Shown here in pieces: positions 1-64,000 of a stretch of 64,000 nucleotides of DNA. The DNA lies in NCBI GenBank assembly GCA_951406725.2, contig OX597817.1, positions 44,392,001 through 44,456,000 of the forward strand, in the 5' to 3' direction. The DNA comes from Octopus vulgaris (taxonomy: Eukaryota). A model generated the notes under the pieces. That model was not told where the DNA came from, did not search any database, and saw only the letters and a program-made list of their open reading frames with translations. The position numbers and the translations under genes are program-made. Every line of letters begins with the position of its first letter. The stretch's first letter is position 1.

Positions 1-298
1 TCGCTAGTCACTTTACATTCCTGCAATTTATCTCCTTCCACTGATGCAAAGACAACAGATAGGAGATAAGACACGAAGTAAAGAAAACCCAGTTGTAGGT
101 ATTTCATTTTACTGGATGGCCTAGGAAGAGAAAAGGAAAAAGCAAGGGAGATAGATAAAGTGAGAGAGAGAGAGGGGGGAGGAGTAAGAAAGAGAGGATG
201 AGGTAGACATAGAGAAAGGGAAGGTGGTTAGGGAAATGGTTTGTGCATTCCATATGCACATACGCAATACATAAACAACAATATGTATGTATATACAT

Positions 299-362
<64 letters not shown>

Positions 363-1107
363 GTGTGTGTATATCTAGAGAGAAAGAGAGAGAGGGAGGG
401 AGGGGGGAGAGGGAAAGAGACACAAACAGAGACAGGGATTCTTTCAAGCAAATATATATACCCGCACAACGCGCACATACACTTAGATGCCATAAGCCGT
501 TATGCATACGCACAATACATGTATGCTCAGAATTAATCTACATATGCACACAGACACAGACAAACGCATACACAAACACACACATACCAATACACTAACA
601 CACAGATAAACATACACACACTCACACACACACGCACACTCAAATTCGGAGTATATTAGGAGGGAAAGCTTAAATGATTATCTTTACGAAAATACATCAA
701 TTATCTTACTTTTACAACTTTGCTACAGTACAGCAAAAATCCTGTCACATACATGGATTACTGTAATAACGAAGGTGCCTGTATCCATCTAACATAAACT
801 AGATATGTCTAATCTTTATCTTGTATCCACAAGTTAAGTTACTTGTTTTCAAATTCAACAAGTTTCATTTTTTTTTAGTTGAATTTATAAAATTCAGAAG
901 CAACAGATAATGAAGTATATGCAAAACGCCCTCCTTCTCAAGATATAGTGTACACATGTACGTGTATTTTCTTTTTATCTTTTTAATTTAGAACAGCGTT
1001 TTCCATCCTATTTTCTCCCGGGCCCGACTGTAGCTTTCCAGAAAAATGTATGCCTTACCGTTGGTTGGAAAAAAAACAACTTTATTTTTAATATTTCATA
1101 ATTATAT

Positions 1108-1408
1108 GTTTGTTCCTTCTCGATTCATGCCTGGTTAATAAGGGCCGGTTTCCCGGTTTCCTTGGCGTATAGGTTCCCCACCTGGGCGGAACGCCGGTCC
1201 GTTGCATATGAGCTATAAGATGCAGGAGGAAAGAGTGAGAGAAAGTTGCGGTGAAAGAGTCAGCAGAAGTTCGCCATTACCTTCTACCGGAGCCGCGTGG
1301 AGCTTAGGTGTTCCGCTAATAAACACACATACCGCCCGGTCTGAGATTCGAACCCGCGATCCCTGGACCACAATCCGTTGCTCTGACCACTAGGACATGT
1401 GCCTCCAC
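1108..1408 (-). mobile_element. tRNA-derived SINE, family A (head GTGGAGGC)
   Basis: Minus strand has A box (TAGTGG) and B box (GGTTCGAATC). TSD TCATAATTATAT at 1096-1107 and 1409-1420. Similar copies at 9132 and 18647. Confidence 0.9.
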
Positions 1409-2005
1409 TCATAATTATATATTTTCCTTACAGAAATATCCACACTAGGGCATTAGAATAGGGCTATATTGTAGCAAACAGTCTTCACATAGTATGCTAG
1501 GATGGAGGGATTGGTTTAACTCTGCTGAGTATAGGTGTAACATGTTTACTGTAAAAAAAGTTTTTCACAATTCCATGTTCAGCTAAAATATTGGGATCCC
1601 ATGCCCCACCATAATTTTCTCAGTTCCCACCGGTGGGACGTCTGCCCTATATTGGGAATCATTGATTTAGAGTTAATTTTGAACGGCTAACTATTTTGTA
1701 GCGAGGTCTTGAAGGAAAGCATCTCGTCTTTGCCATCATTCTTTACATCCTAAGAAGGACCGGCACATTTTTTTCATTAACCCATATATCCTGAACACTT
1801 ATGGTGTATGAATTAAGGAGGCACTTTCTCTCTCGAGGAACACATATCCATCCATACTTCGTATCCTGTTGTTCCAGAAATAATAGGTATAAAACTCAAA
1901 GTGTATCCTAGGTATTGAATACATGTATGTAGGTATGCATATATGTATGTTCCCTTCTATATATAATTATTTAAGTTCTTCTTCTAAGGAAGGAGCTGCT
2001 GGCTT

Positions 2006-2594
2006 CTAACTAAGATAAAAAGGTCCATCGTGAGAAACTAAGTAGCAAAAACGTCTCATTTTAAACTTGAGAAAAGTCTTGCATATTTTTATTGTTCCAC
2101 TTAGAGATTGCATTGGGAATGTGCAAGTTAATCGTTTGATTTCTTTTCCTGAAACTTTAAGCTTATCCAGATTTTCAGTTAGGCATTTACTCACAAAATC
2201 AAGTGCACCAGTTATTATTGGTGTAATTGTAAATCTATAATCTGCATATAGAAGCTGGAGGTTTCGGAACAGTTGTATATATTTTTCACAGAGATATTCA
2301 CGTCATCAAGACAGCTGACCTTTATGAGAGTACATACTTTTTCTTGCCTGTCCGAAACATAAGATATCTGGCCTATCATGCTTACTCTTGACAGATGCTT
2401 TGATGGGAAATTTCCATCAGTATTGCTTGTGTTGATGCTTGCGTATTTATTCAATAACAGAGGGGATTCTCTATATTTATTCCAAACAGTCTTTTTTTTC
2501 CGAATGGCAATGTATATTGTTTCTATTAATATATCATGTCGCCATAGACTAGTAGAAACGTGATGACATTTTTCGGCAGGTGAGTTTTTGTCGC
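2006..2594 (-). pseudogene. possible decayed Ig-like domain coding remnant
   Basis: Open frame from a CAG acceptor-like site (2594) to about 2300. A 1-bp frameshift gives KVSCLDD-x-EYLCE (DxGxYxC-like), and the new frame stays open to 2006, including LTCTFPMQSLSGTIKICK. Motif resemblance only. Confidence 0.3.
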
Positions 2595-2624
2595 CTGCGT
2601 AATTGTGCGTATTATGTGTGTGTG

Positions 2625-2709
<85 letters not shown>

Positions 2710-2867
2710 TTATTTATCTACACACACACATATATATATATATATATAAATCCTTAAAAACGTTTTAACCCGAAGGCCGCGGCCATGCCGGGGCACGAGC
2801 GCTGAATATATATATATGTGTGTATGTATTTATGTATAAGTCTTTTATCTTTTATATGTACACACAC

Positions 2868-2916
<49 letters not shown>

Positions 2917-3376
2917 TATATATATATATATATGCGTATATATATATATATATGCGTATATATGCGTACGAGACGTCGCCAATGGTGCAAATAACATGAA
3001 ATACGTAAACAAACGAATTAAATACATAAATAACGAGAAGAAAATGGAAAACAGGACAAGTAAACTCAAAGCAAATATATTTATATATATATAGAGAGAG
3101 AGATGCGGTAGAAATGCTTCTTGTGCATGGTATGTAAATTCCGGTAGGAGTTCATATTTTCTCATTACAAATGGAAAGTATGGAGACGTAGATTCTATGT
3201 GCTGTTTATTCAAAGGGGTCTTGTGGTTTGAATGAAATTTTGAGAATGCCGTAGTAGTATTGAGTTAATAGAGAGGAGAGAAATTGGAACGAAAACAATT
3301 GCATCGTGGAAGGTGTTTATAAGCCATTTAAGAAACTCACAAAAACCGTTAGATTCACTTCAACAGTTAAATTTAA

Positions 3377-3427
3377 TTTGTCAAAATATTTTCGTCGCTT
3401 TGAGACCACGACCTGTTCCCTGACAAA
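3377..3427 (-). ncRNA. minimal hammerhead-ribozyme-like fold, G3-C8 variant
   Basis: Minus strand: TTTGTCA-GGGAACA-G-GTCG...CGAC-GAAA-ATAT-TT-TGACAAA. Stem I is 7 bp and stem III is palindromic. U4 is G in this copy. Confidence 0.5.
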
Positions 3428-3461
3428 ATTCCGTGCTGCATCTCTGTTTAAATATATATAT

Positions 3462-3520
3462 ATAACTGAAGAGATGGTGGCGTGGATTTCCACCTCGGCA
3501 TCCGAAACTCAGAGTTTTAT
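3462..3520 (+). ncRNA. minimal type I hammerhead-ribozyme-like fold
   Basis: ATAA-CTGAAGA-GATG...CATC-C-GAAA-CTCAGAG-TT-TTAT, at the start of a segment of about 165 bp (3462-3625) bounded by (TA)n tracts. Confidence 0.55.
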
Positions 3521-4299
3521 CTTGGCAACTGAATAATTATCACATATTACATTTACAGATAAATTCCTCTATTTTCATAATATCGAGGTCACCTTCTTTC
3601 TTTTGTTATCTTACTGTTTTTACTAATATATATATATATAATCTTTTATTTGTATAAGTCACTTGACTGTGGCCGTTTGAATTTACCAGAGATGAGAATC
3701 CTCAATACGTAAAATAGAGTTCATTCATTTCAAGCTGTCAGAAAGAGGTATTTTGTTTTTTAGGCTTTGCACACCTCAGTGAACAGCAGAAATGCCCAAG
3801 GAATAGCTACACGTATACAAGCACGCAAACTCACATATTTATGGATCTATAGGTACATACACACACGTATATATATGTGTGTGTATGTGTGTGTGTATGT
3901 TTGTATGTGAGGAGGCAGCAATATGGAGATGGATCAAAGATAGTTATTTTTTCAAAGATGAAAGTCTAAACAATTGTCTATAATATATTTAAAACCATAA
4001 TACAGTTAATGTTGTAATTTTGGGAGAATAATTGTACAGGCTGAGACCATCATCGAGGAATGGAAAACAAGAGATCGACAGATAAGAGACGTTAAACCTG
4101 AAGCTGTGTTACAGCCGAAGAAACGAAAGGAATATAAATGAGTTATAATGCTGTGATCCTTATTGATATTTTGCAAGTTACACCTTATGGAAATATGCAG
4201 AGGTAGAATACGGCACGAATCAAATCTAGTTTAATGCTAGAAATGGAAGAAACGTGAGTATATTTAAAACTAAAAATAAATAATGTCTCCAAATATTTG

Positions 4300-4582
4300 C
4301 ACAGGACCAGCAGTTCTTGAGTGGGTTGGAATCGATTACATCGACAACAGTACTCGACTGATACTTATTTGATTGGCTTCAAAAGGATGAAGGGTAAAGT
4401 TGACGTCGATATGATTTGAGTACAGAATGCAAAGATGGACGTAACGCCGCTAAGCATTAGGTCCAGCGTGGTAATGATTCTACAAGATTGCTGTCTTAAA
4501 GTCCAAAAATAAATAATAATCACTAACTGGAGAAGGTATTTGTTATAGTTTCTGATTTTGACATAAAGCCTGAACTATTCAA

Positions 4583-4644
<62 letters not shown>

Positions 4645-5113
4645 TAATAATAATAATAACGTGTTAATCGATGCCATTCTCTTTCGTGGGTGACTGCTAA
4701 TTCAATTTAACCAACACGAAAGTATGGAAGGCAAAGCGACAACGGCAAGATTTGAAATCAGAACAGAAAGACCCAGAAGAAATGAAGCAAGGTATTTTGT
4801 TCTCACATCATGAAGTCGGAAAAATACCGCTAAATATTTCCACCGATGTCCTAACGATTCTGCAAGTTCGCCGCCTTAATGACAAATACATATAAAATAT
4901 TGGTTTCAAATATTGGCAGACGACCAGGAAGTTCGGGGTTAAAGGAAGTCGATTACATAGACTCCAGTGCTCAGCTGGTACTTATTTTATCGACCTCGAA
5001 AGGCTGGAAGGCAAAGTCAACCTTGGTGAAATTTGAACTCAAAACATGAAGATGGAAAAATACCGGTAAGAATTTTCCCCGGAGTGCTAACGGTTCTGCC
5101 TGGTCGCCGCCTT
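4300..5113 (-). mobile_element. cluster of decayed family C SINEs around an (AAT)n tract
   Basis: Copies or fragments at about 4300-4498, 4660-4880 and 4905-5113 match the reverse complement of the family C core. (AAT)n at 4583-4660. Confidence 0.75.
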
Positions 5114-5199
5114 ATACATACAATATATTGTCATCGGATGGAAGCAGACGTGGTCGTACAAGAGATTTAATAGTCAAGAAAATAATCTAGTTAAATACC

Positions 5200-5500
5200 T
5201 TTTATTTATAATTATAGGGAAGTAGACATTAGTGTTAATTAGACGAAAAAGTTGATTGGTGGTGGGCTTAAATTACAGCGCAGTAGATTTAAGAAAGCAA
5301 TCACTACCGTCTGAATAAATAGCTGTCTGAGTGAAGTTTTAGTCATATTGCCATTGTAAGTTACGTGTCTGAATGTAACATCTGTCAAGAAACAAGAGTA
5401 TGAATAAGGTAGGCTTCACAGTGAAGTATTATCTGCAGAGGAGTGTATATTAGAGGGAAATAGAATCTACACCGTGGCACAAGAATACTTCATGAACCAG
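5200..5500 (-). mobile_element. highly decayed CR1/Jockey-group LINE RT fragment
   Basis: Minus strand reads NIHSSADNTSL (compare HSYADDTTL), followed by FKPTTNQL (compare FNATKTQ). Confidence 0.35.
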
Positions 5501-6199
5501 AAAATATAGCTTTAGTATATAACAAGCAAGAAACAAACGAATCAATCAATATATCCTAGAATAATGACAGCAATAATGGGTGAAGAAGATGTAGAAATAT
5601 TTACTGAGGGACGTTACTAACTGAGATGAAAAGATACACAGAAATGGGAAAGAGCAAAATGGAAATAAGAAATATATGATGAATCAATTCAAACAGAAAG
5701 TAAACAGCCGAATAATAACAATAACGACATCTCTGAAAAAGAAAATAAATCGAAATAATAACAACAACAACAACAACAACAACAACTACTTCAGCAGTTA
5801 CCGTAATAGAAAGCAGCAGACAAGTAATAGTAAAAGACAATTGAGATATATTTGCCAGACTTGAGAACAAAGAAGAGACAATGGAGGTTAGTCTACATTA
5901 GGAAATACAAATAGCCTGATGAAAGACAGACAAATTGTACGTTGCAAATATCTCTGACTAAAGCATACATAAAAATGAGAGAACCAACAACAACAACAAC
6001 AACAACGACAGCAACAACAACTCGTTTTTGGTTCTTTAATCCTTTAAAAACTTCAACTGTGTGGAGTAGTATTGCTATTGTAGATCACATATAGCTTCCA
6101 GATGTTAACGAAGAATATATATATATGTTGAATGGGTGGATATTGTCTAAACTGCTACCAATATAATGAATAAGAAATCCAGGTAAAATGCTCAGAAGA

Positions 6200-6210
6200 A
6201 TACCCATACA

Positions 6211-6244
<34 letters not shown>

Positions 6245-6250
6245 CATACA

Positions 6251-6286
<36 letters not shown>

Positions 6287-6418
6287 CATACATACATACT
6301 TACATACATACATACATACATCTGTGTATGTATGTAATTATGTTTGTCTATATGTAAGTATATATATGTGTTTGTGTATAACATATTATACGTGTTGTAT
6401 AATATATAAATATATACA

Positions 6419-6462
<44 letters not shown>

Positions 6463-6533
6463 TACATAACATAATATATACATATAATATAATTATTTAT
6501 ATAATATATATGTAATAAATAATATATATATAT

Positions 6534-6587
<54 letters not shown>

Positions 6588-6726
6588 CATGTATATATTA
6601 TATAGGGCTGAAACACATAAAAGAGTATATATATATGTATATTTATATATATACATACCTGCATACTTGCATATATACATACAAACATTATACTCATTCA
6701 TATATACACAGATATATATATATATA

Positions 6727-6820
<94 letters not shown>

Positions 6821-6837
6821 CAAAAATATATACATAA

Positions 6838-6924
<87 letters not shown>

Positions 6925-6925
6925 G
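6200..6925. repeat. compound microsatellite (TACA)n/(TA)n/(TAGA)n/(CA)n
   Basis: Seen directly. Similar compound tracts at 290-420, 2620-2960, 10760-11020, 14020-14620, 19840-20280, 24040-24520, 36195-37070 and 44820-45100. Confidence 0.95.
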
Positions 6926-6965
6926 GAGTTTTCATATAAAATGATAAACTGCATTTGTTTCTGGC

Positions 6966-7323
6966 TTGATTTTATCACTATTCCAGCTCTCTTTATTTTA
7001 CGTTAATATCTTTTTTGCTTCGCCACATAGAACATAATACCCAGGTTGTATTAATATATCTGTACTATTTGTGTCGTACATCTTTCCTTATGTTCTCATT
7101 GCAAAATCTATTCAACCTACTCTGGCATATGATAAAACGCCACATAGCAATACGTGAAATAAAACAGTCAACCTTCTGAAAAGTGCTTTAAAAGAAGACA
7201 CTTTTTACAGGAGTGATGTACGACACAAATACGATATAATACAACCTTACTGTTATGTTTCTTGTGGCGAAGTATAGTGATTTTATGGAGAAATAACGGG
7301 AGCTGGACGAATGATGAAATCAA
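6966..7323. mobile_element. old foldback/MITE-like inverted repeat
   Basis: Nested complementary blocks TATTTGTGTCGTACATC/GATGTACGACACAAATA, AGGTTGTATTA/TAATACAACCT and CTTCGCCACA/TGTGGCGAAG. Arms about 120 bp. Confidence 0.7.
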
Positions 7324-7609
7324 ATCTGATAACGAAGAATATAAACTTTACTGGAACCGAATGAAAATAGTAAAGTGGAAATGAAAACTAAACAGTTTTA
7401 GAATTTATGGCAATGTATCAGTAACATGAATCTTAGTTTCTTCTAGAGAAGGCAAGAGACATCAGCTTCTGATGATAAACTGAAAGCAATCTACAAGTGA
7501 TAGGTTATTGTTGTGTGGACGCCCCCAGACGATGAAGTAGGCTAGCCCAATACGTAGATATAGTGGGAGAAGTCTAGACATCGAGAATAGAGTAAACTAG
7601 AACAGAGTA

Positions 7610-8070
7610 GGGATCTTTTCCGTTTGATCGGCAGTTTTTTAAAATAATTTCCACGTAACTAAACACTTTTAAACTTCGTATATTGGTAGAATGTGTTTAT
7701 AAAACATCTTTTTCTCTTGGCTTTATTGAGAAAATTCTATTGTTTGTAAGATATTTGTTAGTTTTTTTTCTTCAATTTCTGCAATTTCAACCAATCAATG
7801 ACGTCTATTGAGGTGAAAACATTCTGTGCCGTATGAATATGTCCCTCGTTTAAGAAACAGATTGGGTTTATTTACATTTCTGAAGAAAAAAGATACCCTT
7901 CCCCTATCCTAACCCTAACCCTAACCCTAACTAACCCTAACTGACCCTAACTCTAACCCTAACCCTAAAACAGATTGAAATGCAATAGATCAATACTAGG
8001 GTCATAATTATGGATAACAATTTCATATGACACCGCTAGAAAAAACTGCCGTTAAAACCGAAAAGATCCC
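7610..8070. mobile_element. non-autonomous DNA transposon (MITE), 31-bp TIRs, 6-bp TSD, internal telomere-like repeats
   Basis: TIRs GGGATCTTTTCCGTTTGATCGGCAGTTTTTT and AAAAAACTGCCGTTAAAACCGAAAAGATCCC. AGAGTA at 7604-7609 and 8071-8076. (CCCTAA)n at about 7902-7968. Confidence 0.9.
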
Positions 8071-8284
8071 AGAGTAAAGTTATGCGACATAACAGTTATA
8101 TATACATATTATTTGAAATTTCTTGGAAATTAGGAAGTATCATTCCAAGAAATATAAGGTCTCTTGGGAGTACGGAGGGGAAGATACTTCTGAGTTTTCT
8201 AGTCAGTTATGAAGAATTTAAGAATCGGAAATGGACCCCTAGTATTCTATTTTTACGGAGCTGTTAGTTCTCCGTTCCAGTACT

Positions 8285-8623
8285 GGGGACCCCCTTCGGT
8301 CACGACACTGACCATGGGATTGCACCTAGAAAGTTACCCTCCTAGTCACAAGTCTGGATAAGGTGGTTTATGGAAGACCAGCCATCGCCCATGCATACCG
8401 GCCTCCTCTCTCCACGCCACCGATGTTATCCAAGGGAAAGGCAGAGGCCGATACAGCTTGCCACCCGTGACGTCGCAACTCATTTCTACAGCTGAGTTAA
8501 CTGGAGCAACATGAAATAAAGTGTCTTGCTCAAGAACACAACACGCAGCCCGGTCCGGGATTCGAGATCACAACCTCACGATCGTAAGCTCGACGCTCTA
8601 ACCACTGAGCCATGCGCCTTCAC
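8285..8623 (-). mobile_element. tRNA-derived SINE, family B (head GTGAAGGCGC, CORE-like middle)
   Basis: A and B boxes on the minus strand, CORE-like CTTGAGCAAGACACTT segment, TSD CCGTTCCAGTACT at 8272-8284 and 8624-8636. Confidence 0.9.
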
Positions 8624-8636
8624 CCGTTCCAGTACT

Positions 8637-8865
8637 ACGGAGCGGCTATCCGAATGATACAGGAAAGAATCGCAAAACGGATTCTTCAAGCTATAGCCAA
8701 CTGGCAAGAAAGCTAGGGATAGGTGAGATGGCTGGATAATATAAAAAAGTTTCTCAGTTCTACACGTTTGAGAATCCGGTTGGAGTGTGTAATGACAATG
8801 CTTCTTATAGAACCTTATGGAGGAGGTTCCTGAGGACTCTGCCTCCACGATCCTCTCCGGAATAG
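8637..8865 (+). mobile_element. RTE/Expander-type LINE 3' fragment, interrupted upstream by the family B SINE
   Basis: Frameshifted translation IRMIQERIAKRILQA...RWLDNI...RLRI...LWRRFLRTLPPRSSPE resembles the RTE C-terminus. Confidence 0.6.
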
Positions 8866-9131
8866 TAGGCAGAGAAAATAGCTAGAAGACTGGACAACTT
8901 ATAATGCTATGATACTGATATTTTCTGGTTTGTAACTGACACATGAATGGAGTTATGATATACTATCGCCGCTATTGATAAACAAATTTATCCAATTATA
9001 GCAAACTTGGTAGCACTGCCATCAAAAAATTGACTGAAGAATATGTTGAGGTATTTACAATATTATCTCCCATTATACAATGTATACGTAAATTGGAATT
9101 AGCGCTATATATAAAAACAATACTATCTCAT

Positions 9132-9392
9132 TTCGTTTGTTCCTTCTCAAGCCATGCCTGGCTCATAAGGGCCGGTTTCCCGGTTTCCTTGGCGTATAGG
9201 CGCCCCACCTGGACAGATTGGAGGAAAGAGTGAGAGAAAGTTGTGACGAAAGAGTCAGCAGAAGTTCGCCAGAAGCCGCGTGGAGCTTAGGTGTTTCGTT
9301 CATAAACACACACATCACTCGGTCTGAGATTTGAACCCGCGATCCCTCGACCACGAGTCCGCTGCTCTAGCCACTAGGCCATTTGCCTCTAC
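9132..9392 (-). mobile_element. family A SINE with internal deletions
   Basis: Aligns to 1108-1408. TSD (AC)AATACTATCTCAT at 9117-9131 and 9391-9405. Confidence 0.9.
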
Positions 9393-9474
9393 AATACTAT
9401 CTCATACTATACGACAAATATACGAAAGTATATGGGGTTAATGATGGATGGTATGAATGAACAGGTAAATTCTA

Positions 9475-9883
9475 CTATAGGCACAAGACCTGAAAATTTT
9501 GGGGAGGGGCACTAGTCGATTCTATCGATCCCAGCGTGTAACTGGTCGAAAGGATGAAAGATAAAGACGACCTCGGTGGGATTTTAACTCAGAATTTTGC
9601 GACGGGCGAAAGACCGCTAAGCATTTCGTCCAGTGTGATAATAACTCTGCCAGCTTGTCGCCTTACAATAATGATGTTAAATTTTTGGCCACAAGGGCAG
9701 CTTGGGCGGATTAAATCGATTACATCGATCCCAGTACGTAACTGGTACTTATTTAATCGACCCCCGAAAGTATGATAAGCAAAGTCGACCTCAGTGGAAT
9801 TTGAACTCACAACGTAGCGACGGGCGAAATACCGCTAAGCATTGCACCTGGTACGCTATCGATTCTGCCAGCTCACCGCCTTC
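9475..9883 (-). mobile_element. two adjacent family C SINE copies
   Basis: Two reverse-complement copies of the family C head and core (about 9475-9665 and 9680-9883). Confidence 0.8.
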
Positions 9884-10761
9884 CAATCACTTATAATTAT
9901 AGAACAAAACTAAGAGAACGTGTTAACTGCAAGAGCGGGGAGATTCCCACATACCAAATGCAGCTGGAGTAACCGAACGTAAAGTATTAAAACAATAAAA
10001 GACAAATATATATATATATTCGATTTTATCCTTTGGCCACATCTAAATATAATAGTAGCCGTATATTAAATGAGGTATAGACAAGTGTATATACATATTT
10101 GTAATTATTGCTATTCTCTTGCAAAAACTATTCGAATTCTATTTTCTGCAATCAATATCTGTTGCATTTGTTTGAATAGATCTAAGGTTTTTAAAATCTC
10201 TGATCTTCCAGGAATTTAAAAAAAAAATTTAAAGAAAAAAAAAGAAAAAAGAAAAGAAAGAAGGAAAACCAAATGTAAAACAAACCGTTGTTACTCAAAC
10301 ATATTTCCAATGAAAGTTTTCTAACGAAACTTTCTTGGAAAATATAAAAATAAAATAAAATATTTTTTTTTCCAAATACGCGAAAAAGATATTATCGTTT
10401 ATTTTTTGAGTGATAATCATTATTTAAAATGTATGAGCATGAGATATATCCTTTGAAAATTATTTTACTAATATTTATTTTTGAACTGCCTTGCTCGCTT
10501 TCTAAATGTTCAGTTACGGTTAGAATCGCAAAAGTCACATGATATCTACTTCACTAACATGAAAAACGAAAAATGTAAAAAAATTTTAATTTTGTTATTT
10601 GTAGTGCTTCTGACTAGGTGGAAAATGTAAATTTATTTCAGTGCTGAGAAGGAAGGAATAAAGCACTGCTACAGTAAAGGTGTATGAATATCTTAAACTT
10701 TGTATTCTTTGTAATAATCTGACACCTGCAAACGTTAGGGGAATGTCTGTTAGAGAAACGT

Positions 10762-10864
<103 letters not shown>

Positions 10865-10942
10865 GCTAGATAGCTAGCTAGCTAGCCAGCTGTCGGTCTG
10901 TCTATCTATCTATATTTTTGCTCATATATATATGTGTATGTT

Positions 10943-11019
<77 letters not shown>

Positions 11020-12039
11020 TCACGTATATCCATACACATATATGTGTACGTGTGCATCTGTTAAGATGTGTCTAATTGCTTCGTCTATGCGCGTCTATGC
11101 AAGGCACCAGAAAACTGAATTAGGGCCTAATCTGAACGAGACTGTAAATCAGTAATTACATTTAGCTTCCTTTTTTCCCCCGACTAACACAAAGAAGATT
11201 ATCATTGTACTCATATCAGAGACACTTAATTTATTGACTGCAGAGGCATAGATGACTTAGTAGAACCAGTTTTTATCTCCCTTTACGATGTCACGAAATG
11301 ATGTGAGACATGGTAAAATATTTCATACTTTGTTGTGCTATTTCTGCTAATAGTCAATTGCCATTCCGGAGAAAATTTAGTGCCATAAAATATAATTGAA
11401 AAACCCCTTTATTTTATCACACAGTTTTGAAGACAGCTGTCTCCTTTGTTAATATAAGATTTTATCATGTTTTCTCCATTTATCAATGCAAAATATTGTA
11501 CTTCTAATGGCTACCAAGAGAAGAATAGTTACAGTTAAACTAACATTTGATAGATTCCGGCTGAAATACTTGCTGATTAACTGAATTAAATGTCCATAAA
11601 TCTCATCATTCTGATCTCATCAGAAAAGAGTCAAAAATCCTCATTAATTACGCTATAGCTAATTGCTAGCATTTGTGAATCTAGTCGTGGTTTAAAAGAT
11701 TGGTCTTCCACCGTTTTACCATTTATGATGAGACAAAAACCACCTGTATATATTTTATACGAGTTCTTACTGTTGTTGCTTAGCCAGGGTATGGATTGAT
11801 CGAGCAGACATATGATCAAAAGTGTTCCACTCGTGACCATCCTGTTTATTTTTGTGCATCTGAGGGCTATATTGTCCAATATCTCATTCTTTGCTTAAGG
11901 CTATATAATGTGATTCGTGGGATGTTTAGTTGACGTTTCTAGTAAATCAAACAAAGGTGTAGTAGCTCCCTAATTCGCTTGAAGCTCTCTTGTTTATCTC
12001 GAATGCTTCTTTCCTGCCTTCACCCCAACCCCAACCCGA

Positions 12040-13217
12040 TTATGGATATGTTGCAGATACTTATTTTCGATCGCTATTGTCTGCAGTCCTCTTCTGTTCG
12101 TGATTTTCTTCAGCTAAATAAGGCGGCGAGCTAGCAGAATCGTTAGGACGCCGGGCGAAATGCGTAGCCGTATTTCGTCTGCCGCTACGTTCTGAGTTCA
12201 AATTCCACCGAGGTCGACTTTGCCTTTCATCCTTTCGTTGTCGATTAAATAAATACCAGTTACGCACTGGGGTGATTATAATCGACTTAATCCGTTTGTC
12301 TGTCCTTGTTTGTCCTCTCTGTGTTTAGTCCTTTGTGGGTAGTAAAGAAATCGGTATTTCGTCTGCTGCTACGTTCTGAGTTCAAATTCCACCGAGGTCG
12401 ACTTTGCCTTTCACTCTTTCGGGGTCGATAAATTAAGTACCAGTTACGCACTGGGGTCGATGTAATCGACTTAATCCCTTTGTCTGTCCTTGTTTGTCCC
12501 CTCTGGGTGTAGCCCCTTGTGGGCTGTAAAGAAATAGATATTCTTCAGCTAAACTAGAGTTTGAACATAGAATCTTTAAACAATTTGATCTTCTAGTCCA
12601 ACCGAGGGTCTATTACTCCGAAGACGATGGTTTTATCGTTGCAAAGTCTTTAATTATCGAACTAAAGCATTTGTCTCCATAATGCTAGAGTATATCGGAT
12701 CTTTGCCGGAGAGACATAATTTAGATGCTTTAAACTGTACAATTAATTCTACAGATAGCGGGTTTCTATAGTTTGCGTGTAATCTGACGAGAAAGGCTTG
12801 GTTGTGATTACATTAAAGATTACAAACCCGAATAATATTAGAAATAGTTATTCTTCAGTTCTTACAATCGCTCCGAAGTTCGCCCCATCGTTCCTTCAAA
12901 ATAATTTTATAGCAACTCTAAATACATTTTCTGTTATTGCCGTTTGCATTAAATCACGTGCCTCGCTGTATCATGCGTAAACATTATCATGTAAAACAAT
13001 TGCTATTAATGTTAAGAACAGTTAACTTACAAGATGGCCCTATAAATAACGTCCCTACACTGGAAGGAGAGTTAATGATGTCGTTCCATAAAGAAACTGC
13101 AATGAAATCGATAATGATGCTCCAGAGAGTCACAAATCTAGATTCGTATCTCATCAATTCCGAGATAATTCTGTTCATTAAAACCCTTGATTCATGAGAT
13201 TAATTAAACTAAGTCAG
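12040..13217 (+). pseudogene. possible decayed cadherin-repeat coding remnant split by a SINE
   Basis: Across shifting frames and stops: ADTYF...KLEFEHRIFKQFDLLVQ; EYIGSLPER...TINSTD; FAPSFLQNNFIATL; INNVPTL...SFHKE...VTNLDSYLINSEII. The order resembles cadherin repeat motifs. Donor-like CAG|GTGAGG at 13217. Confidence 0.35.
12120..12540 (+). mobile_element. family C SINE dimer (tRNA-like head plus Meta-domain-like core)
   Basis: Head AAGGCGGCGAGCT, B box GTTCAAATTCC, core GACTTTGCCTTTCATCCTTTCGGGGTCGAT...AAGTACC, two units of about 184 nt. TSD TTCTTCAGCTAAA at 12106-12118 and 12541-12553. Confidence 0.9.
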
Positions 13218-13251
13218 GTGAGGTACACATTAAAGAACTCAAGGATATTAC

Positions 13252-13315
<64 letters not shown>

Positions 13316-14050
13316 GTTATTATCATTATTGCTGCTGCTGCCGTTGCTATTTTTATTTTTGTGTTATGTTTCTCCTTGCAGCTTGTTGCGGTAAAGAATG
13401 TAATTGGTCCCTTTGGAGTGTTAGCGATTCTTTATAGTTCGAAAGAACAACACTCGACTTTTAAGTCTGTACGGCACGGTTTTTATATGTTTAAATATTA
13501 TATATTCACATCTTTCTAATAATTGAGCTGCTGATAAACTAGAACCAAGAATGTTATTTTAGCGACACGAACGCAAGGAATCAATCTGACTTGGTTCTCT
13601 TGAGAAAACAATTACAATAGCTGCCTATTAGAGCACAATCTCTCTTGCTGATGCAGAAGACAGTTCATTCTTCGTAAAAAGCTAGAAATTGTCATAATAT
13701 GAGTTGCATGTCTCCTAAAATAGTGTTTCTTACATCTAACTGTTCAAGCTATTACTTAGTCACTTCACTCTCCACATCATTACTCCTGCAGCAATGTTAG
13801 TGTCACGCAAACAAACATGTTCAAATATTGTCTTAGTCTACGCTCTCCGCCAATCAAAGCGCTAATTGGTAGATGTAGCATTGTCGGCTCGTATAGACAC
13901 ATCAATATTATCAAACAATGCAGCTAGAAAAAAACCGATGGTTCAATTCTTCGGTGTCCAGACTTAATTTAAAGTAATTATTGGTGTCCGTGTAGAAAGT
14001 TTTGATTTGATTCATGGGTTGTGTATATATATATATATATAAATATATGA

Positions 14051-14102
<52 letters not shown>

Positions 14103-14143
14103 CTATATATATGTATGTGCTTCTGTGCGTGTGTTTATGTATA

Positions 14144-14207
<64 letters not shown>

Positions 14208-14459
14208 CATACATACATACATATATATAAATACATATATAAACATGTATATGTACATATATACATGTATATAAATTTGTATGTGTATACATATGTGTGT
14301 ATTTATACATACATAAATACATACATACATACGCTCGCGCGCACACACACACATATATGCATCTATACATATAATTAGTTATATGTGTGTTTATATATGT
14401 GTATATATATGTGCATACATACATATGTATATATATATATATATAAATGTATATATATG

Positions 14460-14501
<42 letters not shown>

Positions 14502-14503
14502 TG

Positions 14504-14580
<77 letters not shown>

Positions 14581-15142
14581 GTATATGTATGTATGTATGT
14601 ATGTAAGTATGTATGTATTTGTGTATGTGTGCCGTGTATAAACATTTGGAAATAGATTACTTTAATTGGCAATATAGATTATGTGACATTTTAAATTTTC
14701 CTCAGAATGTTGAATATATCTTTCACTGGATAACAACCTCCAACATAAACATTTCGTCTTTGAACAACTACATTACTCTTGTGTGTGTATACGTGCATGT
14801 ATGAGATGTCGACAATGAGATAATTGGAATGAAGCATTGGGTATATATTTTCGAATTTCTCACTAATATAGAAAGCATTGATAACAAGCCCAGAAATAAG
14901 ATTCTTTTCTCAGAGCCTTATTTCTGTAAGCAATAACCATTTGGTTTTTATACATGTTTGTCTGTAACTTTGTATGTATGTTGCATATTGCTAACTGCAA
15001 ACTTGTGTAAGCTTGTTCATCTGTACATATATGTATGCGTATGCATTCATACCACTGACATACATATGTTGACACACACATACACATGTACATGCACAAG
15101 CATGCACGTTTTGTGGTGTCTATATGTATGTATGTATGTATG

Positions 15143-15375
15143 TAAGTCTCGAGTTGCACATGAGAAAGTAAAGAGGGATGTCAAGAAGGGCATCGCTGTT
15201 ACACTTCCAGAAGGGAAGGGGCTTCCTTTGATTCTGACATGCAATGTCTGTGCAAGACCCTGCCTCAGTAAAGCTGGACTCATGAGTCATCTTCGTAGTC
15301 ATAAAACGAGACAGATGAGTGACAACCTTATTTATTTGCCCTAGGGTTGTATCATGCTGACAATTTCTGATAAGA
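15143..15375 (+). mobile_element. RTE LINE 3' fragment with C2H2 zinc finger
   Basis: SRVAHEKVKRDVKKG...CNVCARPCLSKAGLMSHLRSH in ORF 14958-15344. Homologous to 38840-39320. Confidence 0.75.
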
Positions 15376-15425
15376 ATGAAACGGTGTTATATACGATTAC
15401 GTACGACAGGAGAAAAAATATGTAT

Positions 15426-15680
15426 AGGCGCAGATGTGGCTCTGTGGTAAGATGCTTGCTTTCCAACCACATGCATCAGGTTCAGTTCCACTGCGTGGAA
15501 CATTGCGTGAGTGTCTTTTACTATAGGCTCGGGATAACCAAAGCCGTGCGAGTGGATATGGTAGATGGAAATTGAAAGAATCCCATTGTGTATATGTATA
15601 TATTATGTATGTGTGTGTGTGTCCCACCACCTCTTGACAACCGGTATTGGTGTGTTTATGTTCCCCTAACTTACCGATTT
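15426..15680 (+). mobile_element. family D SINE (decayed, partial)
   Basis: Aligns to the complete copies at 43708 and 60416. Other decayed pieces at 17400-17660, 18060-18265, 33175-33340, 34620-34815, 41215-41480 and 61760-62040 (minus). Confidence 0.8.
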
Positions 15681-18001
15681 GAATCTAAAATTAGAATACT
15701 TCTGCATGTCGAAAGATTTATCATTAGTATACCCCAGTTAATGTCGCTGCTTTTATCTTTACGATTATTTTAAACTTAACTGGGGAACAAATCTTTAATA
15801 TGATACTTTAATCTTTAATATCATACCTTGATATTCTCTCTCGCAGATCATTATGTCCTTTGTTCTGCGCTTTCATTTTCAAAAGATTTTGAGAGGAACA
15901 TCCGCCTAGTAAGCTTTCTTATTATAACTTCGCGTAGCCTCTGAATAAGTGTAAATTCTTATAGGCTGCTCTTCATGACTATACCTATGAATTACTTTAT
16001 ATATGCTTTAGTCACGACATAACGTGTCATAGACAGATAGAATCCGGGCGATATTTTCCGATGGCTCCTTATGATATAGGTTATATCTTCTGTGTTACCA
16101 ACACTTCAAGGAGAGTTTCAATAGCTTGGCACATTAAGATGTTTTGCCGGCATTATTCTGATATCCTTCCTGCATCAATTTTTTTCTTATTTCTTCCTTT
16201 CTTGGATTTCAAAACCCACACCTTTCATATTGATAGCAAATGTAATTGTTATTGATCCGTTCTAGACAAATTATTTTGGTTATGTATTTGAATATAATTC
16301 TGAAGTGTTTTCTAAGCACACATATACATGGTAGGCAGAAAGCATTTCATCCGAATTTTTGTTGGAGTAGACGTGCCAAGGAAAGTTCACACCGCTTCGA
16401 AAATTTGGCCATCCAGCTGCAGGTCAGAGTTATTCGCCAACACTCTACAATCACTAGCCTACAGATTATGCAGCCTATAATATTGGTTTCAAATTTTGGC
16501 ACAAGGCCTGCAATTTCAGTGGGACTGGCAGACGTTAGCGTTTCCATCCATCCGCACATACATGCATATGTACTTATGTGATATTGTATAGGTAAATACA
16601 TACACACACACACACATATATATATACACATACACATAAAAACATATACATATATATATATATGCGCGTGTGTGTATATGTATGTATATATATATGCATA
16701 TATATTTATATTTGTATATATGTGTGGGTGTGTGTGCGTGCGTGTTTGTGTGTATGTGTGTGTATATAAATATACATTATATACATAGCTATTCATATAT
16801 GTCGTGTGTCTTTCTGCTGTGTGTATGTATGCGTGTGCGTGTGTGTACGTGTGTGTGTGTGAGTGTGTATTAAGCTCTGAATCAGCTTAAATTATTACAT
16901 TCTCTTACGGTATTGAGTACTTTTCCTCACGTTTCTTACGATTAACAAATACACACACACACCGCACCTAGACGCACAGATACAAGCATACACACGTATG
17001 TGCGTGTGCGTGTGTGCTTGTATATGTGCGTGGGCGTAAGCGTGTATGTTTGAGCATGTGTGTGTGTGCGTATGCATTCGTGGATGTATGTGTGTGTACA
17101 TAACTTCTCAATTGCAATTAAATTATTTTATTTGTGTCGCTTATGTAACGTATAAGTACTAATCTCTAACCACCAAATCGCTTATTCAAAACATTTGACT
17201 TTTACGAATGTTAAAGGCTTTGGTAAGCTGATCTGTTGTTACTATGTTGCTAATTTGAAATAGATAAATTATTAATATATTCCCGTTCTTGAGAAACCAC
17301 GTTCTAAAAATAATATATTTTGGAGATAATAATTCAGATGAAACTCAACATATATGTGGGATGTTAATTTTAAAAATATCTCACAGATATGTGCACACAT
17401 GAGGCGTGTGTACAGCTGTGTGGTTAAGAAGATCAGTTTGATGTTATGTGGTTTTGGAATCTGTCCCGGCGCGCGATTGACAAGGCAAGCGTTTTCTCTT
17501 GTAGCACCAGGCTGAGTAATGCTTTGTGAGTAAATTTTGTTGACGGAGACCGTCTGGAAATTACGTGGCTGTGTGGAAGGACGTGTGCTCCTCAATCACA
17601 TGGTTCTGGGTTGAGTACCATCGTGTGGAAACTTGGTCAAGTGTGTTTTATTACAGACTCGAGTTAAAATAAGCAGCAAGGATATACAGAGGTAATGCAG
17701 TACAATCGTTTCATGCAACTCCATTTAATTGAACAATGCAATCATTACATCAATTTAAAATATAGTGCAATCTTCAACTGCACAAAGACATAGAATTTAG
17801 TTAAATTTGAACAGATGTACACATTAGTATAATTATACCTAAAATCTCCAAGAGGTTAAGGAGATAGACAAAGAACATGTCTCTACTCCAGCATAGATGT
17901 TACTAAACTTATCAAGAAGACTCTGCTTGCCGCTGATTTTTGGTGTTTGTATTCCCCTTCCATGATGCCCCAAAAGAGCAAAAATCAGTGGCGGGCATAT
18001 T

Positions 18002-18032
<31 letters not shown>

Positions 18033-18646
18033 GTATGTATATTTGTATGTATGTATGTGAGAGTTTTTGCCTATGTTTGACCCCTACAACAGTTTGATAG
18101 CAAGTGTTGGTGTGTTGATGTCCCCGTTCGGCAATCGATTTCAACATAAATGCCAGGCTTAAATATAAGTACTGGGGTTGATTCATTCGGATAAAATCCT
18201 TTAAAGGGGTCGCGCCCCAACACAGCCGCAGTCGAATAATTGAAACAAATTAGAAGAAAATAAAGGATATGCATATTCATAAGTATATGTTTGCATGTGT
18301 GTGTATGTGTATGTGCGTGCGTGTATGTGTGTGCACATGTGTGTGTATCTGGATATGTAGGTTTTGTGAGGCAAAAAGGAAAATATAATTAAAAATATGA
18401 GCATATATCCGTTTGCTTTTTTAGTAGTAATCGGCTGAGGTTACAGAGTGTCTCATGAGCCAAAGATTGTCGTGCGTTGGAACTTATCAAAATCTCGCTC
18501 TTTGAGTCACACTTTATCTTCTGCCGATTATTCACGAGAGAGGAACCTATGTATGTATTTTGTGTATGCGCATCCGCCATTGTCCCTCCACATGGATTAA
18601 AAACAGGTGTCGTTTTTTTTTTTTACATTCTCCGAAACTATCGGTT

Positions 18647-18916
18647 GTGGAGGCACATGGCCTAGTGGTTAGAGCAGCGGACTCGCGGTCGGTGTTTATG
18701 CGCGAAACACCTAAGCTCCACGCGGCTCCGGCAGAAGGTAATGGCGGACCCCTGCTGACGCTTTCGCCACAACTTTCTCTCGATCTTTCCTCCTGGATCT
18801 TGCAGGTCACCTGCGACGGACCGGTGTCCCGTCCAGATGGGGAACCTATACGCCAAGGAAACAGGGAAACCATCCTTTATGAGCCAGGCATGGCTCGAAA
18901 GGGAACAAACAAACAA
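18647..18916 (+). mobile_element. family A SINE nested in a family D SINE
   Basis: TSD AAACTATCGGTT at 18635-18646 and 18917-18928. The B-box segment is deleted. Confidence 0.9.
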
Positions 18917-18964
18917 AAACTATCGGTTCGGTAAGAGGAGTTTGATAACAGTACAAAGCTTAGA

Positions 18965-19382
18965 AAGGCGGCGAGCTGGCAGAAACGTTAGCACGCCGGG
19001 CGAAATGCTTAGAGGTATTTCGTCTGCCGTTACGTTCTGAGTTCAAATTCCGCCGAGGTCGACTTTGCCTTTCATCCTTTCGGGGTCAATTAAATAAGTA
19101 CCAGTTACGCACTGGGATCGATATAATCGACTTAATCCCTTTGTCTGTCCTTGTTTGTCCCCGCTGTGTTTAGCCTCTTGTGGGAAGTAAAGAAATAAGT
19201 ATTTCGTCTGCTGTTACGTTCTGAGTTCAAATTCCGCCGAGTTCGACTTTGCCTTTCATCCTTTCGGGGTCGATAAATTAAGTACCAGTTACGCACTGGG
19301 ATCGATGTAATCAACGTAAACCCCTTTGTCTGTCCTTGTTTGTCCACTCTACGTTTAGCCCCAAGTGGGCAAAAAAGAAATA
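18965..19382 (+). mobile_element. family C SINE dimer nested in a family D SINE
   Basis: Two units. TSD ACAAAGCTTA at 18953-18962 and 19383-19392. Confidence 0.9.
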
Positions 19383-19867
19383 ACAAAGCTTAAACGTTAC
19401 AAATAAGTACTAGGGTTGTTCGACCAGACCCTTTCAGGCGGTGTTCTAGCATGGCTGTAGTCCAATAACTGAAGCAAGTAAAAGATAGAAGAAATATTCC
19501 AATGACATACAGAACAATGACATAATTACTTTTAGTTAACAAATGAAGGCTTACAATTTGAATCCACTCTTAGGCCCTGTAAACGTCTTAGAATTCACCT
19601 TTACAAATTAAAATGCAATTGGAGATTAAACAACTTGAAATGCAGTGTATATATTATAACTACTGGAAATATAGATTGTGCATTAAAACTAATTATCAGG
19701 AATATTCTAATCTTTAATTACAATCCCCATTTCAGAGAGATTTCAATGTATATCTTTGCTAATATACTCAGATTATAAGATCAACAAGATAGTTAATAAG
19801 TAAACATATCTATACATGCATATGTACATGACAAATGCATGCATACATACATACATACATACATACA

Positions 19868-19949
<82 letters not shown>

Positions 19950-19957
19950 CTTATCTA

Positions 19958-20008
<51 letters not shown>

Positions 20009-20232
20009 CTCTGTCTGTCTGTATGTGTTGTGTCTATTTGTTTATCTATGTATTTGTTCATACGCACACACACACACACATATATATATACATACGTATA
20101 TATTCATATAAATATATGTGAGTGTATATTTGTATATCTATATGTTTATATATTCACATATATATGTATAAGCATTTAAATATATGAATACGTATATATG
20201 TGTGTGTGTATACATACGTGTATTTGTGTATG

Positions 20233-20278
<46 letters not shown>

Positions 20279-20707
20279 TATGTATGCTATGCACATATCG
20301 TATGCATGGTTTTAAACGAAGTATTAACTCAGCTTTCAACTCGTTTCTTGATGAATATTCATAAAATCTCAATTAATTCATCGTGAACTATTGGGACTGA
20401 AAATCTAAATATTCTCCGATAAAATAAGATTCCCGTCAGTATTCCAGCAGCATAGAACGACAACCCGAAATACAGTACGAACAAAAATGTATGCCTCAAA
20501 AGAAAACAAAGACCCCATTAAATAATGTACGTCTAGATACACTTATGTAGACAGAGTGGTCATAACTGGAGTGCTTTTGATGATAGGGTCTATGGAACCA
20601 TGTTGCATTTGAGAATATACAAAGGCGAATATTAAATCCAGTCAGTCCGCAGTTAAATCTCACTCAGATCGCTTTCTGCTTTCTTCAGTGAGGAACAGGA
20701 CACATAA

Positions 20708-20931
20708 GTATTCCATTTCTTTACTACCCACAAGGGGCTCAACATAGAGAGGACAAACAAGGGCAGACAAACGGATTAAATCGATTATATCGACCCCAAT
20801 GTGTAACTAATACTTATTTAATCGACCCCGAAGGGATGAAAGGCGGAATTTGGACTCAGAGGTAACAGCAGACGTAATACCGCAAAGCATTTCGCCCGGC
20901 GTGCTAACGTTTCTGCCAGCTCACCGCCTTA
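20708..20931 (-). mobile_element. family C SINE monomer
   Basis: Reverse complement of the family C head, core and tail. Confidence 0.85.
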
Positions 20932-21185
20932 GGGTTGTTGATGATGTCATAAACAGCGGTGGATCAACCATTGAGCAAAATATGCACGAGCTTAGGGCGG
21001 CGATAGGGAGAGGCACTAAAGAAATGATTAGTTGTTTACGGCACAAAAGAAATGATTTGAAACTTGTTAAAGTAATATTTCTTGGCATAATGTTAACTCA
21101 GCATGTTACGACGGGCGAAATACCTCTAAGAAACTCGGCCTGTGTGCTAAATGACTCTGCCATATCGCCATCTTCCTTTGCTGCC

Positions 21186-21243
<58 letters not shown>

Positions 21244-21245
<2 letters not shown>

Positions 21246-23530
21246 ACTAGCTAACGTACGAAGATACATTCTCAACGCAAAAAAAATATCAGAAATAGAA
21301 ATAGAACGTCTAAAAGAAAAAATACACCAGGAAAATGTAGATAGAAGCCACACAACAATGCCCGATAATATAAACACTGAAACCGTAAAACACGAAGACA
21401 AACGTAACATTCCCAACAAACACGATGTAAACAAAAAACAACAAACCCAGACCGTAAGGATGCATAATAATACACGACAAACAGCAAGCCAAAACACGGC
21501 AAACAAACATATAAATAAGAAAGAAAGCGGCACAAATCTAAAACCTAGAGACAACAAAGGGGAGCCTAATGATTATGATAATATAAAAAGTAAAATAATC
21601 AAAGAAATGAAAACCACAGAGCTCAAAATGGACCACCGACCATATCTCCCAAAAATCAAAATAGACGAAACAACAACACCAATTATAAACAGCATAAACC
21701 TAGCCGTCACTGAACTAATAGCCACTGAAACAAAAAGCGATATCACTAAGCTAAATGACTTAGTATACGCAGCAGCCACTGCAGCCACAAAAGAAGCTGG
21801 ATACTCACTCAAACCCATCCAAACAGGAGTACCACCACCCAAACAATAAATAACATCCAAAGCAAAATACAAAAAATGAGAAAAGATATGTCGATTCTTA
21901 ATGAAATCAGTAGACAATCAACGCTACTGAGCAACAAAAAGAAAACAAAAATACTCCGCAAATATAACATCACAGAAAAATATTTACATGAGATAAAAGA
22001 AAAGCTGAAGCAAGATATCCTTGCCAAAGCACAAAGGATCCGCCGGTACGAGAAACGCCAACGCTTCTTTGAACAAAACAAAAAGTTCAACTCCAACCCC
22101 AAAAAGTTCTACCAAGAACTTGGCAAAAATAAAAAAGAAATCACTGCAGCACCAACGGTAGAAGAAGTGGAAGAATTCTGGAGAGAAATATGGTCGGCGA
22201 ACGAACAGCCAAAAAAAAAAAAAAAGAAGTATCAAAACAATAAACTCAGCATCTGAGCAACTTTGGACCCCCATAACAACTGAAGAGGTCACCCAGGCAC
22301 TGCAAAGACTAAGCAACTGGAAGGCACCTGGGCATGACAAGATCCCCAACTCCTGGTTGAAATATCTAACAGGAATGCACAAAAAGCTGGCTGAAAACCT
22401 TAACAGTATGCTAGCAGAGCCAGAGACAATGCCTGAATGGCTCACGAAGGGGAAAACCATCTTAATTCCCAAATCAAATGAGACAGCAAAACCAGAAAAC
22501 TACAGACCAATGATCTGTCTCCCTACAATGTACAAGGCATTTACTGCAGTGATATCGCAAAGGTTGAACAAGCACCTGGACGAAAACAACCTGTTTCCAG
22601 AAGAGCAGAAAGGATGCCGCAAAGGCTCATATGGCTGTAAAGATCAACTAATGATTAATAAAGCCATAACTGAAGACAGCCACAGAAAGAAGAAAGGCCT
22701 CAGTATGGCCTGGATCGACTAAAAAAAGGCGTTTGATAGCATCCCCCACACATAGATCCTCGAAACACTAGCCATTAACAAAGTAGCACCAACAATCATA
22801 AAATTCATAGGGCACTCTATGAATAAATGAGAAACAGTGCTACAGCTCCAAACAAAAGAGGGACTCATGAAAACCAAAACCATCCCCATTAGAAGAGGAA
22901 TATTCCAGGGAGACACGCTCTCCCCACTCCCTTTCTGCTTGGCACTGTCACCTCTATCTGATATGCTAAATAGAACTGGATGCGGATATAAATGTTACTC
23001 CAAAACGATCAGCCACCTTTTATATATGGATGACCTAAAACTATACGCTGCAAATGACAAACAGCTGGAAACACTATTGAAGACACACAGATAGAGAAAT
23101 TAAGGCCAACAGACCAGATATGGTTGTCAGAGATCATGAAGAAAAAAAATGCTTTCTAATTGATGTATCAATACCGGCAGATGACAACGTGTCTCTAAAA
23201 GAAATGGAGAAACTTTCAAAATACAAAGACCTGGAAATAGAGGTAACTAGAATGTGGAATCTAAAAACAGAAACAATTCCTATCGTAGTAGGTGCATTAG
23301 GCATGATAAAAAAATATTCAGACAAATACATATCAAAAACACCAGGACTTACAAACACATATAACATACAGAAAATTGCACTACTAGGCACTGCACACAT
23401 CCTACGCAGAACACTTTCCATGCAATAACCATCAGAGCATCACAACAAATCACAGCACATACCTAAGGCACACAGAGCTGCGCTCGGTACTGAAGTGAAA
23501 GCACGCTATAAAAATAAAACTACTGAATGA
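21244..23530 (+). mobile_element. R4/Dong-clade non-LTR retrotransposon (RT plus restriction-like endonuclease), 5'-truncated and inactivated
   Basis: NWKAPGHDKI, PENYRPMICL, EQKGCRKGSYGCKDQL, AWID*KKAFDS, GIFQGDTLSP, YMDD (23023-23034), then RPDMVVRD...LIDVSIP...EKLSKYKDL...LGTAHILRR. Several stops and frameshifts. (AAT)n on both flanks. Confidence 0.92.
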
Positions 23531-23549
23531 TAATAATAATAATAATGAT

Positions 23550-23763
23550 AATTCTTTCTTCTACAGGCACAGGCCTAAAATTTTGGGACTGTGGACTAGT
23601 TGATTACAACGACCCAAGTGCTTAACTGGTACTTATTTTATCATCCCCAAAATACGAATGGCAAAGTCAACCTCAGCGGAACTTGAACTTAGAACATAAA
23701 GACGAATGAAATGGCACTAAGAATTTTGTCCGGATGCCATCGATTCTGCCAGCTCACCGCCAT
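23550..23763 (-). mobile_element. family C SINE (alternative tail) flanked by (AAT)n
   Basis: Reverse complement of family C with the GCCTGTGCCTGTAG tail running into (ATT)n. Confidence 0.8.
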
Positions 23764-24037
23764 GAATAATAATAATAATAATGATGATCAAATAACTTGA
23801 TTATGAATTCAATGTATTTTTAATATTTCAATAACAGGGTTTCGTTTCGTTTTTCTTTGTAGACATCAGCAATCTTATGTGTCGTTATACTGGAAATATA
23901 ACTTCATTCTTAATAACCGATCTAAATCTGATAAATGATTCCGATACATCTAAAAGCTGTGATATAAATCAGTGCAAAGATTCTGACAGGTTTGATAACT
24001 CAAGGGTCTCCTATATATTATTATTTTCTCCATAATA

Positions 24038-24077
<40 letters not shown>

Positions 24078-24153
24078 CTGTGTGTGTGCGTGTAAAAATA
24101 TATGTATATGTGTTGTGTGTGTAAATATATATACATATATATACACGCATATA

Positions 24154-24187
<34 letters not shown>

Positions 24188-24205
24188 TATATATATAAGT
24201 ATATA

Positions 24206-24253
<48 letters not shown>

Positions 24254-24488
24254 TACACATAAACACACACATATATATATAAGTTTTATGTGATGTTCAT
24301 ATATATATATATATATATCTTTATATAAATATATATATATATAAACCCGCTCACAGAAACTCACACAAACACATACAAATAGATAAATACAAATGTACAT
24401 ATATATATATGTGTATATAAATATGTGTATATGTATGCTTATGCATACAAATACATACATATGTATATAGATATATATGTATGCAAAC

Positions 24489-24526
<38 letters not shown>

Positions 24527-26029
24527 GATTATGTTCAGGCATTCTCATATACGCATATACATTTTTTAACGTCACTGTTTCTACGTTAAACATAAAATTT
24601 TATTTCCTTTGCTATTTTACTATGAAGAAAGGAAGAGCTGTTTAAAATTGCATCGAAATCAAAGTGAACTGGAGCAATACTTGTCTGCTCAATACATCAT
24701 TACGGGATCTCTGTTATTAGTCACACTATTTGAAATACTGAATCTCCCACTGGAATTGTTGCAGTTACCGAATACTAACCAGATCTGAAATATTATCTGT
24801 TTAACCAAATTAGTTCGATAAATTTCGAGCATCATACTGAATATATGAATAGAGGTGACTATGAATAAAGTGATATATATGTATATAATGAGAAAATTAT
24901 ACAATGTCTCAGAAAATTTCAGTGTATAGATGGAGCATGCGCTAGGAGTGGTGTGCATTATAACAAGCTAAAAGTTTTAAATATGTTTTGGACTAGACAG
25001 CATTAGCAAAGGGTATTGTATATTGACTATGTTCATATATTTCACCTATATACATTATGGTAAAACAAATGTAATGAATACCTGAATAAGATATGACTTA
25101 TTACTGTGATGTTCATTCATTATCGGTGACAACGGTCAAATGGATAAAGTATTCAGAGCTTGATCGTAAATAATTTCTCAGTCAGTTACTAACGCTGTGA
25201 AGATAGGCAAATAACAGAAAATTTCCCTTGTCTCAACCATTTGGCAAAAGATCAGCTTAAATGAGAACAGAAAGAGAGAGAGAGATAGCCATTAGAGTAG
25301 GCACGTAGACAGAATTAATGGACTAAGCCTGAATATAGTAAACATTGATATGTAGTTGAGAAGGTTAGAGATCCACGCGAACTTGTTTTATGGGAGAAGA
25401 AAAACAATGAAGCCCGGGATGAAATCATTTACTCTAAACTACGAATCTAATGCACGTTGCAGTGAAATACATCAAATATTGTTAATTTGTATATAACGTC
25501 GCTATTTCTTAATAAATTGTTATATGCACGGTGAATAGCAAGATTCGAAACGATGGCTTGCATATTTATCCTTAATATGGTTCTGCAGATTCGAATGCAA
25601 ATATGCTATTCGCTGTTGCGTTCGTCACTAGAACGCAACTTCTACTTAGGACGATACATTAGTACAAGCGAATTGAAGTCACCGATGTTTCGACGTATTA
25701 TGTCTCATCAGCCAGAAGTACTTGAAAAATGTGGTGTATACACACTTAACAAGTGAATTTCAAGTGATATGATAGCTAGTTAAAATTGCGGTGGGAAGCA
25801 GAAGTTAAAATTAAAACTACAATTATAAATTGATTTCTTTAAAACCTTTTCTATCTCTCTTCTTATGTATGTATTATATATTATTCCACAAGATTTCACG
25901 ACGGTTTTGTAAATTGTATTAAAAAGTTTAAAGGAAAATGCAATTTTAACTCTGAAAATGAAATCTAATACTCGCAGCATTCAAATATTTTAAATATTGT
26001 TATTTGTATATATCAACTGTATGTATTTA

Positions 26030-26593
26030 TTGGGTTGTCCGGAAAGTTCGTGCCGATTTATAGTAGCTTACATTTCGACTTATTTTAGAACGTGGTTCAG
26101 TCCATAAAATAGGATTTTACTACACCTCCATTTAGAGCACAGTTTAAGCTATCTTTTCGTGAAAGAAGGTTTATGTTCCTATAATCTGTGTTAATTCTGT
26201 AACCTTTAAAATGGAAGATAAGGAAGATCATTTTCGGTACTTGATGCTTAGGGAACCAGATAAAAATTGCTGCAGCTCGGCTGGGATGTGTTACCCAACC
26301 CTCCATATTCACCAGATATTGTTCCTTCAGATTTCTACTTATTCAGGTCTCTGCAGAATAGTCTTAATGGTAAAAAATTCAATTTCTTGGATGACGTAAA
26401 ACGATACCTTGATGAATTCTTTGCCATGAAATCACCTCAATTCTGGGAAGGGGTATTTTCAAGTTAAGGGAAAGATGGAGACGCATTGTGCAACAAAATG
26501 GTTCCTATTTGGTTGATTAAAAATGTAATGACAAGTATTTATTGACCTTTTTCTTTCCTTTAAAAATTGGCACGAACTCTCCGGACAACCCAA
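26030..26593 (+). mobile_element. internally deleted mariner transposon
   Basis: TIRs TTGGGTTGTCCGGAAAGTTCGTGCCGATTT and AAATTGGCACGAACTCTCCGGACAACCCAA, TA on both flanks. Transposase N-terminus MEDKEDHFRYLML is fused to WDVLPNPPYSPDIVPSDFYLFRSLQN (mariner YSPDLAPxD motif). Confidence 0.95.
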
Positions 26594-28340
26594 TATTTCT
26601 CAGATGTTGTGAAGTATATATTTAACCAGTGACTTTCAAGCGATAGCTAGTAAAAACAATGACAAAAAGCGAAAGTCAAATTTGAAACTGTAATCGTAAA
26701 ATGGTTTCTATAAGGCCTTTTCTTTCATTTTCATCTACGTATTATATATATCACCGCTCGAAATCTCACAGCCGCTTTGTAAATATTCTATTTTGAAGAT
26801 TAGCACAAGCTTCCTATCTAACATTTTGTATGGTTATATTGGATACATGCACTTAGTTCAATCATATCTACTATCGACGTTTAAATAAAGCAAGTTGAAT
26901 GAAAAATATAGTTTTAACGATGCATGCAAACTGTTCCAACTGATATTTTTATAAACAAATTCATGCGATAAATAGAGTCCATCGTTTGACCTTTCACGAA
27001 CAGATGTATTTATCAATGATTGATTCGTTATATTAACCTTTCCCCATAATAATCTATTGGCAGTTCTCGTCACCTCGATAACCCAAAGCATATAGATTGG
27101 TGCCATGCCCAGAAACACATCAAGCCGCATGCAACAGATTTTATCTCTGGACAGTTGGCCGAGTAAACTAATATTATAATTGTACGGCGATTTATTCTCA
27201 CAAATACATACATAGAAAGATTCAAAAGATTCTCTGTCTGAGATTCTTTAGGAGAAAAGATGCACATACTTGGATGCGTGCATCGACGGTTGAACTAACA
27301 CATCAACTCAGCCACTCATTTCTAAACACCGGGAACTCTCTTAACTCATAAAGACTTGTCACTTCATTAGCAACCGGCTTGAACTCACTTGAGAAAAACT
27401 TAATTAAAACTCAATGAAAAAACATGTACGCATACATACATACATTTATCATTTAAGTATATGAACATGACTAGATATGCAAATATATACATGAGAAGAC
27501 TTACATAAAACAGAAGATACAGGTCTGCAGGTATGCATGAATACATACATACATACATACATACATACATACATACATACATACATACATACATAACCTG
27601 TTGTTGATGTTGAAATTTTGATGAAGGAACCTTGGATCTAAGTTAGAAACCAGCTCTTTCTCTATTGGCAAGAAATCTTGAAATAAAACTGAAAAATGTC
27701 GTACATACACACACACATACATACATACATACATAAATACATACATACACTATATAGGTATTTATATATGTATGTTTGTATATCTTGGCGTGTAAACAAT
27801 TCCTGAGTATGGCTTTAAACTGCATCAACTAGTGGGGACTTGGTATGGGAGTTTTTCAAGAGTGTGGAACCATCTCTTAACCACGGTTTTCCCCAGGTCT
27901 ACTCTGACCCGGAATTGTAGGACCTATCATGATCTTAGCTAAGTGTTAACTACCATGCGAACCACTAGACGTGAAGGATCCTAGTTCTTGTTAGAATTTC
28001 CTTCCAGAGAAGGCAAGCTCGTATAAAAGCCCAAAAGTGTAGTCGGTTCCTAGTAGTCTCAACCTCTGTTGTGCCATCGGTTTTATAGCCGGTTTCGCAG
28101 AAAAGGGATGCGGTGCTGTGCAACATTCTATTCACTCAAAACAAATTCCCGCACAGGAAGTTCTTAGATACTTGGAACAATTGTATAGGCTAACTGAGCA
28201 TATACACATGCGCAGAAAATGTTGCTATAGGAACCAGTCTGCTTCAGCTACATGACGGCGACTGGTTGCTATAGCTACAACAATCTGTGGAAGTCACCTT
28301 ACTCCTTTATCCCTCACACATCTGAGCAACAGGTTTTCCA

Positions 28341-28382
28341 AATGTCCTGATGAAGGGGTCATAAACCCGAAATATAGAAATT
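28341..28382 (+). ncRNA. minimal type I hammerhead-ribozyme-like fold (C3-G8)
   Basis: AATGTC-CTGATGA-AG-GGG-TCATAAA-CCC-GAAA-TA-TA-GAAATT. Stem I has 5 of 6 pairs. About 65 bp upstream of (TA)n. Confidence 0.6.
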
Positions 28383-28447
28383 CAAAGTGAAACTGCAGCT
28401 TTGTACCTTTTCGCATTGTTCTGGTTTTACTCAACAAACCTCTTTAA

Positions 28448-28485
<38 letters not shown>

Positions 28486-28544
28486 AAGGGTGAAAAGGAA
28501 CACACAAGTCAAAATAGAAAATACTAAAATAATTTTATAAAGAA

Positions 28545-28592
28545 CATTTCAGTACCGGTTTCGGTCATTTTGAGACCTTTTCAACTGTAACG
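28545..28592 (-). ncRNA. minimal type I hammerhead ribozyme, U3-A8 variant
   Basis: Minus strand: CGTTACAG-TTGAAAA-GGTC-TCAAAAT-GACC-GAAA-CCGG-TA-CTGAAATG. Stem I has 7 of 8 pairs, stem II is 4 bp, stem III is the palindrome ACCGGT, cleavage triplet GUA. Confidence 0.7.
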
Positions 28593-28959
28593 ATTAAATA
28601 ATTAAATTTAGAAAAATTAAAAGAAAAGTTTTTTTAAAGGAATATTTGTATAGTGTTTAAATATAAGTGGCATTCTGCCTTTCTCTGTCTCCCTTGTTTG
28701 CACTTGTGTGTTCGAGGCCGTTGTGAATTCTTTGTAGGGTAGAAGAAGAAGAAGGTTGATGAGGAGAGGGAGTGGACAAATTTGGGAGTGCCTTGATGGT
28801 CGTATTTTGAATGGTCAGTGGCGGCTAGCAGTTGCAGTTCAATTCAGGAGAATATTTCTATTGAAAGGTTTGTTTATGGAATTTGAGTAGGTGTTATACT
28901 AAAAAGCATTAGTGATAAAGTTAAGAGGTAGAAGGTGAAGAAGAAGAAGATATATATAC

Positions 28960-28991
<32 letters not shown>

Positions 28992-28994
28992 ACT

Positions 28995-29258
28995 CTTTAC
29001 TCTCTCTCTCTCTCTCTCTTGTATTTGTTTCAGTCATTTGACTGCGGCCATGCTGGAGCACCACCTTTAGTCGAGCAAATCGACCCCAGGACTTATTCTT
29101 TGTAAGCCTAATGCTTATTCTATCGGTCTCTGCCGAACCGCTAGGTTACGGGGACGTAAACACACCAGATTCGGTTGTCAAGCGATGTTAGGGGAGAAAT
29201 ACAGACAACAAACAAACATGCACATACACACACACACGCACACACGCACATACGCACA

Positions 29259-29312
<54 letters not shown>

Positions 29313-29412
29313 CATATATACGACGGGCTTCTTTCAGTTTCCGTCTACCAAATCCACTTACAAGGCGTTGGTCGGGTCGAGGCTATAGTAGAAGACACTT
29401 GCCCTAGATGCC
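28995..29412 (-). mobile_element. family D SINE, 5'-truncated, followed by an inverted tail fragment (29415-29480)
   Basis: Reverse complement of 43790-44150, including the internal (CA)n(TA)n. Confidence 0.9.
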
Positions 29413-29569
29413 ACGATTTGTTCGGCTAAAGGCGGTGCTTCAGCATGGCCACAGTCAGATGACTGAAACGCATAAAAGAATATATATGTATATATATATA
29501 TATATATATATCACCGTCACTGTGATCACCGTGACCGACCAGACTATCAGATGTTGCTACACATCGCTG

Positions 29570-29600
<31 letters not shown>

Positions 29601-31449
29601 GCATCAATAGACCATACATAACGCTAGAAACATCCATGAAGGCTTCTACAACATCATAATAATTACTTGCTCTTCCACTCACTCAAGAGACAAATAACGA
29701 ACATATTTTCACCTCACAACAATTCACTGGCTCTAAACCCTCTGTTGAACTGCACATCATCAACATTAAGTTTAGAGGAACGACTGATGCCACAGTCTGA
29801 TCTAATTCTCCTTGGCCATCTCTGCTGTGGTTGCCACCAGAATCTGCATGTGTACAGAAATAGGCGGGAAAATGGATTCAGTGTGTTATGTCCAACTGCA
29901 GAATGTACTTTCTATAAATGAACCCTTTAAACTAGAGTGTGCGGTTTGTCTTAAACCAGGCCGAGACATGGTATAAATTGCAAGATGCCTCCTTGGGTTC
30001 TACTTGTGCCATTGCCTCTTCGATCAAAGCCAAATCATGGTTACACATCAAAAGACGTTGCTGAACACGAGATGAGTTGCATCAGGCTATATATGTGTGT
30101 GTGATTGTATATATATGAATGTATATATATGTGTGTGTGTATACATACACACACATATACATATACGTATGTATTGACAGCTTAATAGACAAGTCATTGT
30201 GTACTTAGTGGACATTTCATAAATATAATGTTGCTGGGTCATTCGGGGTACAGGGTCTGGGATCTTCCTCTGCTTGTTGTTGGTTGGTTCAAAATTTGTC
30301 AATACATCACTTCTTAGATGCCCTAATGTGTCTTTCCTTTCTAAGGAAAGGTAATAAAGGAAGATTTGGCTGCTATTTTTACCTGGATGAACGACCGCAT
30401 AGAAACACATTATCCTATCTGTACAAAACGTCGTCCACATATATTTGATATTGTTGGATACATCACAGAAGCCGGAGGTAGATTTACCTAACTCTAACCA
30501 TTTCTATGGTAAGATATTATTGAATGTAAGAATGATAGATAGTGTATAACATATTATAGACTGCTGCACAAATAGCAAATAAATCAATTGAGGTTCTGCC
30601 ATTGAACTTAAGCTTGCTGTTCGTGGCAGGGGTAGAAGGAAATTGTTGAAACTGATGACAAGTCCACACAATATCTGAAAGCTTAAGTTTTACTCACTTT
30701 CATAAATCTTATCTCAAATAGTAGAGAGAAGAAACAAAATTCAGTTGTCTTTTCTATCTTAGCTGAATTTGGCTTAACATAAAGCAATTTTGTTTCTTTT
30801 GCTGTCTTCATTCTTTCCCTTTTCAGTTGACATTTGCCTTACGTTAAAAATGACCCGATAACAAATAGCTTTTTTTTTTGTCTTCGTCTACTTCTTTTTC
30901 AAACCAGGAGTCATATCAAGCGTATAGCTATGGTTTGTGTTGATGGAATAAAAGCAATACCAACGCTTGATATGGAAGATAGTAAAGTAGATGTTTCAAA
31001 AAGGCAAGCTTGTGAAGAAGTTTTCATAGGAAGTATTGATTTCTGGATTAATTATAAGTGAGTAGAATGCGAAAATAGATTTTCCAAAATAACAGAAGGT
31101 TGCTGTAACTACATAAACGTAGTCACGGTATACTTTAAAAAAAAATGTTTTGATCTAGAATGAAGAATTGTACATGTTTAACAAAATTCTAGAATTATCT
31201 AAGAACAATTTATCCGAAGAAAGGTTTTATTGCATCACGCCCGTGTCCTTATTGTTTGGTTTCTAAATTTTCCTTCATTGCCCTCTTATGTATAAAACGT
31301 GTTCTTGTTATTGTTGTTGTTACTTCCTTCATTTTTCCTTTTAACACTAAAACGTTTCTCTTCGCCTGCTTCTAATTAATTTCCTAAACTCAGTACTTCA
31401 ACTTCTCTGTATAGCATAAATCGGCTCTAAAGTGGTAATGCCGGGACAA

Positions 31450-31890
31450 TTCTAGTAGTTTTCTGGTTCTTCTATTCACTTAAGTTCCAATCTATCATGT
31501 TGAAGCACTATTTTCATATAATGGAATGCAATAATAAATTTTATGACTGGGACGCTTAGTATGCTTATAACAATTATGTTATTTCCAGCATTTAGTTCAG
31601 TTCTTAATATTCGTATAACACTTCTGCAACACAAATTTCACCGAGTTGTATTTTATTAGCTGCATTGATCTGACTGATTCTGTTCTGAATCTCTGACTTC
31701 GGTGTGCTTCTACTCAGACTAGATTTCACATGAAAATTATTATTAGGTTCTCCAGAATAGCATCAAGTCATCTTTGTAGCGAAAACGTTTACAACGTGAC
31801 GGCATCATTTATAACCACTGGTTGTTTAATTAAAAAATATTCGTAAATTGAGTTAAGGCTACGCAGGAGAGTGGCTAATTGGGTTGGTTT
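31450..31890 (-). mobile_element. old R4/Dong-type RT fragment
   Basis: Across frameshifts: PLSCVALTQFT...LNN..GYK...YKDDLMLF, paralleling PLPFCLALSPL...GYK...YMDDLKLY of the 21244 element. Confidence 0.4.
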
Positions 31891-32233
31891 TAATGATCTT
31901 TTGTTTTCGTTGCAGTGAAATGTTTGCTGTTCTTTTTATCATTCTCGATGCAATGTGTTAGTTAATTAATATGTACCGTTTCCAATACTTAAAAGTATGA
32001 TATACCACCAGCTGTTTGTTTTTTTTTCTTTTTTGCTAATCAGTCGGTGGCATGATAATTTTCCCCTAATATTATCTAATTTTGATAATGTTCAGTTGCT
32101 TAGTAGCTGCAATTTACAATATACATAATTTTTCTACACCCTTTTTACACACCTGGTTAAATGTTGTTTGCTAACAAGTGGCTAAATGAACAAAGCGACA
32201 GAGTTACACAGAGATCGGCACTTCATACGGAAA

Positions 32234-32279
<46 letters not shown>

Positions 32280-32354
32280 TATATATATATATATACACAC
32301 ACACATATATATATGTATATACATGTGTGTGTATATATACATATATATATAGAT

Positions 32355-32653
32355 GTGGAGGCGCAATGGCCCAGTGGTTAGGGCAGCGAACTCGCGGTCG
32401 TAGAATCGCAGTTTCGATTCCCAGACCGGGCGTTGTGAGTATTTATTGAGTGAAAATACCTAAAGCTCCACGACGCTCCAGCTGGGGTTGGTGTCGATCC
32501 CTGCTGTTCACTTTCACTGCAACTTTCTCTCACTCTTTCTTCTGTTGGCCTGCTCGCTTAGCCAGCGGGGTGGCGTCATTTGAAGGCTAAAACAATGCGA
32601 AACACATTGTGACAAGTGATGTGCTGCAACAGCAATGTGTAGCAACATCTGAT
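32355..32653 (+). mobile_element. family A SINE head and body with a different 3' module
   Basis: Head GTGGAGGCGCAATGGCCCAGTGGTTAGGGC as in 37086-37473. The tail after AACTTTCTCTCACTCTTT is unrelated to the other family A tails. Confidence 0.85.
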
Positions 32654-33025
32654 ATAAACTTATATTATAAAACATACGTAATTAGGTAGTGAGAGAGAGA
32701 GAGAAAGAGAAAACAGCATGTATATATATATAAAAATTTATCTATCTATCTAGGTATATGTATGTATGTAAATATTTTTATATACACTTATGCCTGTATA
32801 GAGTACCCTTTTAATTCCCAATGACCACACAGGTCATTGTCCTGGTTTTGGAACTATGACATCTGCAACATTTACATCTTCAGTAAATTGGAAATGGCTA
32901 ACATAGGCACACAGTCAGCTGCACAAAATTACGCGCATAAGAGCACACTCTCTCACACACACATAGACTTACACGTACACATACAAACACACACTCCTCA
33001 CACAGACAAACACGCACAGACACAG

Positions 33026-33057
<32 letters not shown>

Positions 33058-33374
33058 ACAAGTAGGCGCACACCCAGTTACACACTCACAAACACTGGTG
33101 TTTATTACGAACAACATATCTAGTTATGAATGGTGGAAGCCAACCTTCCTTTCATGACTAGAACTATATAACTAGGCGGTGGCGTGGTTTTGTGGTAAGA
33201 AGCTTGTTTCCCAACCACATGGTTCCGAGTTCAGTCCCACTGCATGGCACCTTGTGCTAGTGTTTTCTACTATAGCCTGGGAGAACCAAAGCCTTGCGAG
33301 TGGATTTGGTAGATGGAAACTGAAAGAAGCCCGTCGTATATAAATATACACAGACACACGCACACACAGACACA

Positions 33375-33469
<95 letters not shown>

Positions 33470-33599
33470 CAAAATGGGAAAGAACGCAAAACATCCGGAC
33501 AATTAGGTGATACAAAAATGGGACAACAAAACATCCAGATAGACGATACAAACAAAACAAGGACGAGTCATTCGAAGTCACTCTTTTTCCTCCGCTCGT

Positions 33600-34042
33600 C
33601 GTCCATAAAAAATTCTTCGTTTGTAATACTTTTTTTCGTTCGGCGTCAAGAGCCCTTTTTATCTTGTTTTGCTTGTCCTGTCTTATACTGTTTACAATTT
33701 GCACTGTCGTTACTGTCCTGTTGTTACTATTTTTTACCCCTCTGCGAAAAGATCTCAGAATTTTAATTGATTTGCTTTTCGCAGGAAGGAAAGTTTTCTT
33801 GTCGAAGATACGTCTCGCTTTTATCCTTCGAAACGTAGAGTAGATGAAAGCTTTAGCGACTGAAGAAGGGTATTTTTCTTTGTGTTAATTGTCCTGTATT
33901 CTATATTTTTGTTGTTTTTAAATATATGTCCAGTTCCTTTGTGTCTATGTTTTCGTTTCTCATTGTGTTCGACGTCCTTTGGTGTCCTGTACTCATATAT
34001 GCGTGTATATGTACATGTAGAGGTAGGTAACGCACGCACCCA

Positions 34043-34045
<3 letters not shown>
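33600..34045 (+). mobile_element. (TA)n-adjacent non-coding repeat with a hammerhead-like multi-stem (copy 1), probably Penelope-derived
   Basis: Homologous to 39690-40030 (shared TACCCCTCTGC, CCTTCGAAAC, CTGANGAAGGG, GTTTTCGTTT.TCATTGTGTTCG, GGTGTCCTGTACTCATAT). Confidence 0.6.
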
Positions 34046-34099
<54 letters not shown>

Positions 34100-34300
34100 A
34101 TATATATATATATCTCAGTAATCAATATCGGGGTAATAAAGATTTTTAGAAATTTTTACTACTAGCAAATAAAATAAATGTTCGAAGAAATGTGGGTTTC
34201 TTTTTTGCTGCCGACAAAAAACTGTGCCTGCACGGTGGATTTGAAATATTATAATGTATAAGCAAGAGGCTGGTTATACTCCAGATTGCTCATACATAAA

Positions 34301-34498
34301 CAGTAGTACTTCGGTTTTCGAACAAGTCTCTCTATATATACTTTATATATAGATATAGATATATATAAAGCACGATTTATTCGTGATCAGAGGCGTTCGT
34401 AAACCGAGGTACTACTGTATTAAATGAATATGAGAAAGACAGGAAATAAAGTACAATTTATTTGTGATCAGAATTGTTCTTAAACCGAGGTTCTACTG
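34301..34498. mobile_element. pogo/Tigger-type MITE with a second right end
   Basis: CAGTAGTACTTCGGTTTTCGAAC (34301) pairs with GTTCGTAAACCGAGGTACTACTG-TA (ends 34417). The right end is repeated at 34461-34498. Confidence 0.75.
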
Positions 34499-34849
34499 TA
34501 TAGGATCTTTTCATTTCCACAAAACAGGCCTTGGAAATGAAAAGATCCACTGTGGATGATCCACTGTATATATATATATACATATATGTGTGTGTGTGTA
34601 TACATGTGTGTATATGATTTTGTGTCTATGTTTGCCCCCCTCCACCATCGTTTGACAACCGATGTTGGTGTGTTTGCGGTCCCAGTAACTTAGCTGTTCA
34701 GCATAAGATATCGATAAAATAAGTACTAGGCTTTCAGAGAGTAAGTAGATTTGTTCGACGAAAGGCGGTACTGCAGCATGGCCGCAGTCAAATGGCTGAA
34801 ACAAGTAAAAGAGTAAAAAAACAGAATTAGATCCGCTGATGACGTCATC

Positions 34850-35759
34850 CTGATACATCACCGTTATCACCATAACTATCAGCATTATGATAACCACCAG
34901 CATCACCATCGTCACCATAAACACAACTACGATACCATCTTAGTTACTGCGACTACTACCATCACTACCAACGCCACAGCCGCTGCCGCCGTCACCACCA
35001 CCACCACCACCACCACCACCACCTTCAACACTACTAGCATCTGCGCCAGCGCCACCATCATCACTAGCATCATCAACACGATTGTCGTCGTTATCGTCAG
35101 CATCTTCATTCTCATCATCCTCCTCATCATCATCATCTTATAAACATGACCCCGATTATCATGTCAACTACTACCAACAGCACCACCTCCACTATCATAA
35201 CCACTACCACAACAGCAGCACTGTCACCTCCTTCTCTTCTTCCTCCCCTCCTCCTTCTCCGCATCCCTCTCCTACTCTTTCTCCCTCTCCAACTCTTCCT
35301 CCATCTCCAACTCTTCCTCCATGTCCTACTCTTCCTCCCTCTCCTACTCTTCTTTATCCTCCTCCTCATCATAAACATAATCACAGCCATCAGCACAACT
35401 ACCACCATCACTCTCAACCCACACCACCACCACCATCACAATCATCATCATCATCATCATCATCGCCGTCGTCGTCGGCGACATCATCACAATCATCATC
35501 AACATCATCATCATCATAATCATCATCATATTTACCATCGTCGTCGTCGTCGTCATCTTCATCATCATCATCATCTCTATCTTCATCATCATCACTATCT
35601 TCGTCGTCGTCATCATCATCATCACAATCATCATCATCGTCGACGTCATCACCATCTTCGTCGTCATCATCATCGTCGTCGTCATCATCATCATCATCAT
35701 CATCATCACCATCTTCGTCGTCGTCATCATCATCATCATCGTCGACGTTATCACCATCT

Positions 35760-35824
<65 letters not shown>

Positions 35825-35919
35825 GTCGTCGTCGTCGTCGTCATTGTCATCACCGCCATCATCTACCTTCTTTCAAGAGAAATCGTTCACCCATATCTTT
35901 ATTTATAGTTTTAATCATT

Positions 35920-35990
<71 letters not shown>
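34850..35990. repeat. compound trinucleotide region (CAC/CAT/CGT)n with an 18-bp minisatellite and (AAT)n
   Basis: Seen directly. 18-bp unit CTCCWACTCTTCCTCCMT at about 35268-35355. Confidence 0.95.
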
Positions 35991-35992
<2 letters not shown>

Positions 35993-36195
35993 TCACTTTG
36001 TACAAAAGGTTGGTTGGTTGGTTGGTTTGGCACAGGAAGCGAAAAACAGTGAATGGCAGAGACGAGCCTAAAATGACTTCGTCGCTAAACTATACGGCAT
36101 TCGTGGTTCGTGTGAAAGTTGTTTCTATGAACTTAGTTAAGAAGCAGTGCGTCTTCAATTGATTGCTGTCGTCTTACCACTTATCACCACATCTG

Positions 36196-36233
<38 letters not shown>

Positions 36234-36407
36234 ACGCATGCACACACACACACACACATATACACGCTCAAACGAACACATACCCACAATCCGTCTTCCA
36301 CTCAAGACTTAACCTTTTAACTGACATTTATCTCGAATCTGCCATACCACCCATCCTTTCCTCAGATTCTCATCAATGCCCGCGTACAAACACACACACA
36401 GACACGC

Positions 36408-36463
<56 letters not shown>

Positions 36464-37085
36464 ACACACACACACACCAAGACACATACACACACACACA
36501 CACACTCACACATTTACACAAAAACATACAGGTCCATTCAGAAACACGTGATCGCCAACACACATACCAGCGTCCATCTTGTCTGATTGTCTTTAGTAAA
36601 TGGCGCTGTTATGTTGACGATGATGGTGGTAATGATGATGGTGTTCTTGCTCCTGCTGCTACTGCTGCTGCTGCTGATGGTGCCTTATTGCAAACTTTAA
36701 GAAGCAAAGCATCTCTGGTAATTGCTAGCTCTTATTATTTTCCACTTAACGTGTTCAGGTGTAATCGTGTTATTCCGTTTCTGTAGCTTGTCCCACGCAC
36801 GCACACACGCGCACACACATACTCACACAAAGCCACAACACATGCATACACACACGCGCACACACACACATAGACACGCACAAAAACACACACACAATCA
36901 CAACACGCACACACGCACGCAGAAACATACACACATACGCACACACAGACACACACATACGCACACACAGACACACACATACGCACACACAGACACACAT
37001 ATACGCACACACAGACACACACACTCACACACACACATACACACACAACACACACATCATACACATTTACGTGTGTGAGTAGTAT

Positions 37086-37473
37086 GTGGAAGCACTCCGT
37101 CGGTTACGACGACAAGGGTTCCGGTTGATCCGAATCAACGGAACAGCCTGCTCGTGAAATTAACGTGTAAGTGGCTGAGCACTCCACAGACACGTGTACC
37201 CTTAACGTAGTTCTCGGGGATATTCAGCGTGACACAGAGAGTGCCAAGGCCGGCCCTTTGAAATACAGGTACAACAGAAACAGGAAGTAAGAATGAGAGA
37301 AAGTTGTGGTGAAAGAGTACAGCAGGAATCACCACCATCCCCTGCCGGAGCCTCATGGAGCTTTTTAGGTGTTTTCGCTCAATAAACACTCACAACGCCC
37401 GGTCTGGGAATCGAAACCGCGATCCTATGACCGCGAGTCCGCTGCCCTAACCACTGGGCCATTGCGCTTCCAC
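37086..37473 (-). mobile_element. family A SINE with a third type of 3' module
   Basis: TSD GTGTGAGTAGTAT at 37073-37085 and 37474-37486. Tail module shared with 56845-57030. Confidence 0.9.
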
Positions 37474-37747
37474 GTGTGAGTAGTATATACATGGGTGTGC
37501 ACAAATTCCACCAAGCAGTATAAAAAAATTATCTCCCTTTGTTACCTCTCTCTTTGGGCACCCAACGTATATACTGCTTTTACTTGCGTCAGTTATTGGA
37601 CAGCAGCTATGATGGGCACTTCCTTGAAGAGTTTTAGCCAAACACATCAACCCTACTACCTACTTTTAAGTATGGTTCTTATTCTAGCAGTGTTTGTTTT
37701 CGAACTACTATATATATATATATATGCATATATATATATATGTATAT

Positions 37748-38528
37748 ATTTCTTTATTGCCCACAGGGGTCTAAACACAGAGGGGACAAACAAAGTGATT
37801 AAGTCGATTAGATCGACCCCAGATCGTAACTGGTACTTATTTAATTGACCCTGAAAGGATGAAAGGCGAAGTCAAGCTCGGCGGAATGTGAACTCAAAAC
37901 GTAACGGCAGACGAAATACCTATTTTACTGCCCACAAGGGGCTAAACACAGAGGGGACAAACAAGGACATATGCATTCATGGAGAAGAACGATATTTTCC
38001 CCATTGAACAAAAAGGGTGCCGCCGAGGCTCATACGGATGCAAAGATCAACTGCTAATTAATCGTATGATCCTTGAGAACTGTCACAACAAGCGCAGAAA
38101 TTTCAGCTCCGCATGGATTGACTATGAAAAGTCCTTCGACAGTATACCGTAATCATGGATCTTGAAATCGCTGGACATCTTCAAAATTTCCCCTATGATT
38201 TCAAGCTTCCTGAAGCATAATATGTCGTTGTGGAATACGAATCTCCAATTATACCACTCTAATGGAGTACTTGCCTCAGAGAATATAAACATCAACTGTG
38301 GAATTTTTCAAGGTGACTCACTTTCACCTTTAATATTCTGCATAGCCCTAATGCCCCTTACAAGTGAATTAAACAGAACAGGATATGGGTATAAAATTTA
38401 AAAAAAAAAAAAAGCCATCTATTTTATATGGCTGACTTAAAACTCTCGGCGGAATTTGAACTCAGAACGTAGCGGCAGACGAAATACCGCTAAGCATTTC
38501 GCCCGGCGTGCTCGCGATTCTGCCAACT
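37748..38528 (-). mobile_element. family C SINE dimer interrupted by a LINE fragment
   Basis: SINE sequence at 37748-37968 and 38444-38528. Confidence 0.85.
37969..38445 (+). mobile_element. R4/Dong-type RT internal fragment (second subfamily)
   Basis: FPIEQKGCRRGSYGCKDQLLIN...AWIDYEKSFDSIP*...GIFQGDSLSPLIFC...GYGYKI...YMADLKL. Confidence 0.9.
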
Positions 38529-38738
38529 AGTGTGTTTATATGTGTGTTTGTATGTGTGTGTATGTGTGTGTGTGTCTGTAAGTATGTATGCATATATATA
38601 TACACACGCGCATGCATGTACGCACACACACACACACACACATATAATCAATTGAAATAAACGAATAAAGTTGACAGACAGCAAGAAGAATGTACACTCG
38701 GAATGTATTAGTTTGACGCTCAGTGTATAAAGAAGGAG

Positions 38739-38771
38739 TCTGACGTTTCGAGCATAGCTCTTCGTCGGAAA
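38739..38771 (-). ncRNA. minimal hammerhead-like fold of PLE type
   Basis: Minus strand: TTT-CCGACGA-A-GAGC-TAT-GCTC-GAAA-CG-TC-AGA. U4 is C and stem I is short. Lies in a repeat (38650-38835) with a related fragment at 57610-57680. Confidence 0.55.
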
Positions 38772-38839
38772 GGAGAAAGAGAAACGTCTGAAGAAGTAAA
38801 AGAAATCGCCAACAACACGTGTGTAGTTACATTGTATAG

Positions 38840-39320
38840 ATACATTTATATATGGCGAACAAGGGTGTGGAGTGGAGTGAAAGAGTTTGAAGAGGACAGG
38901 ATAATGCATGCAAAACTGAAGAGAGATTTCAAGAAGAATGTTACGACCGAGAAGGTGAATCACAATGAACTTTTTGTTTGCACGGTTTGTGACAGACCAT
39001 GCCTTTCTTTTGCTGGGCTCAAATCTCATTTCCAAACCCATAGAAAACGAACCTCCACCAACTATTCTGCCTATATATCTGTGCACACCTTTCAGAAGGT
39101 TTGTAAATCTAACGGAGGCCTCAAAAGACATTTTAAGATCCACAAAGATCATAACTTATCTGCGGCTCTTGGTCGTCCAAATTGGAGGTGCAATCTATGT
39201 GGGCTGTCTTTTCAAAACATTGTCTGGTTTTAAAAGCTACATCAGATGCTGTGATGGTTCGAAGGTGTCAGTACAGGAGGTGGTCAAACTCTGCATAATG
39301 AGTAGACAACCACCAAGTAT
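38840..39320 (+). mobile_element. RTE LINE 3' end with three C2H2-like fingers and a (TATG)n tail
   Basis: WRTRVWSGVKEFEEDR...CTVCDRPCLSFAGLKSHFQTH...KVCKSNGGLKRHFKIH...CNLCGL, then a short UTR and (TATG)n at 39317-39420. Confidence 0.8.
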
Positions 39321-39520
39321 GTATGAATGCATGTATGTATGTATGTATGTATGTATGTATGTATGTATGTATGTATGTATGTATGTATGTATGTATGTAC
39401 GTATGTATGTATATATGTATGTGAGTGAACTCTGTAACCCTTTACTTGACCTTTCCTTCCTTCCTGTCTGTCTTCCTCTTTACCTGTCTCTCTCCTTATT
39501 TTTCACCCTTTCTAGTTTCC

Positions 39521-39560
<40 letters not shown>

Positions 39561-39689
39561 TCCTCATCTCTCTCACTGCTGAGTGGACTACCAACTTTCT
39601 TTTGCTCGCAGCTTTCTACAAGTCAACACCGACTTTTTCTTGCGCTCCGAATTTTTCCATCGTCTAGGCTTAAAAAAAAGCCCTTAATG

Positions 39690-40028
39690 TTGGTTTCATT
39701 GTCCTGTTTTTATTCTTTAAGTGTACTGCATTTTTATTTGTATTGCTTTTAGGTCCTGTTCTTGTCACTTTTTTTCTTTCCTTGTTTTACCCCTCTGCAT
39801 AAGAATTTTATTTAATTCTTTTGCAAGAAGGACTGCTTCGACCGGATCGTGTTCTGTCCTTACCTTCGAAACACGCATTGAGTCGAACCAGGGACAGCTG
39901 ATGAAGGGGAATATTCCTTGTATTGTTTGTCTTGTACTCTGTTTTTTCGTTGTTAAAAAAAGTCCGTCTCCTAGTTTGTTTTTATGTTTTCGTTTTTCAT
40001 TGTGTTCGTTTATTTGTGGTGTCCTGTA

Positions 40029-40074
<46 letters not shown>

Positions 40075-40195
40075 TGTATATATACATATAGATGTAGGTA
40101 CGTACATATATGTATGTATGTATATATTTTATTTATTAAATTATTATATGACTGAGCGCCCTCGCGTCGTTTCGTTTCTATTCTCCAAGTAACTT
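39690..40195 (+). mobile_element. (TA)n-associated repeat with a hammerhead-like multi-stem (copy 2)
   Basis: Homologous to 33600-34045. Confidence 0.6.
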
Positions 40196-40218
40196 TTTAT
40201 ATGTATGTATAGACTGAT

Positions 40219-40538
40219 GTGAAGGCGCATGGCTCAGTGGTTAGAGCGTCGAGCTTACGATCGTGAAGTTGTGAGCTCGAATCCCGAACCGGGCTGCGTG
40301 TTGTGTTCTTGAGCAAGACACTTTATTTCACATTGCTCCAGTTCACTTAGCTGTAGAAATGAGTTGCGACATCACAGGTGCCAAGCTGTATCTGCTGTTG
40401 CCTTTCCTTTGAATAACACTGGTGGCGTGGAGAGGGGAGACCGGTATGCATAAAACAACCTTGCCCGGACTTGTGCCTGGGAGGGTAACTTTCTAGGTCC
40501 AATCCCATGGTCTGTGTCGTGACCGAAAAGGCTCTCAG
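40219..40538 (+). mobile_element. family B SINE
   Basis: TSD ATGTATAGACTGAT at 40205-40218 and 40539-40552. Confidence 0.9.
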
Positions 40539-41584
40539 ATGTATAGACTGATGAAAAGAATAAGCGGGGTGGGGTGCGATTTGTTCGACTAAAACTCTTC
40601 AAGCCAGTTCTCCAGAATGACCGCAGTCCAGTGACTAGATAAAAGATAATGGATAACTGAAAAGATATCTTTGTTTCCTCTGTATATCGAGAAGCATTTA
40701 TTACGAGTAAGCTGATACTTGGAAATCCTTTTGACTCCTTTGTGGTGCCTTTCATTTATGGAGTTTCTTACTCCTTCGTTATATAAATCATCATCAGTGC
40801 TATATGGCGACGTTTCCGTCTCCAATTTCTGCTTTACTTCGGTTATAAAATATTATCGCTATTATGTTATTGTCCTAGAAGCCATTGGGAGTAATGTTAA
40901 TATCGTGAATAAATTCTAAATTATTTGTAAATCGAGTTTTATGGTATTGTTGTGTCGCGCTGAGACGAGGAGAAATCAAATTATGAAGACAGCTCTGGAA
41001 AGTTCCAGAAAAGGTTTTCCACACCTGATATCTAATGATACTGGGAAAAATACTGCTGAAAATTGCTATTCTGTGATAAATTCAGTTTGAAGAACCGTCT
41101 AAAAGAGTAGAGTAGATTTAGAGTCCATTTTATCAATGTGAATCTGGTCTGTTTCAAGGGTTTTTATGTACAGTAACAACATATCATTTAGCTCAGAAGT
41201 AGTTTTCATATAGAGACAAAGGTGGCTCTGTCGTTTAGAAGCTCGCTTTATAATCACGTGGTGTCTAGTTAAATATCACAACGCGGTAGAGGGAAACTGT
41301 GTGGAAGCCCGTCACACACACACATAAGTATATATATATATATATATATGAGTGTGTGTTTATGTGTTGTATGTGTCCGTGTGCCTGTTTCTTTGTATAT
41401 GTGCTCGTGTCCCTTCTCCATAGCGTAACGACTGGTGTTGGTTTGTTTACGTCCATGTAACTTGGCGGTTCGGTAAAAGGGACATAATGGTAGTAAAAGT
41501 CTCTTTTCTCTCTCTCGCTTTCTCTTTTGCTCTCTCCCTCTCTCTCTCTCTCACACTCTCTCTATCTGTGTTTTCCTTTCCTTT

Positions 41585-41970
41585 TTATCTTTTACTTGTT
41601 TCAGTTATTAGACAGCGGTCATGCTGGGGCACCGCCTTACAGAAATTGTAGTCGCTCGACTCGACCCTCGTACTTTTTTAAGCCAGGTACTATTTTTTGA
41701 TCTTTTTTGTCAAACCGCTAAATTTACAGGGATGTAAACAAACGAAAAATTGGTGTCAAATGGTAGTGGCGATGGTAACGGGGATGCACATACGATGGGC
41801 TTCTTTTAATTTCCGTCTGCCAAATCCACTCACAAGACTTTGGTCGATTCTAAGGCCTGTGTAGAAGACACTTGCTCAAGGTCTCACGCAGCGGGACTAA
41901 CGCAGAACTAACACAGAACTATGTGGTTCGGAAGCAAACTTCTTACTACGCAGCCACGCTTACGCCTGTT
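41585..41970 (-). mobile_element. family D SINE (old)
   Basis: Diverged reverse complement of family D. Confidence 0.8.
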
Positions 41971-42096
41971 GCCACGCCCGCGCCTGTTGCCACGCCCGCG
42001 CCTGTTGCCACGCCCGCGCCTGTTACCACGCTTGCACCTGTTGCCACGCCTGCGCCTGTTGTAACGCCCGTGCCTGCTGTCATGCTTACACCTGTA
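41953..42096. repeat. 18-bp minisatellite, 8 units
   Basis: Unit GCCACGCCCGCGCCTGTT starting at 41953, 41971, 41989, 42007, 42025, 42043, 42061 and 42079. Confidence 0.95.
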
Positions 42097-43312
42097 CGTG
42101 TATATTTTTGCTCGTACATGCGTGCATATGTGTGTTTATGTAAGCGTGCTTTTGCCTCTAGTGCCAAAAAGTGCAGTTGACAAAACAAGTTCATTATCCA
42201 GTCAGACATGCTAAAACACCAGCATCGAAACTACCACATTCCACCTTCATTCCATCCCCACAAAAACCAGTCTCTGAATCTTCTCTATGTTGCATGCCTA
42301 AAAATTCTCATAACCTCTTGCAACCCTAACTGGTTAGACAATAATTTTTTTTCTGAGTAATAACTTATAATGTAGATATACGATAACTCTTGTCTTTAGT
42401 TTAGATATTACATTATTGCTGAAGATATTGCATAATAGTTTATATTGCACAATAGTTTCGCTTTTATACCACAACATTAGTATCTATTTCTACCATTTCT
42501 TTGCTATCAGTGGTGCATTAAATGTCAGTAATAGTAGTGTTGTTAGTACCAATCGAATTAGTGGTGGTGTTCAAAACCTTAGTGATTATATTAACATTAT
42601 CTCTTGTTTGTGAATCGGGGATAACAACAGTTTAAAAAGGTGATATTCAGATTCAGCTCAGAAAAGGATCGGAAACAATACTCCAATTTCTGTTCATGCG
42701 GATTTAGAGCTAATGTCAGTTATAAGTATGCTTTTAGGTATACCGTAATGAATTCACAATGATTGATGTTCCATCTAGCAGACTCTACGAGCAATTCTAC
42801 TTCATTTGGTATCCAGTTTATATGAGCCATGCATGGACATGTTGTGTGCGTCTTTGCAAGCTTGTTAGTTGAATTGAAAAATGATTACCGGTAGAGGGAA
42901 ACGAGAAAATAAATGAAGAGGAAACAAATATGAGATCACTGATCGCTCTATAATGTAACAAATGCGTCGTTACGTTAACGTGTATAGCGATGGCCATGGC
43001 TATAATATATTGATTTCTCATTCTGGTACAAGACCGCAGATTTGAGAGGAAATATGTTGAGTTATTAAGTGAATGTTGTTTAGTATAGGGATGGTATTTA
43101 TTTTATCGACCCTGGAATGATAGAACCCCAAGTTGACCCAGAAAGGATCTCAGGGTATCGAAGGGTGGAAATTAAAAAAGAAAGGAAAAATTTAAGAATT
43201 TAGAACGTTGTTCTACATTTTTTTGTCCTCATGTATTACAGTACGTATGACATTGGTATACCGATTTCTATTACTATTCGTGTGCATGTGCGCGTGTGTG
43301 TATGTATGTGTA

Positions 43313-43544
43313 AAGGCGGCGAGCTGGCAGAAACGTTAGCACGCCGGGCGAAATGCTTAGCGGTATTTCGTCTGCCGTTACCTTCTGAGTTCAAATTCCG
43401 CCGAGGTCGACTTTGCTTTTCATCCTTTCGGGGTCGATAAATTAAGTACCAGTTACGCACTGGGGTCAATATAATCGACTTAATCCGTCTATCTGTCCTT
43501 GTTTGTCTCCTCCGTGTTTAGCCCCTTGTGGGTAGTAAAGAAAT
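43313..43544 (+). mobile_element. family C SINE monomer (well preserved)
   Basis: Complete head, core and tail ending AGTAAAGAAATA. Other monomers at 48998-49173, 50201-50416 and 52638-52840. Confidence 0.9.
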
Positions 43545-43707
43545 ATGTATGTGTGTATGTGTGTGTATTATACACTTACATATATGCATATATATTTATG
43601 TATATATATCAAAGTATGTAGACACACACATACACACATATACGTTAAACGCATACACATATACTCAGAAGCATATAACACTAAAACCGCATATATCCTA
43701 CATAAAT

Positions 43708-43903
43708 AGGCACAGGAGTGACTGTGTGGTAAGTAGCTTGCCTACCAACCACATGGTTCCGGGTTCAGACCCACTGCATGGCACCTTGGGTAAGTGTCTT
43801 CTAGTAGAGCCTCGGGCCGACCAAAGCCTTGTGAGTGGATTCGGTAGACAGAAACTGAAAGAAGCCCGTTGTGTATATATATATATATATTTAGATATAT
43901 ATT

Positions 43904-43953
<50 letters not shown>

Positions 43954-44150
43954 TGTGTCTGTGTTTGTCTCCCCAACATCGCTTGACAATCGATGCTGGT
44001 GTGTTTACGTCCCCGTAACTTAGCGGTTCGGCAAAATAGACCGATAGAATAAGTACTAGGCTTACAAAGAATGAGTCCTGGGGTAGATTTGCTCGACTAA
44101 AGGCGGTGCTCCAGCATGGCCCCTGTCAAATAACTAAAACAAGTGAAAGA
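43708..44150 (+). mobile_element. family D SINE, full length, with internal (TA)n(TG)n
   Basis: tRNA-like head GGCACAGGAGTGACTGTGTGGTAAG...GGGTTCAGACCC, CTTGGGTAAGTG, internal microsatellite and conserved 3' half. Aligns with 60416-60820. Confidence 0.9.
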
Positions 44151-44821
44151 TTAAAATACACTCACCTGCACACATGCACGTACATATTCACAGATAAACA
44201 GACACATACAGATTCCACACATGCACGTGCACGCGCAGACACTAGCATGCAGTACGCATGCATACAGACATGATACATGCAAACATAACGAAGAAGACCA
44301 ATGCTATTAAAAAATACTAGCATATTTATCTAATCCTGCGAATGCTACCTACGACACTTCATCAAGATAAACGAAATCAATGGACATACAGAGATTTCTG
44401 ACGTATACGTCAGTATTTTCTTGTGATCTTTCTCCCGCCTTCGTCATTTTTTATCTCCATATCTACATCTTGATCCTGATGAACATGCACGAGTTTTATA
44501 ACAATGTACGCTGATAATTAAATTTGAACGCCATTGGTTCGGGTTATCATCAGTGTGACATATATTTCCCTTGTTAACTGAGAACTTGTAAAGGAAAAGA
44601 AAATGTTGACAAGCATAGTTTTATTTTTTTTTTGTGATTTATATATTGTATACATTTGCATATACACACATACGACATACATACATATCTGAATTTGTGT
44701 GTGTTTGTGTGTATGCGTGTGTATATATATAAATACAACATATATACTTCTCTTTCTCTGATTCTCACCACATGTCTCTGTAAATATGTGTGTGGATATA
44801 TGTGTATGTATGTGTGCGTGC

Positions 44822-44878
<57 letters not shown>

Positions 44879-44931
44879 TATAGTTTTAAGTATATATACG
44901 TTTTATAATGTATATATATATAAACAATATG

Positions 44932-44978
<47 letters not shown>

Positions 44979-45021
44979 ATGTTATATATATATAACATAT
45001 ATATTATATATGTATATACAC

Positions 45022-45065
<44 letters not shown>

Positions 45066-45361
45066 ATGTATGTATGTATACATATGCGTATATATGTAAA
45101 TATACATACACACATGTCTACTTCTTTTATTCTTGCTCTATTTCTCCCGTTTTCTCTCATTTTCGCTTCCACCCCTCCTTCTCACTTCCTCCCCTCTCTC
45201 TCTGTCACTATATATATATATATATTTATATATATGATCGAATTAATTATATTTATGAACACATATTAATTTATATGAATGCGTCTGTCTCTGAGTCTTA
45301 TTGAAATATATACTATCAAAAGTACAGCATCAGTAAGCACTAACATTAAAGACATCTGCAT

Positions 45362-45408
45362 ACGATGATGATAATAACGACAACAACAATAACAATAACA
45401 ATAACAAC

Positions 45409-45452
<44 letters not shown>

Positions 45453-45489
45453 TAATAATAACAATAACAATAATAATAATAACAATAAC

Positions 45490-45575
<86 letters not shown>
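45362..45575. repeat. (AAT/AAC)n microsatellite
   Basis: Seen directly. Confidence 0.97.
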
Positions 45576-45577
<2 letters not shown>

Positions 45578-46049
45578 TTATAATTTTAATCGTCATGAAT
45601 CATCTGTGACACTATTAATAGCAAGAACCACATGAATATGAACAACACCTGAAAAAAAAAAGCAAAACAAAACAGAAACTGCATCAGTCATATATCTCAG
45701 AGCTTGTATCATCAATAAGTTGAACTAGCGATGCTACCGATCTTGTTTTGGTTGCTGTTGTTGTTGCCGTTGTTATTGTTGTTTATGACTTAGCTGTTGC
45801 ACATCTAGTTATGTGTTGCACATTGCAGAGTGCCACAAAAAGCTAGAGAGTTGAGTTAAGTCGGTGGCGGCATGACGATGAAAAGATAAGACATGTCAGC
45901 TAAATCAGTGTTGACTTTGGTCGGAAGAACAGAGAGGAAGGTGAACAATGGCTGCTGCTAGACTAACACAGCTGTCTATTGATTTCAGCAGCTTTTTTTG
46001 GATGTGCTGTGTAGCTGGAGGTAGGGTGGGGCGGCTTTCGAAGGTATTG

Positions 46050-48480
46050 ACGGTGGGGGAGCGGTGGTGGTTGGTTGTGTGTTGGTGGTGATAGTGGAGG
46101 TGGTTTATGTTGGAGGTAAGGATAGTGGTGGTGGAGGTTGTGCTGGTGGTGGCGGTGGTTGTGTTGGTAGTGGTGGTTGTGTTGGTGGAGGTAGTTTGTG
46201 TTGGTGGCGGTGGCTGTGCTGCTGATGGTGTTTCTTGCTGGTGGTGGTGGTGGTGGTGGTGGCGGTTGTTCTGTTGGTAGTGGTGGTTGTGTGGTGGTGG
46301 TTGTGTGGTGGTGGCGGTGGTTGTGTTGGTAGTGGTGGTTGTGTTGGTGGAGGTAGTTTGTGTTGGTGGCGGTGGCTGTGCTGCTGATGGTGTTTCTTGC
46401 TGGTGGTGGTGGTGGTGGTGGTGGCGGTTGTTCTGTTGGTAGTGGTGGTTGTGTTGGTGGTGGTTGTGTTGGTGGTGGTTCTGTTGGTGGTGGTTGTATT
46501 GGCGGAGGTTGTTTGTGTTGGTGGCGGTGGCTGTGCTAGTGATGGTGTTTCTTGCTGGTGGTGGCGGTGGTTGTGTTGGTGGTTGTGTTGGTGGTGGTTG
46601 TGTTAGCGTAGGTAGTATGTGTTGGTGGCGGTGGCTGTGCCGGTGATGCTGTTTCTTGCTGGTGGTGGCGGTTGTTCTGTTGGTAGTGGTGGTTGTGTTG
46701 GTGGCGGTGGCTGTATAGTGATGGTGGCGGTGGTTCTGTTGGTAGTGGTGGTTGTGTTGGTGGTGGTTGTGTTGGCGGAGGTAGTTGTGTTGGTGGTGGT
46801 GGCTATGTAGTTGTGTTGGTGGTGGTGGCTGTGCTGGTGATGGTGTTTCCTGCTGGTTGTGGCGGTGGTTCTGTTGGTAGTGGTGGTTGTGTTGGTGGTG
46901 GTTGTGTTGGTGGTGGTTGTGTTGGTGGTGGCTGTGTTGGCGGAGGTAGGTTGTGTTGGTGGCGGTGGCTGTGCTGGTGATGGTTGTTTCTTGATGGTGG
47001 TGGCGGTGGTGGTTGTGCTGATGGTAGCGGTGACGCTGCTTGTGCTACTGGAAGTAGTAGTGGTGGTAGTGGTGGTGGCGGCGGTTGTGTTATTACTGGT
47101 GGTTGTGCTGGTGCTTCATCTGGAGGTGGTCGTGGTTGTGATGATGGTGGTGGTGATGTTGTTGTTGGTGGTTATGTTTGGGGAGATGGTGGTGGTGGTG
47201 GTTGTTATTATTTGTCTTGATGGTGGTGACCGCTTTTTTTCGGTGGGATGTAGGTACTCGTAGTAGTAGTAGAGGTAGTAGTAGTAGTAAAGGTAGTAGT
47301 AGTAGCAACAACAGCAGCAGTAGTATATTGAAGGTGGTAGGGGTGATGTTTTGTTGGTGTTGGTATTGGTAGTGTTTGTATTCGTGTGGGTGGTTGTTGT
47401 TGGTACTGTGATGATGATGATGATGACAACGACGACGACGATGATGATGTTAGCAGTAGTAGTGATAGTGATATTAGTGGTATTGGCGTTTGTTTTTCTA
47501 GTGGTGCTGGAATTGTGTGTTGGTGGTAGTAGCAGTGATCGCAGCAGCGAAAGCCATGTTTAGGTTGTTGTTGTTGTTGTTGTTCTTGGTGGTGGTGGTG
47601 GTGGTGACGATTCTTGTCGTTGGTGGCGGAGACAGTATAATGTAGGATTGGGAATGAAGTTTAAGGCAACACCTTGCAGGTAGTACTGGTAGTAGTAGTG
47701 GTGGTATTGGTGCTGTTTGTACAGGTGGCAGTAATGGTGATGGTAACACTGACGGTAGTAGTAGTGATAGTGATAACTGTATTGGCAGTGGTAGTACTGG
47801 TGGTAGTGGTTGTGGTAGCGGTGGTTATGGTTGTAGTAGTAGTAGTGGTGGTGGTGGTATGGTAGTGAAGGTGGTAATACTGGTGGCAGTGGTGGTGGTG
47901 TTGGTCGTGGTAGTGGTGGTGGTAGTGGTGGTGGTAGTACTGATGGTAGTGGTTGTGGTGGCAGTTGTTATGGTGCTAGTATTTGTGGTGGTGGTAGTGA
48001 TCGTGGTAGTGGAGATGGTAGTGGAGGTAGCAGTGGTGGTTGTGCTAATGTTGAAAAAAGGTGCGGGATGAGAAGGCGAGGAGGTGTCATGATGGCAGTC
48101 GGGTGGTATGTTGATAGAAGTATATTAATGTAGTGTAGTAGCAGGGGCGAAGATGGAGCTAGTGGTACCAGAGGTAGTGATAGGGTGGTGGCAGAAATGA
48201 AGGTGGTAGTGGCGGTGGCAGTTGTGTAAACCGCTGATGGGTGGTGATAGGGTACATGAATTGGGGTTGGCTAGATTTCCATGGCGGGGTGTTAGTTGTG
48301 GTGCTAGTAGTAATAGTGGTTGTGGTGGTGGTTGTGTTGATGGAGAAGGTGGAGGTGGTAGTTATGGAAATATGGTTGTATGGGTGCTAATTGAAACTAT
48401 TGTAGTGGTAAGGTTGGTGTTGTAATCTGGGTGGTAGTGGTGGTGGTGATAGTTGCAGTTGTTGTATGGTGGTAGTTGCT
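46050..48480. repeat. GGT-rich low-complexity region with higher-order repeats
   Basis: Recurrent block GGTGGCGGTGGCTGTGCT..TGATGGTGTTTCTTGCTGGTGG at about 46203, 46364, 46520, 46624, 46820 and 46958. Confidence 0.9.
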
Positions 48481-49269
48481 GTGTGGTAGTGACGTGGGTC
48501 GCAAAAAAAATATAGGCGTAGGTAGAACAGTTCGGTGGTGTTGGGGATGGAGCAGCGTGGTGGCGCTAGCGATGATGGTAGTGATGAAATATGGGGAATA
48601 CAACGAAGATGGTGGTGGATATGCTGTGTAAGGAGTGGAGGGGATGGAGGTGCGATGAAGAGAATAAATATGCGGTTGTGTTTTGATAAAGGATGGGTGG
48701 TAGTTTAGTGGTGGAGATGGTATGATGGTGAGGTAGTAGTGTTGAAAAGACGTGGAGTAATAGGGATGATGAAATTGTTAAATTTTTTCTAACCACTTGA
48801 ATGAAGTTTTTCCAATTTTCACCTGATTATTTTCAATAAATGTTGTTCTCTTATAGTTTCGCATTCTTCTGAACAATATGGCGCTTCTTAAAGGTGGGCT
48901 GTGACGTAATACAAAGAGTACGTTAATAATAAAAGATTAAAGAACATGGTTTCTTTCTCTAACATTTTTGCGTAGTTCAATATGTTTCTGACCACTTAAG
49001 GCGGCGAGCTGGCAGAATCGTTAGCACACCGGGCGAAATGCGTAGCGGCATTTCATCTGCCGTTACGTTCTGAGTTCAAATTCCGTCGAGATCGACTTTG
49101 CCTTTCATCCTTTCGGGGTCAATAAATTAAGTACCAGTTACGCACTGGGGTCGATATAATCGACTTAATCCGTTATCCAATATATCCATTTATGAACAAG
49201 ACGTCCAGGTGTAGATTAAGAGAGAGACGTTTCGCTGATATTTCTAGCCGACGGTACAGTCAATTAAAG

Positions 49270-50070
49270 ACTCGGTCGTTGACGCCCTGATTTTGTTTGT
49301 AGTTCAATGTGGATGAAAATGGAGATATTTGATGACACCGTCACAGGCATAAGGAAATCTGTCGGGGATGTTTGAGTTATTGGAGGTGAATTGTAGTGGA
49401 GAGTAGACTTCGTTGAGGAATGGCATAAATCGGATGATTTCTTCACTAGTGAAAGTTGTTGCGAATTTATTATCACAGATGTAATGTCAGAATAGATCCG
49501 AGTTACACCAATGTTTGTTTAATGTAAATACAGTTTCTTCAATCTGGCGTATAAATATATTCGTGCCATCATAGTTTTCATAATACCAACGTTAATCTGA
49601 GGTAAAGCTCGCCATGAATATAAGCAGTTTAGAGAGAAGTCATTATCAGGTAGCTAAAGGAAGGTGGTGGTACATCCACGCTCCCATCTATACTGATTAT
49701 ATTCTTTGGTTCGAATATGGGGAAGAAAACGAAGAGATGCTGAAAAGCAGATAGGCAATTATTGTGCAGGATCACAATCTATAAAGTTTCCCATTCTTAA
49801 CAATTGAGTATAGAAAGGTGAAAAATGGAAAAGAAATATACAGAGGATTTGAGATGAATGAGGCCCAGAAAATGTTGATATATGGAAATAGGGAGAGAAA
49901 AAATTAACTATGTAAGCATTTGGAGATATTTTGGAAACACGGTGAGTAGAATAATCTACATTGGGGGACAATAAAGCGACGAACCAGATTATTACGTTTG
50001 AGAATTTGGGGAGTAAGTTGTATATAGTGGCAGAGTGGTGAGTATTCAATATAAGGCTATTGGGCGTGAG
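49270..50070 (-). mobile_element. decayed Penelope-like element reverse transcriptase
   Basis: Ordered motifs across frameshifts: TIYNLLPKF (FYLLPKIHK), STHRVSK, SPFYTQ (SLYTNI), HGELYL, NIFIRQIEE, HYICD (RYIDD), RFMPFLNEVYSPLQFTS...FPY. Confidence 0.6.
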
Positions 50071-50139
50071 AGAATGCAGAGTTAAGGAATAAGTGAATTA
50101 ACAGAGACTGGATAAAATTTGTAGATTGTTAAAGAAATG

Positions 50140-50551
50140 TGCAGGCGTGGCTTTGTAGAGGTGCAGGCATAGATGTGTGGTAAGAAGCTGTGAGGTAAGA
50201 AAGCGGTGAGTTGGCAGAATCGTTAGCACGCTGGGCGAAATGCGTAGCCGTATTTCGTCTGCCGCTACGTTCCGAGTTCAAATTCCCCCGAGGTAGACTT
50301 TGCCTTTCATCCTTTCGGTGTCGATTGAATAAGTACCAGTTACGTACTGGGTCGATGTAATTGACGTTATCCCTTTGTCTGTCCTTGTTTGTCCCCTTGT
50401 GGGCAATAAAGAAATAAGAAATTTGTTTCCCAACCACATAGTTCCGGGTTCAGTCCCATTACGTGATACGTTGGGCAAGTGTCTTCTACTATAGCCTTAG
50501 GTCGGCCAAGTCCATCAGTGGATTTGATAGGCAGAAACTGAAAGAAGGTCG

Positions 50552-50588
<37 letters not shown>

Positions 50589-51134
50589 AATGAGATAGGG
50601 GTTGAAAATTCAACCCACCATGGGATAATATATATCCAATATACTGCTAGATAGGTACCCAACAAAATTAATACATAGATGTTAAAAATTGTCAAACAAT
50701 CAGTTCATCTATTGTATTATATGGGTAAAGGTAATAAAATTACCGTAAATTAATACTACAAAATTAGAGAATGGAGAAACATACTTAAATCAGTAAAACA
50801 TCAACTATCCGATGATACTCAATCCATACTTTAATACACCATTACATATGAGTAAAGGCAATATATAAAATGAAATGAGATATACAGTAATAGTAAAAAG
50901 ATAAAGAGATATAAGTAAAAATTTCAAATATAATATGCAAATAAATCAAAAGTTTTGATTTATTTGCATATTATATTTGAAATTTTTTACTTATATCTCT
51001 TTATCTTTTTACTATTACTGTATATCTCATTTCATTTTATATTGCCTTTACTATATGTATGGTGTATTAAAGTATGGATTATATCATCGGATAGTTGATG
51101 TTTTACTGATTTAAGTATGTTTCTCCATTCTCTA

Positions 51135-51193
<59 letters not shown>

Positions 51194-51435
51194 ATATTTA
51201 TGTGTGCGTGTATTTGTGTCTGTGTTTGTTCCTCCGCCATCGCTTGACAACCGATGTTTGGGTGTTTACGTCCCTGTTACCTAGCGGTTCGGCGAGAGAG
51301 AATGATAGAATAAATACTAGGCTTACAAAGAACAAGTCCTAGGGTCGATCTATTCAACTAAAAAAAAACTCATTTAACGCTGTGTTCCAGCATGGCCGCA
51401 GTCAAATAACTGAAACAAATAAAAGCGTAAAAGAA
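50140..51435 (+). mobile_element. family D SINE expanded by two nested inserts
   Basis: Head 50140-50200, family C insert 50201-50416, body 50417-50555, (TA)n-bounded insert 50584-51140, tail 51210-51435. Confidence 0.85.
50760..51139. repeat. near-perfect palindrome of about 380 bp
   Basis: Arms 50760-50951 and 50953-51139 with a one-base centre (AAATCAAAA-G-TTTTGATTT). The arms differ by a few small indels. Confidence 0.95.
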
Positions 51436-53470
51436 TAAGATAACTTATATTTTACTGTAAAGTTGGTCGCCGAAGCATCGTAAGACTTTACCGAGGTGTT
51501 TTTTCAGCAGACCACCAGAGGGCAGTATTCGTTAAATGAGTTTGATAGAAATGTTTCTTAGAATGAACACACATTCACTTTTGCATGTCATTTACAAAGT
51601 TACATAGAATAACCATATACTGGTACGCACTGTCCTGTTCTAAAGAGACGTGTACGCTCATAGTCTGAGTGCACGTATGTCCACACACTTGCCTACAAAC
51701 ACGCATACATCGACTCACTCGTGTCTTCATAAAACCCTGGAACTGTCTTGGCTCAAACAAAAAGCCTCGTCGTTTGGTGAAGTGACAGGCTTCAATTCTG
51801 CGAAGAAGTGAAATCTTGAAGAGAAACACACATACACACACACATACACACACACACACACACGTCCGTGCGCAAAACAGAAACACGCATACGTACATAC
51901 ATACACGCACACAAATAAACAAACAGACAGACATTGCAGACAGATACGCTCATACAGACGTGTATCAATATGTGAAAGTGTGCGGCTATGTTGAAAAATG
52001 TGATATAATAATTTAATCAACGGTGAAATTAATTGAACGAAAGAGCACGAAAAGAGTAAAATATAAAAGAAATAATAGAAAAAACAAGACAAAACGGCTG
52101 TTTACAAAACTACCACATTTAAGGTTTGAATTTGTTTTATATTTGAGTGTATCTTCGGTGGACATCAATCAATTTTTCAATTAAAACTCCTTGGCATTAT
52201 TAAACGTCACTAAAATTGCAGTTCAGGAAATTATTGACATTTTTACTTCTTTTCCATCTACAAAAGAAAAACTTCGCGTGATTTTGATTCTGAAGCGACC
52301 TCCTTAACGGGTATAAAGCAACAGGAGATTTTTCAGATGCTTTAACGTCGCTGTTTATTTTTGAGAGATATATACATGTCAGATGGAGTTCTTTTATTAG
52401 CCCAAGGCTAAAAATTCGTGTGAGACTGGTATATCGATTGACTGACTACAGTTAATGCCTGATATTATTTAATTACTTTACCGAAATTGTGAGGAGCAAC
52501 AGGCAACATCACCATCAACATCAGCGGAAATTTGTAGTGAGAATACAGAATATAAGAACACTACATAGTGCAAAATAGCTTTTAGTTTGTCGTTCTGTTT
52601 CCAATATTTTTTAATCTGTTGAAATATGAATACGCATGAAGGTGGCGATCTAGGAGAATCGTTAGCATGCTGGGCAAAGTGTTTAGCAGCATTTTGTCTG
52701 TCGTTAGGATCTGAGTTCGAATTCCACCGAGATCGACTTTGCCTTTCATCCTTTCGCAGTCGATAAAATAAGTACGAATTGAACGTTGGGCTCAATGTAA
52801 TCGACATACCACTCACTCGAACATGCTGGCCTTGTGCAAGAAGTCAATAAATACACACGCACACACACACATTAATGTATATGTGTAGAGTGGTTCTTCT
52901 TGGGCAAATGCACACGTTATTTACAGAGCGCGATACGTGCTGTGCAAAGCTTCTCTTCACTTTAAAGAGCTTCAGACGCAAGCATTGCTCTGTTATGTGC
53001 TACATACAATTTTTGGCTGTAGCGGGGAAAGGCAGAACACTCTATGAGAAATTCCCTAATGGAATTAAGGCATGAACCAGTGTTGGTAGTAAACTCATTG
53101 AAAATTTGCTGCAAAAGGTGGCCATCATTGTTTCATTTGTGCAGAGCTGAAAACCTGTATCCGTGCTGTTCACATGGGGTTTTTACACACCCCAAATACA
53201 AATATGTTTACAGTTTTAGTATTATGTAAAATATACTCATTCGTTTGGTTCAGGATATATCTGTAATCCCTGCTGAGAAGTTTGAAGCCCTTGTAGCTGA
53301 TTCAGTTTGATTTATATAACAATATAATAAAATAAATTATAAAATTAAGGAAAAAAACTAAAACAATCTTAGCTTCAGATCATATTTATTTTGAAAATAC
53401 CCGCAGAGTATACCTTTTTTTGAAATTTTTAAATATCTATGGTGGATATTAACTTGAAAGAAATAAAAAA

Positions 53471-53806
53471 GGAATCCCTTCGGTCATGAATGACCATGGG
53501 ATTGAACCTAGAATGTTACCCTCCTAGGCACAAGTCCGGGCAAGGTTGTTTATGGAAGACCAGCTGTCGCCCGTGCATACCGGCTTCCCTTCTCCACGTC
53601 ACCAGTGTTATCCAAGGGAAAGGCAAAGGAGCCGATACAGCTGGCACCTGTGACGTCGCAACTCATTTCTACAGCTGAGTGAACTGGAGCAATGTGAAAT
53701 AAAGTGTCTTGCTCAAGAACACAACACGCAGCCCGGTCCGGGATTCGAAATCACAACCTCAGGATCGTAAGCTCGACGCTCTAACCACTGAGCCATGCAC
53801 CTTCAC
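53471..53806 (-). mobile_element. family B SINE
   Basis: Full-length match to 8285-8623. Confidence 0.9.
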
Positions 53807-54802
53807 TTAAAGAAACAACATAACAGGCAATCTCCGTTCCAATATGTATTAAATCAAAACATGAACTGCGTTAGTCACATGGGATGACGAGACAAAAATT
53901 ATGTCCACCTCCCGCGACAACTGAGCCGCAACTGCGTCACACCACTTGCAGAACATTTTCACTGAGTCAGAAGAATAGAGGAAGGGAACACAAAACAAAG
54001 AAATAAGTTGCCAACTAAAAATTACGATCATTTAAAAAAAATTGGCGGGGCAAGACACTCCATATGATTAACGAAGTGTTAAATATAAATAGTTGCGGCA
54101 CCAGGAAAAAAAAAATTGATTTTGAAATGAACAGTCAAATCACTGGAGCCATTAGAGTTTCGGTGATAATCTTCGAACCATCTCTTTATTCATTAGGCAT
54201 CGTATCAACTTGTTCAAATGTAATTGTAGAAGAAACAATATAAACGTTAACAAAACCAGCTTGCTATCCTCTGAACATCACCGTGATATTCTAAACTTAC
54301 ATGGCAAAAGTAACAAGGGAAAGGCCATGACACAGTTTTATAGCACATAACTCTGTAGAATCTTGTCACTGATTAAATGATTTATAGTAATGAGAAGTAA
54401 TAGAATTATACTCCAGTTATACTAACAGATTTTCAAAGTGTGAAACAGTCATATTATATCTTCTAAGATTACAAACACTTCGGTATTTTAGTCTTTATAC
54501 AACTACATGATATAAATAACAGAAACGATTATACACGAAATAGGTACAATATGGCGTCTTGTCAACGCCATGGCTATATTGCTGATGCCGTATAGAGGTA
54601 AGAATTTGTAGTTGATGATTGATGTTAATTATAAGATTAATATAATCGCAAATTGCGACACTATTAACATAATGGATTACCATCACACCCACCAGGCCCT
54701 CAACGATAGTCTTGTTAAATTTAATGTGCTACTTTAATGTGTTACATAGTATTACATCGCAGCTAAAATGAAACTGTTAACACATATAAATAATGGCTCG
54801 TC

Positions 54803-55219
54803 AAGGCGGCGAGCTGGCAAGAACGTTAGCGCGCCGGGCGAAATGTGTAGCTGTATTTCGTCTGCCGTTACGTTCTGAGTTCAATTTCCGCTGAGGTCGA
54901 CTTTGCCGTTCATCCTTTCGGGGTCGATAAATTAAGTACCAGTTACGCACTGGGGTCGATGAAATCGACTTAATACGTTTCTCTGTCCTTGTTTGTCCCC
55001 TCTGTGTTTAACCTCTTGTGGGTAGTAAAGAAATAGGTATTTCGTCTGCCGCTACGTTCTGAGTTCAAATTCCGTCGAGGTCGACTTTGCCTTTCATCCT
55101 TTCGGGGCCGATAAATTAAGTACCAGTTACGCACTGGGGTCGATGAAATCGACTTAATCCGTTTGTCTGTCCTTGTTTGTCCTCTTTATGTTTAGCCCCT
55201 TGTGAGCAATGAAGAAATA
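54803..55219 (+). mobile_element. family C SINE dimer
   Basis: TSD ATATAAATAATGGCTCGTC at 54784-54802 and 55220-55238. Confidence 0.92.
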
Positions 55220-55667
55220 ATATAAATAATGGCTCGTCGGATACGTTGGTTTTGAAATATGTAAGACCATGCGGTAGTTCGGACTGAGACTTTGCTTAAA
55301 ATTCACTTTGTTGTAATGTCTCTCATTATAAAATAAAGACAAAATGAAAACTGACGTGTTTGTAGTCATTGTGTTACATGTTCTCATAACAAGAAATTTA
55401 AATGGCAACTGGCCAATCTCAACGAGCAGAATCACTCCAGTGTGCATGCCTAGTCGCTATTAGTAACTGTCTATCATCTTATTTTTCTTTAGACATTCGC
55501 ATTCCAGCTGTTTTACAAGGTTCATTTATTTTACAAATTGTGATGATCTTCACTCTGATGGTTCCTGTTTCAGACGTCTCCCAGAAACATGATTGACAAC
55601 GTAAATATAGTCTACAAGTTTAAGATAATACTTATTGACTTATTTATTTTGTCTATTTTATTTGCAG

Positions 55668-55748
55668 CTCGCTAGAGAAAGATAAACACACGTTGCTGCA
55701 TAGAAGACCTCCTGGGCAGAGGGACAGGGATAACCAGAAGACTTCGAA
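55668..55748 (+). other. candidate 81-bp exon
   Basis: T-rich tract plus TTTGCAG acceptor, AA|GTAATG donor, length a multiple of 3, one open frame (SLEKDKHTLLHRRPPGQRDRDNQKTS). No recognisable homology. Confidence 0.25.
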
Positions 55749-56292
55749 GTAATGTCTGCTTGTATTTTATTCTGACGTTTAATAATTGATAGGGAGTCCA
55801 TGCTTAGAAAGAAACTTTCTGCAGAAATTAAGTATCAATGAGGAAGTACAACGAGATAGCATGAAGCTTAATAAAAAGAGACTGCGTATTAGTAACAGTT
55901 GTAGGAAAAGCAGACGAGTTCTTTTAATGGTCGTAGCTTCGGCCTAGCAACGCATCAACACCCACAACATATTAAATATTCATTTTGATACACTCCAATA
56001 TTTATGGAAATAAAACAGCAGTGATCATTTCTAATTTCAGAGAGTGACCTAAGTCATCTATAATCTATATATCTGTATTCAGGAAAAAGTTCAAGTAGCG
56101 GTCAGGAGACAATAATTTTCTATTTTGTGCGAGAAAGTCACGACCTCTTCATTATCTCTTACCAAACAAAACTACATCAGACTGTTTTCCGGCAAATTGA
56201 ATTCTTAGGAATCCCAATATGCATATTAAATATTATGCGGGGTTTTTACCAAACCTCTTCAGAATTTATTATATTTTAATTTATATAATTAA

Positions 56293-56351
<59 letters not shown>

Positions 56352-56422
56352 TATATGCATTTATGTATGTTATATATATATGTATATATATATATATAAA
56401 CATATATATATAATATGTATGC

Positions 56423-56464
<42 letters not shown>

Positions 56465-56524
56465 CCTCGGTAAATTACAGAGAAATCATAGGCCAACGGG
56501 TTTAGGGTCTGAAGAAACGCTGTA

Positions 56525-57894
56525 AGGTTGTTTGCGGGAAACCAGCAGTCGCCCATGCGTACTAGCCTCCTCTTTGTGTGCCACCGATGTTATCCAAGGG
56601 AAAGGCAAAGGCCGATACAGCTTGGCACCAGTGACATCGCTACTCATTTCTACAGCTGAGTGAACTAGAGCAAGGCGAAATAAAGTGCCTTGCTTAATAA
56701 CACAACACGGTCCGGGAATCGAACTCACTACCTGACGCTCTAACAACTAGACCATGAATACAACACAACCTGTGTGTTGAGTGCTACTTACGCTTGTTTG
56801 TTCATTCAGTCGTATATACACCTTACATTCATAAATGCATACATAACTGGTACTCCGTCGATTGCGACGACAGCGGTTACGGTTGATCCGATCAATGGAA
56901 CAGCCTGTTTGTGAAATTAACGTGCAAGTGGCTGAGTACTCCACAGGCACGTCCCCTTAATGTAGTTCTCAGGGAGATTCAGCATGACGCTGAAAGTGAC
57001 AAGATTCGCTCTTTGAAATACAGGTACATCTTGCTAGCTGAGTGGAATGGAGAAACGTAAAGTAAAGAGTCTTGCTCAAAGACACGACATGTCACCGGGA
57101 ATGGAACACGTGACCAAAGTGAAATAGTGGAAATAGAACGACAAGCTAAATGGTGAGGAAAAGCCATTACACATTCTTTATTTTGTCTCCTTGTTTCTTT
57201 CTTTATTTTGTCTCCTTGTTTCTTCGGTCACGACACAGACCATGGTATGGCACCTAGAAAGTAACCCTCCCAGGCACAAGTTCGTGCAAGATTGTTTATG
57301 GAAGACCAGCAGTTATCCGTGCATACCAGCCTCCCTCCTCCACACCACCAGTGTTATATCCAAGGGAAAGGCAAAGGCCGACACAGCTTGGCAAGAGTGA
57401 CCTCGCAACACGTTTCTACAGCTGAGTTATCTGGAGCAACGTGAAATAAAGTGTCTTGCTCAAGAACACAACACGCAGACCGGTCCGGGATTCGATCTCA
57501 CAACTTCACGATCATAAGCTCGACACTCTAACCACTGAACCATGCGCCTTCACACACACACACACATACACACACACATATATATATATATATAAATATA
57601 TATATATATAAAGGGAAAGTTAACAAAAATAAACAAAAGACGAAGGCAGGTGGAGTACAAACAAACAAATGTATTAGTATATATATATATATATATATAT
57701 ATGCGACGTCACAGGTACCAAGCTGTATCGGCCCTTGCCTTTCCCTTGGGCAACATCGGTGACGTGGAGAGGGAGGCCGGTATGTATGGGCGACTGCTGG
57801 TCTTCCAAAAAAAAAACAACCTTGCCCAGACTTGTGCCTCAGAGGGTAACTCTCTAGGTGCAAACCCATGGTCAGTGTCTGACCGAAGGGGGTC
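56525..57894. mobile_element. cluster of family B SINEs
   Basis: 56525-56755 (minus), hybrid 56845-57115 (minus), 57222-57553 (minus) and 57702-57894 (plus, 5'-truncated). Confidence 0.85.
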
Positions 57895-58239
57895 AAGATA
57901 TATGCATATACACACATACATACATACTCTTATCGTTGTATTGCGTGTTGGCGTCATTTTTGCAGCTGTGATTTTATTTTTGATCTTCTATGTAAATGAA
58001 GATATTTCCTTCGTTTTGCTGCTTTTCTTTCTACGAAACGAGAAGATATATTGCGGAACAGTTATTTTAATGAGTTGTATCCATTTATCATCCGATGAGA
58101 TATATCTGCACCCCCGGATGCTCCTGAACCAGTTGTAAAGTGTCCCACCAATGAGGCATCGATTTTGAAACAATTGTCGTGATTGATAATAAAAATTCTC
58201 GTATATTCCATCTTCCGACTTTCATTTACCACCACATGC

Positions 58240-58288
<49 letters not shown>

Positions 58289-58950
58289 GTAGGGTGAGTT
58301 GTATATATGATTAAACCTCAGAGGTTATACAACACCAAAATAATTGAGCATCATTATTTCACGATAATATGTAAACTATCCATATTTTATTTGAAGACCA
58401 ATTTATAAATTATAAAATTATATGTGTATATTTGTGCGTATAGAGATGAATTATGACCAACATTTGGTGCTGGACCGCTTATTGGAAAACAATCGGAGTA
58501 ACGAAGTACAAACTACCAACGGAGCGTGGCCTGAAATGTTAATTTCTGTGTGATCTCATATCTCATCCGTATATCATCCTCATGATAATTTTTTCAGTAA
58601 TCAGATTCAATACAATGGCGGCCATCACTAATCTAGCAATTCTGGTGACTACATTTACAGACATTGCTTTCCTGCAGTAAAATACTATAAGAGGAAATAC
58701 AGAAAACATTTAGACGTTCTGCTGCATCACCAGATCGTAGTCAATATGCTTTGAAATACGGACATAAATATCCAAATCACCAACGAAATGGAATATCTTT
58801 ATCACAATGATATCCTTACATCATGATATTGGACATGCGTCATTGAGCTCTTCTTTTGTTTAATATCAGGAATATTAATCTTAAATAGGAGGGAACGGCT
58901 GTCCTCTTTAAGACAGGTTTGGTACAGCAACTAATTTTCAGGATATTACA

Positions 58951-58996
<46 letters not shown>

Positions 58997-59457
58997 TGGG
59001 GTGAGAGCGAAAGAGAGAGCGAGAGAAAGAGAAACAGAGTGTGTGTCTACGTGTGTGTTTTTACTTAATGCTATTATTATGAAGCAAATTTAAGAAAAAA
59101 ACAACTGGGCATTTAGTAGTTTTGAGTCTCAGTACTAAAGTATAGTAAAATCTAATATAAAATTCGATTCTGTTGGGATTTTAAGTCTTCTCCGATGACA
59201 TATGTGACGCTGATGTCCTAGTCAAATCAGATCATGTGATATATATGCATGTGTGGGTGAGTGAGTGTGTGCGCGTATGAATGTACTTATTCCACACGCA
59301 TACACGCAATCACAGAGAGAGAAGGGGGGAGATATAGAGAGAGGGAGAGAGAGTGGAGAAAGAGTGCGGAGAGAGAGACGGAGAGAGAGGAGTGCTTGAG
59401 ACTCAACAAAACTAATCTAATCTATGTACAGTAATTCGAAAGGCGAATAAAAAATAA

Positions 59458-60015
59458 CGGGTTTCAAATTTTGGCACAAGGCCGAAATTTTAGGGGAGGG
59501 GATGAGTCGATTTCATCGACCCGAGTGTTCAACTGGTACTTATTTTATCGACCCCGAAAGGATGAAAGGTAAAGTCAACTTCAGCGAAATTAAAACTCAG
59601 AACGTAAAGACAGACGAAATACCTATTTCTTTACTACCCACAAGGTGCTAAACACAGAGAGGACAAACAAGCACAGACAAACAGATTAAGTCGATTTCAT
59701 CGACCCCAGTGAGTAACTGGTACTAAATTTATCGACCCCGAAAGGATGAAAGGCAAAGTCGATCTCGGCGGAATTTGAACTCAGAACGTAAAGACAGACG
59801 AAATACCTATTTCTTTACTACCCACAAGGGGCTAAACACAGAGAGGACAAACAAACACAGACAAACGGATTAAGTCGATTACATCGACCTCAGTGAAAAC
59901 TGGTACTTAATTTATCGACCCCGAAAGGATGAAAGGCAAAGTCCACCTCAGCGGAATTTGAACTCAGTACATAACGGCAGACGAAATACGGCTACGCATT
60001 TCGCCCGGGCTACTA
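59458..60015 (-). mobile_element. family C SINE trimer
   Basis: Three cores with a period of 184 nt (junctions at 59616 and 59800). The last unit ends in the alternative tail. Confidence 0.9.
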
Positions 60016-60415
60016 ACGATAATAAAAATAACAAATACAATAAAAAAAATAACACAAAAAGAAAAAAAGACAAAACAATAACACGCTGCTAATCAAGGAA
60101 AATCTTGAGCAAATCCACTGGCACCTTCTCTTTCCCAGTGAGAGCTCGTGGCACGAAATATTAGAAGCATACGTGTAATCTATAGAGAACGACCTAAACT
60201 GGGGTTCAGACAAAATATGATAAAAAAGACATGATCAGTACAATGTGTTTGTGAAAACCTAGAGCTTATTCTTCCCTAATCTACAATCACCCACACATTA
60301 ATTAGCCCTATCCTCTCCAACACCATTATGAGCACTACATCATTTGCACAATGAGGAAGTTATTGTAACATTATTGCCAGTTTCATTTTCAATTTCTTTT
60401 AGTATTTTAGATAGT

Positions 60416-60579
60416 AGGCGCAGGAGTGGCTGTGTGGTAAGTAGCTTGCTTACGAACTATATGGTTTCGGGTTCAGTCCCACTGCGTGGCAACTTGGGCA
60501 AGTGCCTTCTACTATAGTCGCGGGCCGACCAAATTTTTGTGAGTGGATTTGGTAGACGGAAACTGAAAGAAGCCCGTCG

Positions 60580-60610
<31 letters not shown>

Positions 60611-60820
60611 GTGTGTGTGTCTTGCTTCTGCTCCCAACATCGCTTGACAATCGATGCTGGTGTGTTTATGTCTCCGTAACGTAGCGGTTCGGCCAGGGAG
60701 ACCGAAAGAATAAGTACTAGGCTTACAAAGAGTAAGTCCTGAGGTTGATTTGCTCGACTAAAGGCGGTGCTCCATCATGAGCGCAGTCAAAATGACTGAA
60801 ACAAGTAAAAGAATAAAAAG
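60416..60820 (+). mobile_element. family D SINE, full length
   Basis: Aligns end to end with 43708-44150. Confidence 0.9.
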
Positions 60821-60829
60821 AGAGAGTAT

Positions 60830-61180
60830 TTTGGGTGATGTGCCAAGTGCGAGTTATTACAGGATTAATTGTTGTCTTGCTCTTCCACAGTCTCCTCAGC
60901 TCTCTAACTGATCCTAATATTTCTCAATTTTTTTTTCAAGTTTTTGGTATCATCTCAGCTATCTTAGGGAATTACTAATCTATGATGTCACATCGTTTGT
61001 TTATTTTGTCATCTTTAATCAAATCTAGTTATTCTTGTCTCCAAAGTATGGTTAGTCTTTATGGTGAAGTCCCAAAGATCTTGTAATATTCATTTCCTAT
61101 CACAGGCTCTAGTTCGTATCCATAACTCTTTTCTGTTGTTTTGAAACCACAAGCTCGGCTAACATCCCAATGCAGCCGAG
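60830..61180 (-). mobile_element. R4/Dong-type restriction-like endonuclease fragment
   Basis: RLHWDVSRACGF...YELEPVIGNEYYKI-LWDFTIKTNHTLE...KRCDIID...EKY...RELRRLWKSKTTINPVI. Short (TTA)n at 61186-61200. Confidence 0.75.
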
Positions 61181-62434
61181 TGTTGTTAATTATTATTATA
61201 CTAAGAAAGATAGTAGCACTGCAAATCTATATTAGAGATGGCTGTCAGATTTACCTTCAGATATTGAGATTCGTAGATACACATGATATTATATTTTAAT
61301 GAAACCATATTGATTCCTATGCACTATCATAATATTAAGGATATCTCAGTAATAAATATATTCCATTTCATTGGCAATTTAGATAATTTGTATAGCAGCG
61401 TCCGTATTTCAGACATATTGACTGGTTGTATAACATCAATGGAAACATCAAATTGTCCAAATATTTTGTCTACATCGTTACATAGCATTTTACTACGGCA
61501 AAGTCTGTAAATAAAGATATTCATTAAAACCGATATGTTAGAGATGGTCTGTATTGGACTCTATTGCAGTGGAAATGTTTCAAAAAAAAAAAAGAGAGTA
61601 AAATGAAAACAAATGAATGCTGATGAGATCACGTAGAAACTATACATTAGGTGTCTTTACAATGTTTATATATAGTTCATTTATATTCTATACATTACTT
61701 TTTTGTGTTATTGGACAAAAGCTCTGCTCAAGTACCACTTTGAAGAGTTTAGTACCTGAGTACTTATTTTATAAAATTTGTTACTTGTTCCATCGGTTTC
61801 TTCTTCTTTGTCACGGTGATGTAAAAAAAACCCAACATCAGCTGTCAAGCAGCGGGAGAAGAGGAAAACAAAAACACAAGCACATACATACATCAATATA
61901 TATGCGACGGGATTTCTCACAGATCCCGTCTACCAAATTCACTCAAAATATATTGCACGTCCGGAGCTATGGTAGGATACATTTGCAAAAGATGCTGCTC
62001 TGTGGTTTCAAAGCAAGCTTTATAACCATACACCTACGCCTTTATACAACTGATGTGTTGTAAAACGATGGAGATAGTCTACTGATGGACAATTCATAGT
62101 TTCTTGACAGCTCTTCCTTATCTGATCAATAGCATAGATCCTGTGCTTATATAGTAGTCATGAAACGGTCCGTAGAAGACTACCAACCCCTTTCTAGCAT
62201 ATCGGTAGTATAAAAAGAATGCGTTTATCTTACATATTTAAAATTATATTGCAATATTTAAAATGATTTAATTTCTTCCAATTTATTCTGTGTTGCAGAT
62301 AAAATAAATATTGTTTAGCTAATGACAAGCTTTCAAAGGCACAAATATACAAAATTTCTAACTGCTTTATAGTGAAGGCAGCCAAGTACTGCTTCTCCAA
62401 GAAACCGTCGGCAAACCATGAAGTGCTCCATCAG

Positions 62435-62837
62435 AAGGCAGCGAGCTGGCGGAAACGTTAGCACGCCGGGCGAAATGCTTAGCGGTATTTCGCCTGCCGT
62501 TATGTTCTGAGTTCAAATTCCGCAGAGGTCGATTTTGCCTTCCATCCTTTCGGGGTCGATAAATTAAGTATCAGTTACGGACTGGGGTCGATATAATCGA
62601 CTTAAATCGTCTGTCTGTCCTTGTTTGTCTCCTGTGTTTAGCCCCTTGTGGGTAGTAAAGAAATATGTATTTCGTCTGCCGTTACGTTCTGAGTTCAAAC
62701 TCCGCCGAGGTCGACTTTGCCTCTCATCCTTTCGGGGTCAATATATTAAGTACCAGTTACGCACTGGGGTCGATCTAATCGACTTAGTTCCTTTGTTTGT
62801 CCCCTCTATTTAGCCCCTTGTGGCCATTAAAGAAATA
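62435..62837 (+). mobile_element. family C SINE dimer
   Basis: Two units, junction at 62660-62673. Confidence 0.9.
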
Positions 62838-63480
62838 AGAAGGCTTTCCTCACAAATCACTGATGTGCTCAGTAGTCTATCGTAGTCCGAAAAAGATGTT
62901 TCAGCAATTTTTGCCGAACAAACTACACAAATGATTCATTTATAGTGATGGAATGTTTGTGCCATACATTACCTTATTCACTCCGCAAAATCGATTTTTC
63001 CTGAAAAGGTGCACTGTGTACCGCAAGTCTGGTGTCGAAGTGATCGCAGACCAGCGTGAGATGAAGTGTTCTGCTCAAAACTACAATCACCATCCGGTCC
63101 AGGAATTGAAATCACGACCTCGCGATCGTAAGTTTAACAACCTACCCATTTGTCCATGAGAAATCACACACCCAAATTATATAAACAATGCCTTTACTCT
63201 TCTCGTATTCAGCGCAACGTAAACTGTACAATGTTTGAATTTGTTTCAGTTCTTTCGAATTACACAATATAATGTATGGGTGTTTGTGTGTATATACGTG
63301 TGTGTGGATTTGTGTGTGTATGTATGCATAGTTTTAAAAAGAGACACAGAACATATAGTATTTTATGCTTTTTAAAACTTACAACTGTTTCGGGATTGCA
63401 TAATTTCTGGTTGAAACACATAATCTTATTAAGCCTTCTCATTATCATTGTTTATCCAAAGATAAAGACAATGGTGTTAA

Positions 63481-64000
63481 ATACTCAGCCTCGGTAATGA
63501 CATCCCGGTCTCACGCCATTTCCGCTCTACCGGTCACTCTTTGCAACCCCTGTCCATGTTCGGATTGTTCTTGCACAGAGGCCATCCTGAGTCCCGTTTG
63601 CGCCGTGAACATGGATTAATCTTCTCTCTTCGCTCCTTTATGCCATAAGAGCTCAACTCTCCTCTCCTCTTCCTCTAGTCTCCTCACCTTGCCTCTCTCC
63701 TCCTCCCTCCTACTTTTTCCCACCCACCTCTCCTCTCTTGCTCCGACTCCTACTTCTCTTCACTCCTACTTCTCTTCACCCCTACTCTCTTTCTCTCTTC
63801 TCTCTTACACTCTTTCTCTCTTCTCTCTTACTCTCTTTTTCTCTTCTCTCTTACTCTCTTCTCTCATACCCACCTTCCCCTTCCTACTTCATCGTCAACC
63901 CTCCCCTATAAGCCCACTCCACCCCTACGCATTCTTACTCCACCTTCCCTATCCTTCCCATCCAACCCCATCCCATCCCTCACACCTTCTTCCACATACC
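63481..64000 (+). mobile_element. Penelope-like element 3' part: GIY-YIG C-terminus plus CT-rich tail (runs off the window)
   Basis: 63481-63660 translates to DIPVSRHFRSTGHSLQPLSMFGL...RLRREHGLIFSLRSFMP*ELN, matching the PLE endonuclease end PVARHF...HS...R..RE..LI..L....P.GLN. Not in the ORF track. Confidence 0.75.

Follow-up and report, generated by a model that had tools for sequence, protein, structure and literature searches.

Type I hammerhead ribozymes in the pseudo-LTRs (pLTRs) of Penelope-like elements (PLEs) are the closest described counterparts of the motifs that we report here. In the available portion of the survey by Cervera and de la Pena (2014, PMC4209133), the metazoan PLE consensus comprises CUGANGA, an optional base before position 10.1, a G10.1-C11.1 pair, GAAA, a palindrome, an NUH cleavage site, and U-rich or AU-rich flanks. 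The same portion reports about 1,300 U3-A8 motifs in Schistosoma mansoni, gives UUGAAAA for S. mansoni(4), a full Cercyon PLE, describes several families per genome and opposite-strand hammerhead pairs 100 to 700 bp apart, and finds that PLE hammerheads cleave at low levels and in dimers only. Natural U3-A8 covariation in several hammerheads that are active in vitro, together with palindromic stems III for dimers, is described in the sections available of Perreault et al. (2011, PMC3088659). An inhibitory C3-G17 pair has been proposed to trap hammerheads (accessible text of PMC3884650).

With respect to insertion targets, the part of Craig et al. (2021, PMC8557442) at hand reports (TA)n as the preferred target of Naiad, hypothesizes the same for Neptune, and lists two octopus Naiads with a (TA)n preference. 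According to the accessible part of a study of the Poseidon element of the anole (PMC11167929), this element cuts AT-rich DNA in vitro, where cleavage by its ribozyme needs protein; reverse transcription starts 111 to 118 nt into the ORF, and the ribozyme cut lies 26 nt into the ORF.

We analyzed a stretch of 64,000 nucleotides from Octopus vulgaris (the window), in which a preliminary description had noted two convergent hammerheads. The window is 37% GC (63% AT) and rich in microsatellites and short repeats, with SINEs that we take to resemble those of octopus. A SINE-like family with an internal 184-bp duplication and 85 to 90% identity lies at 12112-12542, 18957-19391, 54803-55223, 59624-60020, and 62435-62846, and an interstitial short run of telomere-like CCCTAA units lies at 7895-7968. 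We propose, with a probability of about 0.6, that the hammerheads are 5'-truncated pLTR ends of two unrelated PLE families, independently inserted tail to tail at one (TA)n tract.

Two hammerhead motifs at one (TA)n tract

Under a strict descriptor in which the 3-8 pair could be any Watson-Crick pair, the 64 kb yielded only two matches, one on each strand, against a mean of 0.22 in 100 local dinucleotide shuffles (0.02 at scores of at least 12). The relaxed descriptor gave four matches against 0.625 expected from 200 shuffles, and the three motifs with scores of at least 11 are above chance (0.025 expected). Rfam returned no match at the gathering score in the whole window; HH9 matched the minus-strand motif weakly (20.9 bits, E of 0.048, cutoff of 52), and the plus-strand motif had no match. 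Rfam hammerhead models are not known to be designed for minimal PLE motifs. The folding z-scores of the two motifs (-1.31 and -0.31) were not significant, as expected for motifs of only 45 nt. Pattern scans of viral contigs and metagenome contigs gave no matches.

The minus-strand motif (28545-28592, N3 at 28584) is a type I hammerhead with the core UUGAAAA and thus a U3-A8 pair. It has the N3-UGA-N-N8-A core with a Watson-Crick 3-8 pair, a 4-bp stem II, GAAA, the palindromic stem III ACCGGU, six of seven pairs in stem I, and an NUH site, GUA, with A17 at 28553, after which the cut is predicted. Both the strict and the relaxed scans recovered this fold, its site, and its palindrome, as they had been described. 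The motif had also been called a clean variant. Its fold is indeed present and intact, but predicted folds lengthen stem I through a U3-A17 pair (28584 with 28553), which speaks against that word. We predict that this pair is inhibitory, as an analogue of the proposed C3-G17 trap, so that the ribozyme may be slow or gated.

The plus-strand motif (28340-28383, N3 at 28347) is a weaker, minimal type I hammerhead. Its canonical CUGAUGA fold, first placed at 28341-28382, was found by both descriptor scans. It contains one inserted A, a 3-bp stem II, GAAA, the palindrome AUAU, and an AUA site with A17 at 28376, after which the cut is predicted; five of the seven stem I positions are paired, with a mismatch at the third. 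The short stem II and the mismatch make its agreement with the type I pattern weak, and its minimum-energy fold is not a hammerhead. A putative upstream body of the element (27784-28339) has a presumed left limit at a TA/TACA tract that ends at 27783. Within it, at 28220-28279, is a hairpin with 20-nt arms, each carrying a motif that, we presume, resembles an RFX X-box; the pattern, modeled on these very sites, matched twice, against no match in 100 shuffles. The region 28200-28450 has a folding z-score of -3.8. The hairpin is possibly an internal promoter of the plus element.

Both elements end at the same (TA)n tract (28449-28486), and the cut site of each lies 66 to 72 nt from it; for only 6.5% of window positions does a (TA)5 tract follow within the next 80 nt. 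On the minus side, a family 3' tail (28504-28552, 82% AT), which overlaps the 3' arm of stem I and is delimited by the loose ends of other copies, is followed by 17 nt (28487-28503) that, by contig alignment, are present in the window copy and absent from the loose-end consensuses listed. The whole minus tail is 74% AT, as expected from the claim that AT-rich tails lead to the tract. The claim fails for the plus tail (28384-28448), which, with 64% AT over 72 nt against 63% for the window, is not AT-rich for its surroundings. At its other end the minus copy is bounded by a TA/TG tract (28951-28991).

An alignment of the two elements scored 18, no better than shuffled sequences (20.7 +/- 2.5). 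Since the motifs lie on opposite strands, no single RNA has both in the sense orientation, and the most plausible account of their convergence is that two elements inserted into a shared preferred target. The locus holds neither a tandem repeat of the minus unit nor a head-to-tail hammerhead array of the kind found in non-LTR retrozymes.

Three further hammerhead-like motifs occur elsewhere in the window, and none of the five elements has a second copy there. The first (minus strand, 3376-3428, N3 at 3420; relaxed scan) is a degenerate hammerhead with a G3-C8 pair, U4 replaced by G, the palindrome AAUAUU, and seven of seven stem I pairs. The second (plus strand, 3466-3515), seen by eye and missed by both scans, is a remnant, CUGAAGA followed by GAAAC, that lacks a palindromic stem III. 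The third (minus strand, 38735-38775, motif at 38768; relaxed scan) is a degenerate minimal hammerhead with U4 replaced by C, the palindrome ACGU, and three stem I pairs. Intact cores in the window are therefore of the C3-G8 and U3-A8 types only, and the preliminary count of three different 3-8 pairs does not stand, as G3-C8 rests on one copy with a broken core. Nor does the position of these motifs beside dinucleotide tracts carry much weight. From the motifs at 3420, 3466, and 38768, (TA)n is reached on the 3' side after 291, 116, and 141 nt, respectively, but dinucleotide tracts are so common that 25% of window positions are no more than 130 nt away from one and 45% no more than 300 nt.

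Stem-loop II of the G3-C8 motif (3376-3428) contains a 9-nt string that recurs in stem-loop II of the U3-A8 motif (28560-28578), likewise on the minus strand, and the palindrome of each motif is 6 nt long, but the elements score no higher in alignment than shuffled sequences do (21 against 21.0). The roughly 290 nt between the motif at 3420 and the next TA tract (3097-3376, minus strand) are far longer than the other tails. This stretch could be the start of an ORF, as at a pLTR-ORF junction; a protein word search with it gave no match.

Coding remains of PLEs had been proposed at 49270-50070 (RT) and 63481-63660 (GIY-YIG), and no search (Pfam, word searches, or phmmer) confirmed either. Pfam, run on 21 frames, gave five matches only (E of 0.11 to 0.41), none to an RT or GIY-YIG family, and protein word searches for PLE relics found no match. 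The phmmer result for the RT relic was blank, a weak negative given that the query frame differed from the frame with the best RT-like motifs; presumably, these motifs resemble those of PLEs. No PLE reading frame is joined to either hammerhead in the window copy. Also present, at 21151-23428 on the plus strand, is a disrupted RT frame of the LINE type that ends in a restriction-like endonuclease, which we take to be a LINE, and short plus-strand frames with C2H2 zinc-finger-like motifs at 38712-39233 and 14937-15344 are presumably LINE 3' ends.

The minus-strand repeat family in public sequence runs

Public runs that contain the region come from four organisms. We compared the stretch 28481-28950 with contigs from 4 of the 24 runs listed, covering three organisms and leaving out runs with a share below 0.1; one of the four is presumed to be RNA. 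The numbers of fitting contigs were 3,604, 2,099, 365, and 1,139, spanning about 28497-28930. With hundreds to thousands of fitting contigs in all four runs, a high-copy family can be recognized that extends over at least 430 bp and includes the minus motif. As a rough estimate, the family would number thousands of copies, contig depth not being equal to copy number.

The preliminary description had staked its case on the fixation of U3 and A8, and this holds: neither base had a listed variant at or above 10% in the four runs. The same is true of the other unpaired core bases, stem III, and A17, among the 40 variant rows listed of 45 (threshold of at least 10%). The sole listed variant place within 28547-28592 is position 11.1, C to U, at 7 to 24% of depth. 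Variation among the listed variants was lower inside the ribozyme than outside it, 1 of 46 places against 37 of 381, which is not significant (P = 0.065). The U3-A8 hammerhead family is real and abundant.

In one run, 44 contigs form a sister group that retains the U3/A8 core, with A at position 10.1 and a different sequence upstream of stem I. The C-to-U variant at 11.1 (pair 28563/28577) may be the compensatory partner of this A10.1 rather than a product of CpG decay, since the remaining CpG positions (28562 and 28556-28557) have no listed variant.

The loose ends of the family fall at 28504-28511, a short fixed distance beyond the hammerhead, at AT-rich or microsatellite sequence. Among those listed, the sequence before 28504-28506 is (TA)n-like in three of the four runs (17, 4, and 23 contigs), whereas the remaining run has 47 contigs with mixed AT-rich sequence there. 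These ends place the 3' end of the family about 50 nt beyond the cut site, where it often meets (TA)n. Two opposite-strand joints were seen at 28569, in a single contig each.

The upstream part (28593-28950), which has high depth in all four runs, is apparently non-coding. It has stops in all three sense frames, most of them without a listed variant, and its listed variants fall at the three codon positions in the numbers 11, 9, and 12, with no excess at the third. Depth remains high up to about 28912 and then falls to 1 to 14% by 28929-28944. The ends of the compared stretch are crossed by few contigs (21, 26, 13, and 9) and are not among the places for which a strong loose end is listed. The drop at 28913-28944 coincides with a (GAA)n run and with the edge of the compared stretch. 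Two contigs still match to 28946-28950, one of them extending 13 letters beyond the edge, and the family may therefore continue further.

In the three runs not presumed to be RNA, the 3' part of the family is 2.4 to 6.6 times deeper than the 5' part. The presumed RNA run (X14) shows the reverse, a ratio of 0.31, with the 5' part deeper than the ribozyme part. We do not take this as cleavage or expression, because, relative to the DNA run of the same organism, depth is lowest at a point upstream of the cut site, and contig depth is no basis for ranking parts of the family.

Origin and predicted behavior of the elements

Several observations argue that the two elements are the truncated ends of PLEs. 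Their anatomy fits the published metazoan PLE consensus, UUGAAAA occurs in a full Cercyon PLE, the minus family keeps U3-A8, and its other copies also end at (TA)n. The deeper 3' part has the direction expected from 5' truncation. For the minus family taken by itself, membership in the PLEs is likely. Against the PLE-end reading, no PLE ORF is joined to the motifs here, and coding capacity is apparently absent from the 360 nt that precede the minus motif.

These last points lend themselves to another explanation, which we consider possible and clearly the less probable of the two, namely, that the U3-A8 family is a discrete, non-coding, dispersed element of about 450 bp, derived from a PLE pLTR and mobilized in trans by PLE protein as a SINE-like partner or solo retrozyme. 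The drop in depth and the scarcity of contigs crossing the edge fit a discrete 5' end equally well: a plateau ends near 28913-28944 and almost nothing continues into unlike sequence. The even codon-position counts, the largely invariant stops among those listed, the very high depth in three organisms, and the sister group in which the ribozyme is kept while the sequence upstream of stem I has changed all point the same way. The apparent end coincides, however, with the (GAA)n run and with the limit of the compared stretch; two contigs come up to or close to that limit, and one of them passes it by 13 letters. The greater depth of the 3' part is in keeping with truncation, the unit is not repeated in tandem here, and long non-coding pLTRs are normal in PLEs. 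A more specific version, which we regard as unlikely, would make the minus element a (TA)n-targeted, non-autonomous PLE partner with thousands of copies, gated by U3-A17 and cutting only as an ACCGGU trans-dimer of separate monomer RNAs, in other words, a dispersed self-gated retrozyme.

It is improbable that a non-PLE partner, either a LINE or an RNA circle of its own, moved the minus family, with the hammerhead captured or carried as a passenger. The lack of a confirmed PLE ORF and the frames at 21151-23428, which we take to be LINE-like, would suit such a partner, but the arrangement seen here, in which a minimal hammerhead with a palindromic stem III leads into a short tail of fixed length ending at (TA)n, is that of PLEs, and Rfam found no tRNA head. 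Least probable is a joint function of the convergent pair, such as that of a cassette whose two ribozymes would trim sense and antisense RNAs. The similar and uncommon spacing of both cut sites from one tract (66 to 72 nt, against the 6.5% background) is accounted for by a shared target preference, the elements are unrelated, their heterodimer gains 0.0 kcal/mol, and copies of the minus family elsewhere are flanked by mixed sequences.

If the elements are PLE ends, their hammerheads would be expected to act as dimers. Computed energies agree with this, both stems III being palindromic. The minus monomer is at -1.6 kcal/mol with stem III closed and at -6.8 with it open, and a swapped dimer reaches -23.5 kcal/mol against -18.2 for two monomers; the dimer is favored by 5 to 7 kcal/mol for the minus motif and by 1.8 for the plus motif. 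Our prediction is that stem III of the minus ribozyme cannot form in a monomer and that cleavage takes place in a dimer. Anatomy and computed dimer preference thus uphold the earlier view of these motifs as dimer hammerheads of the PLE type. The accompanying idea that different palindromes restrict dimer partners to one family fared less well. The minus homodimer is computed at -7.5 kcal/mol against 0.0 with each of the three other motifs, so homodimers are favored over heterodimers, but we reject palindromes as a general family lock because ACGU occurs in 29 of 56 published motifs, including two families of one species in six species. Literature searches found no paper on hammerhead U3-A17 and none on heterodimer tests of Penelope hammerheads; Lunse et al. 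2017 reportedly concerns PLE hammerhead dimers and may cover such tests as well as U3-A17 or G3-C8 families.

From the biology of PLEs, insertion could proceed as follows. The GIY-YIG endonuclease of the element would nick AT-rich or (TA)n DNA, and reverse transcription would begin at a fixed internal site shortly downstream of the hammerhead, so that even the shortest insertion would have hammerhead and tail. Most copies would stop early, before an ORF is included. Cleavage, probably slow and perhaps with the help of protein, would take place in a dimer of two sense copies transcribed from tandem or partial-tandem loci, and no cooperation would be expected between the plus and minus motifs of this locus.

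As an ordinary PLE end, the minus family would add one more family and a phylum-level example of U3-A8, and it would indicate that this variant can be carried by a very successful element. It also offers a natural test case for the role of PLE hammerheads in vivo and for whether U3-A17 traps the ribozyme as proposed for C3-G17.

Comparison with published systems

A literature search for octopus and hammerhead ribozyme gave, judging by titles, no paper on octopus hammerheads of this kind, and the available text of a paper on O. vulgaris repeats (PMC13282606) has no mention of 'ribozyme'. The proposal of an undescribed system is not supported, because U3-A8 with UUGAAAA, palindromic stem III, AU-rich flanks, opposite-strand pairs, and (TA)n targeting have all been published for PLEs.

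The nearest match is with the pLTR hammerheads of PLEs, among which S. mansoni families 3 and 4 have U3-A8 (PMC4209133, available portion). These resemble the minus motif in the type I fold, in UUGAAAA (S. mansoni 4), in the palindromic stem III, and in AU-rich flanks; they too are mostly single dispersed motifs, with several families per genome and opposite-strand pairs. The plus motif shares with them the inserted base before 10.1 and the palindrome AUAU, which is found in 5 of the 56 representative motifs counted in the part of the supplement at hand, where ACGU accounts for 29 and is common to two families of one species in six species. The minus motif differs in having no inserted base, in its 6-nt ACCGGU (0 of the 56), and in A17, which is absent from the three U3 rows of that part of the supplement; no row there is from a cephalopod. 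Unlike the published pairs, the pair described here is arranged tail to tail and comes from two families.

The Neptune, Nematis, and Naiad PLEs (PMC8557442, available part) are like the elements described here in their (TA)n target, heavy 5' truncation, and optional tail extension. Naiads, which have an N-terminal GIY-YIG, are described there as lacking canonical hammerheads, whereas those at this locus are full, and on this point the elements do not group with Naiad. Eight short motifs from our elements had no match in the available supplement text, whose long sequence runs are incomplete. The U3-A8 motifs of Perreault et al. (2011, PMC3088659) have the same compensatory pair as the minus motif and, in the sections available, are not tied to PLEs or to A17.

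Non-LTR retrozymes, in the accessible parts of Cervera and de la Pena (2020, PMC7229834) and of a preprint by Li, Clavereau and Pollet (2026), are, like the minus element here, short, non-coding, AT-rich, and of high copy number, carry a type I hammerhead, and are argued to derive from PLE pLTRs. They form head-to-tail tandem units of 150 to 450 bp and circular RNAs (PMC7229834), whereas each element here is single and neither a circle nor, at this locus, a tandem was seen. If the minus family turned out to be discrete and non-autonomous, the route from PLE to retrozyme argued for in the 2026 preprint would gain a clean, dispersed example.

Follow-up and report, generated by a model that had tools for sequence, protein, structure and literature searches.

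A candidate hammerhead ribozyme with a predicted split core in a high-copy animal repeat and in Naiad retroelements

Two diverged sites on the plus strand of the window (the whole 64,000-nucleotide stretch of microsatellite-rich, AT-rich eukaryotic DNA, probably of a cephalopod, analyzed here) carry the words of a hammerhead ribozyme in an unusual arrangement, which raises the question of whether they form a hammerhead and, if so, of which type. The initial annotation had described a hammerhead-like RNA with hairpin A in the place usually held by CUGANGA and the CUGANGA box displaced downstream, and had suggested a permuted, switchable, or trans-assembling hammerhead. All the features that it named in the two copies (33735-33872 and 39788-39910) were found on the plus strand where it had placed them, including hairpin A in the usual CUGANGA position. 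Literature is cited below by PMC identifier.

Two copies of a hammerhead core and their repeat

Both copies contain the complete core C3-U-G-A-N-G-A9, G12-A-A-A15.1, U16.1, and H17. The cleavage strand, with GUC in copy 1 and GUU in copy 2, sits within the loop of what the initial annotation called hairpin B. Its partners are the bases after GAAA, which give stem III, and the bases before CUGANGA, which give stem I. Stems I, II, and III adjoin the core with the pairs A15.1-U16.1 and G10.1-C11.1 and comprise 5, 6, and 5 pairs in copy 1 and 8, 5, and 5 pairs in copy 2. Stem I (5 bp in copy 1 and 6 to 8 bp in copy 2) forms as a pseudoknot, and the earlier statement that no convincing stem I can be drawn no longer holds. 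A nested stem I is absent, which rules out type I and type II hammerhead readings. The blocks follow each other in the order S-G-C in both copies (Table 1) with stems I and III paired, in agreement with the proposal of a permuted hammerhead. Helix x, which bridges stems I and II (8 pairs in copy 1 and 6 in copy 2), hairpin A, and the closing helix P-a complete the set, counted as seven helices with the core junction that they frame. The linker from stem I to stem II measures 4 to 5 nt and 1 to 3 nt in the window copies, against 0 to 8 nt in type SGC, and the strands of stems III and I are spaced by 17 nt in copy 1 and 14 nt in copy 2, against a type-SGC limit of 15 nt.

Table 1. Features of the two copies and of the adjoining repeat
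Copy	Feature	Positions	Strand	Details
1	TACCCCT	33735-41	+	sequence motif
1	P-a (closing helix), 5' arm	33737-33741	+	pairs with 33867-33871, 4 Watson-Crick
1	Hairpin A	33742-33784	+	arms 33742-51/33775-84, 10/10 Watson-Crick pairs
1	Displaced stem II 5' strand	33785-33790	+	6 Watson-Crick pairs with 33824-33829; G33785 is position 10.1
1	Helix x (stem I-stem II bridge), 5' arm	33791-33798	+	with 33846-33853, 7 Watson-Crick + 1 G.U
1	Block S	33809-33819	+	stem III strand 33809-13, GUC 33812-14, stem I strand 33815-19; 5 + 5 Watson-Crick pairs (stem III with 33833-37, stem I with 33855-59); predicted cut after 33814
1	Block G	33824-33837	+	stem II 3' strand 33824-29, GAAA 33830-33, stem III strand 33833-37
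1	3' part	33846-33872	+	helix x 3' arm, stem I strand 33855-59, CUGAAGA 33860-66, P-a 3' arm
1	Purine tail after CUGAAGA	33867-72	+	sequence motif
1	T-rich 3' tail	33873-33995	+	ends at (TA)n-type microsatellite; covered in all four runs
2	TACCCCT	39788-94	+	sequence motif
2	P-a 5' arm and hairpin A	39790-39826	+	P-a 39790-94, 5/5 pairs with 39905-09; hairpin A 39795-826, 11/13 paired (39795-807/39814-26), junction pair a C.A mismatch
2	Displaced stem II strand and helix x 5' arm	39827-39842	+	39827-31 (5 Watson-Crick), 39837-42 (6 Watson-Crick)
2	Block S	39848-39861	+	stem III strand 39848-52 (5 pairs with 39871-75), GUU 39851-53, stem I strand 39854-61 (8 pairs with 39890-97, 7 Watson-Crick + 1 G.U); predicted cut after 39853
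2	Block G	39863-39875	+	stem II 3' strand 39863-67, GAAA 39868-71, stem III strand
2	3' part	39882-39910	+	helix x 39882-87, stem I 39890-97, CUGAUGA 39898-904, P-a 39905-09
2	Purine tail after CUGAUGA	39905-10	+	sequence motif
2	T-rich 3' tail	39911-40031	+	ends at (TA)n
	A-rich high-copy block upstream of copy 1	33470-33585	.	highest summed depth, above the ribozyme part

The initial annotation had named an absence of covariation, or a resolution into two ordinary tandem hammerheads, as evidence against its reading. When the stems are compared pair by pair going outward from the core, pairing is kept between the copies through two-sided changes (4/5 in stem I and 3/4 in stem III) with no one-sided change, and the single CUGANGA of each copy rules out two ordinary hammerheads in tandem. 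The letters of the hairpin B loop differ, as had been noted; the loop as a whole does not "differ entirely," since its pairings are kept.

A generic descriptor covering six block orders, run on both strands of the 64-kb window, matched these two sites only, with no match on the minus strand; 30 block-wise dinucleotide shuffles gave none. When the descriptor was extended to stems I, II, and III, the closing helix, and hairpin A, this fuller version matched only the two window sites and none of 190 control loci, all of which carry both core words. The controls came from pattern scans of viral contigs (2 loci and at least 118, the latter from 21 of 64 parts scanned) and metagenomes (70), and the best partial fits among them looked like chance. 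When the core was fixed and the rest shuffled, the fuller descriptor matched 3 of 20,000 sequences for copy 1 and 0 of 20,000 for copy 2. Hairpin A of copy 1 is present in the minimum-energy fold; pseudoknot-free folding also gives competing helices, such as 33817-25 with 33843-51 in copy 1. Among the best 150 of 225 Rfam matches at E ≤ 1 no hammerhead family was found, all of them being microsatellite look-alikes. Judged from these sequence comparisons, the predicted fold is very probably real.

Every helix closes inside one copy, with 4 to 11 pairs, which removes the need for the trans assembly that had been suggested. A motif active exclusively in trans, or as a dimer formed by tandem terminal repeats, would be in keeping with the dimeric hammerheads that are the norm in metazoan Penelope-like elements (PMC4209133). 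The stem III arms of copy 1 are near-palindromic, and in tandem or circular RNA block C and the 5' part of the next unit could pair to give a CSG-like order. However, the stem III arms of copy 2 are not palindromic, and the window copies lie 6 kb apart with noncomplementary stem I arms, so that we regard a purely trans or dimeric motif as most improbable.

The two copies belong to a longer repeat. Their 3' flanks are 74% identical (33860-34019 versus 39898-40056, E value of 8e-21), they have a T-rich 3' tail in common (75% identity over 144 bases), and a (TA)n tract terminates the repeat in both. In four sequencing runs, 4,855, 2,949, 1,804, and 14 contigs were placed on the element, which is therefore a high-copy repeat. 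It is contained in 20 of the 24 sequencing runs listed, with six organism labels and one small metagenome share, and at most 0.21 of its words are present in the runs guessed to be RNA. Between the copies lie unrelated repeats, namely, microsatellite sequence, repeats resembling SINEs, and remnants of a different reverse transcriptase, and this DNA was ruled out as the open reading frame (ORF) of the element.

Two minor features adjoin the repeat. The A-rich block upstream of copy 1 may be a fragment of a related element in inverted orientation. As for a tandem or inverted pseudo-LTR arrangement of the Naiad kind (see below), the likeness of this block to the inverted tail is weak, with 7 of 300 shuffles equally good, and the 6 kb between the copies is unrelated sequence. 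A short purine-rich word, similar in both copies, lies about 25 to 60 bases into the (TA)n flank (34020-34030 and 40089-40100) and could be an optional Penelope "tail."

Source of the stem II strand

In the hammerhead class A9 is joined to position 10.1 with 0 to 2 inserted bases. Here A9 enters another helix instead, and the 5' half of stem II is located about 75 nt further upstream. It is the upstream GAAGG that pairs perfectly with the bases in front of GAAA, beginning with the canonical G10.1-C11.1; this helix, the stem of hairpin B, is stem II in the proposed fold. P-a forms between the 5' CCCCU and the bases that follow A9. P-a, hairpin A, and stem II are contiguous; copy 1 has no spacer between them, and copy 2 has one mismatch. 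Together with the core A9.G12 pair they are predicted to frame a four-way junction, of which hairpin A of copy 1, adjoining P-a and stem II, is the second arm. Because stem II and P-a have the same letters in both window copies, these two copies alone cannot prove that the upstream strand is stem II.

Alternatively, the motif could be a normal type-SGC hammerhead carrying one additional A, in which the G-run behind CUGANGA supplies stem II and the upstream helices act as an off-switch that has to open. In the type-SGC descriptor block C is contiguous, CUGAUGA(U)G being followed by the stem II strand, and SGC ribozymes have an extra base at this place (PMC10085705). The G-run of the window family can indeed pair with the bases before GAAA as G-C, G.U, G.U, and then G-C or a mismatch. 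As a duplex, however, this stem II has a computed energy of 0.0 and +1.8 kcal/mol. The scaffold of P-a, hairpin A, and upstream stem II reaches -21.1 kcal/mol in copy 1 and -20.6 kcal/mol in copy 2, against -9.2 and -10.4 kcal/mol for the alternative, in which hairpin A is combined with a stem II drawn from what follows CUGANGA; these energies cover nested parts only and exclude pseudoknots. In six other lineages, described below, the corresponding helix has no more than 2 pairs, versus 4 to 6 with the upstream strand, and we consider the switched type-SGC reading very unlikely.

The same data bear on the "switchable" tail of the initial annotation, described there as able to pair with either TACCCCT or CCTT. 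This second partner is weak (1 to 2 G-C pairs plus 2 G.U pairs) and occurs only in the window family, since none of the six other lineages offers more than 2 pairs; the data do not support switching as a general feature of the fold.

The position of helix x also argues for the upstream strand as the genuine stem II strand. Helix x connects the 3' flank of that strand with the bases on the 5' side of stem I, and the interaction helix between stems I and II that was shown to be required in SGC ribozymes is located there (PMC10085705).

We looked at variation within the window family in the contigs of the four runs, which are short, unphased, at least 80% alike, and biased to close relatives. Of 41 substitutions 40 were listed, and the core, stems I and II, the hairpin A stem, and the 5' arm of P-a are free of these 40; 12 of 27 indels and 24 of 446 loose ends were listed. 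G at 33871, the family majority at 80 to 100% of depth in the four runs, would restore a fifth P-a pair in copy 1 and also fits the alternative G-run register, while T at 33872 (17 to 57% of depth) lengthens P-a only. TT at 33837-38 reaches about 30% of depth in runs X2 and X5 and is absent in X8; it disrupts the outermost pair of stem III, and a change of the partner is not among the variants listed. In helix x, G33850C stands at 36 to 84% of depth and deletions occur at 33792-97, both unphased. Unphased loose ends with C at 33819 (7 contigs in X2) and G at 33855 (5 in X5 and 1 in X11) hint at a change of the outer stem I pair from U-A to C-G and are not counted as evidence.

Occurrence in Naiad consensus sequences

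Naiads are Penelope-like elements that target (TA)n and were reported to be without canonical hammerheads, with occasional, unexplained "HHR_core" or "HHR_half_core" words in their 3' untranslated regions (UTRs) (PMC8557442). We parsed by eye the 62 CUGANGA places displayed for 54 Naiad consensus sequences in File S5 of that study, together with three whole file parts; this reading misses CUGANGA words split by a line break.

The window-type fold, with the same order of helices and different letters, was recognized by eye at the 3' ends of 9 of the 54 consensus sequences, which span six lineages and four phyla. All helices are present in the near-identical coral sequences Naiad_Amil, Naiad_Aacu, and Naiad_Anas (one lineage), one Clytia family named by file order, Naiad-2_Movir of a box jellyfish, Naiad_Plae of an acanthocephalan, Naiad_EuTe of a clam shrimp, and the near-identical Naiad_Obim and Naiad_Ovul of octopus (one lineage), the last two with a P-a of 3 pairs followed by a mismatch. 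Two further sequences fit partially: Bfor, of a ctenophore, has a stem I of 2 pairs, and in Esco, of a squid, stems I and III and helix x are sound and the rest has decayed.

In all six lineages the 5' strand of stem II comes from upstream, in the same place as 33785-33790 of the window by visual comparison, and forms 4 to 6 pairs starting with G-C. The letters of stem II covary across Naiads, as judged by eye (GGCCCC/GGGGCC in Naiad_Plae). The bases after CUGANGA form at most 2 pairs with the stem II strand and instead pair with the 5' end; the first pair of this P-a is A-U, C-G, U-A, and once U.U. Between P-a, hairpin A, and stem II there are 0 to 1 unpaired bases, and helix x, again parsed by eye, has 5 to 10 pairs. 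Every helix changes its letters across the six lineages and the window copies, while the catalytic bases, A15.1-U16.1, G10.1-C11.1, and a non-G at the cut are kept in all of them. This pattern, with the core kept while the helices change letters, fits selection for catalysis.

Six of the 54 consensus sequences, all of nematodes, fit a plain type CSG: Nbra-1, -2, and -3 and, by file order, those of Pristionchus, Heligmosomoides or Haemonchus, and Ascaris. Their bridging helices have 9 to 16 bp, and one sequence has an extra U after A9. A non-circular hammerhead is thus found in 17 of the 54 consensus sequences. Neither form was seen in the other 37, which include a crab family of 37,000 copies and, as far as they are displayed, the bivalve and hemichordate families. 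Five of the eight "half-core" cases fit a non-circular fold (Nbra-3, Ovul, Esco in part, and, by file order, Parc and Hpol), and the remaining three (Smim, Dst-3, and Dst-4) are unparsed.

Among the CUGANGA places, 37 looked like coding or chance words and eight fit no form, namely, Skow-2 and seven from parts 16 to 19 of the file. By file order, these seven come from spiders, horseshoe crab, or ostracod, and in most of them a run of C precedes CUGANGA within the loop of a hairpin; they are possibly a further rearrangement. Naiad-1_Skow and a bivalve 3' end have a different 3' motif in common that lacks CUGANGA.

The shared fold is what links the window element to Naiads, and we think it quite likely that it is a Naiad-type Penelope-like retroelement with the ribozyme in its 3' end. 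Its (TA)n ends and high copy number also agree with Naiads. A Naiad ORF, with an N-terminal GIY-YIG endonuclease and a C-terminal reverse transcriptase, was absent among the 12 of 102 window ORFs scanned, and the copies may be truncated or nonautonomous. Three words specific to the window family gave no match in the supplement of PMC8557442, where line breaks may mask matches.

Known hammerheads, activity, and possible role

The closest known relatives are the type-SGC hammerheads (HRIMA-1 and its variants), with which the window form shares the S-G-C order, the full core, and the pseudoknotted core, and, with validated members, a short linker between stems I and II (1 to 6 nt) and a helix bridging them (PMC10085705). 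The S-G-C order is a non-circular permutation in the terms of that study. In contrast to type SGC, block C of the window form is split by a four-way junction, and the window form is a high-copy animal repeat. Eckert, Friedrich, Weinberg, and Weinberg (2023) assumed that block C is never interrupted by more than 1 to 2 bases, which gives six permutations, and their RefSeq search, which used this contiguous block C, recovered neither SGC nor CSG from the genomes of known organisms; type CSG came from two metagenome sequences only (PMC10085705). As the A9/10.1 contiguity rule of the six published permutations fails here, we do not file the window form as type SGC. Its cyclic block order is identical to that of type CSG, which the nematode Naiads fit outright, bridging helix included. 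It differs in that the cycle is opened between A9 and 10.1 and two helices are added.

The place in the 3' UTR, the core words, and the (TA)n targets agree with the "HHR_core" notes of Craig, Yushenova, Rodriguez, and Arkhipova (2021), who in contrast reported no canonical hammerhead and no fitting structure (PMC8557442). The minimal hammerheads of Penelope-like elements are of type I order and dimer dependent, with a stunted palindromic stem III (Cervera and de la Pena 2014, PMC4209133), unlike the window form, which has a full stem III and a non-circular order. In the literature consulted, to which most subscription papers do not belong, we came across neither the split fold, nor an animal hammerhead of type SGC or CSG, nor a Naiad hammerhead that had been parsed. 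A 2026 retrozyme preprint names Naiads only as a clade in the portions available, and the available portions of PMC3088659, PMC10162972, PMC3376415, and PMC13725137 contain no helix inserted at A9/10.1.

We read the element as a complete hammerhead core in S-G-C order, whose stem II receives its 5' strand from an upstream position and is joined to A9 through a predicted four-way junction; on sequence grounds it is likely to be self-cleaving. For the family as a whole we would expect self-cleavage with good confidence; for the two decayed window copies the chances of activity appear even, and the C.A mismatch at the junction and the GUU site are points against copy 2. We know of no hammerhead with a broken A9-10.1 bond that has been shown to work in the literature consulted for comparison.

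The core would fold as in other hammerheads and would be cut after 33814 or 39853. A hammerhead cut leaves a 2',3'-cyclic phosphate and a 5'-OH. From hammerhead structure we infer that A9.G12 would stack on the G10.1-C11.1 pair of the stem II supplied from upstream and that P-a would stack on hairpin A, with helix x doing the job of the contact between stems I and II. The insert would occupy the A9/10.1 bond, a site at which natural hammerheads carry a bulged base, both in type SGC (PMC10085705) and in Penelope-like elements (PMC4209133).

The fold may also be real and non-cutting, as a hammerhead-derived binding or priming signal for the reverse transcriptase of the element. The core could be distorted by the loss of the A9-10.1 link, in vitro cleavage by minimal Penelope hammerheads is poor (PMC4209133), and one element was able to do without cleavage in vitro (PMC11167929). 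Against this stands the retention of the catalytic bases in six lineages and both copies while the helices change letters, and we consider a non-cutting scaffold unlikely.

A self-cleaving split form could have arisen by circular permutation of a type-CSG ribozyme of the nematode Naiad kind, opened at A9/10.1, as tandem terminal repeats would allow. If the RNA is circularized and the insert shrunk, the C-S-G cycle results, so one circular permutation, in either direction, relates both forms.

The ribozyme might serve in the processing of read-through or tandem transcripts. The 5' product would keep the arms of P-a, stem II, helix x, and stem III, and four helices would clamp the products, giving a nick with no release; such a clamped nick could favor religation or the processing of tandem transcript ends. 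In a lizard Penelope-like element, insertion in vitro did not depend on hammerhead cleavage, and RNA ends did not map to the cut (PMC11167929). A role in transposition is therefore tentative, at slightly less than an even chance, and together with processing it is the weakest step of our proposal, given the dispensable cleavage in lizard and the many Naiads without the motif.

Taken together, the window form is probably an active seventh hammerhead topology outside the six, found in Naiads of at least four animal phyla and probably numbering thousands of copies in a genome. Together with the CSG forms of nematodes, it would provide the first non-circularly permuted ribozymes of animal genomes. 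If this is true, two published statements would fall, that block C is uninterruptible with only six permutations possible and that Naiads are without hammerheads, and non-circular permutations would move from anonymous metatranscriptome RNAs to animal genomes. CSG in nematodes and the split form elsewhere would then be a natural series for the rewiring of an RNA fold, and the A9/10.1 bond would be a new insertion site for ribozyme engineering, able to carry whole helices.

Elsewhere in the window there are scraps of ordinary minimal type I hammerheads of the Penelope type at 28347 (+), 38768 (-), and 25711 (-), two of them with an extra A after A9 and one with CCGACGA. Broken reverse transcriptase pieces of another retroelement lie at 37946-38401 (RVT_1, E value of 0.003) and 21151-22722 (2e-7), and C2H2 zinc-finger traces at 38712-39233. 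An abundant repeat with units of about 184 bases, 85 to 90% alike, forms short tandem arrays at 12112-12542, 18957-19391, 54803-55223, 59497-60020, and 62435-62846.
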